From: Bdellovibrionota bacterium | GTDB lineage: Bacteria > Bdellovibrionota_C > UBA2361 > CAKMMH01 | DNA: 64,000 nucleotides | Assembly: GCA_050952645.1 (NCBI GenBank) | Contig: JBMNLI010000014.1 | Coordinates: 1 to 64,000, forward strand | Direction: 5' to 3' | Shown: piece by piece, positions 1 through 64,000 of the stretch | Numbering within the stretch: position 1 is the stretch's first letter | Layout: each line of letters opens with the position of its first letter | Program-made: the position numbers and the translations under genes | The notes under the pieces: generated by a model | Database searches by the model: none | The model's input: only the letters and a program-made list of their open reading frames with translations | What the model was told of the DNA's origin: nothing

Positions 1-199
1 CGTCTGTAATATTTTTTATTATTTTAGGTAAAAATACTTTGTAATTATCCCCATTGCAAAACTCGCAATAATATTTATAATCAAACCTTACATTTTTTAG
101 ACCGCTATCGATAATAGCTTGATTATAAGCGTTAAAATTCACCTCTTTAGTGTCGAACAGAGTCCCATCTAAATCAAAAATTGCTAGCTTTGTTTTCAT
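1..199 (-). CDS. HAD-family hydrolase/phosphatase, N-terminal part (runs off window)
   Basis: Not in ORF track. ATG at 199 reads MKTKLAIFDLDGTLFDTKEVNFNAYNQA..., the HAD motif I DxDGT. Overlaps the end of the upstream gene. Confidence 0.9.
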   Translation of the reverse strand, partial: MKTKLAIFDLDGTLFDTKEVNFNAYNQAIIDSGLKNVRFDYKYYCEFCNGDNYKVFLPKIIKNITD

Positions 200-2087
200 T
201 TAAAATTTCCATTTCATATATATCGTTTAATACTTTTATAAGTCCTGTATAAAAAACTACGGCTAATCTTTCATTTTTATGGATTTTATACGGCATCAAT
301 CTTAAGAAATGCACAAACTCATGATAATAGATGCTTTTTACTTGAGCACTAGTAAAATTAGTTAAAAGATATTCTTTGTAATACTCATATAGTTTTGAAT
401 ACATCTCAGATTCTGTAAGTATAAAATTAACTATATTTTTATTTATGCTAACATCATTTACCATCATCAAAAACTCATATTTTCCATGTAAAGATTGAAG
501 AAGCTTAGAATAATCTAAAAATGGAGAGTTGTGAATGTTGCCAGTATTAGGGTCTATAATGTAATAAACGGTAGATGCTTCTTCAAAATTTGCACCACAA
601 ATAATGTTCTCAATAGTTAAGTCTCCATGGATATCTGAGTATTTATCATTTATAAAGATTTGCTTTAAATTCTTTTGGTCATATAAAGGTTTATAAAATT
701 TTAATGGTTTAAAATTTTTGCCATTAATAACGATGTCATCATATGATTCAAGTTGTTTTATATACTTGTTATTATTTAATATGATTTTTAAATTATTATT
801 AACTTTCTTTTCAATATATTCATTTACTAAACTAATATCTGCATCTCTTAAATTTTTATTGTGAACACTTTCTCTTAAATCATTTAACGCAGTATTTAAA
901 ATATCGATGCTAAGTTTAATAGGAGAAGTGTGTATAAATTTAAAAAAACCGACGAAGCTTTTAGAAGCAACCATATCGTATGAAACAAAATTTATACTTT
1001 CTTTTAAATTCGTTATAAATGGTAAGGGTATTAATCCATAATGCGATTTTATCCAATGGATTTGCTCTTTTAGTTTTTTCCCATCCTCATTAAAAGCATA
1101 CTTTCTAAAAAATAATTGCCCATCGTTTTTCATTACTAATAAAGTCGATGCATTCGAGCCTGCCGAGCAGTCTTTTACGATCGTTATATCATCATTTATT
1201 TTTAAGTATGCTTTTACAGCTTCTCTATCTTCCTCAGCATAATAAGTTTTTAAAAATGCTAATTTATCAGACTCGTTTAATTGTGGTAAGGCACTTTTAT
1301 ATAATTCTTTACCATCATCATCTTTTTTTATTACAAGAGAAATTAGCAAGGTAATCAACAATGGAAAAATTAAATAACCTCCCCAAAGCGAAAATGCTTC
1401 TTTGTTAATTGAATATAAATTGATAATACCAAAAAAATCTACGAATACATCTTCGAAATTATAATCAAATGAGTTCTTTTTTAGAATAATGGAAAATGTA
1501 TAATATGAAGTTAAATAGCCTAACCATATCATAAAAGTGTAAAATAAGAACTTTAATTTATCTATTTTTCTTGCTATGTCGTTTATCGAAGCAAATGATA
1601 AATAAGATGCATATAAAATATTAAATTGAATATGAGTATTAAAAATAGAGGCGATTTTTGCAATAAGTAATTTTACTCGCTTTCTAAATATATTTGCGAT
1701 TATAGTTAATACTATTAAAGCGATAGAACTACATATATAAATCATAGCTATGGGCGCTAATTTTTCATTTTGCTTAATAGAAAAAAGCAAAACGCTAAAA
1801 ATTATTCCAACCGTAATAACCTCAACGTATAAATCTGCTATAACGGTTGCTAAAGAAAATACGTATCCATTTTTTAGTTTTCTCCCAGCATGGAAAACTC
1901 TGAAAATATCTCCTATCCTAATTGGTAAAATAGCATTTAAAATATGACCAATACTTAACGCATTAAGCAGATTTGCCTTATTTGGTTTTTCATATATTGA
2001 AATAAAAAGAGCCCAGCGTTTAGTCTTAAATATATGTCCTAAGACCATTAGAAATAAAGCGAAAGTGAATAGTAAAAATATATCCAT
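174..2087 (-). CDS. Fusion of LPG-synthase-TM/UPF0104 flippase-like membrane domain and APH/choline-kinase-like phosphotransferase domain
   Basis: N-terminal ~250 aa multi-TM with NAILPIRIGDIFR (N..LP.R.GD/E..R motif). C-terminal soluble domain with IHGDLTIENII, IIDPN and DYSKLLQS kinase-like motifs. Confidence 0.75.
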   Translation of the reverse strand: MDIFLLFTFALFLMVLGHIFKTKRWALFISIYEKPNKANLLNALSIGHILNAILPIRIGDIFRVFHAGRKLKNGYVFSLATVIADLYVEVITVGIIFSVLLFSIKQNEKLAPIAMIYICSSIALIVLTIIANIFRKRVKLLIAKIASIFNTHIQFNILYASYLSFASINDIARKIDKLKFLFYTFMIWLGYLTSYYTFSIILKKNSFDYNFEDVFVDFFGIINLYSINKEAFSLWGGYLIFPLLITLLISLVIKKDDDGKELYKSALPQLNESDKLAFLKTYYAEEDREAVKAYLKINDDITIVKDCSAGSNASTLLVMKNDGQLFFRKYAFNEDGKKLKEQIHWIKSHYGLIPLPFITNLKESINFVSYDMVASKSFVGFFKFIHTSPIKLSIDILNTALNDLRESVHNKNLRDADISLVNEYIEKKVNNNLKIILNNNKYIKQLESYDDIVINGKNFKPLKFYKPLYDQKNLKQIFINDKYSDIHGDLTIENIICGANFEEASTVYYIIDPNTGNIHNSPFLDYSKLLQSLHGKYEFLMMVNDVSINKNIVNFILTESEMYSKLYEYYKEYLLTNFTSAQVKSIYYHEFVHFLRLMPYKIHKNERLAVVFYTGLIKVLNDIYEMEILNENKASNF

Positions 2088-2833
2088 TAAAGTAGTTCTT
2101 TGTATTTATCATCTTGCAGTGCCTCTTCATATTCTTCTGGAATACCAAAAGAAACATGAAAATCTGTGCTAAAGTTTTTTACGCAACAATTATTTTCAAT
2201 CATTACATTATAAACACCACTAGTAAAGTATTCATTATAATTACATTTAGTTAAATATTCTTGTGCAGAGCTTAAAAAAATATCTTTGCTTTCAAAATAA
2301 TAACACCCACAAATAGCTTCGCTACTTATCACTTCTTTCTCAACGGTTCTTATAACATCACCTTTTTCATCTTTTTGTATAAAACTATATTTTGGTTCAT
2401 TTGAATTAAACGTTAAGAGGATTCCCTTAGCATCGTTTGAAAAATCATTATTTAGAAAATTATAGAATTTTGTGCATTTAAATAAATGATCGCAATCATT
2501 AAAAACGATTGGTAGTGCATCATTTATATGCTTTACGCCTTCCATGCAAGTGATAACGGCTCCCTCTGTTACGTTAGGTAGAGTGTGAATATTCGCATTT
2601 GGAAAGTATTCATATATTTTTTTATCGATATTAAAATCATCTATATGTTCTTTTAAAACTACAAAATCGATAGTTGAAACGTCTACAAAATTTACGATAG
2701 ATATCGTCGACCAATAGAAAAAAGGTTTTCCATAAATTTCTATAAGTGGCTTAGGATAATCAAAGCCCATTTTTGAAAAACGAGAACCTCTTCCTGCCAT
2801 TGGCATAATAAAATGTATTTTAGTTTTTTTCAT
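2087..2833 (-). CDS. Nucleotidyltransferase (NTP_transferase / GT-A fold)
   Basis: MPMAGRGSRF...PKPLI signature, NDCD and VEKEVIS motifs. Confidence 0.85.
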   Translation of the reverse strand: MKKTKIHFIMPMAGRGSRFSKMGFDYPKPLIEIYGKPFFYWSTISIVNFVDVSTIDFVVLKEHIDDFNIDKKIYEYFPNANIHTLPNVTEGAVITCMEGVKHINDALPIVFNDCDHLFKCTKFYNFLNNDFSNDAKGILLTFNSNEPKYSFIQKDEKGDVIRTVEKEVISSEAICGCYYFESKDIFLSSAQEYLTKCNYNEYFTSGVYNVMIENNCCVKNFSTDFHVSFGIPEEYEEALQDDKYKELL

Positions 2834-2849
2834 AAACTTTTAATCCTTT

Positions 2850-3884
2850 TTAGTTCTTTGCAGAGTTCTTCTCTAAATTATCAAACATCTCGCATTCGTA
2901 TTTGATCACTTTTCTTAAGCCTTCTTCCATGGATACGGTAGGCTCCCAGCCATATTTTTCTTTTGCAAGAGAGTTATCGCATAAAGAATATTTGTTAATT
3001 TCTCGATTTAATATTTCTTCTTTTATAGGATAAGCACCAGAATAAAGTTCGGGGTATTTTTCCCAGTAATGAGTATCGGATGCATAATTAGCTTTAATGT
3101 TTTTCCCCATGATTTTTTGAGCAAGCTCGTAGATTTCATTTACAGAATAATTTTTATTTGATGAAACATTTATAGCATCAAAGCCTTTTGAGTCTTTAAC
3201 TAAAATCGCTAACTCGATTAAATCATCGACGTATATATAATCACGTCTTTGCTCACCATTAGAGTGAAAGATAGGAGTTCTGTCGTAATAAAGTTCGCGT
3301 ATCATATATGCGACAAAAGGTGGTTGTTTTCTTAAACAATCGATATGAGGGCCATAAACATTAGCAAACCTTAAACAAGTTATATTCATACCATAAGTTT
3401 TACAATACGACTCAGCGAATCGCTCCGCACAATACTTAGTATTAGGATATATTAAAGTAGGAACTTTAAAATTATTTTCAAACGTTGGAAACTCAGTTTC
3501 GTTTTCATACATAGCATTCGTGCTGGCTTGAATGATTTTTTTTACGCCATACAATCTAGCATTTTCAAGAATATTTACAAAACCAGTAAGATTCACATCG
3601 ATAGCCTCAGTAGGGTTTAATTGACAGTCTGGAAGCGGAGCGATGCCTGCAATATTATATATATAATCGGGTTTATGTTCTTTTAATAAGTTAGCTATTC
3701 CCACTTTGTCGCGTATATCCATGTTAATAATTTTATCTCTAAAATCGCAATCGGGGAAAATTAAATTATCTTCTTGACCATACGAAAAATTATCTATTAA
3801 AATAACATTCTCTTTGTTCTTCCATAATCTATAAGCTAATTGAGAGCCTATAAATCCAGCAGCTCCTGTAATAAGAATATTCAT
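2850..3884 (-). CDS. NAD-dependent sugar epimerase/dehydratase (extended SDR)
   Basis: ITGAAGFIGS Rossmann motif, YxxxK (YPNTK), RFANVYGP, RDYIYVDD. Confidence 0.92.
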   Translation of the reverse strand: MNILITGAAGFIGSQLAYRLWKNKENVILIDNFSYGQEDNLIFPDCDFRDKIINMDIRDKVGIANLLKEHKPDYIYNIAGIAPLPDCQLNPTEAIDVNLTGFVNILENARLYGVKKIIQASTNAMYENETEFPTFENNFKVPTLIYPNTKYCAERFAESYCKTYGMNITCLRFANVYGPHIDCLRKQPPFVAYMIRELYYDRTPIFHSNGEQRRDYIYVDDLIELAILVKDSKGFDAINVSSNKNYSVNEIYELAQKIMGKNIKANYASDTHYWEKYPELYSGAYPIKEEILNREINKYSLCDNSLAKEKYGWEPTVSMEEGLRKVIKYECEMFDNLEKNSAKN

Positions 3885-4627
3885 AAAACTTTTTCTCCTC
3901 TTTTTATTTTTAAACTATTTTTAAAAATTCTTATACTTTGTTTTATTTTTGATTTCCACCCGAAATTCCAAGAAGATGCACCTTTTTTTCTTTTTGCTAA
4001 ATTAACACTAAAACGACGACATAAAAACTTTTGTCTTTTAGCCTCTTTATAAACGTATAATTCTAGTGAAAAATCATTTGGTAAAGCTTCTACATCTTTA
4101 ATAAGTGATTTATCGAAAACTACTGGTATGGCACCTATATCAAAAAGTAGGCTTTTAAACAAAATAGTATTAAATAGAGATTGTCCATAAGTAAAGAAAT
4201 AATCTATAAAACTTCTATTTTTTCTTAGCCCTTTTAAGAAAAGCTTTTTATCTCCCTTAGAGTTAGTTTTATAGTCGATTATATAGTCAAAAAACTGCTC
4301 TAAAGCAAGGGGGGCGATTTGCATATCGGCGTGTATCCACCCTATGTATTCTCCTAAAGAGGCTTTTATTCCTTGTGCGATGCCAAAGCCGTAGCCTTTA
4401 TTTTTTTCTACATATACGACTTTAATATCCTGAAACTTATTTTCGATATTTTTTTTAAAGTATTCCTTACTATTATCTAGCGAGCCATTTTCTACGAGTA
4501 TATATTCTAAATCGCCTGTTCCTTTATATTTTTCTTTGCATTTTTCTTGGAGAGGCCTAATTTTTTGTATAAGATTATCGATGTTTTTTTCTTCGTTATA
4601 ACAAGGAATAATAATAGAAAATTTCAT
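3881..4627 (-). CDS. Glycosyltransferase family 2 (polyprenyl-phosphate glycosyltransferase-like)
   Basis: SIIIPCYNEE, ENGSLD, NKGYG, HADMQ and R..G.SSW motifs. Confidence 0.9.
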   Translation of the reverse strand: MKFSIIIPCYNEEKNIDNLIQKIRPLQEKCKEKYKGTGDLEYILVENGSLDNSKEYFKKNIENKFQDIKVVYVEKNKGYGFGIAQGIKASLGEYIGWIHADMQIAPLALEQFFDYIIDYKTNSKGDKKLFLKGLRKNRSFIDYFFTYGQSLFNTILFKSLLFDIGAIPVVFDKSLIKDVEALPNDFSLELYVYKEAKRQKFLCRRFSVNLAKRKKGASSWNFGWKSKIKQSIRIFKNSLKIKRGEKVL

Positions 4628-4694
4628 ATAAACTCCATATAAATTACGTATATAAACATTATAGCAAAAAAAAAATAAAAATGAATGATTTTAC

Positions 4695-5761
4695 TTAAGA
4701 AAGGATAGTCTTATTTAGGACTAATTTTAAAAATTTGCTAGCTTTATTTAGCAATATTCCTGAAATTGTGCTAACCGTTATAACGATAAGAAAATTTAAT
4801 GCTATGTATTCAGTTTTATTTACTAAGGTAAAAATTCCTTTTATATAAATCATATGCACAATATAAATATTATAAGTGTATTTATCGGTAAAATTAAGAA
4901 TTTTTAATACCAAATCAGGGACTTTCTTTATAAAGTTTTTACCTATAAACCAAAATACAAGAAATATTGAAATAGCCAAAAAAATTCTACTATAATCGAT
5001 ATAATATAAGCAAAATGTTTTTGTTAAATTAGAAGCACGAGGAAGAACTAAATATCTTATAGCATATTTATAATAATTAAGTATTATAGAAATAATAAAA
5101 ATAAAAAAAGTAGTAAAAAATAAAGTTTTTTTAGATAATGATGAAACAAAGTCATATAGGAAGAATCCTGTTATATAACATAAAACCCAAGCAAGATTAA
5201 AGTAAATATGAAACGCTTTAAATAATATTTGAAATACGATTATTCCTAAGATGCTGTAAATAGTTATCGTCCTAAATTTTATAAATTTCTTTTCTCTTAT
5301 GTATTCTCTAAAATCATATAGGAGCGGAGTGATTAGATAGCAAAAAAGAATGTATGGTATATACCAAAAATGGTGAATTCCATTTACCATTTTTGAAAGT
5401 GTTATCGTATTAAAGAAGAAATCTCGAGTTAATGATTTGGGACTATAAATGTAGTATATTGGAATTATAAATAAGAATAAGTATACATAATAATCAAATA
5501 AAATCTTTTTGAAGTTTTAAAGATAAAATGAAATCTATTTTCTTTTTCAAATAAATTAGCTTTTCTTCCATATAAAAATCCTGAGATTACTAAGAACAAT
5601 TGGACACACACGGCACAATAATTTCCAAAGACTCCAAGGGCGACTCCTTTTTTAAAATTATATCCTGCCATTTCAAAAAAATGACAACAAAAAAGGAGCA
5701 GTAAGGCAAAGAGTCTTATAAAGCTAATGGTATAATCTTTTTTATTTAATTTATCATTCAT
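4695..5761 (-). CDS. Acyltransferase-3 (OafA-like O-acyltransferase), split by one frameshift near 5515
   Basis: 5465-5761 has R..A.....CH and VQLFLVISGFL; 4695-5390 has HFWYIP and YNIYIVH. One extra A in the A-run near 5515-5518 joins them (FKNFKKILFDYYVYLF...). Confidence 0.8.
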
Positions 5762-5765
5762 AATT

Positions 5766-7616
5766 TTATTTATCTGATTTTAAATAATAAATTTTATAAG
5801 AGTCGTCATAGCTTGATACAAAAACATCAAAATAGCTAGACTTATCAAATTTTTCATAAAGCTCTTTGTTTAGCAATACGTATTTTATATTATGTCTATT
5901 TAAAAATCTTTTTATCTTTTTTATTCCTGTGTTTTTGTCGAACATTTTTATAGTGCGTTTTATACCCTTATCCCATTCTACTAATCTTCCCATATCGGAG
6001 GGAAGCACTTTTCTCGAGGAAAAAGTGTTCCTATAAGATAGCAATTGAAACCAAGCAGTTTTATCGCCATCTGTCGGATGCCCTACGAACATTTCGTTTT
6101 TTTTAGTTTTTCTTTCAAATCTTTTAGCTAACCTAAAAAATTCTTTTCCTACCGCATTAGTTAAATACTCTTTAGAATTTATGATTTCAATTCTTCCATT
6201 ATAACGATTCCAAATTTTCTTATAAGAAGTATAGCTAAGAAGCGTTATTGAAATTACTAAAAGAAGAATAATGTTTGAACTTAAAATTTTTAGATACTCG
6301 TTTTTATGGCAAAATAATATTAGTGATAAAAAAGCCGCAATACATAGAAAAGTGATAAAGTATCTATCGCTTGTTTGTAAAAATATTAAAATTACAAGAG
6401 CTATAAATAAAAATTTTACGTACTTAACATTATAACCTTTATATAGATTTATAAAAAAGTATACCATTAAATAAGGATATATTATTAAATTAAATGGCAA
6501 TACGTTTGAGAAGCATATAGTTAAGAATATAGAAATAGCGATAAGCCATTCTTTACTTTCTAACCAATTTATAATCGTTCTTAAACACCAAATTATAGAA
6601 ATAATGGCTATATACCTAAAATATTTTGTTATATACATCGTTGCGACTATTGGGCAAACACGCACAGATGTAGTTATATACGCTACAAATAATACTAGAA
6701 GCCAAGAAATTATAAATAGGCTTGATAGTATGAAAAAGTTTTTACATTTTTTTCTATCTAAATAATATAGAGTTTGAAGTCTTAAAATAGCAGCAAATAA
6801 AATGAGTGAAAAATATTTTGCTTTGTATAAAAGACGCCAAGCTTGTGGAAAAATATGGTGAGAAACTCTACTAATATAAATATTTTTAAAATCTTGCACA
6901 GATATAGTTCCGCTAGAACCCATAATTCCTAGCATAGCAGAGACTAATAAGATGGTAATAAAGATAGGAAATCCAATTTTTATTTTTGAAAATATTTTTT
7001 TTATTGAAAAATTTTTATTTATAATGGTATCGTAAAGTAATAAGGTACAAATCGTAGTAGCACCCCAAATCCCCTCATGGATATGAAATAGCGTGGCAAA
7101 AGAAAGGAAAATAAAAGCTAAGTTCCATCTTTTTTTAGTTCCCACAACTAGCGAAAGCGCAAGCATTGAAAAGGCAAAGCCTCCTCCTAGCCCTATCGAG
7201 GGAATCTCGAATGAACCCCAACCTGGGTAGTGAGAGTTAATGCTAAATGCGATAAAAACGCTAAAAATTATAGACGCTGAGACGCAGTATCTTTTAGTAA
7301 AGCTAAATGCGATATTTACGCAAGCAAAAGCTAAAATAATAGCACTAAAATAGATAAGAATTAAAGTAGCGCTAGTCCAATTTCCCCCGTTTAATTTCAT
7401 AATTGAGCTTACTAACATATTCATAAAAAAACGTGGCGAAAAGACGCTTTGTGATACTGCAATATTGTTAGCAAAAATACTGCTATCGTACATATTTATT
7501 TGCTCTAATGCATAAACGGCATTATTAGAATTTAATGAGGAAGGTAATTTCCATATAAATAATGAAAGGACACAAAAAAAAGAAAATAAATAATTGTATC
7601 TTATAAATAATTTCAT
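5766..7616 (-). CDS. Multi-pass membrane protein, putative GT-C-like glycosyltransferase
   Basis: Many TM segments and a C-terminal periplasmic domain ending IKYVLL. Real start is probably ATG 7616 (RBS AGGGAGA at 7624-7630); the ORF-track GTG at 7685 lies inside a MITE terminal repeat. Confidence 0.55.
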   Translation of the reverse strand: MKLFIRYNYLFSFFCVLSLFIWKLPSSLNSNNAVYALEQINMYDSSIFANNIAVSQSVFSPRFFMNMLVSSIMKLNGGNWTSATLILIYFSAIILAFACVNIAFSFTKRYCVSASIIFSVFIAFSINSHYPGWGSFEIPSIGLGGGFAFSMLALSLVVGTKKRWNLAFIFLSFATLFHIHEGIWGATTICTLLLYDTIINKNFSIKKIFSKIKIGFPIFITILLVSAMLGIMGSSGTISVQDFKNIYISRVSHHIFPQAWRLLYKAKYFSLILFAAILRLQTLYYLDRKKCKNFFILSSLFIISWLLVLFVAYITTSVRVCPIVATMYITKYFRYIAIISIIWCLRTIINWLESKEWLIAISIFLTICFSNVLPFNLIIYPYLMVYFFINLYKGYNVKYVKFLFIALVILIFLQTSDRYFITFLCIAAFLSLILFCHKNEYLKILSSNIILLLVISITLLSYTSYKKIWNRYNGRIEIINSKEYLTNAVGKEFFRLAKRFERKTKKNEMFVGHPTDGDKTAWFQLLSYRNTFSSRKVLPSDMGRLVEWDKGIKRTIKMFDKNTGIKKIKRFLNRHNIKYVLLNKELYEKFDKSSYFDVFVSSYDDSYKIYYLKSDK

Positions 7617-7675
7617 AAAAATTTCTCCCTTTGTGTAAACTAAAAAAGCAGAGCGTGTGAGTGTGTCATATTTTA

Positions 7676-7916
7676 GGCTCTTCACGTTTTAAGCTAACCC
7701 ACCTAAAACAATTTTTGTTCTTCACTTTTAAAGGTGATTTTAGACCTTAAAATTAGTATCACTCACCTCGACGAAGCCCAAAAGAAAATTGACTTTAAAG
7801 AAATTTGCATAAAATAAATTACTTTAAGTATAGTTGTAATTTTTCTTTAAACTATAGATAGTTTTCTATAAAAGCCAATTTTCTTTTAAGCTAACCCACC
7901 TAAAACGTGAAGAACC
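7676..7916. mobile_element. ISL3-like MITE, composite 241-bp copy
   Basis: Ends GGCTCTTCACGTTTTA...TAAAACGTGAAGAACC, with 8-bp direct repeat ATATTTTA at 7668-7675 and 7917-7924. Confidence 0.9.
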
Positions 7917-7942
7917 ATATTTTATTTTATTTCAATCCTATT

Positions 7943-8402
7943 CTACTCTATCTCATTTGCATCTAGGAACAAAGATTGCTCTAATGAGTTAAAAAAGTTT
8001 TGGTAAGTGATAGGATTAGTTATAGGACGAAGCCCCGATTGTGCGTTTAATCTAACGACAGTCTTCTTTCGAATAGTTCTAACCGATGCCGTCGCCTTTG
8101 AACCATTAGAAAAAGAGGTTCCACTTACAAGCCCAAGTTTTTCATCCGTTTTCTCAATTATAAATCCTAAATCTTGCATAGTAGCTATAAGCGCCCTAAG
8201 AACTGCAGTCTTATCGTTAGTTTCAAAAGAACGTGATTGGTAATTTCTCATTTGAACTTGCGTCTGAGGAGTCCCTAAAATGTTATCTCTAGTAGATACA
8301 CAAGCAACTAAATTTACCGCTAAAAATAATACCATCGTAAGATAAATAGTTTTGTAAGTAGTTTGATAAGTAGCTTGATAAGTAGTAAGTTTTTTCTTTA
8401 TA
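7943..8402 (-). pseudogene. Lipoprotein gene interrupted near its 5th codon by IS1634 (original start at 10273)
   Basis: Lipobox LVAC. The frame stays open from 8335 to the IS end and continues in frame on the far side of the IS as ATG AAT ACT ATA, preceded by an AAGGA RBS. Confidence 0.8.
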
Positions 8403-8426
8403 CCTTAACTTTGCAAAAAAGTTCAC

Positions 8427-10115
8427 CTAAAATTTTTTTTGTAATTTTTTATTTATTTGAGCAGCTTTTAATCTTACCTTATCAGCATCTATATCAAACG
8501 CATTTAATATAGTTTTTTGTCTTTTGCTTACTGCATAGCTCAGCTGATATAAATCCTTACTCCCTCTTACCATTTCAATTTTTTCAAGTTCTTTTAATGC
8601 GGCAGGAACATTCATATAGTTTGGCTTTTTTGTTAGCTTAGAAAGTTCTTCATTAAGTAGAATATAAATGCGATTGCGAATTATAAGTGCTATAAACTCT
8701 ATAAAAATTTTAGCAGATACTGCCTGAGATGAATGAACTCTCATACTTTTTGAGCCTAAAAAAGTCTTATCAATAGCAAAAAGTTTCTCAGTTGCGTCTC
8801 TACCCTTGTAAAGTATTATAGCTTCTTTAGCACTCATTTCTTCCGAACTAACAAGACAAAAATACCCACATAAATTAAGAGCCTTTTGAATTTCATCTGC
8901 TCTCTCTTCTACTTTTCTTAACTTTCCTTGATTGTCATAACTTAAATCAAAAAATTGCTTATACGTTTGTCCAAACTTTGTATCTTTGCCAATATGGTTT
9001 TTTAAAAATTGTTCAAACTCCTCTAATTTAATTTCTAGTTGCTCCCTCTCAAATGCTTGCTTTTCCGCACTAAAATAAACATGAAAATAACGCTCCTTAC
9101 TATCATCATCATATAATTTTGATTTCACTGTAGTGCCATATACCTTGTATAAGCGAATACTACAGTCTCTTTTAGACTCAAATGTATTCCTGTTTTCTTC
9201 TACTAATTTAGAAACTAAAGCCTTACACCCTTTTACCATCAATAAAAAAGAAAAACCACTATTATCCATATATTGAATATTATATTTACTAAAATAACCA
9301 CGGTCTAAAATAAATCCTATCTTTTTATATCCATACTCTATAACCTTATCTGCCATATGAGTAAATTGAGAAACGTCTGTAATAGAACCAGGATACTCTT
9401 CGTAAAATAACGGAACTCTATTCGTTTGATCAAAGGCAATGGATAAATTAAATACTGGGAATCCTTTTTCGTCTTTCGCTTTACCAAACTCTACTAATTC
9501 AACATCACCTGCTTGACAGTTCTTATTAGTCGAATCATATGAAACGTAAACCATTTGATTGCGATCTTTTCCCTTGTTCCAATCGTCAAGAAAGTTAATT
9601 ATCTGCTCTTTGCTAACAGAAGAAAGAAAACGACTTATGGTAGAATCACTATAGATGCGCATACCTTTTGTAAAGAGTGGATGAGAAAAGGCGTAGTCTG
9701 GATAATACTGACTGACATTCTCTTCATTTACAATAAAATAACTCGCTAAATCAAGTATAAGTTCACTACGTTCACCAAAATGTTTTTTTAGTAAAAAAGG
9801 CAAATTAAATTCATTTGCTACTTTTTCAATCACCAAGTGGGGACCTATACGAAGACAACAACTGCGTGAAGCGTCTGAAAATTTCTCGGGCATAGGGGCA
9901 TCTGGAAAATAATTACTATAATTGTCATTAGGGTACATAATATCATCTCTACCATCAACTAATTTTCCAATAACGCTACGCTTTGGATTAGTATACTGTT
10001 TCTCTTTATTATAAGTGCGATCGTATTCAAAAAGCACATATTTTGCTTCCCCTTTTTCTCTTATAATTATTTTATTTCTTTGCTCTGGTAATGGAACTGT
10101 TCGATTGTAATTCAT
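8427..10115 (-). CDS. IS1634-family DDE transposase
   Basis: 562 aa with YDSTN, FGKAKD, YPGSITD, LDRGYFS and YKGRDATEKLF (Y..R...E..F) motifs; RBS AAGGAGG at 10120-10126. Confidence 0.92.
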   Translation of the reverse strand: MNYNRTVPLPEQRNKIIIREKGEAKYVLFEYDRTYNKEKQYTNPKRSVIGKLVDGRDDIMYPNDNYSNYFPDAPMPEKFSDASRSCCLRIGPHLVIEKVANEFNLPFLLKKHFGERSELILDLASYFIVNEENVSQYYPDYAFSHPLFTKGMRIYSDSTISRFLSSVSKEQIINFLDDWNKGKDRNQMVYVSYDSTNKNCQAGDVELVEFGKAKDEKGFPVFNLSIAFDQTNRVPLFYEEYPGSITDVSQFTHMADKVIEYGYKKIGFILDRGYFSKYNIQYMDNSGFSFLLMVKGCKALVSKLVEENRNTFESKRDCSIRLYKVYGTTVKSKLYDDDSKERYFHVYFSAEKQAFEREQLEIKLEEFEQFLKNHIGKDTKFGQTYKQFFDLSYDNQGKLRKVEERADEIQKALNLCGYFCLVSSEEMSAKEAIILYKGRDATEKLFAIDKTFLGSKSMRVHSSQAVSAKIFIEFIALIIRNRIYILLNEELSKLTKKPNYMNVPAALKELEKIEMVRGSKDLYQLSYAVSKRQKTILNAFDIDADKVRLKAAQINKKLQKKF

Positions 10116-10147
10116 AAAACCTCCTTTAGGTTAACGGTTGCACTAAA

Positions 10148-10176
10148 AGTATAGCATAGTAAATACACAGATGCAA
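10148..10176 (-). promoter_or_regulatory. Putative sigma70 promoter of the transposase
   Basis: Minus strand TTGCAT-N17-TATACT with extended -10 TG. Confidence 0.65.
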
Positions 10177-10313
10177 GTAAAAAAATGCATAATTTAACGA
10201 TTATTTCTTATTTATTTTAATTGATTATTTGTTTAGGTGAACTTTTTTGAAAAGTTAAGGTTATAGTATTCATTAGATAGTATTCCTTAGATAGTATTCC
10301 TTAAATTTTTTTG

Positions 10314-10895
10314 TTATATATCATTAGCCGTTAAAAATAATGATTTGCTTAAATTATCAAAAAATTCTTGATAAATTTTCTCATCTAAAATTCTTTCATA
10401 TCTATATTGATCCTTATTATTCCATATAATTCTAGCAAACTGCACTCTAACATTATAGCCTTTATTAATTTTCGATTTGCTAACTGCTAGCACTACGTAA
10501 ATTTTCTGCACTACATCATAAGTGCGTTCTTGGTGTTGATAGCTTTGCCCCCCAGATAAAGCTACCGCAACTTCAAGCATGGACATAACGATATCGAGAG
10601 TTTGGTTTGCTTTTAAATTATCTGCCTCTCTATCTTTTATCGCATTGAAAAATCCTAAACTGCTTTCATTCTCTACTACCGTAAAACCTAAGTCTTGTAA
10701 TACTCCTAAAGCGGCTTGCAAAATTTCCATCTCATCTTTCGCTTCAAACCTTTTAGTTTCAAATTGGCGTCTAGCTAAATAATTCACATCAAGTTTATAA
10801 TAATTTTCATAATTAACACAACTTGAAAGAATGCTAGCGGTAATAAAAGTGCATAAGATAAATATAATTTTATTAAATTTTAATTTAGTAAGCAT
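10314..10895 (-). CDS. Lipoprotein, paralog of the IS-disrupted downstream gene
   Basis: Lipobox LSSC; shares QDLGF and YQ.FF..L..SLFL.AN.I with 7943-8335. Confidence 0.8.
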   Translation of the reverse strand: MLTKLKFNKIIFILCTFITASILSSCVNYENYYKLDVNYLARRQFETKRFEAKDEMEILQAALGVLQDLGFTVVENESSLGFFNAIKDREADNLKANQTLDIVMSMLEVAVALSGGQSYQHQERTYDVVQKIYVVLAVSKSKINKGYNVRVQFARIIWNNKDQYRYERILDEKIYQEFFDNLSKSLFLTANDI

Positions 10896-10914
10896 TTAAA
10901 ATAAAATCTAAGCA

Positions 10915-11325
10915 CTAAAATGCAGAAGTTCTATAAGCAAAATCACGCACTTTGCTTTGGTTATCAAATTTTACGATAATGGTAAGCGTTCTTTGTGTCG
11001 ATGAAGATAGGCTATTTCGATTAGAATAATCGTAAAATAATACCCACACACCGTGGCGACTCGAAGAAGCTTGAACCGTCGTTGAAACTCTATCGTATAC
11101 CCACGTTTCTCTTCGCTTATCATCGGTAGTTATCATATTCGGGCTTCCTAAAACATCTAAAACCTCCGATGCACTCATGCCTATTTTTATCTCTCTTTGT
11201 GCTTTTGCAACAGTTAGTCTTTCTTCATTAAGGTTGTAATTTCTAGATGAACACGCTTGAACTAGCGTAAAAACAATTAAAAGAGAAACGATAGGAAAAA
11301 CTTTTTTTGTTATTTTTATTACCAT
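10915..11325 (-). CDS. BamE/SmpA-OmlA-like lipoprotein
   Basis: Lipobox VQAC; IKIGMSASEVLDVLGSP...ETWVY...LTIIVKFD...V pattern. Confidence 0.75.
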   Translation of the reverse strand: MVIKITKKVFPIVSLLIVFTLVQACSSRNYNLNEERLTVAKAQREIKIGMSASEVLDVLGSPNMITTDDKRRETWVYDRVSTTVQASSSRHGVWVLFYDYSNRNSLSSSTQRTLTIIVKFDNQSKVRDFAYRTSAF

Positions 11326-11475
11326 ATTAAATATCCTTCTATAATGTTTTTTAATTTTATTTTTTTTAACTTTTCAAAAATTTTTTTTTATATTTTAAGT
11401 TCTTTATGTTTTCGATTTATGTTTTCGATTTATAAAAAAGAGAAACGCCATAAAGCTAAAAATACATAAAAACGC

Positions 11476-12222
11476 TTATCTTCTATAATGCCATAAAGCA
11501 TCGAATAAATAAATTCTAAAAATAGAAAAGAACAGCGCTAAAATGTATGAAATTAAAATAGTTGCATAAAAATTATTAAACGGTAAAAGCATAAGTAGCA
11601 TCTCACTTCCTTTGTAAAACGTATTGCTAGGGAGCAATACATCGTTAAAGCTAATCATAAGCAAAACGGCCTTAGGGTTTAATATAATTAAAGGAAGAAA
11701 GAAAATGATGTAAGGCAAAAACCATTCAACGTAATAAGATTTTACGAAATTAAAACTTTCAGCTAGAGTTTCAGTGCCATAGTAATTTTTTAAAATTATA
11801 CATTCAGGCGCTACGTTAAATAAAATTATTATAATAAAATTTACGATAATTATTAAACTTTTATTAGTTATAAATAAAGTTTGAGCTAATAGGTTTACAA
11901 CAAATAATATAAAAGCGACATTTAAAATAGGGGAGAAAAAAGCAAAGTTCATATCTTTAATATCCTCAAGCCTTAGGCGTGAGGAAGATATCGTTATAGA
12001 AAGCCATTTATAAAATATGCTTAAAGCAAAAATAGCAAACATTCCTGCTAAAAATCCGCCTACGGTAAAACTTGCGCCACTAGGCCCTAATTTAAGCAGT
12101 AATCCTAAAATAAGTTTCGATGCTATTAGTAAAATAGCAGAAAAAGGAATAATTATCCAAGAACGCACTAAGGCGTTATAAGTGTTTTTTAATGCTGTTA
12201 AATAGATTTTTAATAATTTCAT
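11476..12222 (-). CDS. Hypothetical multi-pass membrane protein
   Basis: 248-aa ORF with about 6 hydrophobic segments. Confidence 0.7.
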   Translation of the reverse strand: MKLLKIYLTALKNTYNALVRSWIIIPFSAILLIASKLILGLLLKLGPSGASFTVGGFLAGMFAIFALSIFYKWLSITISSSRLRLEDIKDMNFAFFSPILNVAFILFVVNLLAQTLFITNKSLIIIVNFIIIILFNVAPECIILKNYYGTETLAESFNFVKSYYVEWFLPYIIFFLPLIILNPKAVLLMISFNDVLLPSNTFYKGSEMLLMLLPFNNFYATILISYILALFFSIFRIYLFDALWHYRR

Positions 12223-12320
12223 AATATTATTTTTTTAAAATCTCCTTTTATTTTGTTACTATTTATTCTTTTTACTATTTATTTTTTACTAGTAGTGTTA
12301 ATAGCTTTTTTTAAAAAGTC

Positions 12321-14045
12321 TTACTTTTTACTTTCTATTTTATTTTCATCTTTACTTTCGTTTTTACTTTTATCTTTATTTTCATTTTTATTTTTATTTT
12401 CTTCTTTCTTTTTAATGCTATCTTTTATTTTGCTACTAGCCTTGCTTCTAGTTTTGTTTTTTTTAGTGCTTTGCTTTTTACTTATTTTTTTATTTTTCTC
12501 AATATTTTTTTCTACCATCTTTGGCATATAAATCGCAGAATTTTTCTTTGTTGAAAGTTTAAAAACTTCTTTCGTTTCCACCGTTTCGTTTTTATTTATT
12601 TCGTTTTTGTTCATTTCGCTTTTATCTGTTTCTTTAATATTTTTTTTACTTTTATTTTTATCTTTACTTTTGTCTTTATTGATAAGTTTTATTTTCTTAT
12701 TTTTTTTGGCCCTTTTTTCTTTATTATCTTTTTCTTTTTTACTTTCTTCTTTTTTATCTATTATATTTTCTTTTTTACTTTCATCTGCATCTTCTTTTGC
12801 CTTAGCCTTTATAGGTTTTTTAAAGAAACTAGGCTTCTTATTTAATAATTTACTTTCTCTTATTTTCTTATCTTGCGCCTCAGTTTTTAGTTTTAATGCC
12901 TCGTTTATAATATCTTCTAATTCTTTGCTGTTATTTGTAAATAAAACTAAGTATTTTAATTCTACAAGAGGAGCACGCCTAGCAAGCGAGCGGACATTTA
13001 TGCTATCAGGCTCTTTAGATATAAATTTTTTCCATAATTTAATAGTTGAGATTATAACTTCTTTTTCTTTCTTAGGAACGAAAAGTTTAGTAAATAAAGT
13101 TTTGACAAACGCATCAATCTCATCTTCATTTTCAAATAACTCATTATAGTTTTTATTTTTTTCTAGCGACTTTTTAACGCTTATACTAAAAACTGAAAAG
13201 ATTGCAGTTATCGGAATCGCTTGCCCTTTTTGCACCCAATTGTCTATACAAATAAGTGCTAGTGAGGTTTCATTTTTATTATGACTAAGACAAGTGCTAG
13301 TGCTTCCTAGTTCAGGTAAAATAAGGTCTAATACTTTTAATTTTTCTGCTAATTTTAATATTTGGTAAGAGTACCCTGAAGAAAAATCTTTTTTTAACTC
13401 ATCGTGAATTCGCATTGCGGGAATTTCACTTAAAAGATGTCTGTTTTCAATTATAGCTTTTCTACTTTCAGGCTCTATTCTAAATCCACATTTTGCGGCA
13501 TGTCTTATCGCTCTCCAAAGTCTTACGGGGTCTTCTATAATTTTTATAGTAGGGTTCCCGATTATTCTTATAATTTTTCTTTGTAAGTCTTTAAACCCTC
13601 CTACATAGTCGATAATAGAAAAAGTGCTTAAATCATAATAAAGTGCATTTATCGTAATATCTCTTCTTACGGCATCCGTAACCTCAGTGCCATAAATATT
13701 ATCCTTTGCTAGCGTTTGAACGTTTTCTATATCAACCTCGTGCACATCTCTAAAAGTAGATAGCTCGATAATTTTATTATCCTTGAAAAAAACGTGAGCG
13801 ATTTTAAAGCGTTTGCCTATAATTCTACAGTTTCTAAAAATTGATTTTATTTGTTTCGGTGTGGCGTCCGTTGCTATATCAAAATCTTTAGGTTTCCTGT
13901 TAAGGAGTAAATCTCTTACGCCACCTCCTACTAAATAACCTTTGTATCCACTATTGATTAGTCTATACATCGTCTTTAAGGCGTCTTTATCAATATTTTT
14001 TCTAGATACTATATGCTCGCTTCTTTTATATACCTTTGGTTTCAT
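12321..14045 (-). CDS. pcnB: Poly(A) polymerase I with long Lys-rich C-terminal tail
   Basis: LVGGGVRDLL, KDFDIAT, PAP-specific IIGKRFKIAHV, RRDITINALYY and EDPVR motifs. Confidence 0.9.
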   Translation of the reverse strand: MKPKVYKRSEHIVSRKNIDKDALKTMYRLINSGYKGYLVGGGVRDLLLNRKPKDFDIATDATPKQIKSIFRNCRIIGKRFKIAHVFFKDNKIIELSTFRDVHEVDIENVQTLAKDNIYGTEVTDAVRRDITINALYYDLSTFSIIDYVGGFKDLQRKIIRIIGNPTIKIIEDPVRLWRAIRHAAKCGFRIEPESRKAIIENRHLLSEIPAMRIHDELKKDFSSGYSYQILKLAEKLKVLDLILPELGSTSTCLSHNKNETSLALICIDNWVQKGQAIPITAIFSVFSISVKKSLEKNKNYNELFENEDEIDAFVKTLFTKLFVPKKEKEVIISTIKLWKKFISKEPDSINVRSLARRAPLVELKYLVLFTNNSKELEDIINEALKLKTEAQDKKIRESKLLNKKPSFFKKPIKAKAKEDADESKKENIIDKKEESKKEKDNKEKRAKKNKKIKLINKDKSKDKNKSKKNIKETDKSEMNKNEINKNETVETKEVFKLSTKKNSAIYMPKMVEKNIEKNKKISKKQSTKKNKTRSKASSKIKDSIKKKEENKNKNENKDKSKNESKDENKIESKK

Positions 14046-14316
14046 AAATAATTTTTCTAAATACTGCTAGGATTCATTTTTTTAAAGAAAATAAAACCAT
14101 ATAAATTTTAAATAAACACACTATATAATATAAACTAATTCATATCATAAGATAAAGATGAAGAATTATAAAAACTAAAAAAATAAAATATCTAATAATT
14201 TCAATATGTTATTTTGCAGTTTTTTATTAAAGGAATTATTAAAAATGGTCGATTTCATTATTAAGTGTTAGGTGTGTGTGTTATATCAGTTTATTTATAG
14301 GAGGAAAGATATCAAA

Positions 14317-14559
14317 ATGGCACGAGTAGTTTATCCTTTTGAGTTATCAGATCCCGATTTTACATGGCTAATAAACAATTATTTAGAAGAAAATCCAAAT
14401 ATTTTTACCGTGCAGACGGAGGGTTGCCCGATAATTTTACTCTCGAATTGTGAGATTTTTGACCAAAATAATTTTTTAAATGAAAATTTAGATAACCTAG
14501 AATCTTTAGATGATATTGAAAAAGAACTTATCGCTTTATTAAGAAAGCCTAATACTTAA
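14317..14559 (+). CDS. Small acidic hypothetical protein
   Basis: RBS AGGAGG upstream of ATG 14317 (MARVVYPFELSDPDFTWL...). Confidence 0.65.
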   Translation: MARVVYPFELSDPDFTWLINNYLEENPNIFTVQTEGCPIILLSNCEIFDQNNFLNENLDNLESLDDIEKELIALLRKPNT

Positions 14560-14645
14560 AAAATAAATACGTAAAAAAACTAATACTTAAAAATTAAGAT
14601 TTTAAAAAGCTAAAAAAAATATTAAGTTAAAATTAAAAAATCACC

Positions 14646-15242
14646 TTAAAACACTTTTACTAAAAGAAGTTGCAAAAGTCCTATTAAAAATCCTAAAACG
14701 CCACCTACAAGTTCGATAAACTTAAATTCTTTTCTCATAATTTCGTTAAGTAGTAGTTCTAACTTATCTGTAGAAAAATCGTTTACCTTTTTTTCAACGA
14801 TGCTCGATACATCTAAAACATCTTCAAGCTTATTTCCAATTTCAATCACGAGTTCTTGGAGCATTTTATCTATATCGGCTACTAAAGCATTTTTTATTTT
14901 ACCTACAAGCTCGGGACTTAAAAACATCGCTACCATAGGAATTACTTTAGGGATTTTCTCATAGATGGCAGTCTCTAATTTATTTCCTATAAGCTCTTTT
15001 ATAGTAGGAGATAGAGCAACCTCATTTAAAGTTTTTTGAACATCTCTTGCAGAAAACAATTCGCTAGAAACTATCTTACCTAATTTTTTTGCTAAGTCTT
15101 TTTGCCTTTTAGGAAAAACGCCTTGAACTTTTAAAAATAAAAAACGCACTTCTTTTTTAGGATGGAAAAGCATTTTTATAGCTATGTAGTTAGTAAACCA
15201 TCCTATAAGTGCTGCGATAAATGGTAAAAAATAAGATCCCAT
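14646..15242 (-). CDS. DUF445-family membrane protein
   Basis: IGWFTNYIAIKMLFHP at the N-terminus and EFKFIELVGGVLGFLIGLLQ at the C-terminus. Confidence 0.85.
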   Translation of the reverse strand: MGSYFLPFIAALIGWFTNYIAIKMLFHPKKEVRFLFLKVQGVFPKRQKDLAKKLGKIVSSELFSARDVQKTLNEVALSPTIKELIGNKLETAIYEKIPKVIPMVAMFLSPELVGKIKNALVADIDKMLQELVIEIGNKLEDVLDVSSIVEKKVNDFSTDKLELLLNEIMRKEFKFIELVGGVLGFLIGLLQLLLVKVF

Positions 15243-15281
15243 ATTTTAAATTTATCCTTAATAATTCGTTAAATACCACTT

Positions 15282-15947
15282 TTAGAGAGTTTTTCTAGCC
15301 CAAGCCGTTGCTAGAGAGTCTGCGTATTCGTTCCATAAAAAGCCACTATGTGATTCTATCCAAGTTAATTTTGCATTAGGCTTTTCTTTTATCGCTTCAT
15401 AAACTTTTTTAACGAGGTCTAGGTTTTTTATTTCTCCCGTTTTCTTTTTCCAGCCATTTTTTTCCCAGCTAAATATCCATTTGTTAAACGTATTTACGCA
15501 AAGCTCGCTATCTGTGTATACTAATATCTCTTCATTTTTAGGAGCCATCTTAAAAGCGTTTAGTAGTGCCGTTAGTTCCATTCTATTATTAGTAGTCTCT
15601 TTTTCATTTCCATATTTTTGTTCGATAATTTTACCATCTTTGACAAACACTACGCCCCAGCCTCCACTCCCAGGGTTTGGTCTAGCACTTCCATCGGTAA
15701 AAATGCCAGTCTTAGGTCCATTTTTAAATTTTTTAAGCACTTCTTCTAATGTTAAATCCTCTTCCTTAAAAAAATCGCCTTTCGTATCGTAGGCATTACT
15801 TTTAGCCACGTTTTGCGTGTTTTCGTTATTCTTTTTTTTAGGATTACAATTTTTACAATACTTAGGAGTCCAGTTAGGGTATTTAGCTAGAACCTCGCTA
15901 GGTATTGAAAACGAACTATTACATTTTATACAATTAAAATTTGCCAT
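15282..15947 (-). CDS. rnhA: Ribonuclease HI with N-terminal zinc ribbon
   Basis: FTDGSARPNPG, TTNNRMEL, YTDS, KNLDL, HSG...NEYAD; N-terminal CxxC-x21-CxxC. Confidence 0.92.
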   Translation of the reverse strand: MANFNCIKCNSSFSIPSEVLAKYPNWTPKYCKNCNPKKKNNENTQNVAKSNAYDTKGDFFKEEDLTLEEVLKKFKNGPKTGIFTDGSARPNPGSGGWGVVFVKDGKIIEQKYGNEKETTNNRMELTALLNAFKMAPKNEEILVYTDSELCVNTFNKWIFSWEKNGWKKKTGEIKNLDLVKKVYEAIKEKPNAKLTWIESHSGFLWNEYADSLATAWARKTL

Positions 15948-16097
15948 AAGTGATAGAATAAGTTTTTTTTTATTAAAAGTCTATGAAGATATTTAAAGTT
16001 ATTAAAGAAAAAAATATTCTTAAAGAGCCTTTAGGTATTTAAATGAAAGTTTTAAAGAGAAAATTTAAATTTAAAATTTAATATGAAAACTTAAAAC

Positions 16098-16820
16098 TTA
16101 AAACGAAACTACGCTCGTTATTTGATATAATTTTTCTTCGTTATTTTTACTTGGAATTTTTATTTTAAACTCGATTAAATCTGGAAGCTTATCTCGCGCA
16201 TACCAACTATCTTGCCACGTATCCTCCTCTTTATCGTAATATTTTATTTTAAATTCGGAGATGTTTTTAATAACTGGGAATGTCATTCTGTAATCGTTTT
16301 GTAGCTCTTTATTCATAACCGGTATTTCATCACGAATGAGCCAGTAGTTTTCCGTAGTGCTATTGTCGTTTTTTCCTTTCTGTTCTTTCTCTCCTTTTTC
16401 AACTCGATATTTTATATATACTAAGTCTGAGACACGCTTTGATTTAGAAATATATTTTCCACGTAAATATTGTTTTGCTTTTCTCGACATAAAGGAAATC
16501 GTATCGTGGCGAAACTCTTTTTTCTTACTAGTTTCACCGCATAGAAAAATTTTAAACCCTTCGGTAATAGTATTAGAGTTGCATTCAAGGTCTAGGGGCA
16601 AAGATTCTTTTTGTACTAAAGAAAATTCTCTATTTAATCTATTAGTAATGTTGTTTAATATTAAATCCGTTTCTCTTATCTCATCTAGCGTTTTTTTGCC
16701 TCTTATCATTTGAATAACTACACTTTGAGCTATGGTAAACATTATAGCTAAAATACTTATAGCTAGTATCATCTCTACAAAAGTAAATCCAGATTGTGTT
16801 TTAAAATTTTTATTATTCAT
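16098..16820 (-). CDS. gspJ: T2SS minor pseudopilin J-like
   Basis: Prepilin motif GFTFVEM; C-terminal YYD...WQDSW...LPD.I; last gene of the pseudopilin operon. Confidence 0.75.
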   Translation of the reverse strand: MNNKNFKTQSGFTFVEMILAISILAIMFTIAQSVVIQMIRGKKTLDEIRETDLILNNITNRLNREFSLVQKESLPLDLECNSNTITEGFKIFLCGETSKKKEFRHDTISFMSRKAKQYLRGKYISKSKRVSDLVYIKYRVEKGEKEQKGKNDNSTTENYWLIRDEIPVMNKELQNDYRMTFPVIKNISEFKIKYYDKEEDTWQDSWYARDKLPDLIEFKIKIPSKNNEEKLYQITSVVSF

Positions 16821-16933
16821 AAATATTTTTTTTATTTTCTTCCTTTTTTATTTTTTCATTTTCTTATTCTTTTTTTCTTTTTTTTCATATTTTTCTTATT
16901 CTTTTTTTTCTTTTTTCTTTGTTCTTTGTATTT

Positions 16934-17395
16934 TTATATATTTTCAGTGTATCTTATAATATTTAGCTCTTCTCTATTAGTTTCTCCCCAAGAAATTTTT
17001 AGTTCTATAAGTTTTATAATATTTTCTTGCTCTATGCCGATTAGTTTTGGAGAGGTGGCTTTTAATTTAATTTTAAATTTATCTAGAATATCCTTGTCTT
17101 CTTCATCAAACGGGATATCATTTTGACTAAAAAAAACTATAAGCTCCTCATCTTTTTCTTCATCGACGTTTATAGAGACTTTTTCTAGCTCTATGGCAGC
17201 CATAACTTTTCTAGCAAGTCCGAGAGCTACTTTTCTGTTTTGATCGTTAATAGTGCGTGCAATATTCGATTGCTCTAGCCCAAGCATAACGACTAGTGCA
17301 GTAGCTAACATAAAAACTGCTATAGCGATTTCAACTAGAGTAAATCCTTTTTCACATCTCGTTTTTTTTATTTTATTATTTTTATTTATTATCAT
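16934..17395 (-). CDS. gspI: T2SS minor pseudopilin I-like
   Basis: Prepilin motif GFTLVEI; size and position after the H-like gene. Confidence 0.7.
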   Translation of the reverse strand: MIINKNNKIKKTRCEKGFTLVEIAIAVFMLATALVVMLGLEQSNIARTINDQNRKVALGLARKVMAAIELEKVSINVDEEKDEELIVFFSQNDIPFDEEDKDILDKFKIKLKATSPKLIGIEQENIIKLIELKISWGETNREELNIIRYTENI

Positions 17396-18212
17396 TAAAA
17401 GTCCACTCGAAATCTTTATACTCGTTATACAGCTCAGTAAATCCTGTAAAAGGATTGATTAGCAATGTATATTCACCTCCTCTATCATTATAAAGATGTA
17501 TCACGCTAAAATCCGTAAATCCTTTAGGGCTAAAAACTATTTGTGCCGATTCTAAATCTTGAGGTGTATATTTAGTATCGAATATCATGATATCTTTTAT
17601 CTTTAAAAAACTAGGAGCATCTTTTAGCTCTGATAGCGATGGAAAATTAGGGGCAGGTAAGAAAGAACGTCCCTCTGTAATTCCTTCTTCTCTTTCTCCT
17701 ACCCTTTCTTTTTCTCTTTCTTTTTTTTCTCTTTTCTTTCTAGTGCCGTAAAAGCCTTTTGCTTTGTAATCGCCTTTAGGGGTATATTTGCTTTTTTTAG
17801 TCGTATCTCGTTTAATTTCTCTAGGATAAGCGATTTGTTTATAATAAAAATCTCTTAAATCGTTAGTAGTGTTAGTATTAGCTAAAGTATCGTTTAAGTT
17901 TTCATCTGAAACCGTTGTATCTGAAGTGGAATTTAAGGCACTATTAAAAACGCCTACATTATAGCTAAAATTTCCTTCATCGGTTATATTAAAATTTAGC
18001 ACGTATTCACTCTGGTCTGCGATTGCTTGATTATATAAAAAACTTATAGTCTCTCTTATTTGTCTAATGCAACCCTCTTCTTTAAATCTATTTGCAGTCC
18101 CGGTTCTATTACCTACTAAAGCAAAAAGACTTGCCATAAGCAAGAGCACTATGGCAAGTTCTATAAGTGTAAAAGCTTTCTGTTTTTTATTATTAAAATT
18201 AAAAACACTCAT
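17382..18212 (-). CDS. gspH: T2SS minor pseudopilin H-like with charged internal insert
   Basis: AFTLIEL prepilin motif; IVFSPKG...INPFTG C-terminal pattern. Confidence 0.7.
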   Translation of the reverse strand: MSVFNFNNKKQKAFTLIELAIVLLLMASLFALVGNRTGTANRFKEEGCIRQIRETISFLYNQAIADQSEYVLNFNITDEGNFSYNVGVFNSALNSTSDTTVSDENLNDTLANTNTTNDLRDFYYKQIAYPREIKRDTTKKSKYTPKGDYKAKGFYGTRKKREKKEREKERVGEREEGITEGRSFLPAPNFPSLSELKDAPSFLKIKDIMIFDTKYTPQDLESAQIVFSPKGFTDFSVIHLYNDRGGEYTLLINPFTGFTELYNEYKDFEWTFNDNK

Positions 18213-18273
18213 TTTTTTTTATTTTGTCTTTTTTATTTTATCTTTTAGCCTTTTACGTATATTTTTTAATTTT

Positions 18274-18681
18274 TTAAGGCCCCGTGATTTCTTGGTCGCT
18301 ATCTACTCCCGAGCCACCCGGCTTTTTATCTGCGCCTAATGTTTTTATGGTATAGGAGTTTCCAGACGATTGGTATACGAATGGATTATCCCACGCATCT
18401 AAGACATCTTCTTTATCGGCCATCGGTATGCAGTTGCTCGCCTTACTTGGGCAACCCGTTAAATCGTTTAGTGAGCTAGGGAGGCTATTATATTCTAGTT
18501 GATATTCTGCTATGGTTGATTTTAATTTAGACATTTTTAAGTTGTTTAATTTAGCTTTAGCTTTTTCACCTTGAGAGAAAAGCCCTCCAGTTAAAAAAGA
18601 GAATAATATTGAAAGGATAACTAGAACGATAATAATTTCGATAAGAGTTAATCCTTTTTGATTATGTAGATTATTTTTCAT
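18274..18681 (-). CDS. gspG: T2SS major pseudopilin G
   Basis: GLTLIEI prepilin motif; DAWDNPFVY and LGADKKPGGSGVDSD. Confidence 0.88.
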   Translation of the reverse strand: MKNNLHNQKGLTLIEIIIVLVILSILFSFLTGGLFSQGEKAKAKLNNLKMSKLKSTIAEYQLEYNSLPSSLNDLTGCPSKASNCIPMADKEDVLDAWDNPFVYQSSGNSYTIKTLGADKKPGGSGVDSDQEITGP

Positions 18682-19085
18682 GATTTTAATTCCTATATAA
18701 AAACGAAAATAAATAATATAAACAAAAAATATTTTTTTAAAGATTATATATGCTAATTAAAAAATATAACAGAGAGAGAAAGGTTTTTATTAGGAAAAAT
18801 TTTAATTGAATTTCGTTTTTTACTCGTCTTTTTAGATTTTGCTAAAAATTGTGAATACTGAAGGCGTAAGCTATATAAAAAAACTTATAAAATATGTAAG
18901 TAAGATAAGGTTAATATTAAATTTCTAGGTATGTCTTAGAGCAACGTCCGTTTTTATTTTAGTCCCTATAAAAGCTAAATTTTAATCTTGTAAGTTTTAG
19001 GTTGGTGATTATATAATATTTTTACTTAAGTTTTTTTATCACGATATATTTTTTATGTATGTAGTGTGTTTTTTTAGAAAAAGCA

Positions 19086-19249
19086 AATTGGCTTTTATAG
19101 AAAACTATCTATAGTTTAAAGAAAAATTACAACTATATTTAAAGTAATTTATTTTATGCAAATTTCTTTAAAGTCAATTTTCTTTTGGGCTTCGTGGGGC
19201 GAGTGATACTAATTTTAAGGTCTTTAACCCACTTAAAACGTGAAGAGCC
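19086..19249. mobile_element. ISL3-like MITE copy (left end unclear)
   Basis: 19086-19223 is a near-identical reverse complement of 7742-7881; ends CTTAAAACGTGAAGAGCC. Confidence 0.85.
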
Positions 19250-22200
19250 TTTTAATTCCTGGTATAAAATTAGATAATGATAGTATAAAGACTACTAAAC
19301 TCCCAGGGAGTTTGTGGAGAAAGGAAAAATATGTAGATTTTGTTCCCGTTGATAAAGAAAGTGAGACGATAAAACTTAGGACAATGAAGGGAGGGAAGAT
19401 TTTTATTAAGTCTGGTATAATATTAGATATATTTAAGTTGTTAGATGATGAGCCTCTCATAGCAGATTCGTTTCATGTAGGTTTTTTTAGGACTGCGCAA
19501 ATTTTCGATACATCTAGTTCACCTAAGGGGAGTTCGTCTAGTAGTAGTCCATCATCTAGCAGTTCATCGTCTAGTAGTAGCAGTAGTTTATCTAGTAGCA
19601 GTGCATCTATTAGTAGCAGCTCATCTCTAAGTTCTTCTAGCAGTAGCAGTTTAAGTAGTTCTAGCTCATCTTTAAGTTCTAGTTCTTCTTCTAGTAGTAA
19701 GAACAGTTCGTCTAGTTCATTAAGTAGTAGTAGTTTTAGTAGTTCTAGCTCATCTTTAAGTTCACCTTCAAGTTCATCATCTAGTAGCAAAAGCTCTAGC
19801 AAGAGTAGTTCGCCAAGTTCTTCTAGTTCTGTAAGTTCAAACTTATCGCCAAGTAGTAGCAGTTTGTCTAGTTCGTCTAGTAGTTCTAGTTCTTCATCTA
19901 GTAGTAGTTCTTCTAGTTTTCTAAGTTCAAGCTTATCGCCTAGTAGTAGTAGTTCATCAAGCTCTTCTAGTAAGAGTTCATCTTCAAACAAGAGTTCTTC
20001 ACCAAGTAGTAGCTCATCAAGCTCTTCTAGTAAGAGTTCATCTTCAAGCAAGAGTTCTTCACCAAGTAGTAGCTCATCTAGCGAGAGTTCCTCGTCTAGT
20101 AGTAGCAGCAGTGCATCAACAAGTAGTTTTAGCAGTTCTTTAAGTTCAAGTTCATCACCAAGTATTAGCAGTTCGAGTTCAAGTAAAAGTAGCTTATCAC
20201 GTTCATCTAGTAAAAGCAGTTCTTCTAGTTTTTTAAGTTCTAGTTCTTCGCTAAGTAGCAGTTCGAGGAGTTCATTAAGTAGTAGTAGTTTTAGTAAGAG
20301 TTCTTTATCTAGCTTTTCTAGTTCTCTAAGTTCAAGCTTATCACCTAGTAGTAGTTCATCAAGTAAGAGTTCATCATCATTTAGCAAAAGCAGTTCGAGC
20401 AAGAGTAGTTCGCCAAGTAGCAGTTCTTCTAGTTCTTTAAGTAGTAAGAGTAGCTTGCCAAGTGCATCAAGTAAAAGCAGTTTGTCGCCTAGTAGTAGTT
20501 CTTCTTCTAGTAATTTAAGTAGCTTGCCACCAGAGCCTCCTATTACGTCGCCTAGCACTAGTTCTTATTCTAGTAGTTCGTCTAGTAGTAGTAAGAAGCC
20601 ACCACTACCGCCAGTAAATCCATCTAGTAGTAGTTTTTCTAGTGAAAGTGAAGATTCCACTTCGAGCACGCCTCAAGAAGTTTGCCCTCCAAATACGGAA
20701 GTTTGTTTTGAGGGGTTATGTTGTCCGATAGGGACTTGTCGCTTTACCATTGTCAATGGTTCTGTTACTGCAAGGTGGTGTGATACTCAAAGTTCTTCAG
20801 CATCATCTTTACCGCCAGTAATTATAAGTGAAAGTTTTTCTTCTTTCTCGAGTGAAAGCTCATCAGAAAGTGAAAGCTCTTTTAGTTTTTCTTCAGCGTG
20901 TCCTCCTTGGAGGCAGTGTGATTATCTTTGTTGTGAAGAGGGGGAGGAGTGTAAAACGTATTTACAAGAAAATGCAGACGGTGAGATTATCCCGATTCCT
21001 AGTTGTGAGAAAGTGAGTAAAAGCTCGTCTAGTTTTTCTTCTGAGACGTTTAGCAGTGAAAGTTTATCTAGTTCTTCTTTAGCGTGTCCTTCTGATAGGC
21101 AGTGTGGGCATTTATGTTGCGAGGATAGCGAAACGTGTAGTATAGAAGTACAAGAAGAAGGCGAGGATATTTATATCGTATATAATTGTATAAAAGAGAG
21201 TGTAAGTTCTAGTGAGAGTTCTTTAGAAAGTGTAGCTTCGAGCGAAAGCTTAGAAAGTAGTAGTTTAAGCAATTCTTCTAGCTCTTTAAGTTCTAGTTCG
21301 AGTAAGAGTAGCTCACCTAGTTCATCTAGTTTAAGTAGCTCTTCTTCTAGTTCATCATCTCCAAGTAGTTCAAGCAGTTCTTCTAGCTCGTCATCTAGTT
21401 TTAGTAGTAGCAGTTCTTCTTCATGCAGTGAAGGTACAGAAATGTGTGGAGACGTTTGTTGCGACCCAAATAAATGTAATTCTGATACTTGCTGCCCTAA
21501 TGAAGATCCTGTGCCGTGTGGAGATAAACCGTGTTGTGATAATGGTAAATGCGCTAATCCTGATGAAAGTCTCTGTTGCCAAGATTGGCAAGTGCCTTTT
21601 AATGGGGGATGTGAAGAGCCGTGCAATGATTGTTGCGATTCAAGAGAGATATCTATTATTAGAAGAGATGCTTATGGAAATCAAATAACTCGTTGTTGTC
21701 CACAGGGTTCAACTTATACCAATGCTCAAGGTAATTTATGGTGTGATAACCCAGCTAAGTGTCAAAATAATGGAGAAACTATGAGACAAATAGGTTTTAT
21801 ACAAGAAAGCCATTCTCCACATAAGGTTTATATGTGTTGTAAGGAAGATTTATGGTGGCAAGATCTTAGTTCGGGATATTGGGTATGTGGAGCTAGTAGT
21901 AGCAGTTCATCAAGCTCTTCTAGTAAGAGTTCATCTTCAAACAAGAGTTCTTCACCAAGTAGTAGCTCATCAAGCTCTTCTAGTAAGAGTTCATCTTCAA
22001 GCAAGAGTTCTTCACCAAGTAGTAGCTCATCTAGCGAGAGTTCCTCGTCTAGTAGTAGCAGCAGTGCATCAACAAGTAGTTTTAGCAGTTCTTTAAGTTC
22101 AAGTTCATCACCAAGTATTAGCAGTTCGAGTTCAAGTAAAAGTAGCACATCTAGTGGAAGTTATAATAGTTATGAAGCGGAATCTGTAAGTAGTGTATCT

Positions 22201-22560
22201 AGTAAAAGTTTAGAAAGCCAAGCGAGTTGCGAAAGTGGTTCTTATGCTTGTGGAACTAATTGCTGTTCTAGTGAGCAAGATTGTTATAATGATAGAAGTG
22301 AATGTTGCGATGGTAAGTTTGTAAATGGGACGTGTTGCCCAGCAGAGAGAGTTTACGATGGTTCTAAATGTTGTGATGAGGGTAAAGTTGCTTATACATC
22401 ATACTTAGGAAGTGGTTGCTGTAAAATAGATCATGTATATACGCATGATATTTATGAATATTGTTGTCGTGAACCGTTATGTGGTGGTGAATGTTGTGGC
22501 GAACTAAGAGAATGTAATAATGGCGAATGTGTAGACAAAGAAGGATACTCGGCTAGTTAA
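19240..22560 (+). CDS. Large Ser-rich / Cys-rich (CC-motif) mucin-like protein
   Basis: 1106-codon open frame; poly-Ser tracts encoded by mixed TCN/AGY codons alternate with Cx5-6Cx3-4CCx4-5C modules. Confidence 0.85.
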   Translation: MKSLLIPGIKLDNDSIKTTKLPGSLWRKEKYVDFVPVDKESETIKLRTMKGGKIFIKSGIILDIFKLLDDEPLIADSFHVGFFRTAQIFDTSSSPKGSSSSSSPSSSSSSSSSSSSLSSSSASISSSSSLSSSSSSSLSSSSSSLSSSSSSSSKNSSSSSLSSSSFSSSSSSLSSPSSSSSSSKSSSKSSSPSSSSSVSSNLSPSSSSLSSSSSSSSSSSSSSSSSFLSSSLSPSSSSSSSSSSKSSSSNKSSSPSSSSSSSSSKSSSSSKSSSPSSSSSSESSSSSSSSSASTSSFSSSLSSSSSPSISSSSSSKSSLSRSSSKSSSSSFLSSSSSLSSSSRSSLSSSSFSKSSLSSFSSSLSSSLSPSSSSSSKSSSSFSKSSSSKSSSPSSSSSSSLSSKSSLPSASSKSSLSPSSSSSSSNLSSLPPEPPITSPSTSSYSSSSSSSSKKPPLPPVNPSSSSFSSESEDSTSSTPQEVCPPNTEVCFEGLCCPIGTCRFTIVNGSVTARWCDTQSSSASSLPPVIISESFSSFSSESSSESESSFSFSSACPPWRQCDYLCCEEGEECKTYLQENADGEIIPIPSCEKVSKSSSSFSSETFSSESLSSSSLACPSDRQCGHLCCEDSETCSIEVQEEGEDIYIVYNCIKESVSSSESSLESVASSESLESSSLSNSSSSLSSSSSKSSSPSSSSLSSSSSSSSSPSSSSSSSSSSSSFSSSSSSSCSEGTEMCGDVCCDPNKCNSDTCCPNEDPVPCGDKPCCDNGKCANPDESLCCQDWQVPFNGGCEEPCNDCCDSREISIIRRDAYGNQITRCCPQGSTYTNAQGNLWCDNPAKCQNNGETMRQIGFIQESHSPHKVYMCCKEDLWWQDLSSGYWVCGASSSSSSSSSSKSSSSNKSSSPSSSSSSSSSKSSSSSKSSSPSSSSSSESSSSSSSSSASTSSFSSSLSSSSSPSISSSSSSKSSTSSGSYNSYEAESVSSVSSKSLESQASCESGSYACGTNCCSSEQDCYNDRSECCDGKFVNGTCCPAERVYDGSKCCDEGKVAYTSYLGSGCCKIDHVYTHDIYEYCCREPLCGGECCGELRECNNGECVDKEGYSAS
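19951..20193 (+). repeat. 243-bp exact direct repeat, copy 1
   Basis: Identical by eye to 21904-22146. Confidence 0.9.
21904..22146 (+). repeat. 243-bp exact direct repeat, copy 2
   Basis: Identical by eye to 19951-20193. Confidence 0.9.
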
Positions 22561-22801
22561 GGCTCTCAAAATGTTTCGTTTTCGAGTGGCTTTTCAAATT
22601 GAAGCTAAAATCTTTTAAAATCAAAAAAACGGCTTTATAATTATTTCTTGCTCAAGAAATATGATTATGTTAATTTATGAATGTTGGTTTTGTGTTTTTA
22701 AAAAGAACGCAAATTTTTTATAAAGAATTATAAAGGATAATTTTTCCTTTATATTCTTTATGGTTTTGATCTCTCCTAGAAAATAGGAGAAGGAGGTTGT
22801 A

Positions 22802-23651
22802 ATGAACTTTAAAACGCTTATGCCCACTATTGTTTTCTCGTTGGTGGGCGTTTTGTAGCTATTGTTTGCCTGTTATGCAGCAGAGTTGTGCAGGACAGGA
22901 TAAAGGTTCGACTAACAATCAGCAAATTATCCTTGCTGAAAAAGCACAATCTAAAGCTTTCCCATTAAATGGGACTGCGGAAGAGAAATTAGCGTATTTT
23001 GACGAACTCAATTTGGAGCTTTTTGAAAGTACACTTAGCACAAAAGTGGCAAAACGCTCCCTTGATGTGGACATGTCTTTGTCCAAAAAGCTTAAATGGC
23101 TTAAAAAATATACGACAAATTATAAAGCTAAAGTGGACGACATTCTACTTCTTGGTGGAAAGAGTGTCTACTTTAAGTGGTTGGGTGAAAATTTAAATTC
23201 GTACGACATTAAAAACTTAGAAGAGTCTATCGATGGGATGCAACTTAAGTTGTCTAAAGCAACTGAGGAAGAGTTTTTAATGGATCGTGAGAATTTAGCA
23301 CTTGTAGCTACTGCAAAGTTTGCTTGCATAAGTTCTTTGCAACGTTTTAAAGACATAAGAGAAAACAAAATCGTTACAAAAAGCGATGCTGTTTTAAAAG
23401 CAAATAACTGAAGCAGAGAGAGAAATTGATAAAATTTTAGCATGTTCTGAAAGTATTTGTCAGCAGGCGATTCATTATCAGAAGGATTTGCTGAAGATCG
23501 TAGAATCGGAATTGCAAAATTATGATATAGTTTTGAGCTTTGAGAGAAATAAATTCTATTTCGAATCAAGAAATGAAAGAGATAGAAAGTTAGCTGAACT
23601 GCAAGTACAAGCTAAGGCTCAAGCCAAAACTGAAGCCAAGCAACAGCGTTA
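22802..23651 (+). CDS. Putative secreted alpha-helical protein with two apparent frameshifts
   Basis: AGGAGG RBS then ATG 22802 (MNFKTLMPTIVFSLV). Removing one base near 22846 joins the 22830 ORF, and removing one near 23395 extends it (KQITEAEREIDKIL...AKQQR) to TAA 23651, followed by a terminator. Confidence 0.65.
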
Positions 23652-23688
23652 ACCGTAAACGAGTAACAAAATTAGTTGGTCAACATTT

Positions 23689-23721
23689 GAGCTCCTTGAT
23701 ACGTTAAGGAGCTCTTTTTTT
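23689..23721 (+). terminator. Rho-independent terminator
   Basis: GAGCTCCTTGA-TACG-TTAAGGAGCTC followed by a T-run. Confidence 0.85.
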
Positions 23722-23745
23722 ATTTAATACTCTATATTATATTTA

Positions 23746-24928
23746 TTATATTATCGTAGGGACGGAATAGTCGATGCCATCTACGTCGAAGCCAAAAAGA
23801 TTTATAAAATCCTTTCTTACTCCCTCGATATCCGTTATTTCAGATATATTTTCCGATGTTATCTTATCCCAAGTAGCTGAAATCTTTTCTTGAATATCTT
23901 TGTTTAGCTCTAGATTGTCAACTCTTATTCGTCCCTCATCGTCTAGCTTGCAATCGCCTAAAATATCATTGTCGCTATAAAGGCGCACTATCTGCTCTAT
24001 ACAGTCTTCATGCGTGCCTGCCTCTTTCATAAATCGATATAAAAGACTTAAATATAAAGGAACTACTGGGATAGCTGCTGATGCTTGCGTCACGAGTGCC
24101 TTATTTACTGAAATGTAAGATTTGCCTCCAATGTCTTTTATCAATTTATCGATATCTTTAACGGTATTAGTTAAATGCTCTTTAGCTTTTCCAATCGTGC
24201 CATCGTTGTAAATATCCCAAGTAAGTTTAGGCCCGATATAAGAGTAAGCAATGGTTCTAAAATTAGGAGCTAGCAGATCTTCTTTTTTTTAAAAACTCTA
24301 TCCACCTAAGCCAATCTTCTCCTCCCATAACTTTTATAGTTCCATTTATTTCATCTTGAGTAGCAGGCTCTAATGAGATTTCTTTTACCTCTCCTTCGTA
24401 TATATTAACAGTTTTTGAGTTAAATTGCTTGCCTATAGGTTTTAATGTAGATGCATAAGTCTTACCCGTAGTAGGGTCAGTTCTTCTAGGAGCAGCTAGG
24501 CTATAGAGTAAAAATTCTAGCTTCCCAAATTTTTTTCTTATCTCATCGATAATAATTTTTTTATTTTCATCTGAAAAAGCATCCATATTATGAAAGTTAT
24601 AATATACATCTTCATTTTTAAGGTTTTCCTTTAGCGCCTCTACCATATAATACCCTGCCGAAGCAGTCTTTTCTCCCGATGGTTCTTTTTCAAACCCAAC
24701 GCTTATCACATCAGCCTTTAGTCCAAAGCTTAGCACTATGCTAGATGAAATCCCATAGCCAGTTGAACCTCCAAGGACTAATGCATTTTTAAATTTATTT
24801 TTTGTAAAACTCTTCGATTTTACTAGGTTTATCTGATTCTCAATTATTTTTTTACATCCACCACTATGAGCCGTGGTGCATAAAAATCCCCTTATCTTAG
24901 GAACTATTATTCCAGTTTCTCGTTGCAT
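23746..24928 (-). CDS. fabV: Enoyl-ACP/trans-2-enoyl-CoA reductase FabV, split at an A8 run (24283-24290)
   Basis: PKIRGFLCTTAH, GGSTGYG, YSLAAPRR, VMGGEDW; after the shift AYSYIGP...GTIGKAK and KALVTQASAAIP. Confidence 0.92.
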
Positions 24929-25166
24929 TAAAAAAGCCTCCTAAAAACATTTATACCTTATGATTCATAATAATTTATACTTTAGTAAAACTTAAAACCA
25001 AAAAGGCACTTAAAAATATCTTTATATAATAAAATATTTTTATATAATATTATAAACATAAATAGAGTTCATTTGTAATTTTTAGTGTAGCAACACTTTA
25101 TGAGAAAGAACTAACTAAAAAAGAACTCACTCTTAATAACAAATAGGAAGTATTATAGTTTAAAGT

Positions 25167-25802
25167 ATGAATAAGCGAACTAGTAATATAATAACCATTC
25201 TAGAAAAAAAATATAAAAATTTAAAAAGTGCACTTATTTTTAGTAATCCTTACGAATGTTTGGTATCCGTGATGCTTTCGGCACAATGCACCGATAAAAA
25301 AGTAAATGAAGTGACGCCCGTTCTTTTTCAAAAATATAGATCGCCTAAAGAACTTTCAGAAGCCAAAATAAAGGATGTAGAGAAAATTATCAGGCAAGTT
25401 AATTATTACAAAACAAAGTCAAAGCATATAGTGGAAACTGCAAAAATTATAAGTAATAATTTTTCTAATAACATTCCTACTACTTTTGATGAGCTTATTT
25501 TACTTCCTGGAGTTGGGCAAAAAACTGCAAATGTGGTATTATCTGAACTTGGGCTTGAAGATACGTTTCCAGTAGATACGCACGTTTTTAGAGTTTCACA
25601 TAGGCTTTCTTTAAGTAATGCAAAAAACGTAAGAGAAACTGAAGAGGATTTAAAAAAGATTATCCCTAAAGAGTATTGGAGAAAAGCTCATCATATGTTT
25701 ATATGGCACGGAAGATTAGTTTGCAAGGCACAAAACCCTAAATGCAAAGAGTGCGAGTTAGCAAAGTTGTGTGATTTTTTCGGTTCTTCACGTTTTGGGT
25801 AG
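25167..25802 (+). CDS. nth: Endonuclease III
   Basis: LSAQCTD, LPGVGQKTANVV, PVDTHV and Cx6Cx2Cx5C Fe-S motif. Confidence 0.96.
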   Translation: MNKRTSNIITILEKKYKNLKSALIFSNPYECLVSVMLSAQCTDKKVNEVTPVLFQKYRSPKELSEAKIKDVEKIIRQVNYYKTKSKHIVETAKIISNNFSNNIPTTFDELILLPGVGQKTANVVLSELGLEDTFPVDTHVFRVSHRLSLSNAKNVRETEEDLKKIIPKEYWRKAHHMFIWHGRLVCKAQNPKCKECELAKLCDFFGSSRFG

Positions 25803-25883
25803 GTTAGAAAAATTGTTTTGGGTTCCGTGGGGTGAGTGATACTAATTTTAAGGTCTAAAACCTACCTTAAAACGTGAAGAGCC
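25782..25883. mobile_element. ISL3-like MITE, 102-bp copy
   Basis: GGTTCTTCACGTTTT...AAAACGTGAAGAGCC with 8-bp direct repeat ATTTTTTC (25774-25781, 25884-25891). Confidence 0.92.
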
Positions 25884-25967
25884 ATTTTTTCAAAGATAAA
25901 AAATTGGAAAACAAAGATAAACAAAACAAATAAAATAAACAAAATAAAAAAAATAAAAAGGATAAAA

Positions 25968-26957
25968 ATGAGTAATAATCTTGATAATTATAATAGTATA
26001 AAGGAAACGGCAAATAATGTAGTGCAAAAAGAGATTGAGACGCTTGAAAGCATAAAAACCTCTATCGATGATAATTTTGTAGTAGCAGCAAAAATGATTC
26101 TAGAATTAAAAGAAGATGCAAAGGTAATAGTATCAGGCATGGGAAAAGCTGGCTTTATAGGAATGAAAATCTCTGCAACTTTTGCTAGCACTGGAGTGCC
26201 ATCGTTTTTTCTTCATCCAGCAGAAGCAGTACACGGAGACTTAGGTAGATATAGAAAGAATGATATAGCGTTAATTTTATCTAACTCTGGTGAAACTCAA
26301 GAGGTTTTAAGGATTTTACCATCGTTAAAAATTATAGGTTGTCCCGTAATTTCTATTACGGGAAACGAGGCGTCTACTTTAGCAAAAAATAGCGATGTAG
26401 TGCTTTCTTTAAATAAAACTAAAGAGGCTTGCCCTTTAGGTTTAGCGCCGACTAGTTCAACGACTGCAATGCTAGTAATTGGCGATGCTTTAGCGATGGC
26501 AATCTTAAAAGAACGCAATTTTACGGCAGAACAATTTGCGTTTTATCACCCTGGGGGGGCGCTAGGTCGCTCGCTTATGAAAGTAGAGGAAATTATGAGA
26601 AAAGATGATCTGCTTTGTGTGGCAAATGAAAATATGACGGCAAAAGAGGTGATACAAAGCATGACTATCACTAAGGGACGCCCTGGGGCTGCAATTATAG
26701 TAAATGATGATGGGTTCCTAGTTGGAGTTTATACAGATGGAGACCTTAGACGAAATCTAAGTAAAGATTGTAGTTTTCTTGAAGAACCTATAAAAAATAT
26801 TATGGGTAAAAATCCTAAAACTATTTTAGGAGATAAGTTAATCGAGGAAGCTAGCCGAGTGTTAAGAGAGTTCGAGATAGATCAAATAATAGTAGTAAAT
26901 GAAGTAAATAAGCCTGTAGGTTTAGTAGATATACAAGATGTGTATAAGATATTTTAA
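25968..26957 (+). CDS. kdsD: Arabinose-5-phosphate isomerase (KpsF/GutQ family)
   Basis: SIS domain (GMGKAG, LHPAEAVHGDLG, EACPLGLAPTSST, HPGGALG) plus a CBS pair. Confidence 0.93.
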   Translation: MSNNLDNYNSIKETANNVVQKEIETLESIKTSIDDNFVVAAKMILELKEDAKVIVSGMGKAGFIGMKISATFASTGVPSFFLHPAEAVHGDLGRYRKNDIALILSNSGETQEVLRILPSLKIIGCPVISITGNEASTLAKNSDVVLSLNKTKEACPLGLAPTSSTTAMLVIGDALAMAILKERNFTAEQFAFYHPGGALGRSLMKVEEIMRKDDLLCVANENMTAKEVIQSMTITKGRPGAAIIVNDDGFLVGVYTDGDLRRNLSKDCSFLEEPIKNIMGKNPKTILGDKLIEEASRVLREFEIDQIIVVNEVNKPVGLVDIQDVYKIF

Positions 26958-27281
26958 TTTTTTGCCAAAGAATTTATAAAGCCTTATTATAAAGGTTAAA
27001 GGAGAAATTTTTTAGTTAAAAACTTTAGGTAAAAAATAAGATAAAAAAACTAAGGTAAAAATTAAGACAAAAACCAAGATAAAAAAACAAAGATAAAAAA
27101 ACAAAGACAAAAATAAAAAATAAAAATAAAAGTCTAATAATATAAGCTACTAGAAAAATTCTTGTAAAAAGAAAAAACCATTTTAAAAATTTCTCATCAT
27201 ATAAAATAGGTATTCACGTTTTAAAGTAAAAAATATCTATTTATCAAAGAAGAGTTATTAAAGAGTTATTAAAGAATTATT

Positions 27282-28850
27282 ATGGCATTAGAATTTAATT
27301 TAGTACAAAAAATGAGTCAACAGCTTGCGATGACGCCGCAGCTTCAGCAAGCTATAAAGCTTTTACAGCTTAATAAGGCTGACTTAAAAGATCTTATAGA
27401 AAAGGAACTCCAAGAAAATCCAGTATTAGAAGATGCAAGAGAACTCGAGCAAAGAAATGAGCAAAGAAATAGTAAAAAAAATAAAGAAGACTTTGCAAAA
27501 GACGCAAAATTAAATTTTTCAGACGATAATTTAGATAATGGAGCAAGGAAACAGAAGAAATCGAATAATGAAAAAAGCGATTGGGAATTATACCAAGAGC
27601 GTTTTGGAGAGCTTCCAAGAACTAAGCGAAGATCTACTAGAGATTTTCAAAATATTCCATCTATAGAAAATACGATATCGCAAAAGCCATCTTTACATGA
27701 ACATCTAATAGACCAGCTTCGTTTACTTTCCATATCTAAAAAAGAAGAAGAGCTTTGTTTAGAAATAATTTTAAACTTAGATAATAATGGATTTTTAAAT
27801 ATTAGTTATGAAGAGTTAGGAGAGTTTTATAAGGCATCGCTAAGTGAAATAAACGTGGCAATAGATATATTAAAAGAGTTAGAGCCTTGTGGGGTAGGGG
27901 CTAGAAATGTAAAAGAATGTCTATGTTTCCAATTAGAAGCGATAGGCAAAAAGGACTCTTTAGAGATGAAGCTTATAAACGATCATTTAAATAGGCTTGC
28001 AATCAAGCAGTATGAGCAAATAGCCAAGATGGAAAATGTAGACTTAAAAAGTGTATACGTAGCACTTAAAAACATTAAGTCTTTAGAGCCTTATCCAGGG
28101 CGCTTATTTAGCGATGAGACTATAAATTATATAACGCCCGATATATATATTTTGAAAGATAAGGAAAGTGGTAAATGGAGAATAAGTTTTAATAATGATG
28201 ATATGCCAGAGCTAAGAGTTAATCCTGAGTATATAAGGCTAGCAAATAAGCAAAAAGAGTTAGAAAAAAAAGAGTTAGAAATGAGCAAAGGAGAAACCAA
28301 GGGAGAAAGCAAAGAAAATAAAGATAATGATTTAGATAATTCTTCAGATTATTTAACGGAAAAAATAAGAGCTGCATCTTGGTTTATAAAAAGCATAGAG
28401 CAAAGACAAAATACGATATACAAAGTTACTGAAAGTATAATAAAGTTTCAAGAAGATTTTCTTGAAAATGGCATAAGATATTTAAAGCCGATGGTATTAA
28501 AAGATGTAGCAAATGATATAGGCATGCATGAGTCGACCGTTAGCAGAGTAACGACTAACAAGTACGTGCATACGCCTCAAGGCATTTTTGAGTTAAAGTA
28601 TTTTTTTACTAGTGCTATCGGTTCTAGAAACAATCAAGACGTTTCATCGTCTTACATTAAAAAGCTTATCGAAGACCTTATAAATAAGGAAGATAAAAAT
28701 TCGCCTATAAGCGACCAATATATTACATTAGAACTTGCCAAAAAGAATATCGATATAGCAAGAAGAACCGTTGCAAAGTATAGAGAGGGGCTAGGCATTC
28801 TTCCATCATCGAAAAGAAAAAGACAAAATTTAGAAGAAAGATTTTGCTAA
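27282..28850 (+). CDS. rpoN: RNA polymerase sigma-54 factor
   Basis: MTPQLQQAIKLLQL, HESTVSRVT and RpoN box ARRTVAKYRE. Confidence 0.97.
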   Translation: MALEFNLVQKMSQQLAMTPQLQQAIKLLQLNKADLKDLIEKELQENPVLEDARELEQRNEQRNSKKNKEDFAKDAKLNFSDDNLDNGARKQKKSNNEKSDWELYQERFGELPRTKRRSTRDFQNIPSIENTISQKPSLHEHLIDQLRLLSISKKEEELCLEIILNLDNNGFLNISYEELGEFYKASLSEINVAIDILKELEPCGVGARNVKECLCFQLEAIGKKDSLEMKLINDHLNRLAIKQYEQIAKMENVDLKSVYVALKNIKSLEPYPGRLFSDETINYITPDIYILKDKESGKWRISFNNDDMPELRVNPEYIRLANKQKELEKKELEMSKGETKGESKENKDNDLDNSSDYLTEKIRAASWFIKSIEQRQNTIYKVTESIIKFQEDFLENGIRYLKPMVLKDVANDIGMHESTVSRVTTNKYVHTPQGIFELKYFFTSAIGSRNNQDVSSSYIKKLIEDLINKEDKNSPISDQYITLELAKKNIDIARRTVAKYREGLGILPSSKRKRQNLEERFC

Positions 28851-28860
28851 GAACGTTTTG

Positions 28861-29559
28861 TTAAAAAGATAAATCGATATTATCATAAATAGCATTACTT
28901 TTCTTATAGAGAGTAGCCCATTCACGGTCTCCATAACTAAAATGCCACCATTCACCATTGAAAGGGGCGAACTCTTGCTCGTGCATAAGTTTTCTTAACA
29001 TTATTCTATTTTTAAATTGTTGTTTTGATATGTGAGTAGAAGCAGTGGCAAGTTTTTCTTCCTGAGAAAAATCTCCTATTTCCATTCCCATATCGAGAGG
29101 GAGCTCGTTTATTTCAATACTTAAGTCGACAGCACCACCAGTTGTGTGTCCTGCGACCTCTGGCATTGCAATCTTTATATGTGCTTTTTCTATGGCGTCG
29201 TTATGAGCAATATTAGGGTATTTTTTACAAATATCTTCTAGTGTAATTTTAAAATTTTCCCTTTGTATTTTTAAAGGTCTATAACAATTAAATATAACTA
29301 ATTTTGCATCACTATTTATAGTTTTTAATTCGTTTGCAATATTTTTAATTTTCTTTGCAATACTTTCTCTTGCATAGAAAAAAATATTATTCTCATTATG
29401 GTTTGAGATATTTTTAAGATAGCAAGGAGTTCTGAAAATGACCTTATCTCCTATAACATCTGGTAAGTATAGCATTTCTTCGTTGTTATCTATAACTTGC
29501 ATTTCTAATAACTCCGACACTTTGCTAATTTTATTAAAGTCCCAAAATAAATCGTTCAT
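28861..29559 (-). CDS. M15D D-Ala-D-Ala dipeptidase (VanX/DdpX-like)
   Basis: YRPLKIQ, GHTTGGAVDLS, LDMG and EWWHFSYGD zinc-peptidase motifs; no signal peptide. Confidence 0.88.
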   Translation of the reverse strand: MNDLFWDFNKISKVSELLEMQVIDNNEEMLYLPDVIGDKVIFRTPCYLKNISNHNENNIFFYARESIAKKIKNIANELKTINSDAKLVIFNCYRPLKIQRENFKITLEDICKKYPNIAHNDAIEKAHIKIAMPEVAGHTTGGAVDLSIEINELPLDMGMEIGDFSQEEKLATASTHISKQQFKNRIMLRKLMHEQEFAPFNGEWWHFSYGDREWATLYKKSNAIYDNIDLSF

Positions 29560-29576
29560 ATTATTTTAATTTTTAT

Positions 29577-29687
29577 CATTCTTCACGTTTAAAGGTGGTT
29601 TTAAATTTTCCAAAAAAATTAGTACCACCCCTTCCCCGAGCTCAAAAGAAAAACTATTTTCCTAACCCACTTAAAATGTGAAGAACC
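29577..29687. mobile_element. ISL3-like MITE, 111-bp copy
   Basis: ..TTCTTCACGTTT...AAAATGTGAAGAACC with 8-bp direct repeat ATTTTTAT (29569-29576, 29688-29695). Confidence 0.88.
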
Positions 29688-29691
29688 ATTT

Positions 29692-30582
29692 TTATTTAAG
29701 TTTTTGAATTATAGAATCATCAATGTAAAGCTCACCTTTGGCAATAATATCTACAATACCTCCGATAGAGATATTTGTAATTTTGCCGTTATTGATCTTT
29801 GTTTTAACTAAAATCTGTTTATTACTAGGTTGGCGCACTAAGATAGCTAGTCCTTTTTTATCTTTTAAGGTTTTAGCTATCCCAATTGCCGCAGTCCCCG
29901 AACCACAAGCCGTTTCATAGAAAACGCTATCAGTATTTTTAACCCAAACGATAGGAAAGATTTTTATCTCTTCTACGGCTTGTTTATACCAAATCGTACC
30001 AACGGCTTCAAGGTCTTCTAAGTTTAAATTAGTTCTAATTTGTTTAGAAATTTCAATGTAATTTTTTTCATCAAAATTTAAAACATCCGTATCAATCAAA
30101 ACGTGCGTAATACCTTTCATTTCAATGATATCAAGTAAAGTATCGTTATATTTTTTAGTAATATATTTAATATCATTGTCTAATTCTACTAGTGCATCAA
30201 TCCCTTTCTCAGTTTTAAAGCACGTTTCATGAAGCTTTTTGTTGACTCCTGATACTGAAAACTCACAAGTCCAACTTTCGTCAGTTTCATGCTTTAAGGC
30301 AGGGGAACCTTTATCAAGTAGGTAGGCTAAAAAAGCCCTACTTGCGTTTCCGCAAAATTCACCTTCCATCATATCTAATCTTGGAGTTCCATCGGCACAA
30401 TAGCTTACAAAACCAACCTGCTCTCCTCCTAAATGTAAGTTGTGCATAATCTTATTTGAAATAAGCGCCCTATCTTTAGGACTATCAACATGGGGTGAGT
30501 CTATTAGTATGGTAGTATTACCACTAGGACTCATTTTATAAAAATTAAAAGCAATTTTCACAACATTCTCCAATTTGAACAT
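29692..30582 (-). CDS. PLP-independent amino-acid racemase, DapF fold, CntK/histidine-racemase-like
   Basis: PSGNTTILI, EQVGF, EFCGNA and ETACGSGTA two-cysteine motifs. Confidence 0.8.
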   Translation of the reverse strand: MFKLENVVKIAFNFYKMSPSGNTTILIDSPHVDSPKDRALISNKIMHNLHLGGEQVGFVSYCADGTPRLDMMEGEFCGNASRAFLAYLLDKGSPALKHETDESWTCEFSVSGVNKKLHETCFKTEKGIDALVELDNDIKYITKKYNDTLLDIIEMKGITHVLIDTDVLNFDEKNYIEISKQIRTNLNLEDLEAVGTIWYKQAVEEIKIFPIVWVKNTDSVFYETACGSGTAAIGIAKTLKDKKGLAILVRQPSNKQILVKTKINNGKITNISIGGIVDIIAKGELYIDDSIIQKLK

Positions 30583-30627
30583 ACCATATTTATCACCAAA
30601 TTTATCATCTAAACCTAAAGAAAGCTA

Positions 30628-30655
30628 TTGCAAAAAATAGAGCAATTGGTACACT
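30628..30655 (+). promoter_or_regulatory. Putative sigma70 promoter for hpf
   Basis: TTGCAA-N16-TACACT with extended -10 TG; RBS GAGGTG at 30683-30688. Confidence 0.55.
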
Positions 30656-30692
30656 TTCTGTGTGTAGTTATTTTTTTTATACGAGGTGTTAA

Positions 30693-31007
30693 ATGCAAGA
30701 AGAATCAGGAAGAGTAATAACGACTAATATTTCTTTTAGAAATACGGAAGCTACTGAAGCATTAAAACAATATGCTTCAGAAAAAATAACAAACGTCTTA
30801 AGAAAGTTTGTGCGCCAAGATACTGATGTTTCAATAGTGCTTAGCGTTGAAAAAACTAGACATATAGCCGAGGTAAGCTTTAGAGCAGATGGCGCTGATT
30901 TTAATGCAAAGCAAGAAAGCACCGATCTTTATGCTTCAATAGATGGTTTAGTAGATAATATCACTTCCCAATTAAGAAGACATAAAGAAAAAATTCAAAA
31001 AAGATAA
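30693..31007 (+). CDS. hpf: Ribosome hibernation promoting factor (short HPF/RaiA)
   Basis: FRNTEATEALKQY...EK...DLYASID...QLRRHKEK. Confidence 0.93.
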   Translation: MQEESGRVITTNISFRNTEATEALKQYASEKITNVLRKFVRQDTDVSIVLSVEKTRHIAEVSFRADGADFNAKQESTDLYASIDGLVDNITSQLRRHKEKIQKR

Positions 31008-31014
31008 AATTTAA

Positions 31015-31280
31015 AGCTTTCGCACGTTTTTTTAAATTACTCTCTTTTAAACGTTCTACCTTTAGCTTCCATAAATATGCTAGTTAGGAAAAGATATCGT
31101 TAAATAAGATAGATAAATATTATATCAAAAAATATTATAGTAAGATACCAACGAGAGATATTATAAAGAAATATAAAAGAGAGATAATCGTGTGAAAACG
31201 TGTGAAAACATGTGAAAACATTGTATAAAACAGCATTGTATAAAATAACAAAGGCCACACAAAAAACGTGCAAGAAAGTT
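31015..31280. mobile_element. Degenerate MITE-like element with internal tandem repeats
   Basis: Ends CTTTCGCACGTTTTTT...AAAAAACGTGCAAGAAAG resemble the family TIR; internal (TGTGAAAACR)x3. Confidence 0.45.
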
Positions 31281-31709
31281 TGAAATTTAGATAAAAATTT
31301 TATTTAACTTAAGGTTTTTTATATAGGTTTTATGGAATTTCAAAGCATTATTATAGCTTTTTGTAGGTATTTTTAATTTTTAGTGTTTTATTTAATGCAT
31401 TTATTTAATGCTTTATTATTTAATGTAAATATATTTTTTTCTTACCATTTTTTGTTTATTTTTTTACTTATTTTTTATCTATTTTCTAGTTAATTTTCTT
31501 TAAATCCCTATTTAATCTTTCTTTTAGCGACTTTTTAGCGAAAATAGATCAAAAAAACACTGATAAAATAAAAAAATAAACAACTATTCGCAAAAAAGAT
31601 CATCTTAAAATTTAGGTAACGCTATTTTTTTAAAAATAGGGGATATTCTAGTTTTTTGTTTTTTATAAGAAACTATAAAAAATACGTAATTATTTAAGGG
31701 CATAAACTC

Positions 31710-32594
31710 GTGTTATTTAAGTATAAAATACGAAAATTATTAAAAACAAATAATCAAAAATTAGCTATGCAAGTATTAAAAATTATACTAGTAGCTACCA
31801 TTTTGATTATTTTGCTAATTTTAGCTAATGGTTTATTTATAAATTTTCTTAATAGTGAATCGTCCGTAAAAAATAATATTTTATCGGCACTAGATAAAGA
31901 TAATTTAAAATTAAGTCAGGCTAATGCTAATAACGCATTATCAAACGTAAATTATGCTTTAATAACTCAAAAAAATATTTTTGGTAATTTATCTAATAAC
32001 CAAGAAGATAAAGATGTAGAAAGCAGTAGACCTAGCTCTGATATTCCTTTAGCTCTTATCGGAACGGTCATTACAACGGGTTCTGCCCCTTATGCAATAA
32101 TTGAAAATACTAAAGAAAACTTACAAGATGCTTTTTCTACTGGTGATAGCGTATTCGAGTTAGCTACTCTCGTTGCCATATACAAAAACAAAGTAGAAAT
32201 AAGAAGAAATGGAATAATAGAAACTCTTGAGATAGATGCTTTCGACTCAGATGGACAAGATGATGAACAGTCGGGAAATATTCTTTATCTAGATGCAAAA
32301 GAAGTGCAAGCTGCACTTTCTAATCTTCCAGAGGTGATGACGCACGCTCGTGCTATTCCATATTGGCAAGAGGGGCAAGCGGTGGGAGTTAGACTATTTT
32401 CAATAAAGCAAGGTAGTATTTTTGAGAAAGTAGGTTTGAAAAATGGAGATATATTAAAAAATATAAATGGCAAACAACTTGGAGATTTTTCAAAAGCTAT
32501 GGGACTTTTTGAAGAACTTAAAAATGAGACTTCATTAAGTATCAATCTTGAAAGAAATAAAGAAGAAATGAATTTACATTACAAAATAAGGTAA
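31710..32594 (+). CDS. gspC: T2SS protein C
   Basis: TM anchor, HR domain (LALIGTV...AIIE) and C-terminal PDZ (GLKNGDIL..ING); first gene of the CDEF operon. Confidence 0.88.
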   Translation: MLFKYKIRKLLKTNNQKLAMQVLKIILVATILIILLILANGLFINFLNSESSVKNNILSALDKDNLKLSQANANNALSNVNYALITQKNIFGNLSNNQEDKDVESSRPSSDIPLALIGTVITTGSAPYAIIENTKENLQDAFSTGDSVFELATLVAIYKNKVEIRRNGIIETLEIDAFDSDGQDDEQSGNILYLDAKEVQAALSNLPEVMTHARAIPYWQEGQAVGVRLFSIKQGSIFEKVGLKNGDILKNINGKQLGDFSKAMGLFEELKNETSLSINLERNKEEMNLHYKIR

Positions 32595-32602
32595 GAAACT
32601 TT

Positions 32603-35377
32603 ATGAAAACTATATTAAAAAGTAAATTATTAAGTAAAACATTATTATCAAGCTTATCAAGCTTATTGTTATGCTTGTTATTATGTTTAAGTTATTCATC
32701 TTTATCATTCGCTCAAAGCTCGCAAGCAGATAGTGATGGAAATAGTGATATAATAAGCCTTAGAGCTCAAGATAATCAAAATAATGATGATTTAGCTAAA
32801 GATGCATCGACTGAAATAAACGTAAAAAATGCGGATATAGCAGCAATCGTAAAAGTTTTTAGTAAGAAAACGAAAAGAAATTATATCCTTGATGAAAATG
32901 TAAGAGGTAAAGTTTCTATATATCTGCCAGGAAAAGTAACGTCTGATGAGGCACTTAGGATATTAGAATCTGTTCTTGCACTTAAAGGTTTTACCTCGGT
33001 TCCAGTAAGTAAAAACTTATGGAAGATTATCCCTGCTAGAGATGCTAAAGGAGCTACTATCCCGACTAAATTAAGTAGCGACATAGATAATGCAACGGCA
33101 GCGGTAGTCACGAGACTAATAAATTTAAAGTACGTAAATGCCGAAGATATGCAACAAATAATTTCTCAAATGATATCTCCAAACGGTATAGTTAACGCTT
33201 ATACGGGAACGAACGCTTTAATAATTATCGACTCGGAGGATAACGTTGCAAGGTTAATAGATATTATAAACACTTTAGACGTTCCTTTTACTAGTCAAGA
33301 AATGACTATAGTGCCAATTAAATATGCAGAGGCTACAGATTTAGCAGAGAAATTAAAAGAAATTTTAACTGATGAGAAAAACAATGCGACCATTAACAAT
33401 CTTCGCAACCCAAGAATATTAGGGCAAAATAGGCTTCCACAAGTACCACAACAAGGAGGGGGTGCTAGTGCATCTAGCGGCAAAACTATTGCTTCTAGAG
33501 CAAAAGAACCAAAGATTATAGCTGATGAAAGAACTAACTCTATTATTTTACTTGCCGATGATGAAACGACCGCAAGAATTAAAGCGCTAATAGACCAGTT
33601 AGATAGTCAAGTTGATTTGTCGGGAAATAGATATTACGTTTATCGTTGCCAGCATGCTAATGCTGAGGATTTAGCTGAAGTGTTATCGGGCTTAAGTTCT
33701 AATGCAAAGAGTAGCTCTGAGTCTGCAAATCCAGGGCTACAAAAAACTAGCGATACTAAAACTAGAAACAGAACTCAAGAAAGACTTGCAACGCAAACTA
33801 GAACGCTTGGCACCTCTAGACTAACTCCTAAAAGTAGCGATAGTTTACAATCTGCAACGCTAGGGGAAGACGTTTCAATTACTGCCGATGCTTCTACTAA
33901 CTCTTTAATTATAAGTGCTAGCAAGGCAGATTATAGAAAGATTTTAAATTTACTTTCCGAGCTCGATGTAAAAAGGCGTCAAGTGCTAGTTGAAGCTATG
34001 CTTATGGAGGTTAATTTAGATGATACTAATAATATGGGGACGGAATGGATGACATCTAATGGCGGAAAAGATGGTGGTTTTTTTGCTAGCAATACTCAAG
34101 GAGGTTTAAATACTTTATTTAGCAACCCAGATCAACTTTCTGGATTTTCTATGGCTGCGGTAAGTGCTGGAAATTTAACTATAGGAAATATAAACGTTCC
34201 TACTCAAAGCGTTTTACTTCAAGCTGCAGCGAAAAGCTCCATAGCTAATGTGCTTAGTGCGCCAAATATTTTAACTGCCGATAACGAAGAAGCGGAGATA
34301 GTAGTAGGTCAAAACGTTCCGATGCTTGCTAGCACGTCTACATCGTCAGATAATTTAAACAATACTTTTAACCAAATAGATAGACAGGATGTTGGTATTA
34401 CACTTCGTATCACTCCACGAATTAGCGAAGGAGATTTCGTAACGCTAAAAGTATTTACCGAAGTTTCAAACATTATCGATAAGGATCCTAGTTTAGGTTT
34501 TACAACTTCCGTTAAAACTAGTGAAACTACAGTTATAGCAAAAGACAACCAGATGATCGTAACGGGCGGTTTAATATCGGATGATAATACTACTACTGAA
34601 AACGGAGTTCCTTTTCTTAAGGATATTCCAATTCTTGGTCACGTTTTTAAAAATACTGTAAACTCAGTAACGAAGAAGAATCTTTTAATTTTTATAACGC
34701 CAAGAATTATAAGAGATCAGTTCGATGCTAGAAGCTCAACTATAGAAGAAAAAGAAAAATTAGAAGATGTTATTGCTTATAATAATATAACTCCTAATAG
34801 AGAGGGCGTGCTAAATCACCCAAGGATAGATGAGGTCGCTACGAGTGAAAAGTACGAGGGGGCAGTGCCTAGTATAATTACAGCACCTAGAGATAATGAT
34901 AGCACTCTTTTAAAAAGTAGTGGTGAAATTTTAAGATTAAAAGCTTCTCCAAAGCTTCCATCTTTGAAACTTCCAGTTCAAAAAACTAGTAGCGTAAATG
35001 TTAATAGCAATAATAACAATAAAAATGAACTTCCTAAAGCATCGCTAAATATAGGTAAGATTACTAATAAGAATTTAAGTTCAGATAATCAAAAATATAT
35101 AGTGATGAAAGTTTTATCAAATGGGAAAACGTCGCCTTTTAAAACTTCAAAAAACTTATTTGGCGTAACTATGCCAAGCAATGCTAATGTTAATAGTTTC
35201 TTTGTTCCAGGAGGGCGATATGTGTATAATAATAATGGGGAAAAAATAGAACTAGTTGCGCAGGGAGTTTTTAACAATAAAGATAAAGCGGAATATATCT
35301 ACGAGGAGTTAAAGCTCGCATCTTGGAACGAATTAGGTTCTCAAGATTTAATGCGTTCTTGGAGAAAGGCTAATTAA
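32603..35377 (+). CDS. gspD: T2SS secretin D with C-terminal extension
   Basis: N0-N3 domains, RRQVLVEA, DVGITLRITP, VPFLKDIPILGHVF and LLIFITPRII. Confidence 0.95.
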   Translation: MKTILKSKLLSKTLLSSLSSLLLCLLLCLSYSSLSFAQSSQADSDGNSDIISLRAQDNQNNDDLAKDASTEINVKNADIAAIVKVFSKKTKRNYILDENVRGKVSIYLPGKVTSDEALRILESVLALKGFTSVPVSKNLWKIIPARDAKGATIPTKLSSDIDNATAAVVTRLINLKYVNAEDMQQIISQMISPNGIVNAYTGTNALIIIDSEDNVARLIDIINTLDVPFTSQEMTIVPIKYAEATDLAEKLKEILTDEKNNATINNLRNPRILGQNRLPQVPQQGGGASASSGKTIASRAKEPKIIADERTNSIILLADDETTARIKALIDQLDSQVDLSGNRYYVYRCQHANAEDLAEVLSGLSSNAKSSSESANPGLQKTSDTKTRNRTQERLATQTRTLGTSRLTPKSSDSLQSATLGEDVSITADASTNSLIISASKADYRKILNLLSELDVKRRQVLVEAMLMEVNLDDTNNMGTEWMTSNGGKDGGFFASNTQGGLNTLFSNPDQLSGFSMAAVSAGNLTIGNINVPTQSVLLQAAAKSSIANVLSAPNILTADNEEAEIVVGQNVPMLASTSTSSDNLNNTFNQIDRQDVGITLRITPRISEGDFVTLKVFTEVSNIIDKDPSLGFTTSVKTSETTVIAKDNQMIVTGGLISDDNTTTENGVPFLKDIPILGHVFKNTVNSVTKKNLLIFITPRIIRDQFDARSSTIEEKEKLEDVIAYNNITPNREGVLNHPRIDEVATSEKYEGAVPSIITAPRDNDSTLLKSSGEILRLKASPKLPSLKLPVQKTSSVNVNSNNNNKNELPKASLNIGKITNKNLSSDNQKYIVMKVLSNGKTSPFKTSKNLFGVTMPSNANVNSFFVPGGRYVYNNNGEKIELVAQGVFNNKDKAEYIYEELKLASWNELGSQDLMRSWRKAN

Positions 35378-35529
35378 ATTTAACATTTAAATTTAAAGGG
35401 TTTTTTTATGTTTTAAGTGAGTTGTAAAAAGTTGTGTAAATAAGTTTATAAAATAAGTTTATAAAAAAAGTTTATAAAAAAAGTGTGATTATAAAAGGAA
35501 TTATAAAGTTATAAAAGGAATTATAAAGA

Positions 35530-37143
35530 ATGAGTAGTGAAGCAAGAAAATTAAATCATAACATAGGTGATTTAAAAGCTTTAGCAAGGTATTTAGGAGT
35601 GCTATATTACGATAAACTTTCTGACCCTATTTTGCCTCAAAAAATTGTAAAGGGTGATTTTAAAAGAATCACAGGCTCTTGGGCAAAAAATTATTTAGCT
35701 ATTCCTATTGCAGAGTCGGAAAATGAAATCATAGTCGCTACGTCTGAACCAGATAATATAAACCTTATCGAGCAACTACAAATATGTTTTGGAAAAGCCG
35801 TAAAAATAATTGCAGCTCCAGAAGAAGAAGTTTTAAAAGCCATTAACTCGGTTAAAACGAGACTTATGAACGATCGCTCGAGTGATTTAAAGAGCGATGA
35901 TGATGACGATGGTAACGAGTTTAGCCATGAGTTAAAGATAGACGTTACGGATGCAGAGGATGATGATGCTCCGATTATACGATACGTAAATGCAATGATT
36001 TTTAAAGCTAACACTGAACGAGCTTCAGATATTCACGTTGAGCCTTATGAAAACGAGGTGAAAGTTAGATTTAGAATAGACGGTGTGCTTTACGATATTG
36101 CTAGTGAAGATAAAATGTTCCAAGCTGGTATTGCTAGTAGAATAAAAATTATGGCAGGTCTTAATATTGCAGAAAAAAGATTGCCACAAGATGGGAGAAT
36201 AGGTCTTAAAATTGCTGGTAAAGATGTAGATATTCGTGTATCTACGATTCCTACCTCATTTGGTGAAAGAATAGTTCTTAGAATTCTCGACCAAACATCG
36301 ACCGTGCTAGATTTAGAGCAGCTTGGGATTACTGGGAAAAATCTTGCAACGGTTCAAAATTTAATTACTAAGCCTAATGGTATAATTTTAGTTACTGGGC
36401 CTACGGGTTCTGGTAAGTCTACAACCTTATATTCCTGCTTGTCGTATATAAATAAGCCTGATTTAAATATTTTAACGGTTGAAGATCCTGTCGAGTACCA
36501 ACTCCCAGGGATTGGGCAAATGCAAGTAAATCCGAAGATAGGATTCACTTTTGCTTCGGGGCTTCGTGCAATTTTACGTCAAGACCCAGACGTCGTGATG
36601 GTTGGTGAGATTCGTGATGCAGAAACTGCCGATATTGCTATTCAAGCATCGCTTACGGGACACTTAGTTTTATCTACTCTTCACACGAACGACTCTGCTG
36701 GAGCTATTGCAAGGCTAATAGATATGGGAGTGGAGCCTTTCTTAGTATCTTCAAGTTTGCTTGCTATTATGGCTCAGCGTCTTATAAGACGCCTTTGCCC
36801 AGTATGTAAGGAAGAGTATGAGCTTTCAGATGAAGAGTTAAGAAATTTAGGTATTGCGCCTCATAAATTAAAATCGAGAAAAGCTTATAGGGAAGGGACA
36901 AAGCCTTGCAGTTTTTGTCAAAATACTAGATATAAAGGGCGAAGTGGCATCCATGAATTGTTGTTAATAGATGAGGATGTGAGAAGTTTAATTACTCAAA
37001 GAATGGACTCTACGACTATAAAGAGAGCAGCTTTTAAGAAAGGTTTTAAAACATTAAGAATGGACGGCGCCACGAAAGTTTTAGCTGGTATAACCTCAGT
37101 TCAAGAAGTATTATTAGTAACTCATGAGAATGAAAATTTATAA
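35530..37143 (+). CDS. gspE: T2SS ATPase E
   Basis: ASDIHVEP, EKRLPQDGR, GPTGSGKST, LRQDPDVVMVGEIRD, TLHTNDS and CxxC...CxxC. Confidence 0.96.
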   Translation: MSSEARKLNHNIGDLKALARYLGVLYYDKLSDPILPQKIVKGDFKRITGSWAKNYLAIPIAESENEIIVATSEPDNINLIEQLQICFGKAVKIIAAPEEEVLKAINSVKTRLMNDRSSDLKSDDDDDGNEFSHELKIDVTDAEDDDAPIIRYVNAMIFKANTERASDIHVEPYENEVKVRFRIDGVLYDIASEDKMFQAGIASRIKIMAGLNIAEKRLPQDGRIGLKIAGKDVDIRVSTIPTSFGERIVLRILDQTSTVLDLEQLGITGKNLATVQNLITKPNGIILVTGPTGSGKSTTLYSCLSYINKPDLNILTVEDPVEYQLPGIGQMQVNPKIGFTFASGLRAILRQDPDVVMVGEIRDAETADIAIQASLTGHLVLSTLHTNDSAGAIARLIDMGVEPFLVSSSLLAIMAQRLIRRLCPVCKEEYELSDEELRNLGIAPHKLKSRKAYREGTKPCSFCQNTRYKGRSGIHELLLIDEDVRSLITQRMDSTTIKRAAFKKGFKTLRMDGATKVLAGITSVQEVLLVTHENENL

Positions 37144-37215
37144 TAAGAGTTTATAATAAGAGTTTATAATTAAAGTTTATAATTATTAAAGTTTTTGTAA
37201 TAAGGTTAATTAAAG

Positions 37216-38442
37216 ATGCCTATTTTTGAATATAATGCGATATCATCAACTACTGGAAGAAAGATAAAAGGCAATATAGATGCTGAGAATATAAGAATTG
37301 CTAGGCAAAAATTAAAATCTCAAGGTGTTTACGTTACGGATATTCGTGAGGGCTTAGAAAAAAATGCTACCACGAAAAAAGGCGAAATAAATTTTTTAAA
37401 AAATAGAGTTTCTCTTAAAGATTTATCTATTATTACATCGCAGCTTACTACTCTTATCGTTGCGGGGCTTCCTCTAGTTAATGCGCTTCAAGCGCTTGCT
37501 GAGCAAACGGAGTCGAGAAATTTAAGAAGAATTCTAACCGATGTTAGAGAGAGTGTAGAAGAGGGGAACGCCTTTCATAAGTCGCTTGCAAATTTTCCAA
37601 AAGCTTTTCCGAAGTTATACGTAAATATGATTGAAGCTGGGGAGGCTTCAGGAAAATTAGATTCTACTTTAGAAAATTTATCAAAGTATTTAGAAGAGCA
37701 ACTCGCTTTAAGAAGACAAGTAATTTCATCTCTATTTTATCCTATATTGATGCTAGTTTTCTGCTTGTTAGTAGTCGTTGGGCTTCTTGCTTTTGTAGTT
37801 CCAAGTATAGTAGAAATATTTGAAAAGCAAGGCGGAACGCTCCCTCTTCCTACGAGAATAGTAGTAGGTATATCGGATATTATTATAAATTATTGGTGGG
37901 TATTTATTTTAGCGATTATAGGAATGGTAGTAGGTTTTAAAAAATATATACAAACGGAGCAAGGAAAATTTAATATAGATTTAATGCTTATAAGGCTTCC
38001 TTTTTTTGGAAAATTGTATACGAAAGTTGCAACGGCACGTGTTGCAAGCACTATCGGAACTCTGTTCGCAGGAGGTGTGCCACTACTTACTTGTCTAGAT
38101 ATCGGAAAAAATATAGTAAGCAATGTCCATTTTAGAACATCTCTAGAGCAAGCGAGAGATGGCGTAGAAAAAGGAAAGAGTCTTTCTAGTGAGCTTGGGA
38201 AATCTGGGCTTTTCCCACCACTTTTATCGCATATGATAGCTGTAGGTGAAAAAAGCGGACAATTAGAACAGATGTTAGCACGTGCCGCTAAAGCCTACGA
38301 AGATGAGGTAAAAAATGCCCTTTCTGCCATTACATCAATTATCGAACCTTTAATGATCATATGTTTAGGCGGAATAGTTTTTGCAATAGTGATATCAATT
38401 TTAATGCCTATGGTTGGAATAATCGATTTGATTCAAGGTTAG
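37216..38442 (+). CDS. gspF: T2SS inner membrane platform protein F
   Basis: AGLPL, GEASGKLD, GEKSGQLE and IEPLMI motifs. Confidence 0.95.
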   Translation: MPIFEYNAISSTTGRKIKGNIDAENIRIARQKLKSQGVYVTDIREGLEKNATTKKGEINFLKNRVSLKDLSIITSQLTTLIVAGLPLVNALQALAEQTESRNLRRILTDVRESVEEGNAFHKSLANFPKAFPKLYVNMIEAGEASGKLDSTLENLSKYLEEQLALRRQVISSLFYPILMLVFCLLVVVGLLAFVVPSIVEIFEKQGGTLPLPTRIVVGISDIIINYWWVFILAIIGMVVGFKKYIQTEQGKFNIDLMLIRLPFFGKLYTKVATARVASTIGTLFAGGVPLLTCLDIGKNIVSNVHFRTSLEQARDGVEKGKSLSSELGKSGLFPPLLSHMIAVGEKSGQLEQMLARAAKAYEDEVKNALSAITSIIEPLMIICLGGIVFAIVISILMPMVGIIDLIQG

Positions 38443-38666
38443 GCTTATAATTCTAATTCTCGAACTCAATCTTAAACTTCAATTTTGAACGCTATTTTGA
38501 CTCTATTTTAAAGCGTAATCTCATTGAAGTTTTAAGTATTTTTTAGTATACTAAAGAGCGTTATTTTTAATTTTCAATTATCAGAAAATATCTAGAACAA
38601 CTAGCTACACTTTCTAGTGTTAAGCTTCTAGTAAGACTAAAATTTTAGTAAGGAAATAAACTAATT

Positions 38667-41600
38667 ATGCGTGTATCGAGAATAGAAATTTTTGGATTTA
38701 AATCCTTTATGGATAGGACTGTTTTATCGCTTGGGGGTGGTTTAATAGGAGTGGTTGGCCCAAATGGTTGTGGAAAATCGAATATCGTAGATGCTATAAA
38801 ATGGGTTTTAGGGGAAACTCGTGCGAGAAGTTTACGAGGCTCGGTTTTTGAAGATGTGATATTTAATGGCACAGATAAACTTCGCCCTTTAGGTCTTGCC
38901 GAGGTTGCGATTACGGTTCAAGCAAAATCTGAAAGTTTCTTTGATGAAATACTTCCTAATTTAGCGAATGATGAAATAGCAGAGTCTTTAGCAAAAATAG
39001 ATGAGGCAGAAAACGAGTTAAATAAAATAGAGCTAAATAAGGTCATGCCTTTAGAAAAAGAAATTTTAGAAAAAGAAGCTAATAAAAAAGAAGCTAATAA
39101 AGATAATAATAATAACACTCCAAAGCTAAGCGTAGTAGTTAATAATTCTAAAGCGAGTTCTAGTAAAGAAGAAACTATAAAAATAGTTAAAGATGTAGAT
39201 GTAGACCTAAAAAATGTAGACCTTGGAAACAGCAATAACGCAAATAAAACTAATAATAGCGTAGATAATAATATTAACGATAATAATAATGATAATAATG
39301 ATAATAATAACGATAATAATAACGATGTAGAAGATTTAAAAGAAAAATCGATGACACTTCTTTCAAGGTTTTCTTGGCTACAAGCTACTAGTGAAGTGCA
39401 AGTGACTAGAAGACTTTATAGAAGCGGAGAGTCTGAATACTTTATAAATAGAGTTCCTTGTAGATTAAAAGATTTAAAAGAGTTATTTAGAGCAATAGGA
39501 ATTGGTGCTAGAGCTTATACGATAGTAGCGCAAAACGAAGTAACGAGAATCATCACTGCTAAGCCTGAAGAAAGAAGACAGATGCTAGAGGAAGCGGCTG
39601 GAGTTTTAGGTTTTAAAGATAAAATAGTATCTGCAAATAAAAGGCTAGATGAAACTTTAATAAATGTTTCTAGGCTTAATGATATCATGCAAGAGGTAGC
39701 TAGAGGTGTAAATAATTTAAAACGCCAATCGCAACGAGCTATCGATAGAAAAGGGCTTTTAGAAAGATTAAAAGAGGTAGACCTGACCCTATTTAAAGAT
39801 TCTTACTTTAATAATTGCGAAATTAAAAGCAATTTAGAAGCTCAAAAAGAAAGGCTAAAAGAAGAAGAGTTAGTTTCTAAAAATGGTGTAGATGTTATAA
39901 AGCTTGAAGAGGAAGCTTTAAGGTTAAGTATGTTAGAGCTAGATAGTGAAGGAGAAGAATATAGACTTAAAATAGATTCTATAAAAGAGGAATTAAATAG
40001 ACGTGAAAGAAAACTTATAGAACTTCGCTCAGGGCTTAAAGAAAGACTAGTTAGGAAAGAAGCCTTAGAAACTGAAAACGAAAGACTAGATGAACGAAAA
40101 GAAATGCTTGCAAAAAGAAGAGAAGAGGCAAGGAGCGATTTTGAAAAATTAGAGGCAGAGCAAAACGAGTTGAAAGAAAAACTTCAAAGTGTTGAAGCGA
40201 TAGGAGAAGAAGATTTAAAGGCGGCTTCTTTATTAGTAGAGGAAACAAAGGCAAAATTAAATGAAAAAGAAAGAGAGTTAAAGAAAGTAAACGATTCTTA
40301 TATTTCAATAAAAGCTAGACTTGAGGCTATCGAAGAGCAACTTATTGCGGCCTCTCCAGTTTCTCAGCTTAAAAAAACCCTTGGAAATCAAGGTGCAACT
40401 AGTGAGTTTTTAGAAGAAGCAAAAGGAACGAAGCTATTTTTAGATGGTATATCGATCCCTTCAAAATATGCTAAAGCTCTTCAAGCGGTGCTTGGAGAAA
40501 AGACTGAGTTTTTAGTATCTAAAGAGCCACAAAAACTAATTACTTCTTTTAATAAAATGCTTGAAACTTCAAATAAAAAGGGGCTAGGAATTGGAATTTT
40601 TAAAGAAAATGAAAATGAGTTCACGCAAAATTTAAAAAAAGATATAAATATTCCTTTTCCGCTAATACTAGATTTAATGAAAGTATCATTAGATGTAGAA
40701 AGGTCTGCTAATAATATATTAAAAAATGTTTATGTTATAGAAAATATAAAAGAGGGGATAAGTTTTTTTGAAGCGAATAATAATGAAAAATTTGATGATG
40801 TTTTATTCGTTAGCTTAGAAGGGGAGCTTCTTACATCTTATAGCTATTACTCTTTAAAGCATGAAGGTGGTTTAGTCCAATTAAAATCTAGAAAGGAAGA
40901 GTATCAAAAAGAATTTAGTGAGCTTTCTAAAGAGCTTTCAAAGTTGAATAATGAAAAGTCTATATTATTTGAAGATGCTAAAAAGGCCGAGTTTAGCTAT
41001 AGGCAAGAGTTAGATGAGGTTAAAAAAAGGCAACTTCAAATAAGAGAGATAAGCAATAAACTTGCGAATGCTAAAGGGCGTTTCGAGTCTCATAAAAGAC
41101 TAGTTTCTCAGCTTGATTACGATTTAGAAAAATTAGAATCTCAATACGATGATATAAAAAGAAGAGATGATAATTTAAGTTTAGAGATTGAAAATATTTC
41201 TAAAGGATTAAGGGAAGCGGAAAACAGAGATGAACAAGAGCTAAAAGATAGTTTAGTAGTGCTAGACAATCAATATAAGCAAGTAAACATAGCTAGGGGA
41301 GAAAAAAGAAGCGAGCTTTCCGATTTTAATAATAGATTAGATGATGCAAGGAAGCGTTATGATATGGCTTTAAGAGCTAGTAATAATTTTGAGCTTAATT
41401 TGCAAAGAGTTTCTATCGAGCTTGAGAATATAGAAAAAAATATAATAGAAAAATATTCGAGAGATGAATTTTTAGCGCTTATAAATATAGATGAAGAATA
41501 TATCAAGTTAGAAGAGGAAGAAAAGTTTAGTTTAGTTTCAGAGTTAAATAAAATAAAAGCGAGAATTGAAAGAGAAGGTCCTGTCGACCCTACTGCAACG

Positions 41601-42188
41601 GAGCGTTATAGCGAAGAGAAAGAAAGGTTAGAAGAACTAGAGAGACAAAAAAATGATTTAGAAAAGGCTATAGATATTCTAGGGAAAACTATAGATAGGC
41701 TAGTTCAAACTTCTCAAACTAGATTTATGAATGTGTTTACTAGAGTTAGAGAAAACTTTAGAGAGTTAGCTCCAAGGTTGTTTGGTGGCGGCTTAGCAGA
41801 TATAGAGTTAAGCGATCCGCAAAAACCTTTAGAATCGGGGGTTGATATTATAGCAAGGCCTCCAGGGAAGAAATTAAAAAGCCTAGAGCTTCTTTCAGGA
41901 GGAGAAAAAACCTTGTGTGCTATTGCGCTTATTTTAGCAACGTTTTTAGAAAGACCTAGTCCGCTATGTGTGTTAGATGAGGTTGATGCACCGCTAGACG
42001 AGGCAAACTTAATGAGATTTTTAATTCTTATAAAAGAGCTAAGCACGAGAACGCAAGTAATAGTGATTACGCATAATAAGCAAACTATGATGGCATGCAG
42101 TGAGCTTATCGGCGTTACTATGCAAGAGCCAGGGGCTACTAAACTTATTGCAGTTTCGCTAGAAGATGCGATAAAAGAGGCTGTGTAA
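38667..42188 (+). CDS. smc: Chromosome segregation SMC protein
   Basis: GFKSF, GPNGCGKSN, LSGGEK, LDEVDAPLD and ITH motifs; coiled coils; upstream of ftsY. Confidence 0.95.
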   Translation: MRVSRIEIFGFKSFMDRTVLSLGGGLIGVVGPNGCGKSNIVDAIKWVLGETRARSLRGSVFEDVIFNGTDKLRPLGLAEVAITVQAKSESFFDEILPNLANDEIAESLAKIDEAENELNKIELNKVMPLEKEILEKEANKKEANKDNNNNTPKLSVVVNNSKASSSKEETIKIVKDVDVDLKNVDLGNSNNANKTNNSVDNNINDNNNDNNDNNNDNNNDVEDLKEKSMTLLSRFSWLQATSEVQVTRRLYRSGESEYFINRVPCRLKDLKELFRAIGIGARAYTIVAQNEVTRIITAKPEERRQMLEEAAGVLGFKDKIVSANKRLDETLINVSRLNDIMQEVARGVNNLKRQSQRAIDRKGLLERLKEVDLTLFKDSYFNNCEIKSNLEAQKERLKEEELVSKNGVDVIKLEEEALRLSMLELDSEGEEYRLKIDSIKEELNRRERKLIELRSGLKERLVRKEALETENERLDERKEMLAKRREEARSDFEKLEAEQNELKEKLQSVEAIGEEDLKAASLLVEETKAKLNEKERELKKVNDSYISIKARLEAIEEQLIAASPVSQLKKTLGNQGATSEFLEEAKGTKLFLDGISIPSKYAKALQAVLGEKTEFLVSKEPQKLITSFNKMLETSNKKGLGIGIFKENENEFTQNLKKDINIPFPLILDLMKVSLDVERSANNILKNVYVIENIKEGISFFEANNNEKFDDVLFVSLEGELLTSYSYYSLKHEGGLVQLKSRKEEYQKEFSELSKELSKLNNEKSILFEDAKKAEFSYRQELDEVKKRQLQIREISNKLANAKGRFESHKRLVSQLDYDLEKLESQYDDIKRRDDNLSLEIENISKGLREAENRDEQELKDSLVVLDNQYKQVNIARGEKRSELSDFNNRLDDARKRYDMALRASNNFELNLQRVSIELENIEKNIIEKYSRDEFLALINIDEEYIKLEEEEKFSLVSELNKIKARIEREGPVDPTATERYSEEKERLEELERQKNDLEKAIDILGKTIDRLVQTSQTRFMNVFTRVRENFRELAPRLFGGGLADIELSDPQKPLESGVDIIARPPGKKLKSLELLSGGEKTLCAIALILATFLERPSPLCVLDEVDAPLDEANLMRFLILIKELSTRTQVIVITHNKQTMMACSELIGVTMQEPGATKLIAVSLEDAIKEAV

Positions 42189-42216
42189 TCTTTGTGTTAT
42201 TTAAAATAAACATTAT

Positions 42217-43329
42217 ATGCAAAAAAATATCTTAGAAAAATTTAATCAATTTAATTTTAATGAATTCTTACAAAATTTATTGTCTTATATCGATAGTAGT
42301 GAAAATCAAATCGATATAGCGTGTATATTTTTAATTATTTTTGCTTTTATATTTATATTAAAAAGAAAACCAGATAAGCAAATAGAGCACGCAAGCGGCA
42401 AGAAAGAGGCTGAAGATAGAAAGGCCATTGTTTATGATAAGCTTAGTAAGAGTAGGGTAAGCTTGCTTACTAAGATAAATAATATTTTTTCTTCGCATTC
42501 AGAGAAGAAAGAGATATTAGAAGATTTAGAGGAGCTTCTTATCTTATCAGATGTAGGAGCTAAGGTATCGGCGCTACTTTGTAAAGAATTAAGTGAAGAA
42601 TTTAAGACCATAAATAGTGAGAGCAAAGAAGAAATATTACTTTCTCTTAAAAGTAAAATAGAGAATATTTTAGGCGAAGATAAGGAAATAGAGTTAGTAG
42701 AGGGTGAGACTAAAATTATAATGGTAGTAGGAGTTAATGGGGTTGGAAAGACGACGACTATTGCTAAGCTTGCAGATAAATGGATAAAGCAAGGAAAAAA
42801 AGTTTTATTAGTAGCGGGGGATACTTTTAGGGCGGCTGCAACTGAGCAGCTTGTTTTTTGGGGTGAAAAAGTAGGAGCAGAGGTTGTAAAGGGAAAAGAG
42901 AACGATAAGCCATCGACCGTAGTTTTCGATGCGATGAAAAGGCTTAAATCCGAAGCATTTGATGTGGTGATTGTAGATACTGCTGGAAGGCTTCACAACA
43001 AAGCTAATTTAATGCAAGAACTTTCTGGTATTCAAAATGCGATAAAGAAAAATATAGAAAAGGGCGTAGATGAGGTGCTCTTAGTGGTAGATGGAACTAG
43101 TGGACAAAATGCCCTTTCTCAGGCTAAGGAGTTTAATAATGTAGTAGGACTTACTGGAATTATAATAACTAAACTTGACGGAACGCCTAAGGGAGGAATT
43201 TTAATAGCGATTAAAAAGGCTTTAAATATACCTATATATTTTATAGGTATAGGAGAAAAGCAAGAGGACTTAGTAAGGTTTAATGCTAAAGAGTTTGCTA
43301 GTGCGCTACTAGAAAATAAAGAGTCTTAA
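42217..43329 (+). CDS. ftsY: SRP receptor FtsY with N-terminal TM segment
   Basis: GVNGVGKTTTIAKLA, DTFRAAA, DTAGRLH and TKLDGTPKGG. Confidence 0.96.
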   Translation: MQKNILEKFNQFNFNEFLQNLLSYIDSSENQIDIACIFLIIFAFIFILKRKPDKQIEHASGKKEAEDRKAIVYDKLSKSRVSLLTKINNIFSSHSEKKEILEDLEELLILSDVGAKVSALLCKELSEEFKTINSESKEEILLSLKSKIENILGEDKEIELVEGETKIIMVVGVNGVGKTTTIAKLADKWIKQGKKVLLVAGDTFRAAATEQLVFWGEKVGAEVVKGKENDKPSTVVFDAMKRLKSEAFDVVIVDTAGRLHNKANLMQELSGIQNAIKKNIEKGVDEVLLVVDGTSGQNALSQAKEFNNVVGLTGIIITKLDGTPKGGILIAIKKALNIPIYFIGIGEKQEDLVRFNAKEFASALLENKES

Positions 43330-43336
43330 TAAAATT

Positions 43337-43398
43337 GTTCTTTATGCTTTTTGGGCTTTGCAGTAGTTGGGTGATGCTAATTTTTAAGATCTTAAACT
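43337..43398. mobile_element. Degenerate MITE fragment
   Basis: TTTTGGGCTT...GGTGATGCTAATTTTTAAGATCTTAA matches the family core. Confidence 0.55.
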
Positions 43399-43440
43399 AA
43401 TTTATCTTTGTTAGTTTAGCTATTGTTAGTTTATTTATTA

Positions 43441-44424
43441 TTAGTTTATCTTTATTAAGTCTTGTTCTCCAAAGAAATTATCAAAATCGTATACTGCATC
43501 GGCGAAAATGGTTGCAGCTTTTTGATTATCTCTTTTATTTAGTGCATCGAGACCTTGAGTTAGCTTAGCTTCGATAATATTTAAATTATCAGGCTTAGTA
43601 TTTAATTTTTCTATGCTATTAGTTTCGCTCTTACGTTTTTCATATAGCTGTAAACTTGAAACTATGTTTGCAACGGCATCTAGGTAATTGTTATTTTCTA
43701 GTGCTATAAGACCACGAAGTGCTAAACTCCTAGGACTATCTACAAAGACTTGGCATAAATTTAAACATTCATTAGCAGTCGTTAAATCATTAAACTTAAT
43801 AAACATTGCACAAAGCGTATGGTATGAGACGGCCGCAGATTCTTTTGCAAAGTTTTCCCAGTCTTTGTTAGGAAATAAATCTTCAATGTTTACATTCTTT
43901 AAAAGTTCTCTCAAGATTTTTGCACGCATATGATCATCTAAGCTAATTTCACAATTAGATATATCATCGCTAGTGCATACAATAGTGCTAACGCAGTTTG
44001 CAACAGTCGCAAAAACTAGTTTCAAACTTATCTCTTTAAAGTTTCTACGTTCATCTATAGATAGTGATTTAAGAACGCTATTTTTTACACATATTATATT
44101 AGGTATAGAGATGCTTTCATTTTTTATTAAGTTTACTAAATCTGCTGAGGTTAGTGCATCGATTTCAACGCAATCATTGCTACAAAAAAGGATGGTATCG
44201 CTATTTTTAATATTATTTTTTATAAACTCTACATTGCTTTCTGATATTTCATCATTCGATGATAAAATAGTATAATCATCATCTAGAGAAGATAAAACGT
44301 TTAAAATTTTTCTTCCGTAAGATAAAAGGCAATCATCGTTTATATTTATATTTTTAATTTTTATATCTTGCGAAACTAAATTAGCATTAACTAAACTTTC
44401 TTCATTTACTAGTAAACTAATCAT
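43441..44424 (-). CDS. Hypothetical protein with TPR-like C-terminal half
   Basis: 327-aa ORF with helical A/L-patterned C-terminal repeats. Confidence 0.65.
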   Translation of the reverse strand: MISLLVNEESLVNANLVSQDIKIKNININDDCLLSYGRKILNVLSSLDDDYTILSSNDEISESNVEFIKNNIKNSDTILFCSNDCVEIDALTSADLVNLIKNESISIPNIICVKNSVLKSLSIDERRNFKEISLKLVFATVANCVSTIVCTSDDISNCEISLDDHMRAKILRELLKNVNIEDLFPNKDWENFAKESAAVSYHTLCAMFIKFNDLTTANECLNLCQVFVDSPRSLALRGLIALENNNYLDAVANIVSSLQLYEKRKSETNSIEKLNTKPDNLNIIEAKLTQGLDALNKRDNQKAATIFADAVYDFDNFFGEQDLIKIN

Positions 44425-44706
44425 TTTTTATAACCTTTTAAAATGGAATTTTTTCCTTTTTTAAATATATTTTAAATAAATGACCTTTAGGCCATTATCG
44501 ATAATTTAGATGTAGTAAATTGTAAAAGGATACAAAAAAAGAATAAGATAATAAGGGGCTAGCTATTTTAACTCACTTTTTTAAAATAGGGTTTTAAAAT
44601 AAGGTTCTAGGATATTCTATAAGGATATTCGCTAAGGATATATTTTATAATTTATTAGGATAAGTTTTATTTTAATAAAAAAATAAATCACGAAACCTTT
44701 ATATAT

Positions 44707-44746
44707 AAAAAAGGAGGATGTTTCTTTCAAAACACCCCCCAAAAAA
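44707..44746 (-). terminator. Rho-independent terminator downstream of rpmB
   Basis: Minus strand GGGGGGTGTTT-TGAAAG-AAACATCCTCC followed by T6. Confidence 0.75.
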
Positions 44747-44856
44747 CATATACTTTTTTTTAATTTTTAATAAAGAGAAAAATGAAAAACAAAATAATTT
44801 TTAAAATTTATTCTAACAAAAAACTTAAATTTTTGTAATTACATACTTATTTATAA

Positions 44857-45096
44857 TTATATAAGATCGTTTAGTGTCAAATTATATTTTTTTAAAGTAG
44901 CAGTTAAGCCTAACTTATCTATAGTTCTTAGCACTCTAGTAGAAACGCGCAATTTAACATGACGCCCCTGCTCTGGTATAAAGATATTTCTAATTTGGAT
45001 ATTTGCTTTAAAAATATGTTTAGTTCTATTTTTAGCGTGGCTAACTCTATTACCTCTTTGTGCCGTTTTTCCTGATATTCTACATTTACGAGACAT
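44857..45096 (-). CDS. rpmB: 50S ribosomal protein L28
   Basis: MSRKCRISGK...GNRVSHAKNRTK; ATG at 45096. Confidence 0.96.
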   Translation of the reverse strand: MSRKCRISGKTAQRGNRVSHAKNRTKHIFKANIQIRNIFIPEQGRHVKLRVSTRVLRTIDKLGLTATLKKYNLTLNDLI

Positions 45097-45237
45097 TTTT
45101 CCTACCTTCAAATAATTAAAAAAAATCACAAATCTTTTTAAATTATACTTATATTTTAACAGAAATCAAGGTTTATTTGGTTTTTTTTGCCTCTCTGCTT
45201 TTATTTATATTATTTTATTTATATTATTTTATTTATA

Positions 45238-45966
45238 TTATTTCATCTTATTATAAAGAGTAGTAAGCATCTGAGTGCGAACTTGTGAATATATGTAATT
45301 ATGCCCTAATGGGCTAGGGTGCAAACCATCTTCGCTAAGTATGGTTGTAGGGAGTTGATGTTGTAGGATTATACCACTAATCTTTGGGTATTTTAACAGT
45401 TCGGTATTAAAGGATTTTATAAAATTTAATTGTTTAGGTTTTTTTGTGCTAACGTGAGCAAGAGTGCTAACCGTTATAAAAGGCTTAACCTTAGCTCCAG
45501 ATTCCGTTCTTAAAAATTTAATAAGTCTTCTTAATGTCGTTATTGAGCGTCGAACGTTGTTTCTATTTCTTCTATCCCAGAAATCATTCCTGCCCATATC
45601 TAGAATTATAGCATCTGCATTATAAATTTTTCTTAGCATAGTTGGGTTTTTATATATATTTTGCTTAATATGGCTTAAAATTTGAGCCACGGTTGCCCCA
45701 GGACGTGCTATCTTAGTGATTCTTACCTTTCTCTTAGTATTTGCTCTAAAATCATTATTTAATTTAGTAGTGTAGCCACCTTTATTATTTACGTCTCCAA
45801 CCCCCCTAACGAAACTATCCCCTATAAATAAAATGCGAATTTTTTTGTCTTTATTCCTATCTACAAAACAAGTGCTAAGGTTCGTTTCATCACAGGCATA
45901 TAAAGAATTAGTAAAAAATGATAAAACAATAAAAATGTTAATAAAGAAAATATTTAAAACCCTCAT
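45238..45966 (-). CDS. Secreted SGNH/GDSL hydrolase
   Basis: Signal peptide; FIGDSF, GRND and DGLHP blocks. Confidence 0.88.
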   Translation of the reverse strand: MRVLNIFFINIFIVLSFFTNSLYACDETNLSTCFVDRNKDKKIRILFIGDSFVRGVGDVNNKGGYTTKLNNDFRANTKRKVRITKIARPGATVAQILSHIKQNIYKNPTMLRKIYNADAIILDMGRNDFWDRRNRNNVRRSITTLRRLIKFLRTESGAKVKPFITVSTLAHVSTKKPKQLNFIKSFNTELLKYPKISGIILQHQLPTTILSEDGLHPSPLGHNYIYSQVRTQMLTTLYNKMK

Positions 45967-46156
45967 AATTTTTATTATAACAAAAACTTAAAGTTTCGCA
46001 AACAGTTTAGTTCCCCGATAAATCAAGGTTTTTTTCATGTTTGTTAGTATATTTTATTATAAAAATTAAATAAAGTTAAGGTTAAATCAAAAAAATTAAA
46101 GTACTTACGTAAGCTTAATATTTATTTTTAAGCTTTGTGATTTTAACTTTGTTGCT

Positions 46157-47323
46157 TTAATTTTGTGGTTTTATCCAAATCTCTGAATTTCTTTGAAGAT
46201 AATTTAGAACACTGTTTTCTTCAACTCCAATCGTAACCTCAACATGGTCGACATTTTCTTTAGCTTGGATAAAGATAACGTTTTGAAACTCTGGAGGTGG
46301 GAAGAAAGGAAGCTCTAAATTTTTAGACATCAACTTGCAATTAGGTATAGTAAGTTTATAAAGCTCAGATGACGCCTTTGATATAGTAAAATCGGCTTTC
46401 TTATTTAGTGATATTTTAACTATCGATGAATTCGATGCATCGGTATCAAAAAATACTGCACTTAAAACACAAGGGATTTGACTGCTATCGCCTAGATTAG
46501 CTTGCTGCTCTAAAGGCACTCGGCTTTTTTCTGCTTCTTTTATAGTCATTTCGCGAGCTGGCACCAAAGTAGGACTTGCCTTTGTTGGTGCTTGTTCTAT
46601 TCTTCTAGCTCCATCTTGCATGCTAGGAGATGTGCTAGGAGGAGACATAGCAGTAGTAGGCATAGAAGCGATAGCTTTAGTAGGCACGCTTTCTATTCTA
46701 TTTTCTATTCTATCTTGCATTCTATCTTGCATTCTATCTTCTATCCTGTCTTCTATCCTGTCTAGCCTGTTTATTTTTATTACATTAGGCTCACTTAATT
46801 TCGCCCTTCCCCCTATATCTTGCAAAGTTGGTCGTGTCTCTACTTTTGCTGGCACTTGTGTTGTTGGTTGTGTGAAAGTTTGAGCCGATGCTTGCGTCTC
46901 GCTTAAAGATTTTGCAATCATAACGGTAAGCTCACCTTGTTGCAGAAATGTAGTATAAGAGGGTATAACATCACTTTTTAAATCTATTACTAACCTTGTA
47001 GTATATGGAGGATGCCCACCTAAACGAATAGTCTTTATTTGCGGAACGTTCGTAACGTTTATATTTTCACTTTTGCCAATTTTTATTCCTGTAATATCTA
47101 TAACTAGTCTTGCAGGATTCGTTAATGCAAACTTATTTACGCCACTAATCTTAGGATTATTTGCCTTTAAAACTATATGATTCCCATCTTCTAGTAAGCT
47201 AAATTTTATTCCTTGTCTATTAAAAGAAAATAGTTCACTTAAACTAAAAGCTAAATTTGGAATACTTAATAAAATAAAAAATATAAAAAAGATGGCTCTT
47301 TTTTTATAATTTAAAATACGCAT
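46157..47323 (-). CDS. Periplasmic AMIN-domain protein
   Basis: Signal peptide; FALTNPARLVIDI...IRLG...TRLVIDL; low-complexity linker; second AMIN-like C-terminal domain. Confidence 0.8.
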   Translation of the reverse strand: MRILNYKKRAIFFIFFILLSIPNLAFSLSELFSFNRQGIKFSLLEDGNHIVLKANNPKISGVNKFALTNPARLVIDITGIKIGKSENINVTNVPQIKTIRLGGHPPYTTRLVIDLKSDVIPSYTTFLQQGELTVMIAKSLSETQASAQTFTQPTTQVPAKVETRPTLQDIGGRAKLSEPNVIKINRLDRIEDRIEDRMQDRMQDRIENRIESVPTKAIASMPTTAMSPPSTSPSMQDGARRIEQAPTKASPTLVPAREMTIKEAEKSRVPLEQQANLGDSSQIPCVLSAVFFDTDASNSSIVKISLNKKADFTISKASSELYKLTIPNCKLMSKNLELPFFPPPEFQNVIFIQAKENVDHVEVTIGVEENSVLNYLQRNSEIWIKPQN

Positions 47324-47353
47324 TTAAAAACTCCACACAAATAACATAAGTAT

Positions 47354-47416
47354 TGTAATGCAGTACCGTAATACAAGACTGTAATACAAAGCTGTAATGC
47401 AAAATTATGATGCAAA
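47354..47416. repeat. 13-bp periodic direct repeat x5 upstream of the AMIN gene
   Basis: TGTAATGCA / CGTAATACA / TGTAATACA / TGTAATGCA / TATGATGCA at 13-bp spacing. Confidence 0.75.
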
Positions 47417-47474
47417 TTTAAAAAAATCGTATCACTTTTAAAAATTATATAAATATAAGATATTAAGAGCAAGA

Positions 47475-48227
47475 TTATTTTTCTATCCATTCAGGCATTT
47501 CTTCTGCTAGTGAAACTTTAGGAGGATTTAAAATATAACGCAATTTTCTTTCAAAAACTAATAGTGAAGCCTTTTGTTTACTCCTTAATTTTATTATATT
47601 TGATGATTTCCGAGTATCGACGTATTGCAATGTGATTTCTTTTTCTGAAAGATAATCTTTTTTCTCTTCATCTATATCCATTAAATTAGTTTCATCAGTA
47701 TTTAAATTTTCGCACTCGAATTTTAATTTTTCATTTATAGATGATGCAAAGACTAACTCTCCTCCACCCTGTGATTCTTTAAACATTACTATTGTGTCTG
47801 AAAATAGTGAGACCCAAACTGGAATAAATTCATTGTTATGTATAGCTTGTGATATCCCCTCTAAATCGACATCATTTGCAGGTAATATCTTAGCAAACCC
47901 TTTGAAGATTATCTCTGGTTCTAGATTTCTAGCTTGTTCTAAAAAAGCGAGTCGTCTTACTACGGAACGTGCCGCAAGATATTGGAGCATTAAACTAGGC
48001 TTTAAATTTTTCCAACTTCTTGAAGAAAAAAACTGGAATATTAGTGGAGTGCAAATAAGTACTCCCCAGAAAATAAATTTCATTTTTAGACCGACTGCAA
48101 TCGCTCCAGATATAATTACAGCATTTATGCAAGCTAGCACTCCGCATGTATGAGCCTTATTTAATGCATCAATTTTTTCTTCAGGTGTAATTTTTTGCCA
48201 AAGTTTATCAGCATCAGATAGTAACAT
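47475..48227 (-). CDS. Hypothetical two-TM protein
   Basis: 250-aa ORF with an N-terminal TM hairpin and a soluble C-terminal domain. Confidence 0.7.
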   Translation of the reverse strand: MLLSDADKLWQKITPEEKIDALNKAHTCGVLACINAVIISGAIAVGLKMKFIFWGVLICTPLIFQFFSSRSWKNLKPSLMLQYLAARSVVRRLAFLEQARNLEPEIIFKGFAKILPANDVDLEGISQAIHNNEFIPVWVSLFSDTIVMFKESQGGGELVFASSINEKLKFECENLNTDETNLMDIDEEKKDYLSEKEITLQYVDTRKSSNIIKLRSKQKASLLVFERKLRYILNPPKVSLAEEMPEWIEK

Positions 48228-48517
48228 TTTTTCCTTATTTTTATATAAATTTCTATAAAAAAAGAAATTATTTCTTGTTTTCTAGTTATTTTTTTCTTAT
48301 TTTCCTAAGTAATATTATTACATAAACTAAAAATGCACTTTTTATGCCAAGTTTTGGGGGTATAGTTTTTATGTAATTTTCTTTTTTAAAGTTTGTTGAT
48401 TAAAGTTCGCTGATTAAATTTTGCCAAATTAGATTTGTTTTTAATGGTATGAATAAAAAAAAGATTATAGTATAATATTTTTTATTTTAGACACTAGTTT
48501 TGATATTTATAATTTAA

Positions 48518-50938
48518 ATGATAAAAAAAATTTTTATATTTTCAATATTTCTTTTTACACTCTCGCTATTTATAGGTGCAGGATTTCTTGCATACGGTTA
48601 TTTCTATATAACTAGAGATTTGCCTAAATTAAATCAAATAGAAGATTATAAACCTGATGCAGTAAGTAAAGTTTTTTCAGCAGATAATGTTTTAATGGCA
48701 GAGTTTTTCGATGAAAAAGGGAGACGCTATCCTGTAAAAATTTCCGATATTCCTCCTATGGTAAGAAACGCTTTCTTAGCAGCAGAAGATGCTTCGTTTT
48801 ATAAACATCCAGGGATAAATCCTTTAAGTATAATAAGAGCTCTTATTACAAATATAGTAAAAGGAGGCAAACAAGGTGGTTCAACTATTACTCAACAAGT
48901 AGTAAAAAATCTTTTACTTACTAAAGAAAAAAGTATTGAAAGAAAAATAAAGGAAGCAATTTTATCTTATAGACTTGAGGAAGCTTTTACTAAGGATGAA
49001 ATTCTAGAAATGTATTTAAATGAAATTTTCTTTGGCAATAGAGCGTATGGGATTCAAGCTGCTAGCCTTGCATATTTTAGAAAAGATGTAAAAGATTTAA
49101 CTATTGCAGAGGCTGCGATGTTAGCAGGTTTGCCTAAAGCGCCATCTGCAAATTCTCCAATATCACATTTTTCAAGAGCTCAAGGAAGACAGTTTTACGT
49201 GCTAGATCAAATGAAAAAGGAAGGCTTTATTACTAATAAAGAATATAAGCAAGCTAAAAAAGAAAAATTAAAAATTTATAAAAGCGACCTTAATAAAGTT
49301 TTTTATGCACCATTTTACGCAGCTGAGGTAAGGCGTATATTCCAAGAAAAATTCCCTAGCTACAATATTGATTTAGATGGTGTAAAGATATACACGCCAT
49401 TAGATATTAAAGCTAACAAAGTGGCAAAAAAAGCACTTATTAAAGGGTTAAAAGAGATTGATAAAAGGCGTGGCTGGCGTGGTAAAATAGATAGCGTAGA
49501 GTCTTTAAAAAATGAAGATTACTTAGAAAAATATAAAGATATTTTAACTAAAGATGTGCTCCTAGGGGATATTTTGCCAGCAATGGTTTTAGATATAGAT
49601 AAAAATAAAGGGAGCATAAAATTCGTAGTAGGCGAGAAAGAGCTAAGCGTGTATGCAAAAGATTTTACTTGGGCAAATAAAAAGACGATGCCCGATGGAA
49701 GCTTAGCAAGCGTAAGCCCTATAAGAGATTTAGTAAAGGGTGATATTATAGAAGTGTCTTTTGTGAAAGAAGAAAAAGGTTTTAAGCCAATTTTAGATCA
49801 AACTCCAGATATAGAAGGAGCGATAGTTTTAATCAATCCTAAAACTGGAGAAGTAGTTTCTTTAGTTGGAGGAGCAGATTATCAAACTACTCAATTTAAT
49901 AGAGTGACGCAAGCTAAAAGACAGCCTGGCTCCGTTTTTAAGCCTATAGTTTATTTAACAGCGATAGACGCTTACGATTATACTCCTGCTACTGTCGTGT
50001 ATGATACTCCTAGAACTTTTAGAGTAAACGATGATTATTGGGTGCCAAATAATTTTGATGGAAAGTTTTTAGGACCTATAACTTTAAGAGAAGCGTTGCA
50101 GAAATCGAGAAATTTAGTTTCAGTAGATATAATAAGTAGCATTGGTGTAGAATCCGTAATTCGCTATGCAAGAAAACTAGGAATAGAAAGTGATTTAGGA
50201 AAAAATTTATCATTATCTTTAGGTAGTGGAGAAGTGTCTCTCTTAGAATTAACGAGAGCTTATGGAGTATTCCCTGCAGGAGGTGTGCTTGCTAATACAA
50301 CGTTTATAACTAGAATAGAAGATAGAAATGGAAACGTTATTTACGATGTTCAAAAAGAGTTAGTAAACAATTCAAAACAGGTAATAGAGGAAGATACCGC
50401 TTTTATAATGTCGTATTTAATGAAAGGCGTTGTAGATAGCGGAACTGGTTATAGAGTTAAGGCTTTAGGACGCCCTGCGGCTGGTAAAACGGGGACTTCA
50501 AATGATTTTATGGATGCTTGGTTTATAGGATTTACTCCCGAGTGGGTAGCAGGTGTTTGGACTGGATTTGATACTAAAACGCTTATCGGAAAAAAAGAAA
50601 CTGGTGGGACGAGCGCTGCGCCTATTTGGCTTTATTTTATGAAAGATTTTTTAGAGTATGAAGAAGACAAAGCATACAAACAAGAAATCGAAGAAAGCAA
50701 AAAAGCCGCAATCGCTAAAGGAGAAGAGTTTAAAATCCCTGCTAAAAAGCAAGCTCCTAATTTTTTACCGCCTCCTAATGTAGTCCCGTATTGGATAGAT
50801 AAGAAAACTGGCGTTAGAGTTGATAAGGACACTAAAGGGGCATTCTTAGAATATTTTAAACAAGGCACGGAGCCAAACTTGCCTATGGAAGATTCTGAAA
50901 GTGAAACTATAGATTACTTAGAGCAAGTAGATTTGTAA
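48518..50938 (+). CDS. mrcA: Penicillin-binding protein 1A (bifunctional TG/TP)
   Basis: EDASFYKH, GGSTITQQ and RKIKE (transglycosylase); SVFK, SRN and KTG (transpeptidase). Confidence 0.95.
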   Translation: MIKKIFIFSIFLFTLSLFIGAGFLAYGYFYITRDLPKLNQIEDYKPDAVSKVFSADNVLMAEFFDEKGRRYPVKISDIPPMVRNAFLAAEDASFYKHPGINPLSIIRALITNIVKGGKQGGSTITQQVVKNLLLTKEKSIERKIKEAILSYRLEEAFTKDEILEMYLNEIFFGNRAYGIQAASLAYFRKDVKDLTIAEAAMLAGLPKAPSANSPISHFSRAQGRQFYVLDQMKKEGFITNKEYKQAKKEKLKIYKSDLNKVFYAPFYAAEVRRIFQEKFPSYNIDLDGVKIYTPLDIKANKVAKKALIKGLKEIDKRRGWRGKIDSVESLKNEDYLEKYKDILTKDVLLGDILPAMVLDIDKNKGSIKFVVGEKELSVYAKDFTWANKKTMPDGSLASVSPIRDLVKGDIIEVSFVKEEKGFKPILDQTPDIEGAIVLINPKTGEVVSLVGGADYQTTQFNRVTQAKRQPGSVFKPIVYLTAIDAYDYTPATVVYDTPRTFRVNDDYWVPNNFDGKFLGPITLREALQKSRNLVSVDIISSIGVESVIRYARKLGIESDLGKNLSLSLGSGEVSLLELTRAYGVFPAGGVLANTTFITRIEDRNGNVIYDVQKELVNNSKQVIEEDTAFIMSYLMKGVVDSGTGYRVKALGRPAAGKTGTSNDFMDAWFIGFTPEWVAGVWTGFDTKTLIGKKETGGTSAAPIWLYFMKDFLEYEEDKAYKQEIEESKKAAIAKGEEFKIPAKKQAPNFLPPPNVVPYWIDKKTGVRVDKDTKGAFLEYFKQGTEPNLPMEDSESETIDYLEQVDL

Positions 50939-50953
50939 AGAAGCTTTCTCTTA

Positions 50954-51068
50954 AGCTCGCTCTTTTTTAGCTCGCTCTTTTTCTAGCTCGCTCTTTTTAG
51001 CTCGCTCTTTTTCTAGCTCGCTCTTTTTAGCTCGCTCTTTCTAGCTTGCTCTTTCTAGCTTGCTCTTT
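50954..51068. repeat. Minisatellite, 8 copies of AGCT(C/T)GCTCTTT(T/C)n
   Basis: Head-to-tail 14-16 bp units with no spacers. Confidence 0.92.
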
Positions 51069-51151
51069 GAGGGGCTTCTTTAGTTATCTTAAGTTAAAGA
51101 ACTTTTAAAAAATTTTTAAGCTAATACAAATTAAGCTAACACGAAAAAAGA

Positions 51152-51266
51152 GGTTCTTTACGTTTTAGGCTTCGTTAGATTCATCTTCGTTGGATTAAGC
51201 TTCGTTAGATGATGTGTGGCACTAATTTTTTAGAATTTTAAAACCACCTTAAAACGTTAAAGAACT
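51152..51266. mobile_element. ISL3-like MITE, diverged copy
   Basis: GGTTCTTTACGTTTTAGG...CCTTAAAACGTTAAAGAACT; flanks match 6 of 8; internal 15-bp triplication. Confidence 0.8.
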
Positions 51267-51371
51267 AAAAAATTGCTATTTCACTACTATTCTCGCTTGT
51301 ATTCTCGTTTGGCTCTTATTTATTCTTATTCTTCTTGCCATTCTTAGCTATTCTTTTAGCTATTCTCTTAG

Positions 51372-53180
51372 CTATTCTTTGCTATTCTCATCTTCATAAT
51401 CATCATAACCGTCGTTGTTATTTTCGTTATTATTTTCACTGTTATCTTCATTACTATTTTCATCATCATTTTCATAATCATTTTCATTTTCAGTGTCATT
51501 TTCAGCATCTTCGCCTTGCCCATCTTCCCTTGGAATATTGATAGTAGTTGCTCTTTTAAAGCATATTGTGTTTCCATTAAATAGAGCATCTTTTAAGCTG
51601 TTTTCTATTTCGTCTGCTATATCTTCTTGAAAATCAACGAATGAGTAAATATTTCTCAAGCTAAATCTTTTAATTTTATCTGCATACTCGCTAGCAAATT
51701 CTTTTAAAATATTTATAAAAGCATCTTCTGAGAAATTATCATTATCGCCAAGTCCTATATAAAATCTAACATCTTTTATTTGAGGTTCACGTTTATAGTT
51801 AGCACTTTTTTCTTCCTTTTGTAGTTCATTTGCAGAAGAAAAATTTTGTTCTTTATACGATCTATTTTCAGGCCTATTTTCAAACTTCTTTCTTCTATCT
51901 TTTCTATTGCCGTAGGAAGAACTTTCCGATACTTTTATTAAAGAATTGTAAATCATATATTTTATAATATCATCTTTTCTATCCGATTCATTTAATAATT
52001 GATAGTAAATTTCTAGCTTTTCATTAATATCTTCTGCTTCAGAAATTTTGCTTTCATTGATACTCTTAACATAATTATCGAAACGAGCCTTGCAAACCTC
52101 AGCTACTGTGGGAAGTTGCACTTCAACGATATCAAAATCTAAGCCTTTTCTAACTTGATGAAAATTTATTAAATCTAGTGGGTGAATAAAATTTATTACT
52201 TTCTTTAAATATCCCTTTTCATTAGTTTTACCCATTCTCGATAAATAGGTATCGCAATTTTCAGGTGTGGAATAATTTATAACGAGCTCTAGATTCCTAA
52301 CATTAATTTGTTTTGCCCCGATATCTGTAGCGATAATTGCATTGATAGCACCATTTTCTAGATCGTTTAATGCGTTCATAACTCTTGAATAATAGGCGTT
52401 GCCTATAAGTTTAGTAGTGCGCATACCATTTTTATTTAAAACCGCTTCAACCATATCTGTATCTGAGGGTTGGTTGCAAAAGATGATTGTCGCAGGTCTT
52501 CCTTGAATTTCTAAAATATCGCATAGTGCATTAAGCTTTGCAGTAAGTTCGGCTCCAAGCATACAAAAATAGTGTTCCGTTTTTACAACCTCTTCCTTTC
52601 CAGCACTTTCGCTAGCGATTCGCGTTTTTACATCTCTAAAAGCTTTTTCAAGTTCATGAGAGATTTCTCTGTTGCAAATAAGCACTTGAGCATCTTTGTT
52701 TAAGCTTTTGATTTTTGTAATGGTATCTATTATTAGCTTGTTATTCTCTTCATTTTCTTCAATACTATCAAAAATTAAAGTATCGATATCTTCTAAATTA
52801 TTTTTACCTTTCTTAAAAGTATCGAGTGAAAGGATTTCTACTTTAAAATTTTTATTATCAAATAAATTTAATTTAGAAAATTCCTCAACTATTCTATCTT
52901 TTGAATCATTATCAGCAACGATTAATGTTTGGTAATTTTCATTATTTATCTTATAAAAAGCTAATAATAAACCACACATTAAAGTTTTTCCACTTAGAGA
53001 ATCGCCTTGAATTAAATAGTCTTTTTTGTTTATAATTTCTGGTAAAATTTTTGCTTGTAGAAATGTAGCTTCAGCAATTCCTAAGCTTTCGATTAAATTT
53101 AATATTTCTTGATTATTAAAAATTTTTTCAAAATTAAAATTTATTCTTCCTTTGTTTCGTCCTTTTTCTTCTTGTTGCAT
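51372..53180 (-). CDS. Degenerate DEAD-box helicase-like protein with DbpA-type RNA-binding domain and acidic tail
   Basis: Q motif, SGKT, IIFCN, IATD and LVINY are recognisable; motifs II, III and VI are substituted; C-terminal ...YSFVDF RRM. Confidence 0.8.
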   Translation of the reverse strand: MQQEEKGRNKGRINFNFEKIFNNQEILNLIESLGIAEATFLQAKILPEIINKKDYLIQGDSLSGKTLMCGLLLAFYKINNENYQTLIVADNDSKDRIVEEFSKLNLFDNKNFKVEILSLDTFKKGKNNLEDIDTLIFDSIEENEENNKLIIDTITKIKSLNKDAQVLICNREISHELEKAFRDVKTRIASESAGKEEVVKTEHYFCMLGAELTAKLNALCDILEIQGRPATIIFCNQPSDTDMVEAVLNKNGMRTTKLIGNAYYSRVMNALNDLENGAINAIIATDIGAKQINVRNLELVINYSTPENCDTYLSRMGKTNEKGYLKKVINFIHPLDLINFHQVRKGLDFDIVEVQLPTVAEVCKARFDNYVKSINESKISEAEDINEKLEIYYQLLNESDRKDDIIKYMIYNSLIKVSESSSYGNRKDRRKKFENRPENRSYKEQNFSSANELQKEEKSANYKREPQIKDVRFYIGLGDNDNFSEDAFINILKEFASEYADKIKRFSLRNIYSFVDFQEDIADEIENSLKDALFNGNTICFKRATTINIPREDGQGEDAENDTENENDYENDDENSNEDNSENNNENNNDGYDDYEDENSKE

Positions 53181-53282
53181 ATGTTATCCTAAATAAAATT
53201 ATAATTTATTGTTTGTTATATTGATCATTATCAATAATCAATAGTTTTAAAATTAGTTATAAAACTAAAAATCTCTAAATTA

Positions 53283-53326
53283 AGCTATAACGATATCAGC
53301 TATAATGATATCAGCTATAACGATAT
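53283..53326. repeat. 15-bp tandem repeat x3
   Basis: AGCTATAA(C/T)GATATC repeated. Confidence 0.85.
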
Positions 53327-53670
53327 TGACGGTGCCTAGATGATACTTAAAATGATAATAAACAATAATATAATTAAAAAATAATAAATAATATAATAAA
53401 TAATAAAGTCTTAATATAAATCAATCAAAAATTAAACGTAATTTTATATAATCTTAATATAATTATCTTTATATAATAATTATTTTTATATAATCAATGT
53501 ATAGCAGAAAGATATATAACTTTATATATCTGTTTTTTTATATAAGACTTAAAATATAATATAACAAAATTATTGCATCTTGTCATTATGTCATATATTG
53601 AAATTTTTTCAAATATTTGTAATAGTTAAATGTAAGTTTTTTCCTAAAATAAAATTTTAAAAAACATATT

Positions 53671-55008
53671 ATGAATAAAATTAAATATATATTATTTTTT
53701 ATATGTGCTTTTTTTTTCGTTTCGTGTGCCCAATTAAAGCCAGTGCCTAAAGAAAGGTATATAAATAAAAATTCAAACTATAATAAGCACTATAATAGGC
53801 AGTATAGTGATAATAGTAATAAACAATTAAACACTACATCTAATACTACTAATACTTTAGTAAGTAGCACTTTAGTAGGTAATAATCAAGCAAGATACAG
53901 TGGCGGATATAAAGTAGGAAGCGAAGCGGACACGCAAAGCGAAAGCGCTAAAGATGTAGGCGAAAGCACAAACTCCACACTAGATCATTTAAAAGAAGTA
54001 GCAAGAGAAAACAAAAAAGAGTTTTTTAGTGAAAATAATGATTATGCAGTATCTCCATCGGTTCCTAAGGGAATTTTCACGGTTAGAAATACTAATTTTA
54101 TAACGGTTGGAGAAAAGGGAGATGTTTGGCTTTGGAGTGCAAATTTAAAAAATAGAAGTCACGTTGAAAATTTGGGAACTTGTGTAGATAGAGTAGACTT
54201 AGACCATAATACGCTCGCTTTATTTTGGTCATGCGGAGCTAAGCTCTATACAAAAGAGCTATTAAACGATAAATCTGTAATATCGCTAGATAGAATAAAA
54301 ACTAGAGCTAGTGCTTTTACAGTATTTAATAATGCAACGCAATTTTTAGTAGGTGGGGCAGATGGGAAGTTGTATAGGTGGGAAAGCCCTTTAAAGATAA
54401 ATATTACAGATTTTAATAATTTTGAAAGATACACGGCGCACTCAACCGTAGTGAGTGCCGTGGCGTTCCATCCTGAGGGGAGAGTCTTTTTTTCGGGAGA
54501 TTGGCAAGGCAAGTTTAAAGCTTGGATCTCTTATAAGGAAGATGAGTTTTCTGGAAAATATGATGAAAATTTATTTGGAGGAAGATTTTTTGAAGAAGGT
54601 TCTATGGTAAAAGACTCAGGAAGAGTAGGAGGAAGTATTGAGAAAATTGTGGTTAGTCCTAATGGAGATTACGTTTTGTTAGGTCTTCAAAATTCGATTA
54701 TAGAGATTTGGAAGCTACGTTCTTTTAAAAAAGTTTTAGATTTTTCAGCTAGTGATTTAAGGCTATTAGATGCCAAGTTTGTTTCTAATAACCAGTTTAT
54801 TACTTTAGCTAGAGATAATAAAATTAAGTTGTGGCAATTTGATGAGATAAAAGATGATTTAGGAGATAGCGATTTTAAAGAAATGCTAATAGGAGAAAAA
54901 GAGTTAGAGGAGCCAGTTTTACTTTACGTCGCTAAAACTAGTGAAATTCTTTTTGCAGATGAAAAGGGCGACTTAAAAAATGTAGATAGCGTAATTGCAG
55001 TAGACTAG
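53671..55008 (+). CDS. WD40-repeat lipoprotein
   Basis: Lipobox FVSC; GGADGKLYRW, HSTVVSAVAFHPEG..FFSGDWQGKFKAW and DNKIKLW. Confidence 0.85.
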   Translation: MNKIKYILFFICAFFFVSCAQLKPVPKERYINKNSNYNKHYNRQYSDNSNKQLNTTSNTTNTLVSSTLVGNNQARYSGGYKVGSEADTQSESAKDVGESTNSTLDHLKEVARENKKEFFSENNDYAVSPSVPKGIFTVRNTNFITVGEKGDVWLWSANLKNRSHVENLGTCVDRVDLDHNTLALFWSCGAKLYTKELLNDKSVISLDRIKTRASAFTVFNNATQFLVGGADGKLYRWESPLKINITDFNNFERYTAHSTVVSAVAFHPEGRVFFSGDWQGKFKAWISYKEDEFSGKYDENLFGGRFFEEGSMVKDSGRVGGSIEKIVVSPNGDYVLLGLQNSIIEIWKLRSFKKVLDFSASDLRLLDAKFVSNNQFITLARDNKIKLWQFDEIKDDLGDSDFKEMLIGEKELEEPVLLYVAKTSEILFADEKGDLKNVDSVIAVD

Positions 55009-55104
55009 TTTATATAATTTTGTTTAGTGATTTTTACCTTATAAACTTTTTTGTGCATATGTATAATTGGCAAATACGATTATTAAATATTTTATTAAAT
55101 ACTA

Positions 55105-55641
55105 TTGATAAATAAAGTTATGAAGAAAATATTATTTTTAGTCATTTTTATAACGAGTGTTGTGTTAGATTTTATATCGAAAAGTTTTGTAGTAGATTAT
55201 TTTAAAAATAGCGATACTCATTTTGTTCCCGTTATAAAAAATTTTTTAAATATAGGCTTAACGTTTAACGAGGGAGTAGCTTTTGGTTTTATGACGACTT
55301 GGAGTCCTAATGTAAGATTATTTGCTTTAATCGTTACTAGTGTTATAGCGTTTAGTGTTCTACTATATTTTTTATTTGTAGTTTATAGAGATAATAAAAT
55401 AGCTGTAGCTTTTCTTGCTTTAATTTTTGGGGGAGCGGTTGGAAATATTATCGATAGGTTTCGCTATGGAGCGGTCGTAGATTTTATCGATATATATTAC
55501 AAGCAATACCACTGGCCAATGTTTAATTTAGCAGATTCTTTTATTTGCATAGGTGTTTTCGTTTTGATTTTTTTACCTCATGAGACTAAAGAGATAACAA
55601 AAGTAGAGATGGACGTGGATATGGGAAAAGATATTAAGTAA
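55105..55641 (+). CDS. lspA: Lipoprotein signal peptidase II
   Basis: NEGVAFG, GGAVGNIIDR, VVDFI and FNLADS; start may be ATG 55120. Confidence 0.96.
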   Translation: MINKVMKKILFLVIFITSVVLDFISKSFVVDYFKNSDTHFVPVIKNFLNIGLTFNEGVAFGFMTTWSPNVRLFALIVTSVIAFSVLLYFLFVVYRDNKIAVAFLALIFGGAVGNIIDRFRYGAVVDFIDIYYKQYHWPMFNLADSFICIGVFVLIFLPHETKEITKVEMDVDMGKDIK

Positions 55642-55691
55642 AGACTTTTTTATATTGTGATTTATAACTTTTTGTCCAGCGGATTGTCAAC

Positions 55692-55764
55692 TTTCTTTTA
55701 GGCTCTGTGTGTGAAGAGATACTAATTTTTGAGGATTAAAAACCATTTTAAAGCGTGAAGAACT
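55692..55764. mobile_element. Partial MITE (right end)
   Basis: TTTCTTTTAGGCT...GATACTAATTTTT...AAAGCGTGAAGAACT. Confidence 0.7.
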
Positions 55765-55814
55765 AATTTTTAATTTATATTTTTTTCATTACTTTAGTGT
55801 GTTATATTTTTTTT

Positions 55815-57371
55815 ATGAATAGTAATCTTGTTAAGAAAATTTTTAAAATATTAGAAAAATCTTTATATATTTTACTTATCTTGGTGTATACATACTTTTT
55901 TGTGTTAAGATTAGGTTTTGAGTTTAGATTTCCCATAGCTTACGATTCCCCAGATTTTCAGGCTATAGGGCGTGGCATAGTAAATGGTTTTTATCCATTT
56001 AGAGATTTTTGGGAAGTTAAACCGATTGGCATTTATTTATTACATTATATTTCTTATAGTTTAACGGATACTTTAATAATTTCTCATGTTTTTTTAATAT
56101 TTTGTTATATATCATTATTCCTTTTCCCAATTATTTTTTTTCTTATAAAAGTTCCTAGAAAAAAAAGAACTTTATCTCTTTTCGTTATTTCAGTTGCATT
56201 AGGCTCATTAGTAGCGGTATATGCTGATTTAAGAGGAGGAAGATTGCTTCCAGATATTTTTGGAATATTTTTTTCTTGTCTCTATATTTTATTTATAAAC
56301 TCATCTTTTTTTATAAAGAAACGAAAATTATCATATTTTATCGCTGGGTTTTTAATGTGCATCGCTTGCAATTTTAAGGAACCATATTTATTTTCTATAA
56401 TTGCATCAAGTTTAATTTTTTCAAACTCATTTAAAGATTTTTTAAGAAAATTTTTTATCCCATTTTTAGTAGCATGCGTATTAGGTGGAGTTTTTTTATT
56501 ATCGTTAGGTTTATTAAAGGATTATTTTGAATATTTATATTATATGGTTTTTTTTCTTAGTGTAGCAGATGGTAATAATATATTTATGCGAACATTTATA
56601 AATATAAATCATATTTTTAATAATTTAAATTTAGCTTTTAAATTTTCAGGTTTTGTATTTTATTTGTTATTTCTTTTCCCATTTATAGAGGTTACGCAAA
56701 AATATAAAAATATAGCAAATAGGAAAAAATATATTTTAATAAGATTTTTAGTTTTAATTTTTGCTCTATATCTTACTGTAATGGCAGTTCGTTCTAGTGG
56801 CTATCACTACTCTCAGCATAATAGTTTTGCAGTTCCATTTATTTTTGCATTAAGTTTATATTTTATAAAGAATGTAATAAATTTTAAAAATGATTTTCGT
56901 AAAATATATATTTTCGTTTTTAATATTATATTAACTATTACTCTGTTTTTTTTACCTATAAAAGGAATCGTAATAGAAGATTGGAGTGATATGTTTTTAT
57001 GCAAAAATATAAAAGATGAAGCAGAATATATAGATAATGTATTAGACAAATTAGATGAGAAGACTTACGTTTTTTTAGGTTCTTGTGGGCATCATATTTT
57101 GGGTTTTACTAGACATTCCCCTAAAGGGAAATATGCATTTCAAGTTCGAAATTGGAATGCCGAAAAGCTTCCAAACTTTTATGAAAGTATAGTCGATAAT
57201 GTGAAAAATGCTAAATTAGTCGTTTTTGATAGCTACTTTAATAAAAAACTTCAATATCAAATAGAGCCAATTTTAAATAATGCTTTTACTACCGACATCC
57301 CTAATTCACTTAAAGGTATTAAAAAACCTTATTCTAGATATAAAATATATTTTAGTAAGAAAATATCTTAA
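55815..57371 (+). CDS. GT-C fold (ArnT/PMT-like) membrane glycosyltransferase
   Basis: DSPDFQAIG..I..G.YPFRDFWEVKPIG loop after TM1, many TMs and a C-terminal periplasmic domain. Confidence 0.7.
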   Translation: MNSNLVKKIFKILEKSLYILLILVYTYFFVLRLGFEFRFPIAYDSPDFQAIGRGIVNGFYPFRDFWEVKPIGIYLLHYISYSLTDTLIISHVFLIFCYISLFLFPIIFFLIKVPRKKRTLSLFVISVALGSLVAVYADLRGGRLLPDIFGIFFSCLYILFINSSFFIKKRKLSYFIAGFLMCIACNFKEPYLFSIIASSLIFSNSFKDFLRKFFIPFLVACVLGGVFLLSLGLLKDYFEYLYYMVFFLSVADGNNIFMRTFININHIFNNLNLAFKFSGFVFYLLFLFPFIEVTQKYKNIANRKKYILIRFLVLIFALYLTVMAVRSSGYHYSQHNSFAVPFIFALSLYFIKNVINFKNDFRKIYIFVFNIILTITLFFLPIKGIVIEDWSDMFLCKNIKDEAEYIDNVLDKLDEKTYVFLGSCGHHILGFTRHSPKGKYAFQVRNWNAEKLPNFYESIVDNVKNAKLVVFDSYFNKKLQYQIEPILNNAFTTDIPNSLKGIKKPYSRYKIYFSKKIS

Positions 57372-57567
57372 CTATTCTTTTTAAGTCTGTAAGTTTGTAA
57401 TAAAAACTGATTTAAAAGCTTTTTAGATGTAGCATAGAGTGCTGTTCGAGCGTGTTTGTAAAAAGCTGTTTTATTCTGACTTCGCCAATGAGGCACCCAA
57501 GAATTTTAAATTAAAATTTACGATAATTGCTTACATTCATAGACGTGGTCAGCGATAATCCAATATT

Positions 57568-57606
57568 GAGCTCCTTAAGATACATGTTTTAAGAGGCTCT
57601 TTTTTT
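57568..57606 (+). terminator. Rho-independent terminator
   Basis: GAGCTCCTTAAGA...TTTTAAGAGGCTC followed by a T-run. Confidence 0.75.
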
Positions 57607-57755
57607 ATCTTTTTTTATCTACTTTTATCTATTAGTTTTATTTACTAGCTTTAAAATATCTATTGTGCATATTTTCTTGTTCTTGTAAACTTAGACTTGC
57701 AGTTTAGCCTTAATACGTTCTAGTATAAGGCAAGATAGAGATTTTTAAAAATTGT

Positions 57756-57900
57756 AGTTCTTACACGTTTTAAGCGAATTAGAAAAATTGTTTTAGGTTA
57801 GCTTAAAAGAAACGAATGAAACTAGTGGAAATTTTCTTTAGGCTAGTGTGGTAAGTGGTGCTAAATTTATGAGCTTAAATATTTTTAAATGTGCAAGACT
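57756..57900. mobile_element. Diverged MITE copy
   Basis: AGTTCTTACACGTTTTAAG...AAATGTGCAAGACT; internal GGTTAGCTTAAAAGAAA is the reverse complement of part of the 7676 copy. Confidence 0.7.
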
Positions 57901-57945
57901 TATATATTTAATCATTAGTAATATTTAATTATTATAAGAGTAATT

Positions 57946-58215
57946 ATGAATAAAATATTGTCGTTATTGTCGTTATCCATTTTGTTATTTATGCTCGCTT
58001 CTTGCTCAGTAGGTAGCGATGTAGAACGTTTGCCATCTCGAAGCGTCGGAAACTTAATCGTCGATACTCCAGATGAACAAAAAAAAGAACTTACAGAACA
58101 AGAAAAAGTTTTTTATCTCCAACAAAAAGAAAGAGATAGACAACAAAAAGATATCGAAGATTTAGAACGGCAAAGATTTTATAATGAAAAAATTAAGAAT
58201 TACGGTTTAGAATAA
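57946..58215 (+). CDS. Small lipoprotein with coiled-coil C-terminus
   Basis: Lipobox LASC; Q/E/R/K-rich helix. Confidence 0.75.
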   Translation: MNKILSLLSLSILLFMLASCSVGSDVERLPSRSVGNLIVDTPDEQKKELTEQEKVFYLQQKERDRQQKDIEDLERQRFYNEKIKNYGLE

Positions 58216-58375
58216 ATATAAAAAAATAGAGTAAATATAAAAAAAGCTTTAACAATAATAGTTTGAAAAAAAAGTTTTAATATCGTTTGCTGTTTTTATG
58301 AATAAGTTTTATTTAAAGTGATGTTTTTTGTTTTTAAGAAATTTTTTTTAAAATAATAATTAGGAAATAAAAAAG

Positions 58376-59428
58376 ATGAGGAAAACATTTTTGGTTTTAT
58401 CGTTATATATAATCGCTTGCTCCGTTTCTGCTTGCTCAAATATAAGTCAAAAAACGACCCTAGGAGCTATAATCGGAGGCTTGGTAGGAGGAAGTGTCGG
58501 AGCCGTTGTCGGCCATCAATCAGATGAGGTTGGGGCAGGAGTGGCTATTGGCGCTGCGGCTGGAGCTGGTATAGGAGCTTTAATCGGAGCTAATTTAGAA
58601 GATGGTAATTCTTCAAGTCCTGATAAAATAATAACTAGCCAAGATAGAGCGTTTTACCCAGTTAATAATAATTTTAGCGATAATTATGAAACTAGTAATT
58701 TTATAGGCTATAATGAAACTTTTTCGCAAAATGAAAGTGGAAATTTTGCAAAATTTGCCTATAATGATAATAGTTTTAATGGTAATAGTAATTTAAATAA
58801 AGGAGTGTCTTTATATTCTTCAGGATACTACGGCGCTATAAATGGTGGCACTTATTCTAGTGATTATAATAGCAATCTCTTAAATTACGTTAATACTGGG
58901 CAAACTAAAGGTTATTTAGGAGCTTTGAATATAGATAAAGGGATAATGCCTAATAAAATAATGCCAAATAAAGAAGAATATATTACAAATAATTATGCTA
59001 CTAATAATACTTATAATAATAACACTTACGCTAGCATTAATGATATTCCTAATGCACAAAATATAGAGTATCCAAAGGCTTCGTATAGTTGGGATAATAA
59101 TCCAATTAACAAGGAAAGTGGTGTTTCGGTAAATAATGTAAGCCTTAATGCTGATATATATAATGAACTTAGTAATGATTGCGAAAAAGCTAAAGCTAAG
59201 GCTACTCTAGCAAAGCAAACGGAAGTACTCGCAGATAAACTTTTTTATTATAGAAAAGCCTTAAGGTTATGTCCAAGTTCACCCGAGTACCATAATGGGT
59301 TAGGTGAGGTTTATATGGTGCTTAATCGTAGAGAAGATGCAGTGTTCGAGTTTAAGGAGGCTTTAAAATTAAATCCTGAGTTTTATACTGCAAAAAAGAA
59401 TTTAAATATAGCAGAAAACAAATATTAG
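58376..59428 (+). CDS. Glycine-zipper 2TM lipoprotein with C-terminal TPR
   Basis: Lipobox VSAC; GAIIGGLVGGSVGAVVG...GAAAGAGIGALIG; TPR YHNGLGEVY...A...FKEALKLNP. Confidence 0.85.
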   Translation: MRKTFLVLSLYIIACSVSACSNISQKTTLGAIIGGLVGGSVGAVVGHQSDEVGAGVAIGAAAGAGIGALIGANLEDGNSSSPDKIITSQDRAFYPVNNNFSDNYETSNFIGYNETFSQNESGNFAKFAYNDNSFNGNSNLNKGVSLYSSGYYGAINGGTYSSDYNSNLLNYVNTGQTKGYLGALNIDKGIMPNKIMPNKEEYITNNYATNNTYNNNTYASINDIPNAQNIEYPKASYSWDNNPINKESGVSVNNVSLNADIYNELSNDCEKAKAKATLAKQTEVLADKLFYYRKALRLCPSSPEYHNGLGEVYMVLNRREDAVFEFKEALKLNPEFYTAKKNLNIAENKY

Positions 59429-59529
59429 TTTTTTAAAGGTTTATAAGTTAAAGATTTAATTTAAGCCTTAATAAATTTTAATATTCGTTTTAATATTCGT
59501 TTGAGTGATTTGTCTGTAGGTAGTTATAT

Positions 59530-60447
59530 ATGAAAAAAATTGTATTAGTATTTTTATTTGCTTTACTTTTTAGTTTTACTTTTAATAGTTATGCAAATAA
59601 TAGTCATGCAGAAGATTTAACTCGAGATGTAAATAATAAGCTAGAAACACCCGATACGACTCCTAATGTAGCAATCGATGTAGATGGTATGGTTGAAAAA
59701 ATAGAAACGATAGCTATAAATAATAATATTGATAATAATAAAGTTGATAATAATAATATAGATGATGCTAAAGAAGTAAACGATATAAAAAAAGAAGATA
59801 CAGATAAAGAAGATACGCAAGAATGGCAAAAAGTTGAGGCTGTAGTTAATAATGTAAATGAAAATATAGATAGCAATATAGAAAATAAAAACATAGATGA
59901 AAAAGATATAACGGATAAAAATATTGAAGATAAAAATATAGAAGATATTAAGAGTAAAGGTCTTTATGATAGCTCGCTCGATTGGATAGATGAAGAGGAA
60001 CAAGCAAAGAAAGAAAAATTTATACTAGATTACAAGCAAGCTAGAACTAATGAGGCAATAGTGGATATTTTAAGAAGTAGGTCGCTAGATGCGAGAGTCG
60101 ATGCAAGGGGCATTATAATCAATTTAGAAAATGCATTATTTGAATTTAATAGCGCAACGCTATCTCCTAAAGCACGTCCTCATATAAAAGAAATAGCAAA
60201 GTTTTTACAATCTCTTCCCGAAAGAACCGTTGAGGCACAAGGACACACGGATTCCGTTGGAACCGTTATTTATAATTATAAATTATCGCAAGGTCGTGCT
60301 AAAAATGTCGTTCAAGAACTAGTTGAAAATGGCGTAAGCCGTTCAAGATTAGAGTATAAAGGCTATGGAGAAAGCGATCCTATTGCAACAAATAGAACCG
60401 AAGAGGGCAGAGAAAGAAATAGGCGTGTAGAGTTAGTAGTAAAGTAG
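59530..60447 (+). CDS. OmpA/MotB C-terminal domain protein
   Basis: Signal peptide; LFEFNSATL, GHTDSVG, LSQGRA, GYGESDP and NRRVE. Confidence 0.92.
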   Translation: MKKIVLVFLFALLFSFTFNSYANNSHAEDLTRDVNNKLETPDTTPNVAIDVDGMVEKIETIAINNNIDNNKVDNNNIDDAKEVNDIKKEDTDKEDTQEWQKVEAVVNNVNENIDSNIENKNIDEKDITDKNIEDKNIEDIKSKGLYDSSLDWIDEEEQAKKEKFILDYKQARTNEAIVDILRSRSLDARVDARGIIINLENALFEFNSATLSPKARPHIKEIAKFLQSLPERTVEAQGHTDSVGTVIYNYKLSQGRAKNVVQELVENGVSRSRLEYKGYGESDPIATNRTEEGRERNRRVELVVK

Positions 60448-60502
60448 TTTATTACGACTAGCTAAAAATTAAAGATTTTTTTTAAAGATGTAATTTTATT
60501 AA

Positions 60503-61630
60503 ATGAAAGTAGCAATAGTTCATGATTGGCTTACAGGTATGCGTGGTGGGGAAAGATGCTTAGAGGCGTTCCTAGATATATACCCAGATGCCGATATCTT
60601 TACGATGATACATATAAAAGGCACTACATCTAAAAGGATAGACGGTAGAGTTAAAAAAGTATCATTTCTAAACAAAATCCCAAATATAAAAAAATATTAT
60701 AGGTATTTTTTGCCATTATACCCTTTTGCTATAAAAAGTTTTGATTTTTCAGGATACGATCTAATAATATCTTTAAGTCATGCGGTTGCAAAAAATATCA
60801 ACAAACCTAAAAATGCAGTGCATGTTTCGTATATTTTTACACCTATGAGATACGCTTGGGATCAAGCTAAAAATTATTTTGGAAAGCTTACATATTTATT
60901 ATATCCGCTTTTAATTTGTTTAAGGTATTGGGATAAATATCAATCTAAAAATGTCGACTATTTCGTTGCTATAAGTAATTTTGTAAAAGCAAGAGTAAGA
61001 TGCTTTTATAAGCGTAAAGCTTACGTTATTTATCCGCCTTGTCAAAGCAAATGGAAGATAGCGCCTAGTGATGAATTTAAAAAAGGAGAGGCTTTTTTAC
61101 TCGCAGGAGCTATGGTTCCGTATAAATACCCAGATGTGGCAGTCAAGGTTTTTTCAAAGCTCGATTTGCCTCTTTGGGTAGTAGGAACTGGTCCTATGAA
61201 AGAAGAGCTAGAAGTGATAAAAACGCCTAATATTAAATTTTTAGGAAGAATCGATGATAAGGAGTTTTCGCATTATTACCAAAACTCTAGGGCGTTAATT
61301 TTCCCAGGCAAGGAAGACTTTGGTATAATTCCTATCGAATGCTTAGCTAGTGGAAGACCAGTTATAGGGCTTTACGATGGAGCTCTAAAAGAGACTATAA
61401 AAGGGGTTCGTTACTGGAAGGATGAGAAAATTACTAATCATAATGGAGTTTATATTAAGAAAGGCAAAGATAGAGAGAAAAATTTAAAAGAAGCATTAGA
61501 GTATTTTATAGCAAACGAAGAAAAGTTTTTGTCAAAAAATTGCGTGGAGCAATCGATAAAATACACGGAAGATAATTTTAAAGCTAACTGGAATATATTT
61601 ATTAGTGATGTTTTTAATAAAAAGTTTTAA
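60503..61630 (+). CDS. Glycosyltransferase family 4
   Basis: KVAIVHDWLTGMRGGE and EDFGIIPIECLASGRPVI. Confidence 0.93.
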   Translation: MKVAIVHDWLTGMRGGERCLEAFLDIYPDADIFTMIHIKGTTSKRIDGRVKKVSFLNKIPNIKKYYRYFLPLYPFAIKSFDFSGYDLIISLSHAVAKNINKPKNAVHVSYIFTPMRYAWDQAKNYFGKLTYLLYPLLICLRYWDKYQSKNVDYFVAISNFVKARVRCFYKRKAYVIYPPCQSKWKIAPSDEFKKGEAFLLAGAMVPYKYPDVAVKVFSKLDLPLWVVGTGPMKEELEVIKTPNIKFLGRIDDKEFSHYYQNSRALIFPGKEDFGIIPIECLASGRPVIGLYDGALKETIKGVRYWKDEKITNHNGVYIKKGKDREKNLKEALEYFIANEEKFLSKNCVEQSIKYTEDNFKANWNIFISDVFNKKF

Positions 61631-61656
61631 ATAAGAAGTTTTAAATAAAAAGAAAT

Positions 61657-61761
61657 AGCTCTCGCACTTTTTAAAAGGTAGCTTTAAACAAAAATTATAT
61701 TTTTCGTTAGTTTAAAATAAAAAATTTAGTATTAATATTTAAGATGTATGCGTAAGAGAGC
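61657..61761. mobile_element. Possible highly degenerate MITE
   Basis: GCTCTCGCACTTTTTAAAAGGT...TGCGTAAGAGAGC imperfect terminal repeats; family-like size. Confidence 0.4.
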
Positions 61762-61846
61762 AAAAAAAGGTAAGACTTAATATAAATTTCTAAAAAGTAA
61801 AGAACTAAAAAAATTAAAAAAAATTAGAAAAGAAAGTTTAAAAAAT

Positions 61847-63253
61847 ATGTTAAAAGAAAGAAGACAACTAGTAGAAGTTTTTTTTGTTATATTCGATCTG
61901 TTTTTTATAGCGGTAGCTTGGGTTCTAGCTTATTACATAAGATTTTATTCAGGGATAGTAATCGTCGATAAGGGGATACCTCCATTTTCACAATATTTTT
62001 GGATCTTGATAGTCGTTTTGCCCATATGGTTTTTAGCTTATAAGCTAGGCGGGCTTTACGTTCCACTAAGAGCGACGGCTCGCAAATCGTATGAAAGTTT
62101 TTTACTTATTAGGGCCAATAGTATCGCAATACTAGTTCTTATCTCTTACACGTATTTAGTGCAAGAAAGAACTTTAGAGGTTTCAAGGTTAGTGCTTTTT
62201 TATTTTGCAGTCTTATCTACACTATTTGGGATATTAGGAAGAAGCGTTTTAAGGCGTTTTTTAAGGGATATAAGAAGAAAGGGTTATAACTTAAAGTTTA
62301 TGCTTATAATAGGTGGAGGAAAGGTAGCAAAGGATGTTGCAGAAAGAATTAGAAAAAGAAAAGACTACGGCATTCAACTAATAGGGTGTTTAAATAAAAC
62401 CGGTGAAAGTAGTAAAGAGATAGATCTCCCAGTTTTAGGGAAATATGAAGATTTAAGAGATATATTAGATAAAAAGCAAATAGATATGGTAGTAGTAGCT
62501 CTTCCATTAGAAGACAATCAAATGCTTCCCGTGGTGATGAAAGTTTTAAGCGATTCGGTAGTCGATGTTAAAATAGTTCCAGATGTTTACCAATTTATAA
62601 GTGTAGGAGGGTTTATCCAAGATTTCGATGGTCTCCCAGTTTTAGGTCTCCAAGAGTCTACTATCGATGGAATCAATTATTGGATAAAAAGAGTGTTCGA
62701 TATTGTAGTATCATTGCTTCTTATAATTCTTTTAGCACCACTTATGCTTTTAATAGCAATCCTTGTAAAATTAACGTCTAGGGGATCTTGTATTTATAAG
62801 CAAGAGAGAATGAGTTTAGATGGCTCATCGTTTCAGATGTTAAAGTTTAGAACGATGAAACAAGATGCTGAAAAATCGGGGCCAGGGTGGACGGTAAAAA
62901 ATGATGAAAGAGTCACGGGCTTAGGAAAATTTTTACGTGCTTATAGTCTAGATGAGCTTCCGCAGCTTTTTAATGTTCTAAAGGGTGATATGTCGCTAGT
63001 AGGACCTCGCCCTGAAAGACCAGTGTATATTCAAGAGTTTAGAAAAAAAATTTTCTCATTATATGATAAGACATAAAGTAAAATCTGGCATAACGGGTTA
63101 TGCACAAATAAAGGGGTGGCGAGGGGGGACACTTCGATAGATAAGCGTATAGAGTGCGACTTATATTATATAGAAAACTGGTCGCTTTTCTTTGATTTAA
63201 AAATACTCTTTTTAACTATCTTTAGTGTATTTAAAAAGACGAACGCTTACTAG
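61847..63253 (+). CDS. Undecaprenyl-phosphate sugar phosphotransferase (WcaJ-like), two apparent frameshifts
   Basis: KRVFD, KFRTM, DELPQLFNVLKGDMSLVGPRPE. The C-terminus (RHKVKSGITGYAQ, then DLYYIENWS...NAY*) continues in shifted frames after A8 (63043-63050) and G6 (63123-63128). Confidence 0.9.
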
Positions 63254-63294
63254 AGGCTTTGTTAATATTCTTAAATTTTATATTTTCAAGTTTT

Positions 63295-64000
63295 ATGATA
63301 ATCAAAAAAATAAAAAATTTAAATTTAGAAGAGATTGCTGAAAGTGGGCAAATTTTTAGAATGAATAAAAATAAAGATAATTCTTTTAATATTATTTCTA
63401 AAGATAAATTTTTAAAAGTTAAAGAAGCTAAGAGTGGTGAGTTTCATTTTTATTGCGAAAGGAAAGAGTTTGAAAATTATTGGAAGAACTTTTTTGATTT
63501 AGAAACTGATTATTCAAAAATTTTAAGTTTGATAGATAAGAATGATAAATTTTTATACGAAGCTAGCAAGGCTGGAAGTGGCATAAGGATATTAAGGCAA
63601 GACCTTTTTGAGACGATTATTAGTTTTATAATTTCTCAGCAAAATAATATTCCTAAGATAAAAAATACCATAGAAAAGCTTTGTAAAAAATTTGGTGAAT
63701 TAAAAGAAGATAAAGAAACGGGATGCAAGTTTTTCGCATTTCCTAAAGCTAAAGATTTGCGTAATATAAAAGACCTTCAAGGCTTATCTTTTAGGATATC
63801 GAGATAAATATATAAGTGCGTTTTGTCAAAGCGTGTGTAATAAAACTTTTTTATTAGAAGAGTTAGAAAATAAGAGCAATGAAGAAGAGTGTTTAGAAAA
63901 GCTTTTAAGTATTTATGGGGTAGGTAAGAAAGTTGCTAATTGCGTTTTACTTTTTTCGCTTCATAAATTAAATGCTTTTCCTGTAGATACGTGGATAAAA
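63295..64000 (+). CDS. 8-oxoguanine DNA glycosylase (OGG, HhH-GPD), frameshift at 63789-63792, runs off window
   Basis: SGQIFR, GIRILRQD, SQQNNIPKI; after the shift LGYRDKYI...GVGKKVANCVLLF...FPVDTW. Confidence 0.9.

Follow-up and report, generated by a model that had tools for sequence, protein, structure and literature searches.

The question raised by this locus is whether a long serine- and cysteine-rich open reading frame (ORF) beside gsp genes encodes a surface protein of its own, as an earlier note had it, or represents the remains of something else. The window, by which we mean the whole 64,000-nt stretch of DNA that was analyzed, belongs to a Bdellovibrionota-type MAG of 1.95 Mb that is 93.75% complete (G000). 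We find that the ORF is a pseudogene whose link to the type II secretion system (T2SS) is accidental, and that it is very probably a headless copy of a TadE-family gene; taken alone, the window thus corrects the earlier reading.

Table 1. Features at and around the serine/cysteine-rich ORF (window coordinates).
Feature	Position	Strand	Remarks
gspG	18274..18681	-	neighbour only, at inversion breakpoint
family-typical upstream region	18875..19084	+	blastn; common to 5 other places in the genome
right about 170 bp of 222-bp MITE	19079..19249	+	22 full-length copies in genome
MITE right terminal inverted repeat	19232-19249	+	supplies GTG at 19240
serine/cysteine-rich ORF	19240-22560	+	1106 codons, 490 Ser, 62 Cys, 17 CC pairs
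8-bp target-site duplication	19250..19257	+	next to MITE right end
last third of TadE-like head domain	19250..19503	+	codons about 162-246 of intact copy
first Ser tract, predicted stalk	19501..20607	+	residues 88-456 75% Ser; 338-residue stretch 78% Ser
segment same as intact copy	19550..21911	+	matches G000 C17:323835-327158 at 2361/2362 nt
Cys module 1	20683..20781	+	6 Cys
Cys module 2	20899..21006	+	6 Cys
Cys module 3	21085..21189	+	6 Cys
second long Ser tract	21205..21447	+	72% Ser
Cys region 4, CC ladder	21424..21888	+	24 Cys
Ser-tract duplicate	21893..22146	+	254-nt, 99.6% copy of 19940-20193
tail of another copy type	22147..22602	+	common to C17:120.9k, C10:26.8k, C12:37.3k
Cys region 5	22228-22530	+	20 Cys; inside the tail segment
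co-duplicated downstream gene, small secreted-looking protein	22802..23640 (end approximate)	+	two frameshifts in window copy
gspF	37216-38442		then smc

The compositional part of the earlier description holds. The more than 300 Ser-dominated residues correspond to the first tract (Table 1), and the four quoted Cys motifs were located at 20899, 21085, 21424 and 22228. The mixed Ser codons are likewise real: all six are used (AGT 209, TCT 112, TCA 72, AGC 67, TCG 27 and TCC 3), the longest single-codon run is four, and a TCN codon stands beside an AGY codon in 164 of the 331 adjacent Ser-Ser pairs. As the other five frames moreover hold 21 to 235 stops, the Ser tract is not a nucleotide microsatellite. 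The ORF contains a Ser/Thr/Pro-rich tract as mucins do, the number of Cys is even in all five modules, the CC pairs of the ladder are spaced 8-19 residues apart, and the Cys are invariant.

The proposed gene start at 19240 did not withstand inspection, being a GTG in a MITE terminal inverted repeat that is preceded by no Shine-Dalgarno-like run and followed by no hydrophobic signal within the ORF (best 19-residue Kyte-Doolittle mean 1.1, versus 2.0 and 3.0 in intact copies). The MITE sits at codon ~162, an insertion site common to three other copies (C12:89290, C6:23218 and C7:161441), and roughly 685 bp with the first ~160 codons were lost by deletion, the joint to the MITE lying at a 6-nt microhomology that ends the family-typical upstream region. 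The prepilin signal and first helix are absent from the remaining piece of head. A Hint-like reading of the ORF N-terminus was discarded once this part was recognized as the terminal portion of the pilin head. T2SS cargo must first reach the periplasm, and with neither a signal nor a membrane segment the ORF product has no route there; the window copy is probably neither translated nor exported.

The genes gspG, H, I and J do lie next to the ORF, as the earlier note stated and Pfam confirms (T2SSG, N_methyl and T2SSJ). The T2SS link drawn from them fails, however. In the relatives, gspF and gspG are contiguous in G002 and, via a 141-nt contig overlap, in G001, without any such gene between them; in G003 no overlap of at least 20 nt connects the two gsp contigs, leaving contiguity in two of the three. 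Gene order thereby indicates that an inversion in G000 split the gsp operon at the window locus, and it is because of this split that gspG faces the ORF. The predicted glycosylation partners fared similarly. A GT2 gene is present (3884-4627), but the two supposed GT-C-like genes (5766-7685 and 55797-57371, 11.6 and 33 kb from the ORF) encode proteins with about nine transmembrane segments that lack any Pfam match at 1e-3 and do not belong to the eight PMT_2 matches. These eight GT-C matches are scattered over the genome, which also has Wzy_C genes, and one of them lies beside the Tad locus on C9; a glycosyltransferase linkage was rejected as unspecific, with genes 11-33 kb away. A stand-alone, translated, T2SS-exported and O-glycosylated mucin-like coat, tied to the gsp and glycosyltransferase genes, could appeal to the 3.3-kb open frame, to the GT-C and Wzy_C genes and to a promoter-like 10-of-12 match at 18988-19017 (weak, with 8 sites versus 4.6 +/- 2.5 in shuffles). 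Against a start codon in a MITE end, the missing signal and the gspF-gspG order of the relatives, we consider it very improbable.

The origin of the ORF becomes apparent from the other members of its family. A paralogue count revealed 15 loci in G000, about 39 kb or 2% of the genome, with two intact genes that have a prepilin-signal start and 13 copies broken at the 5' end; the family proteins measure 1100-1300 aa. The two intact heads have no Pfam or NCBIfam match; they align to orthologues in G001 and G003 that match Pfam TadE (PF07811) at 27 and 23.7 bits (cut-off 22.9), and the Atlas ranking places TadE clusters first (0.93). The intact C17 copy has a basic leader with the cleavage-site motif SRG|SILTE (G|xxxxE, Gly at -1 and Glu at +5) and a predicted hydrophobic helix at 8-58, while the intact C12 paralogue possesses the Gly and the helix and lacks the Glu at +5, like the TadG-like genes of the genome, a label assigned by size and position. 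The structural model of the head has low confidence (pLDDT 56); it gave no Foldseek match at 1e-3 and a best VIA Z of 3.9, an outcome that is evidence for neither a new nor a different fold. A head profile run over 91 genomes of the order matched at full length in G000, G001 and G003 alone; in G016 and at a second place in G003 it hit just the TadE motif, and nothing was found in G002 (92% complete, 130 contigs). Exact head peptides gave no match in genome and metagenome contigs. As judged from these motifs and alignments, the export signal of the family is a TadE-type prepilin peptide and not a sign of T2SS cargo.

G000 also encodes candidate machinery for such pilins: two Tad-like loci with a TadA-type ATPase, Flp-like and TadB/C-like ORFs (labels other than that of the ATPase were assigned by inspection), TadE/G-like proteins encoded on C9 and C5, one A24 prepilin peptidase, and, from a check for Dsb genes, a VKOR-DsbA fusion. 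DsbB was not found in the four genomes, VKOR being present instead. No family gene lies within the Tad loci, and nine listed family regions are flanked by genes for lipoproteins or small secreted proteins and by housekeeping genes, without other pilins. The idea of a surface adhesin that is held together by disulfides and raised on a low-complexity stalk fits the intact members, given the even Cys counts in the five modules of the window ORF, the invariant Cys and the VKOR-DsbA fusion, but not the headless window ORF itself. The small-protein gene downstream belongs to a family of about eight, each located 3' of these pilin-type genes; Pfam gave no match for the downstream genes, and a polymorphic-toxin/immunity reading was dropped, also since the C-termini look structural.

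Searches with the Cys-rich part were less informative. Pfam and NCBIfam gave no match for the ORF and its modules, nor did Rfam for the window or a profile search of the PDB, and in a protein search not one of 296 candidates (608-1936 aa) matched Cys region 725-890; Atlas was uninformative for the same region (best 0.78). Cys region 4 is modelled as short stacked beta-hairpins (mean pLDDT 63), with a best VIA Z of 2.5 and a best Foldseek E of 0.04 to the disulfide-rich Pfs25 (rmsd 18), which again speaks for neither a new nor a different fold. The suggested granulin likeness was not upheld: the granulin Pfam yielded no row in eight proteins at E up to 5, and the 12-Cys spacing motif is absent. 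With galaxin-like and granulin repeats the family does share a CC-pair ladder and predicted short beta-hairpins, and one relative's allele matches Galaxin_repeat below threshold (20.5 bits, cut-off 28).

In the window remnant, pieces of three copy types are joined in frame within Ser codons, both ends stemming from copies other than the intact one. Compared with the intact copy, the first 300 nt differ at seven positions and the 2362 nt that follow at a single one (Fisher p 1.6e-6). The ends of the Ser-tract duplicate constitute two in-frame switch points, at Ser-codon microhomologies of 19 and 8 nt, and a TAA at 22558-22560 terminates the ORF 13 codons ahead of the stop of the C10 copy. Such a mosaic could be an assembly chimera in which the assembler or polisher filled the near-identical 2.4-kb middle with sequence of the intact gene. 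The assembly does contain at least one probable homopolymer error, in fabV, the single case among 25 conserved genes tested. No listed contig piece spans any of three joints, namely that of the deletion near 19085 and those at 21911 and 22146, and the base private to the window copy (21073) is read as the alternative base in all three full-depth listed runs and in X6. On the other hand, a contig of X1, which may be the source sample, covers 17500-19001 without a difference, reaching 126 nt into upstream DNA of the family type; from 18612 on, a contig of X6 does the same. Contigs of X1 and X2 extend across the joint of MITE and gene (29/30 and 105/30 nt, missing a 31-nt rule by one), the mosaic joints lie in frame at microhomologies, and the family and its lesions exist independently of the window locus, a codon-180 frameshift being present in X1 and X2. 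The lack of cover in X2 and X4 at 18900-19064 carries no evidential weight, and the absence of RNA sets among the runs listed as containing the sequence has no bearing on expression. We therefore deem an assembly artefact improbable.

Mosaicism extends beyond the window. An exact-match map of the 15 loci shows that the intact copy, too, is pieced together from stretches that match broken copies. Among seven heads, 271 of 561 informative site pairs are incompatible (permutation p 0.0002; p 0.047 without poorly aligned upstream columns), with two smaller sets giving p 0.07 and 0.68. Intact full-length alleles of a sister lineage are block mosaics, one of which switches inside the Thr/Pro linker, and a truncated cassette occurs within a tandem unit at the fabV site in G001. 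The sister lineage's second paralogue displays only three architectures among 14 full-length alleles, so shuffling is slow there.

The bodies behind the heads are largely kept: 8 of 12 tested are fully open, three are frameshifted, and the window body is 99% open. For two copies with a common head frameshift, 135 differing sites over 513 Cys-region codons yield a dN/dS of 0.30, with all 70 Cys kept and no stop, compared to about eight stops expected if neutral. These codon-level measures indicate that the Cys modules are under purifying selection even behind broken heads, although this selection could predate the breakage. Signs of decay are also seen, namely the early stop of the window copy and its broken downstream gene. 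Plain birth and death, in which the family expanded and most copies were then inactivated by a MITE, frameshifts and deletions, with recombination as a side effect without reuse, would account for the abundance of mobile elements (22 full MITEs and 10 group II introns), for the lesions in bodies and downstream genes, and for the location of the window copy at an inversion breakpoint; its flanks moreover suggest that the intact copy more likely donated the middle to it than the reverse. Less readily explained are that all 13 broken copies are hit at the 5' end while most bodies remain open, that the intact copy is a patchwork of exact matches to broken ones, and the tandem cassette in G001. Aggregated, we rate this explanation as rather unlikely.

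We instead tentatively favour, at a little under an even chance for the whole including reuse, that the window ORF is the 3' remainder of a TadE-type pilin gene without its head and that it occasionally acts as module donor or recipient for a predicted Tad-pilus adhesin. The prepilin signal of an intact gene product would be cut by the A24 peptidase, and the head would be built into the Tad pilus as a minor pilin at the tip. The stalk tract, of Ser here and of Thr/Pro in relatives, would hold the CC modules away from the cell; these would be disulfide-bonded after oxidation by VKOR-DsbA, and in that position they might bind prey, host or a surface. Ordinary homologous recombination between copies, aided by the Ser tracts, would swap modules in both directions, and broken copies would occasionally supply the expressed gene with a new tip. 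Instead of encoding a secreted mucin, the family likely serves as a reservoir of alternative adhesive tips for the attachment pili. That this uncultured lineage diversifies its Tad-pilus tip through silent cassettes, with giant TadE/G-type pilins that bear CC heads on low-complexity stalks and with the Ser codons of these stalks as in-frame crossover points, is a possible but doubtful extension. If true, a free-living predator or epibiont would possess a generator of diversity comparable to pilE/pilS, directed at the range of prey or hosts or at escape from phages and not at an animal immune system.

A dedicated, one-way switch as in Neisseria pilE/pilS, with one expression locus, silent cassettes and frequent gene conversion, is suggested by the arrangement of one intact gene of its type followed by three tandem, 5'-truncated open cassettes with a common start point. 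There is, however, no G4 motif near the intact gene, the single G3-run G4 match of the genome being at C17:11286, exchange is apparently bidirectional, the cassettes are broken in many different ways, and the few architectures of the second paralogue speak against frequent conversion. A switch of this kind appears unlikely.

Long Ser-rich spacers with folded binding domains also characterize Gram-positive SRRPs and animal mucins, a resemblance in how they may work. SRRPs carry an LPxTG anchor and a KxYKxGKxW signal, both of which are absent in the three proteins tested, and Asp1 of the accessory Sec system has no match in G000 at its 93.75% completeness. The G000 family differs by its pilin head, and in relatives by a Thr/Pro spacer.

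Tad pili and their variable tips govern the range of prey of Myxococcus and the entry of Bdellovibrio into its prey. The Kil/Tad 'Tip' minor pilins KilL/M/N (TadE/F/G) occur in Myxococcus and other predators, with four intact kilLMN clusters (PMC12075869). By description, they resemble the present family in having a prepilin signal and a hydrophobic helix at the N-terminus, C-terminal domains that are extended and variable, a large number of predicted disulfides and several paralogues that can replace one another, and in occurring in a predatory-type lineage. The genes described here, in contrast, lie outside the Tad loci and code for proteins of 1100-1300 aa in which CC modules accompany a long tract of Ser or Thr/Pro; most of the copies are broken and recombine. 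With Neisseria pilE/pilS they have in common an intact pilin gene, partial non-expressed copies and segmental exchange (PMC4023411), the two intact among 15 loci forming the putative expression loci; the pilin is nevertheless of minor Tad type, not a major type IVa pilin, the modules are of kilobase size, and the gene has no G4 nearby. The MAT fibre proteins of Bdellovibrio, in the same phylum, likewise form a mosaic surface-adhesin repertoire, with proposed broad prey recognition; these are phage-like trimeric fibres from intact genes, and the abstract mentions no pilin head, Ser stalk or CC modules (PMC10769870). Compared to these systems, the G000 family would represent a much larger tip design, composed of pilin, long stalk and CC modules, and offers a candidate way to vary the tip. 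If cassette reuse holds, recombinational surface variation would extend from pathogens to predatory-type environmental bacteria.

The open reading frame of the window comprises 1106 codons, among them 490 Ser and 62 Cys with 17 CC pairs, and holds the Ser tracts and CC-motif modules described in the earlier note, including the four motifs quoted there at their expected places. The first Ser tract is 78% Ser over 338 residues. Of 331 adjacent Ser pairs, 164 switch between TCN and AGY codons and the other five frames are full of stops (21-235), which together argue that the tract is shaped as protein, as previously proposed from its codons. Five groups hold 6, 6, 6, 24 and 20 Cys, and neither the ORF nor its parts matched a family in Pfam or NCBIfam. 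The fourth Cys region is predicted as stacked short hairpins (pLDDT 63) without clear structural match. A granulin-type fold, suggested earlier for the CC motifs, was unsupported in the tests run; one allele gave a sub-threshold match to galaxin repeats.

This ORF is a headless copy of a larger family gene. A MITE of 222 bp, with terminal inverted repeats, an 8-bp target duplication and 22 full copies in the genome carrying the window (G000), sits at an identical site in four family copies including this one. Here, only its right ~170 bp remain, joined to family-type upstream DNA via a 6-nt microhomology, and ~685 bp are missing, the first ~160 codons included. The GTG start at 19240 falls inside the MITE right repeat, the ORF contains no hydrophobic segment and ends 13 codons ahead of the stop in the same-tailed copy on contig C10, and the downstream gene carries two frameshifts. 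The window also contains other MITE fragments as well as a gene for a DDE transposase. A group II intron with RT gene is present in ten near-identical copies; judged from their flanks, nine lie within the MITE or a related version of it, in either orientation, and one of these nine is inside a family gene copy.

Features of the window and of genome G000 (contigs C3 to C17; L036 and L038 are sequence stretches)
Feature	Position	Remark
Headless family gene	window 19240-22560 (+)	
gspG	window 18274-18681	part of split T2SS operon
gspF	window 37216-38442	part of split T2SS operon
Downstream gene	window 22802-23640	accompanying family
fabV	window 23746-24928	split
MITE pieces, DDE transposase gene	window 7719-7887, 8427-10115, 25813-25888	
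Intact copy	C17:323835-327158	99.7% identity to window 19250-21911
Intact divergent paralogue	C12:32.2-36.1 kb	adjoins fliG
Tad-like loci	C12:108-115 kb, C9:47-56 kb	
PMT_2-type GT-C gene	C9:56356-58353 (L038 12357-14354)	directly adjoins C9 Tad locus
Stand-alone TadE protein	C3:49197-51695 (L036 5198-7696)	832 aa, 23 Cys
Group II intron	C6:23382-25276	and 9 other places
Cys-rich repeat proteins	C17:142077-144704, C17:250694-253051	outside the family

An assembly chimera at this locus appears quite improbable, on a check made with contigs. From the gspG flank, contigs of sequencing run X1, which may be the source sample, and of run X6 continue into upstream DNA of the family type, and the MITE-gene joint is crossed by X1 and X2 contigs, one base below the 31-nt rule; among the pieces listed, no contig bridges the deletion joint or the 3' joints. 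Along most of the gene, summed X1 depth, which is not a copy number, is several-fold higher than in the flanks, in keeping with a family of many copies. As a control, one of 25 conserved genes was split (fabV, at an A run), and we therefore discounted single homopolymer indels, not shared lesions. The extra A near 24290 that splits fabV probably reflects an error of assembly; in one X6 contig this stretch has a gap.

G000 (1.95 Mb, 17 contigs, 93.75% complete) holds 15 family loci and small remnants, ~39 kb, answering the paralogue count proposed in the earlier note; two loci are intact. The window stretch occurs in digester, bioreactor, landfill and wastewater runs. Of 91 genomes from the order, 3 gave full-length head matches, and these belong to one family. 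The low-complexity spacer is conserved while its residue identity is not, being Thr/Pro-rich in relatives versus Ser-rich in G000. Two further gene families accompany these genes (stretches L002, L004-L009 and L011): small secreted-looking Cys-containing proteins in about 8 copies, and lipoproteins in about 9, with one homologue at the fabV site of the relative G001; neither matched Pfam. Outside the family, two Cys-rich C17 proteins carry low-complexity repeats, one of them combining beta-propeller-like repeats with Ser/Thr-Pro tracts.

At the start of the intact gene's product stand a basic leader, the sequence SRG|SILTE and a hydrophobic helix. The Pfam TadE cut-off is exceeded by orthologues in G001, of the same genus, and G003, of the same family, and a protein-cluster search (Atlas) with the G001 head ranked TadE clusters top (0.93); the G000 heads themselves gave no Pfam match, and the head model was weak and matched no fold. 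G000 encodes two Tad-like loci (ATPase labelled by Pfam, other genes by inspection), one A24 peptidase and, regarding the Dsb genes raised earlier, a VKOR-DsbA fusion, with DsbB not found. Another large TadE protein, on C3, stands alone and was unmatched in family searches. We propose that the intact product would be processed as a prepilin and placed at the Tad pilus tip, with disulfides in its Cys modules and a binding role, its cassettes being reused through recombination. A stand-alone secreted mucin, akin to the coat or adhesin first envisaged, is very improbable for the headless ORF, whose start codon falls in a MITE end and which has no hydrophobic segment.

The adjacency to gspG, from which T2SS export had been suggested, is accidental. 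The relative G002 has gspC-D-E-F-G-H-I-J in contiguous order and G001 a 141-nt overlap between its gspF and gspG contigs (none was found in G003), whereas in G000 gspF is inverted and gspCDEF lie 19.8 kb from gspGHIJ. The window has the family gene convergent with fabV, and gspF followed by smc; on two unbridged G001 contigs, fabV faces a convergent Cys/Thr cassette and smc has a full head divergent from it. A single inversion, from just upstream of the family gene to just past gspF, would explain this arrangement, and the gene's place in the window is thus probably the ancestral fabV-smc site of the family. Proximity to glycosyltransferases fares no better: the distance to the GT2 and the two multi-TM genes is 11.6-33 kb, and eight PMT_2 genes are scattered across G000. 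The one beside the C9 Tad locus is, by position, a better candidate for pilin glycosylation than the genes of the window.

Sequence comparison indicates that segments move between family copies. Set against the intact gene, the window copy has 7 differences in its first 300 nt and a single one in the following 2362 (Fisher p 1.6e-6). Its head end agrees with other broken copies; a third copy type is matched by the tail and by the gene downstream. The two 3' joints keep the frame and lie at Ser-codon microhomologies of 19 and 8 nt, on either side of a 254-nt repeat of the first Ser tract. Among seven heads, 271 of 561 site pairs are incompatible (p 0.0002; p 0.047 without upstream columns), with p 0.07 and 0.68 in two smaller sets. 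One frameshift, at codon 19, is common to five copies and another, at codon 180, to three (the latter also in X1 and X2; X6 is in frame). Plain decay of the copies, a doubtful account though a real contender, would fit the 3 frameshifted among 12 broken-copy bodies (one further copy, almost bodyless, omitted). Against it, 8 of the 12 are fully open and the window copy 99% open. Non-identical Cys modules give dN/dS of 0.05-0.77 with nearly all Cys kept, and two frameshifted copies 0.30 across 513 codons with 70/70 Cys kept. For the fliG-linked paralogue, the sister lineage offers 14 distinct alleles of full length (from 22 proteins in three clusters, partial ones omitted), which form only 3 block-mosaic architectures, one switch falling in a Thr/Pro linker; module swapping thus reaches intact genes, slowly. 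A one-way switching system of the pilE/pilS kind (accessible part of PMC4023411), which broken copies beside an intact gene would recall, is improbable, with exchange apparently going in both directions.

The headless state, mosaic, inversion context and family layout are established in this analysis; a recombining family with occasional cassette reuse is the reading we tentatively favor. Searches of the open-access literature, at the level of main texts, found no description of the family. This analysis adds the decapitation of the window copy, an inversion to account for its gspG neighbour, the joints within Ser codons, a test for selection on the broken copies and, for the sister lineage, the mosaic make-up of its alleles. 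The tests run spoke against an SRRP or granulin identity. According to the accessible part of a Bdellovibrio preprint (10.64898/2026.07.08.737194), Tad is required for prey invasion, tad genes, a lone tadG among them, are dispersed and Flp is processed by PilD, a pattern that the single peptidase and unlinked pilin genes of G000 would fit. In Myxococcus, minor pilins resembling TadE/F/G, whose ends are variable and rich in disulfides, form interchangeable tips (Herrou et al., PMC12075869, in part). By gene-level comparison, the G000 family may work like such a Tad tip adhesin repertoire, with a layout resembling that of pilE/pilS, and possible functional parallels, as far as the accessible text of each source goes, in MAT fibres (PMC10769870) and Cys-rich myxobacterial PilY1 (PMC13190605).
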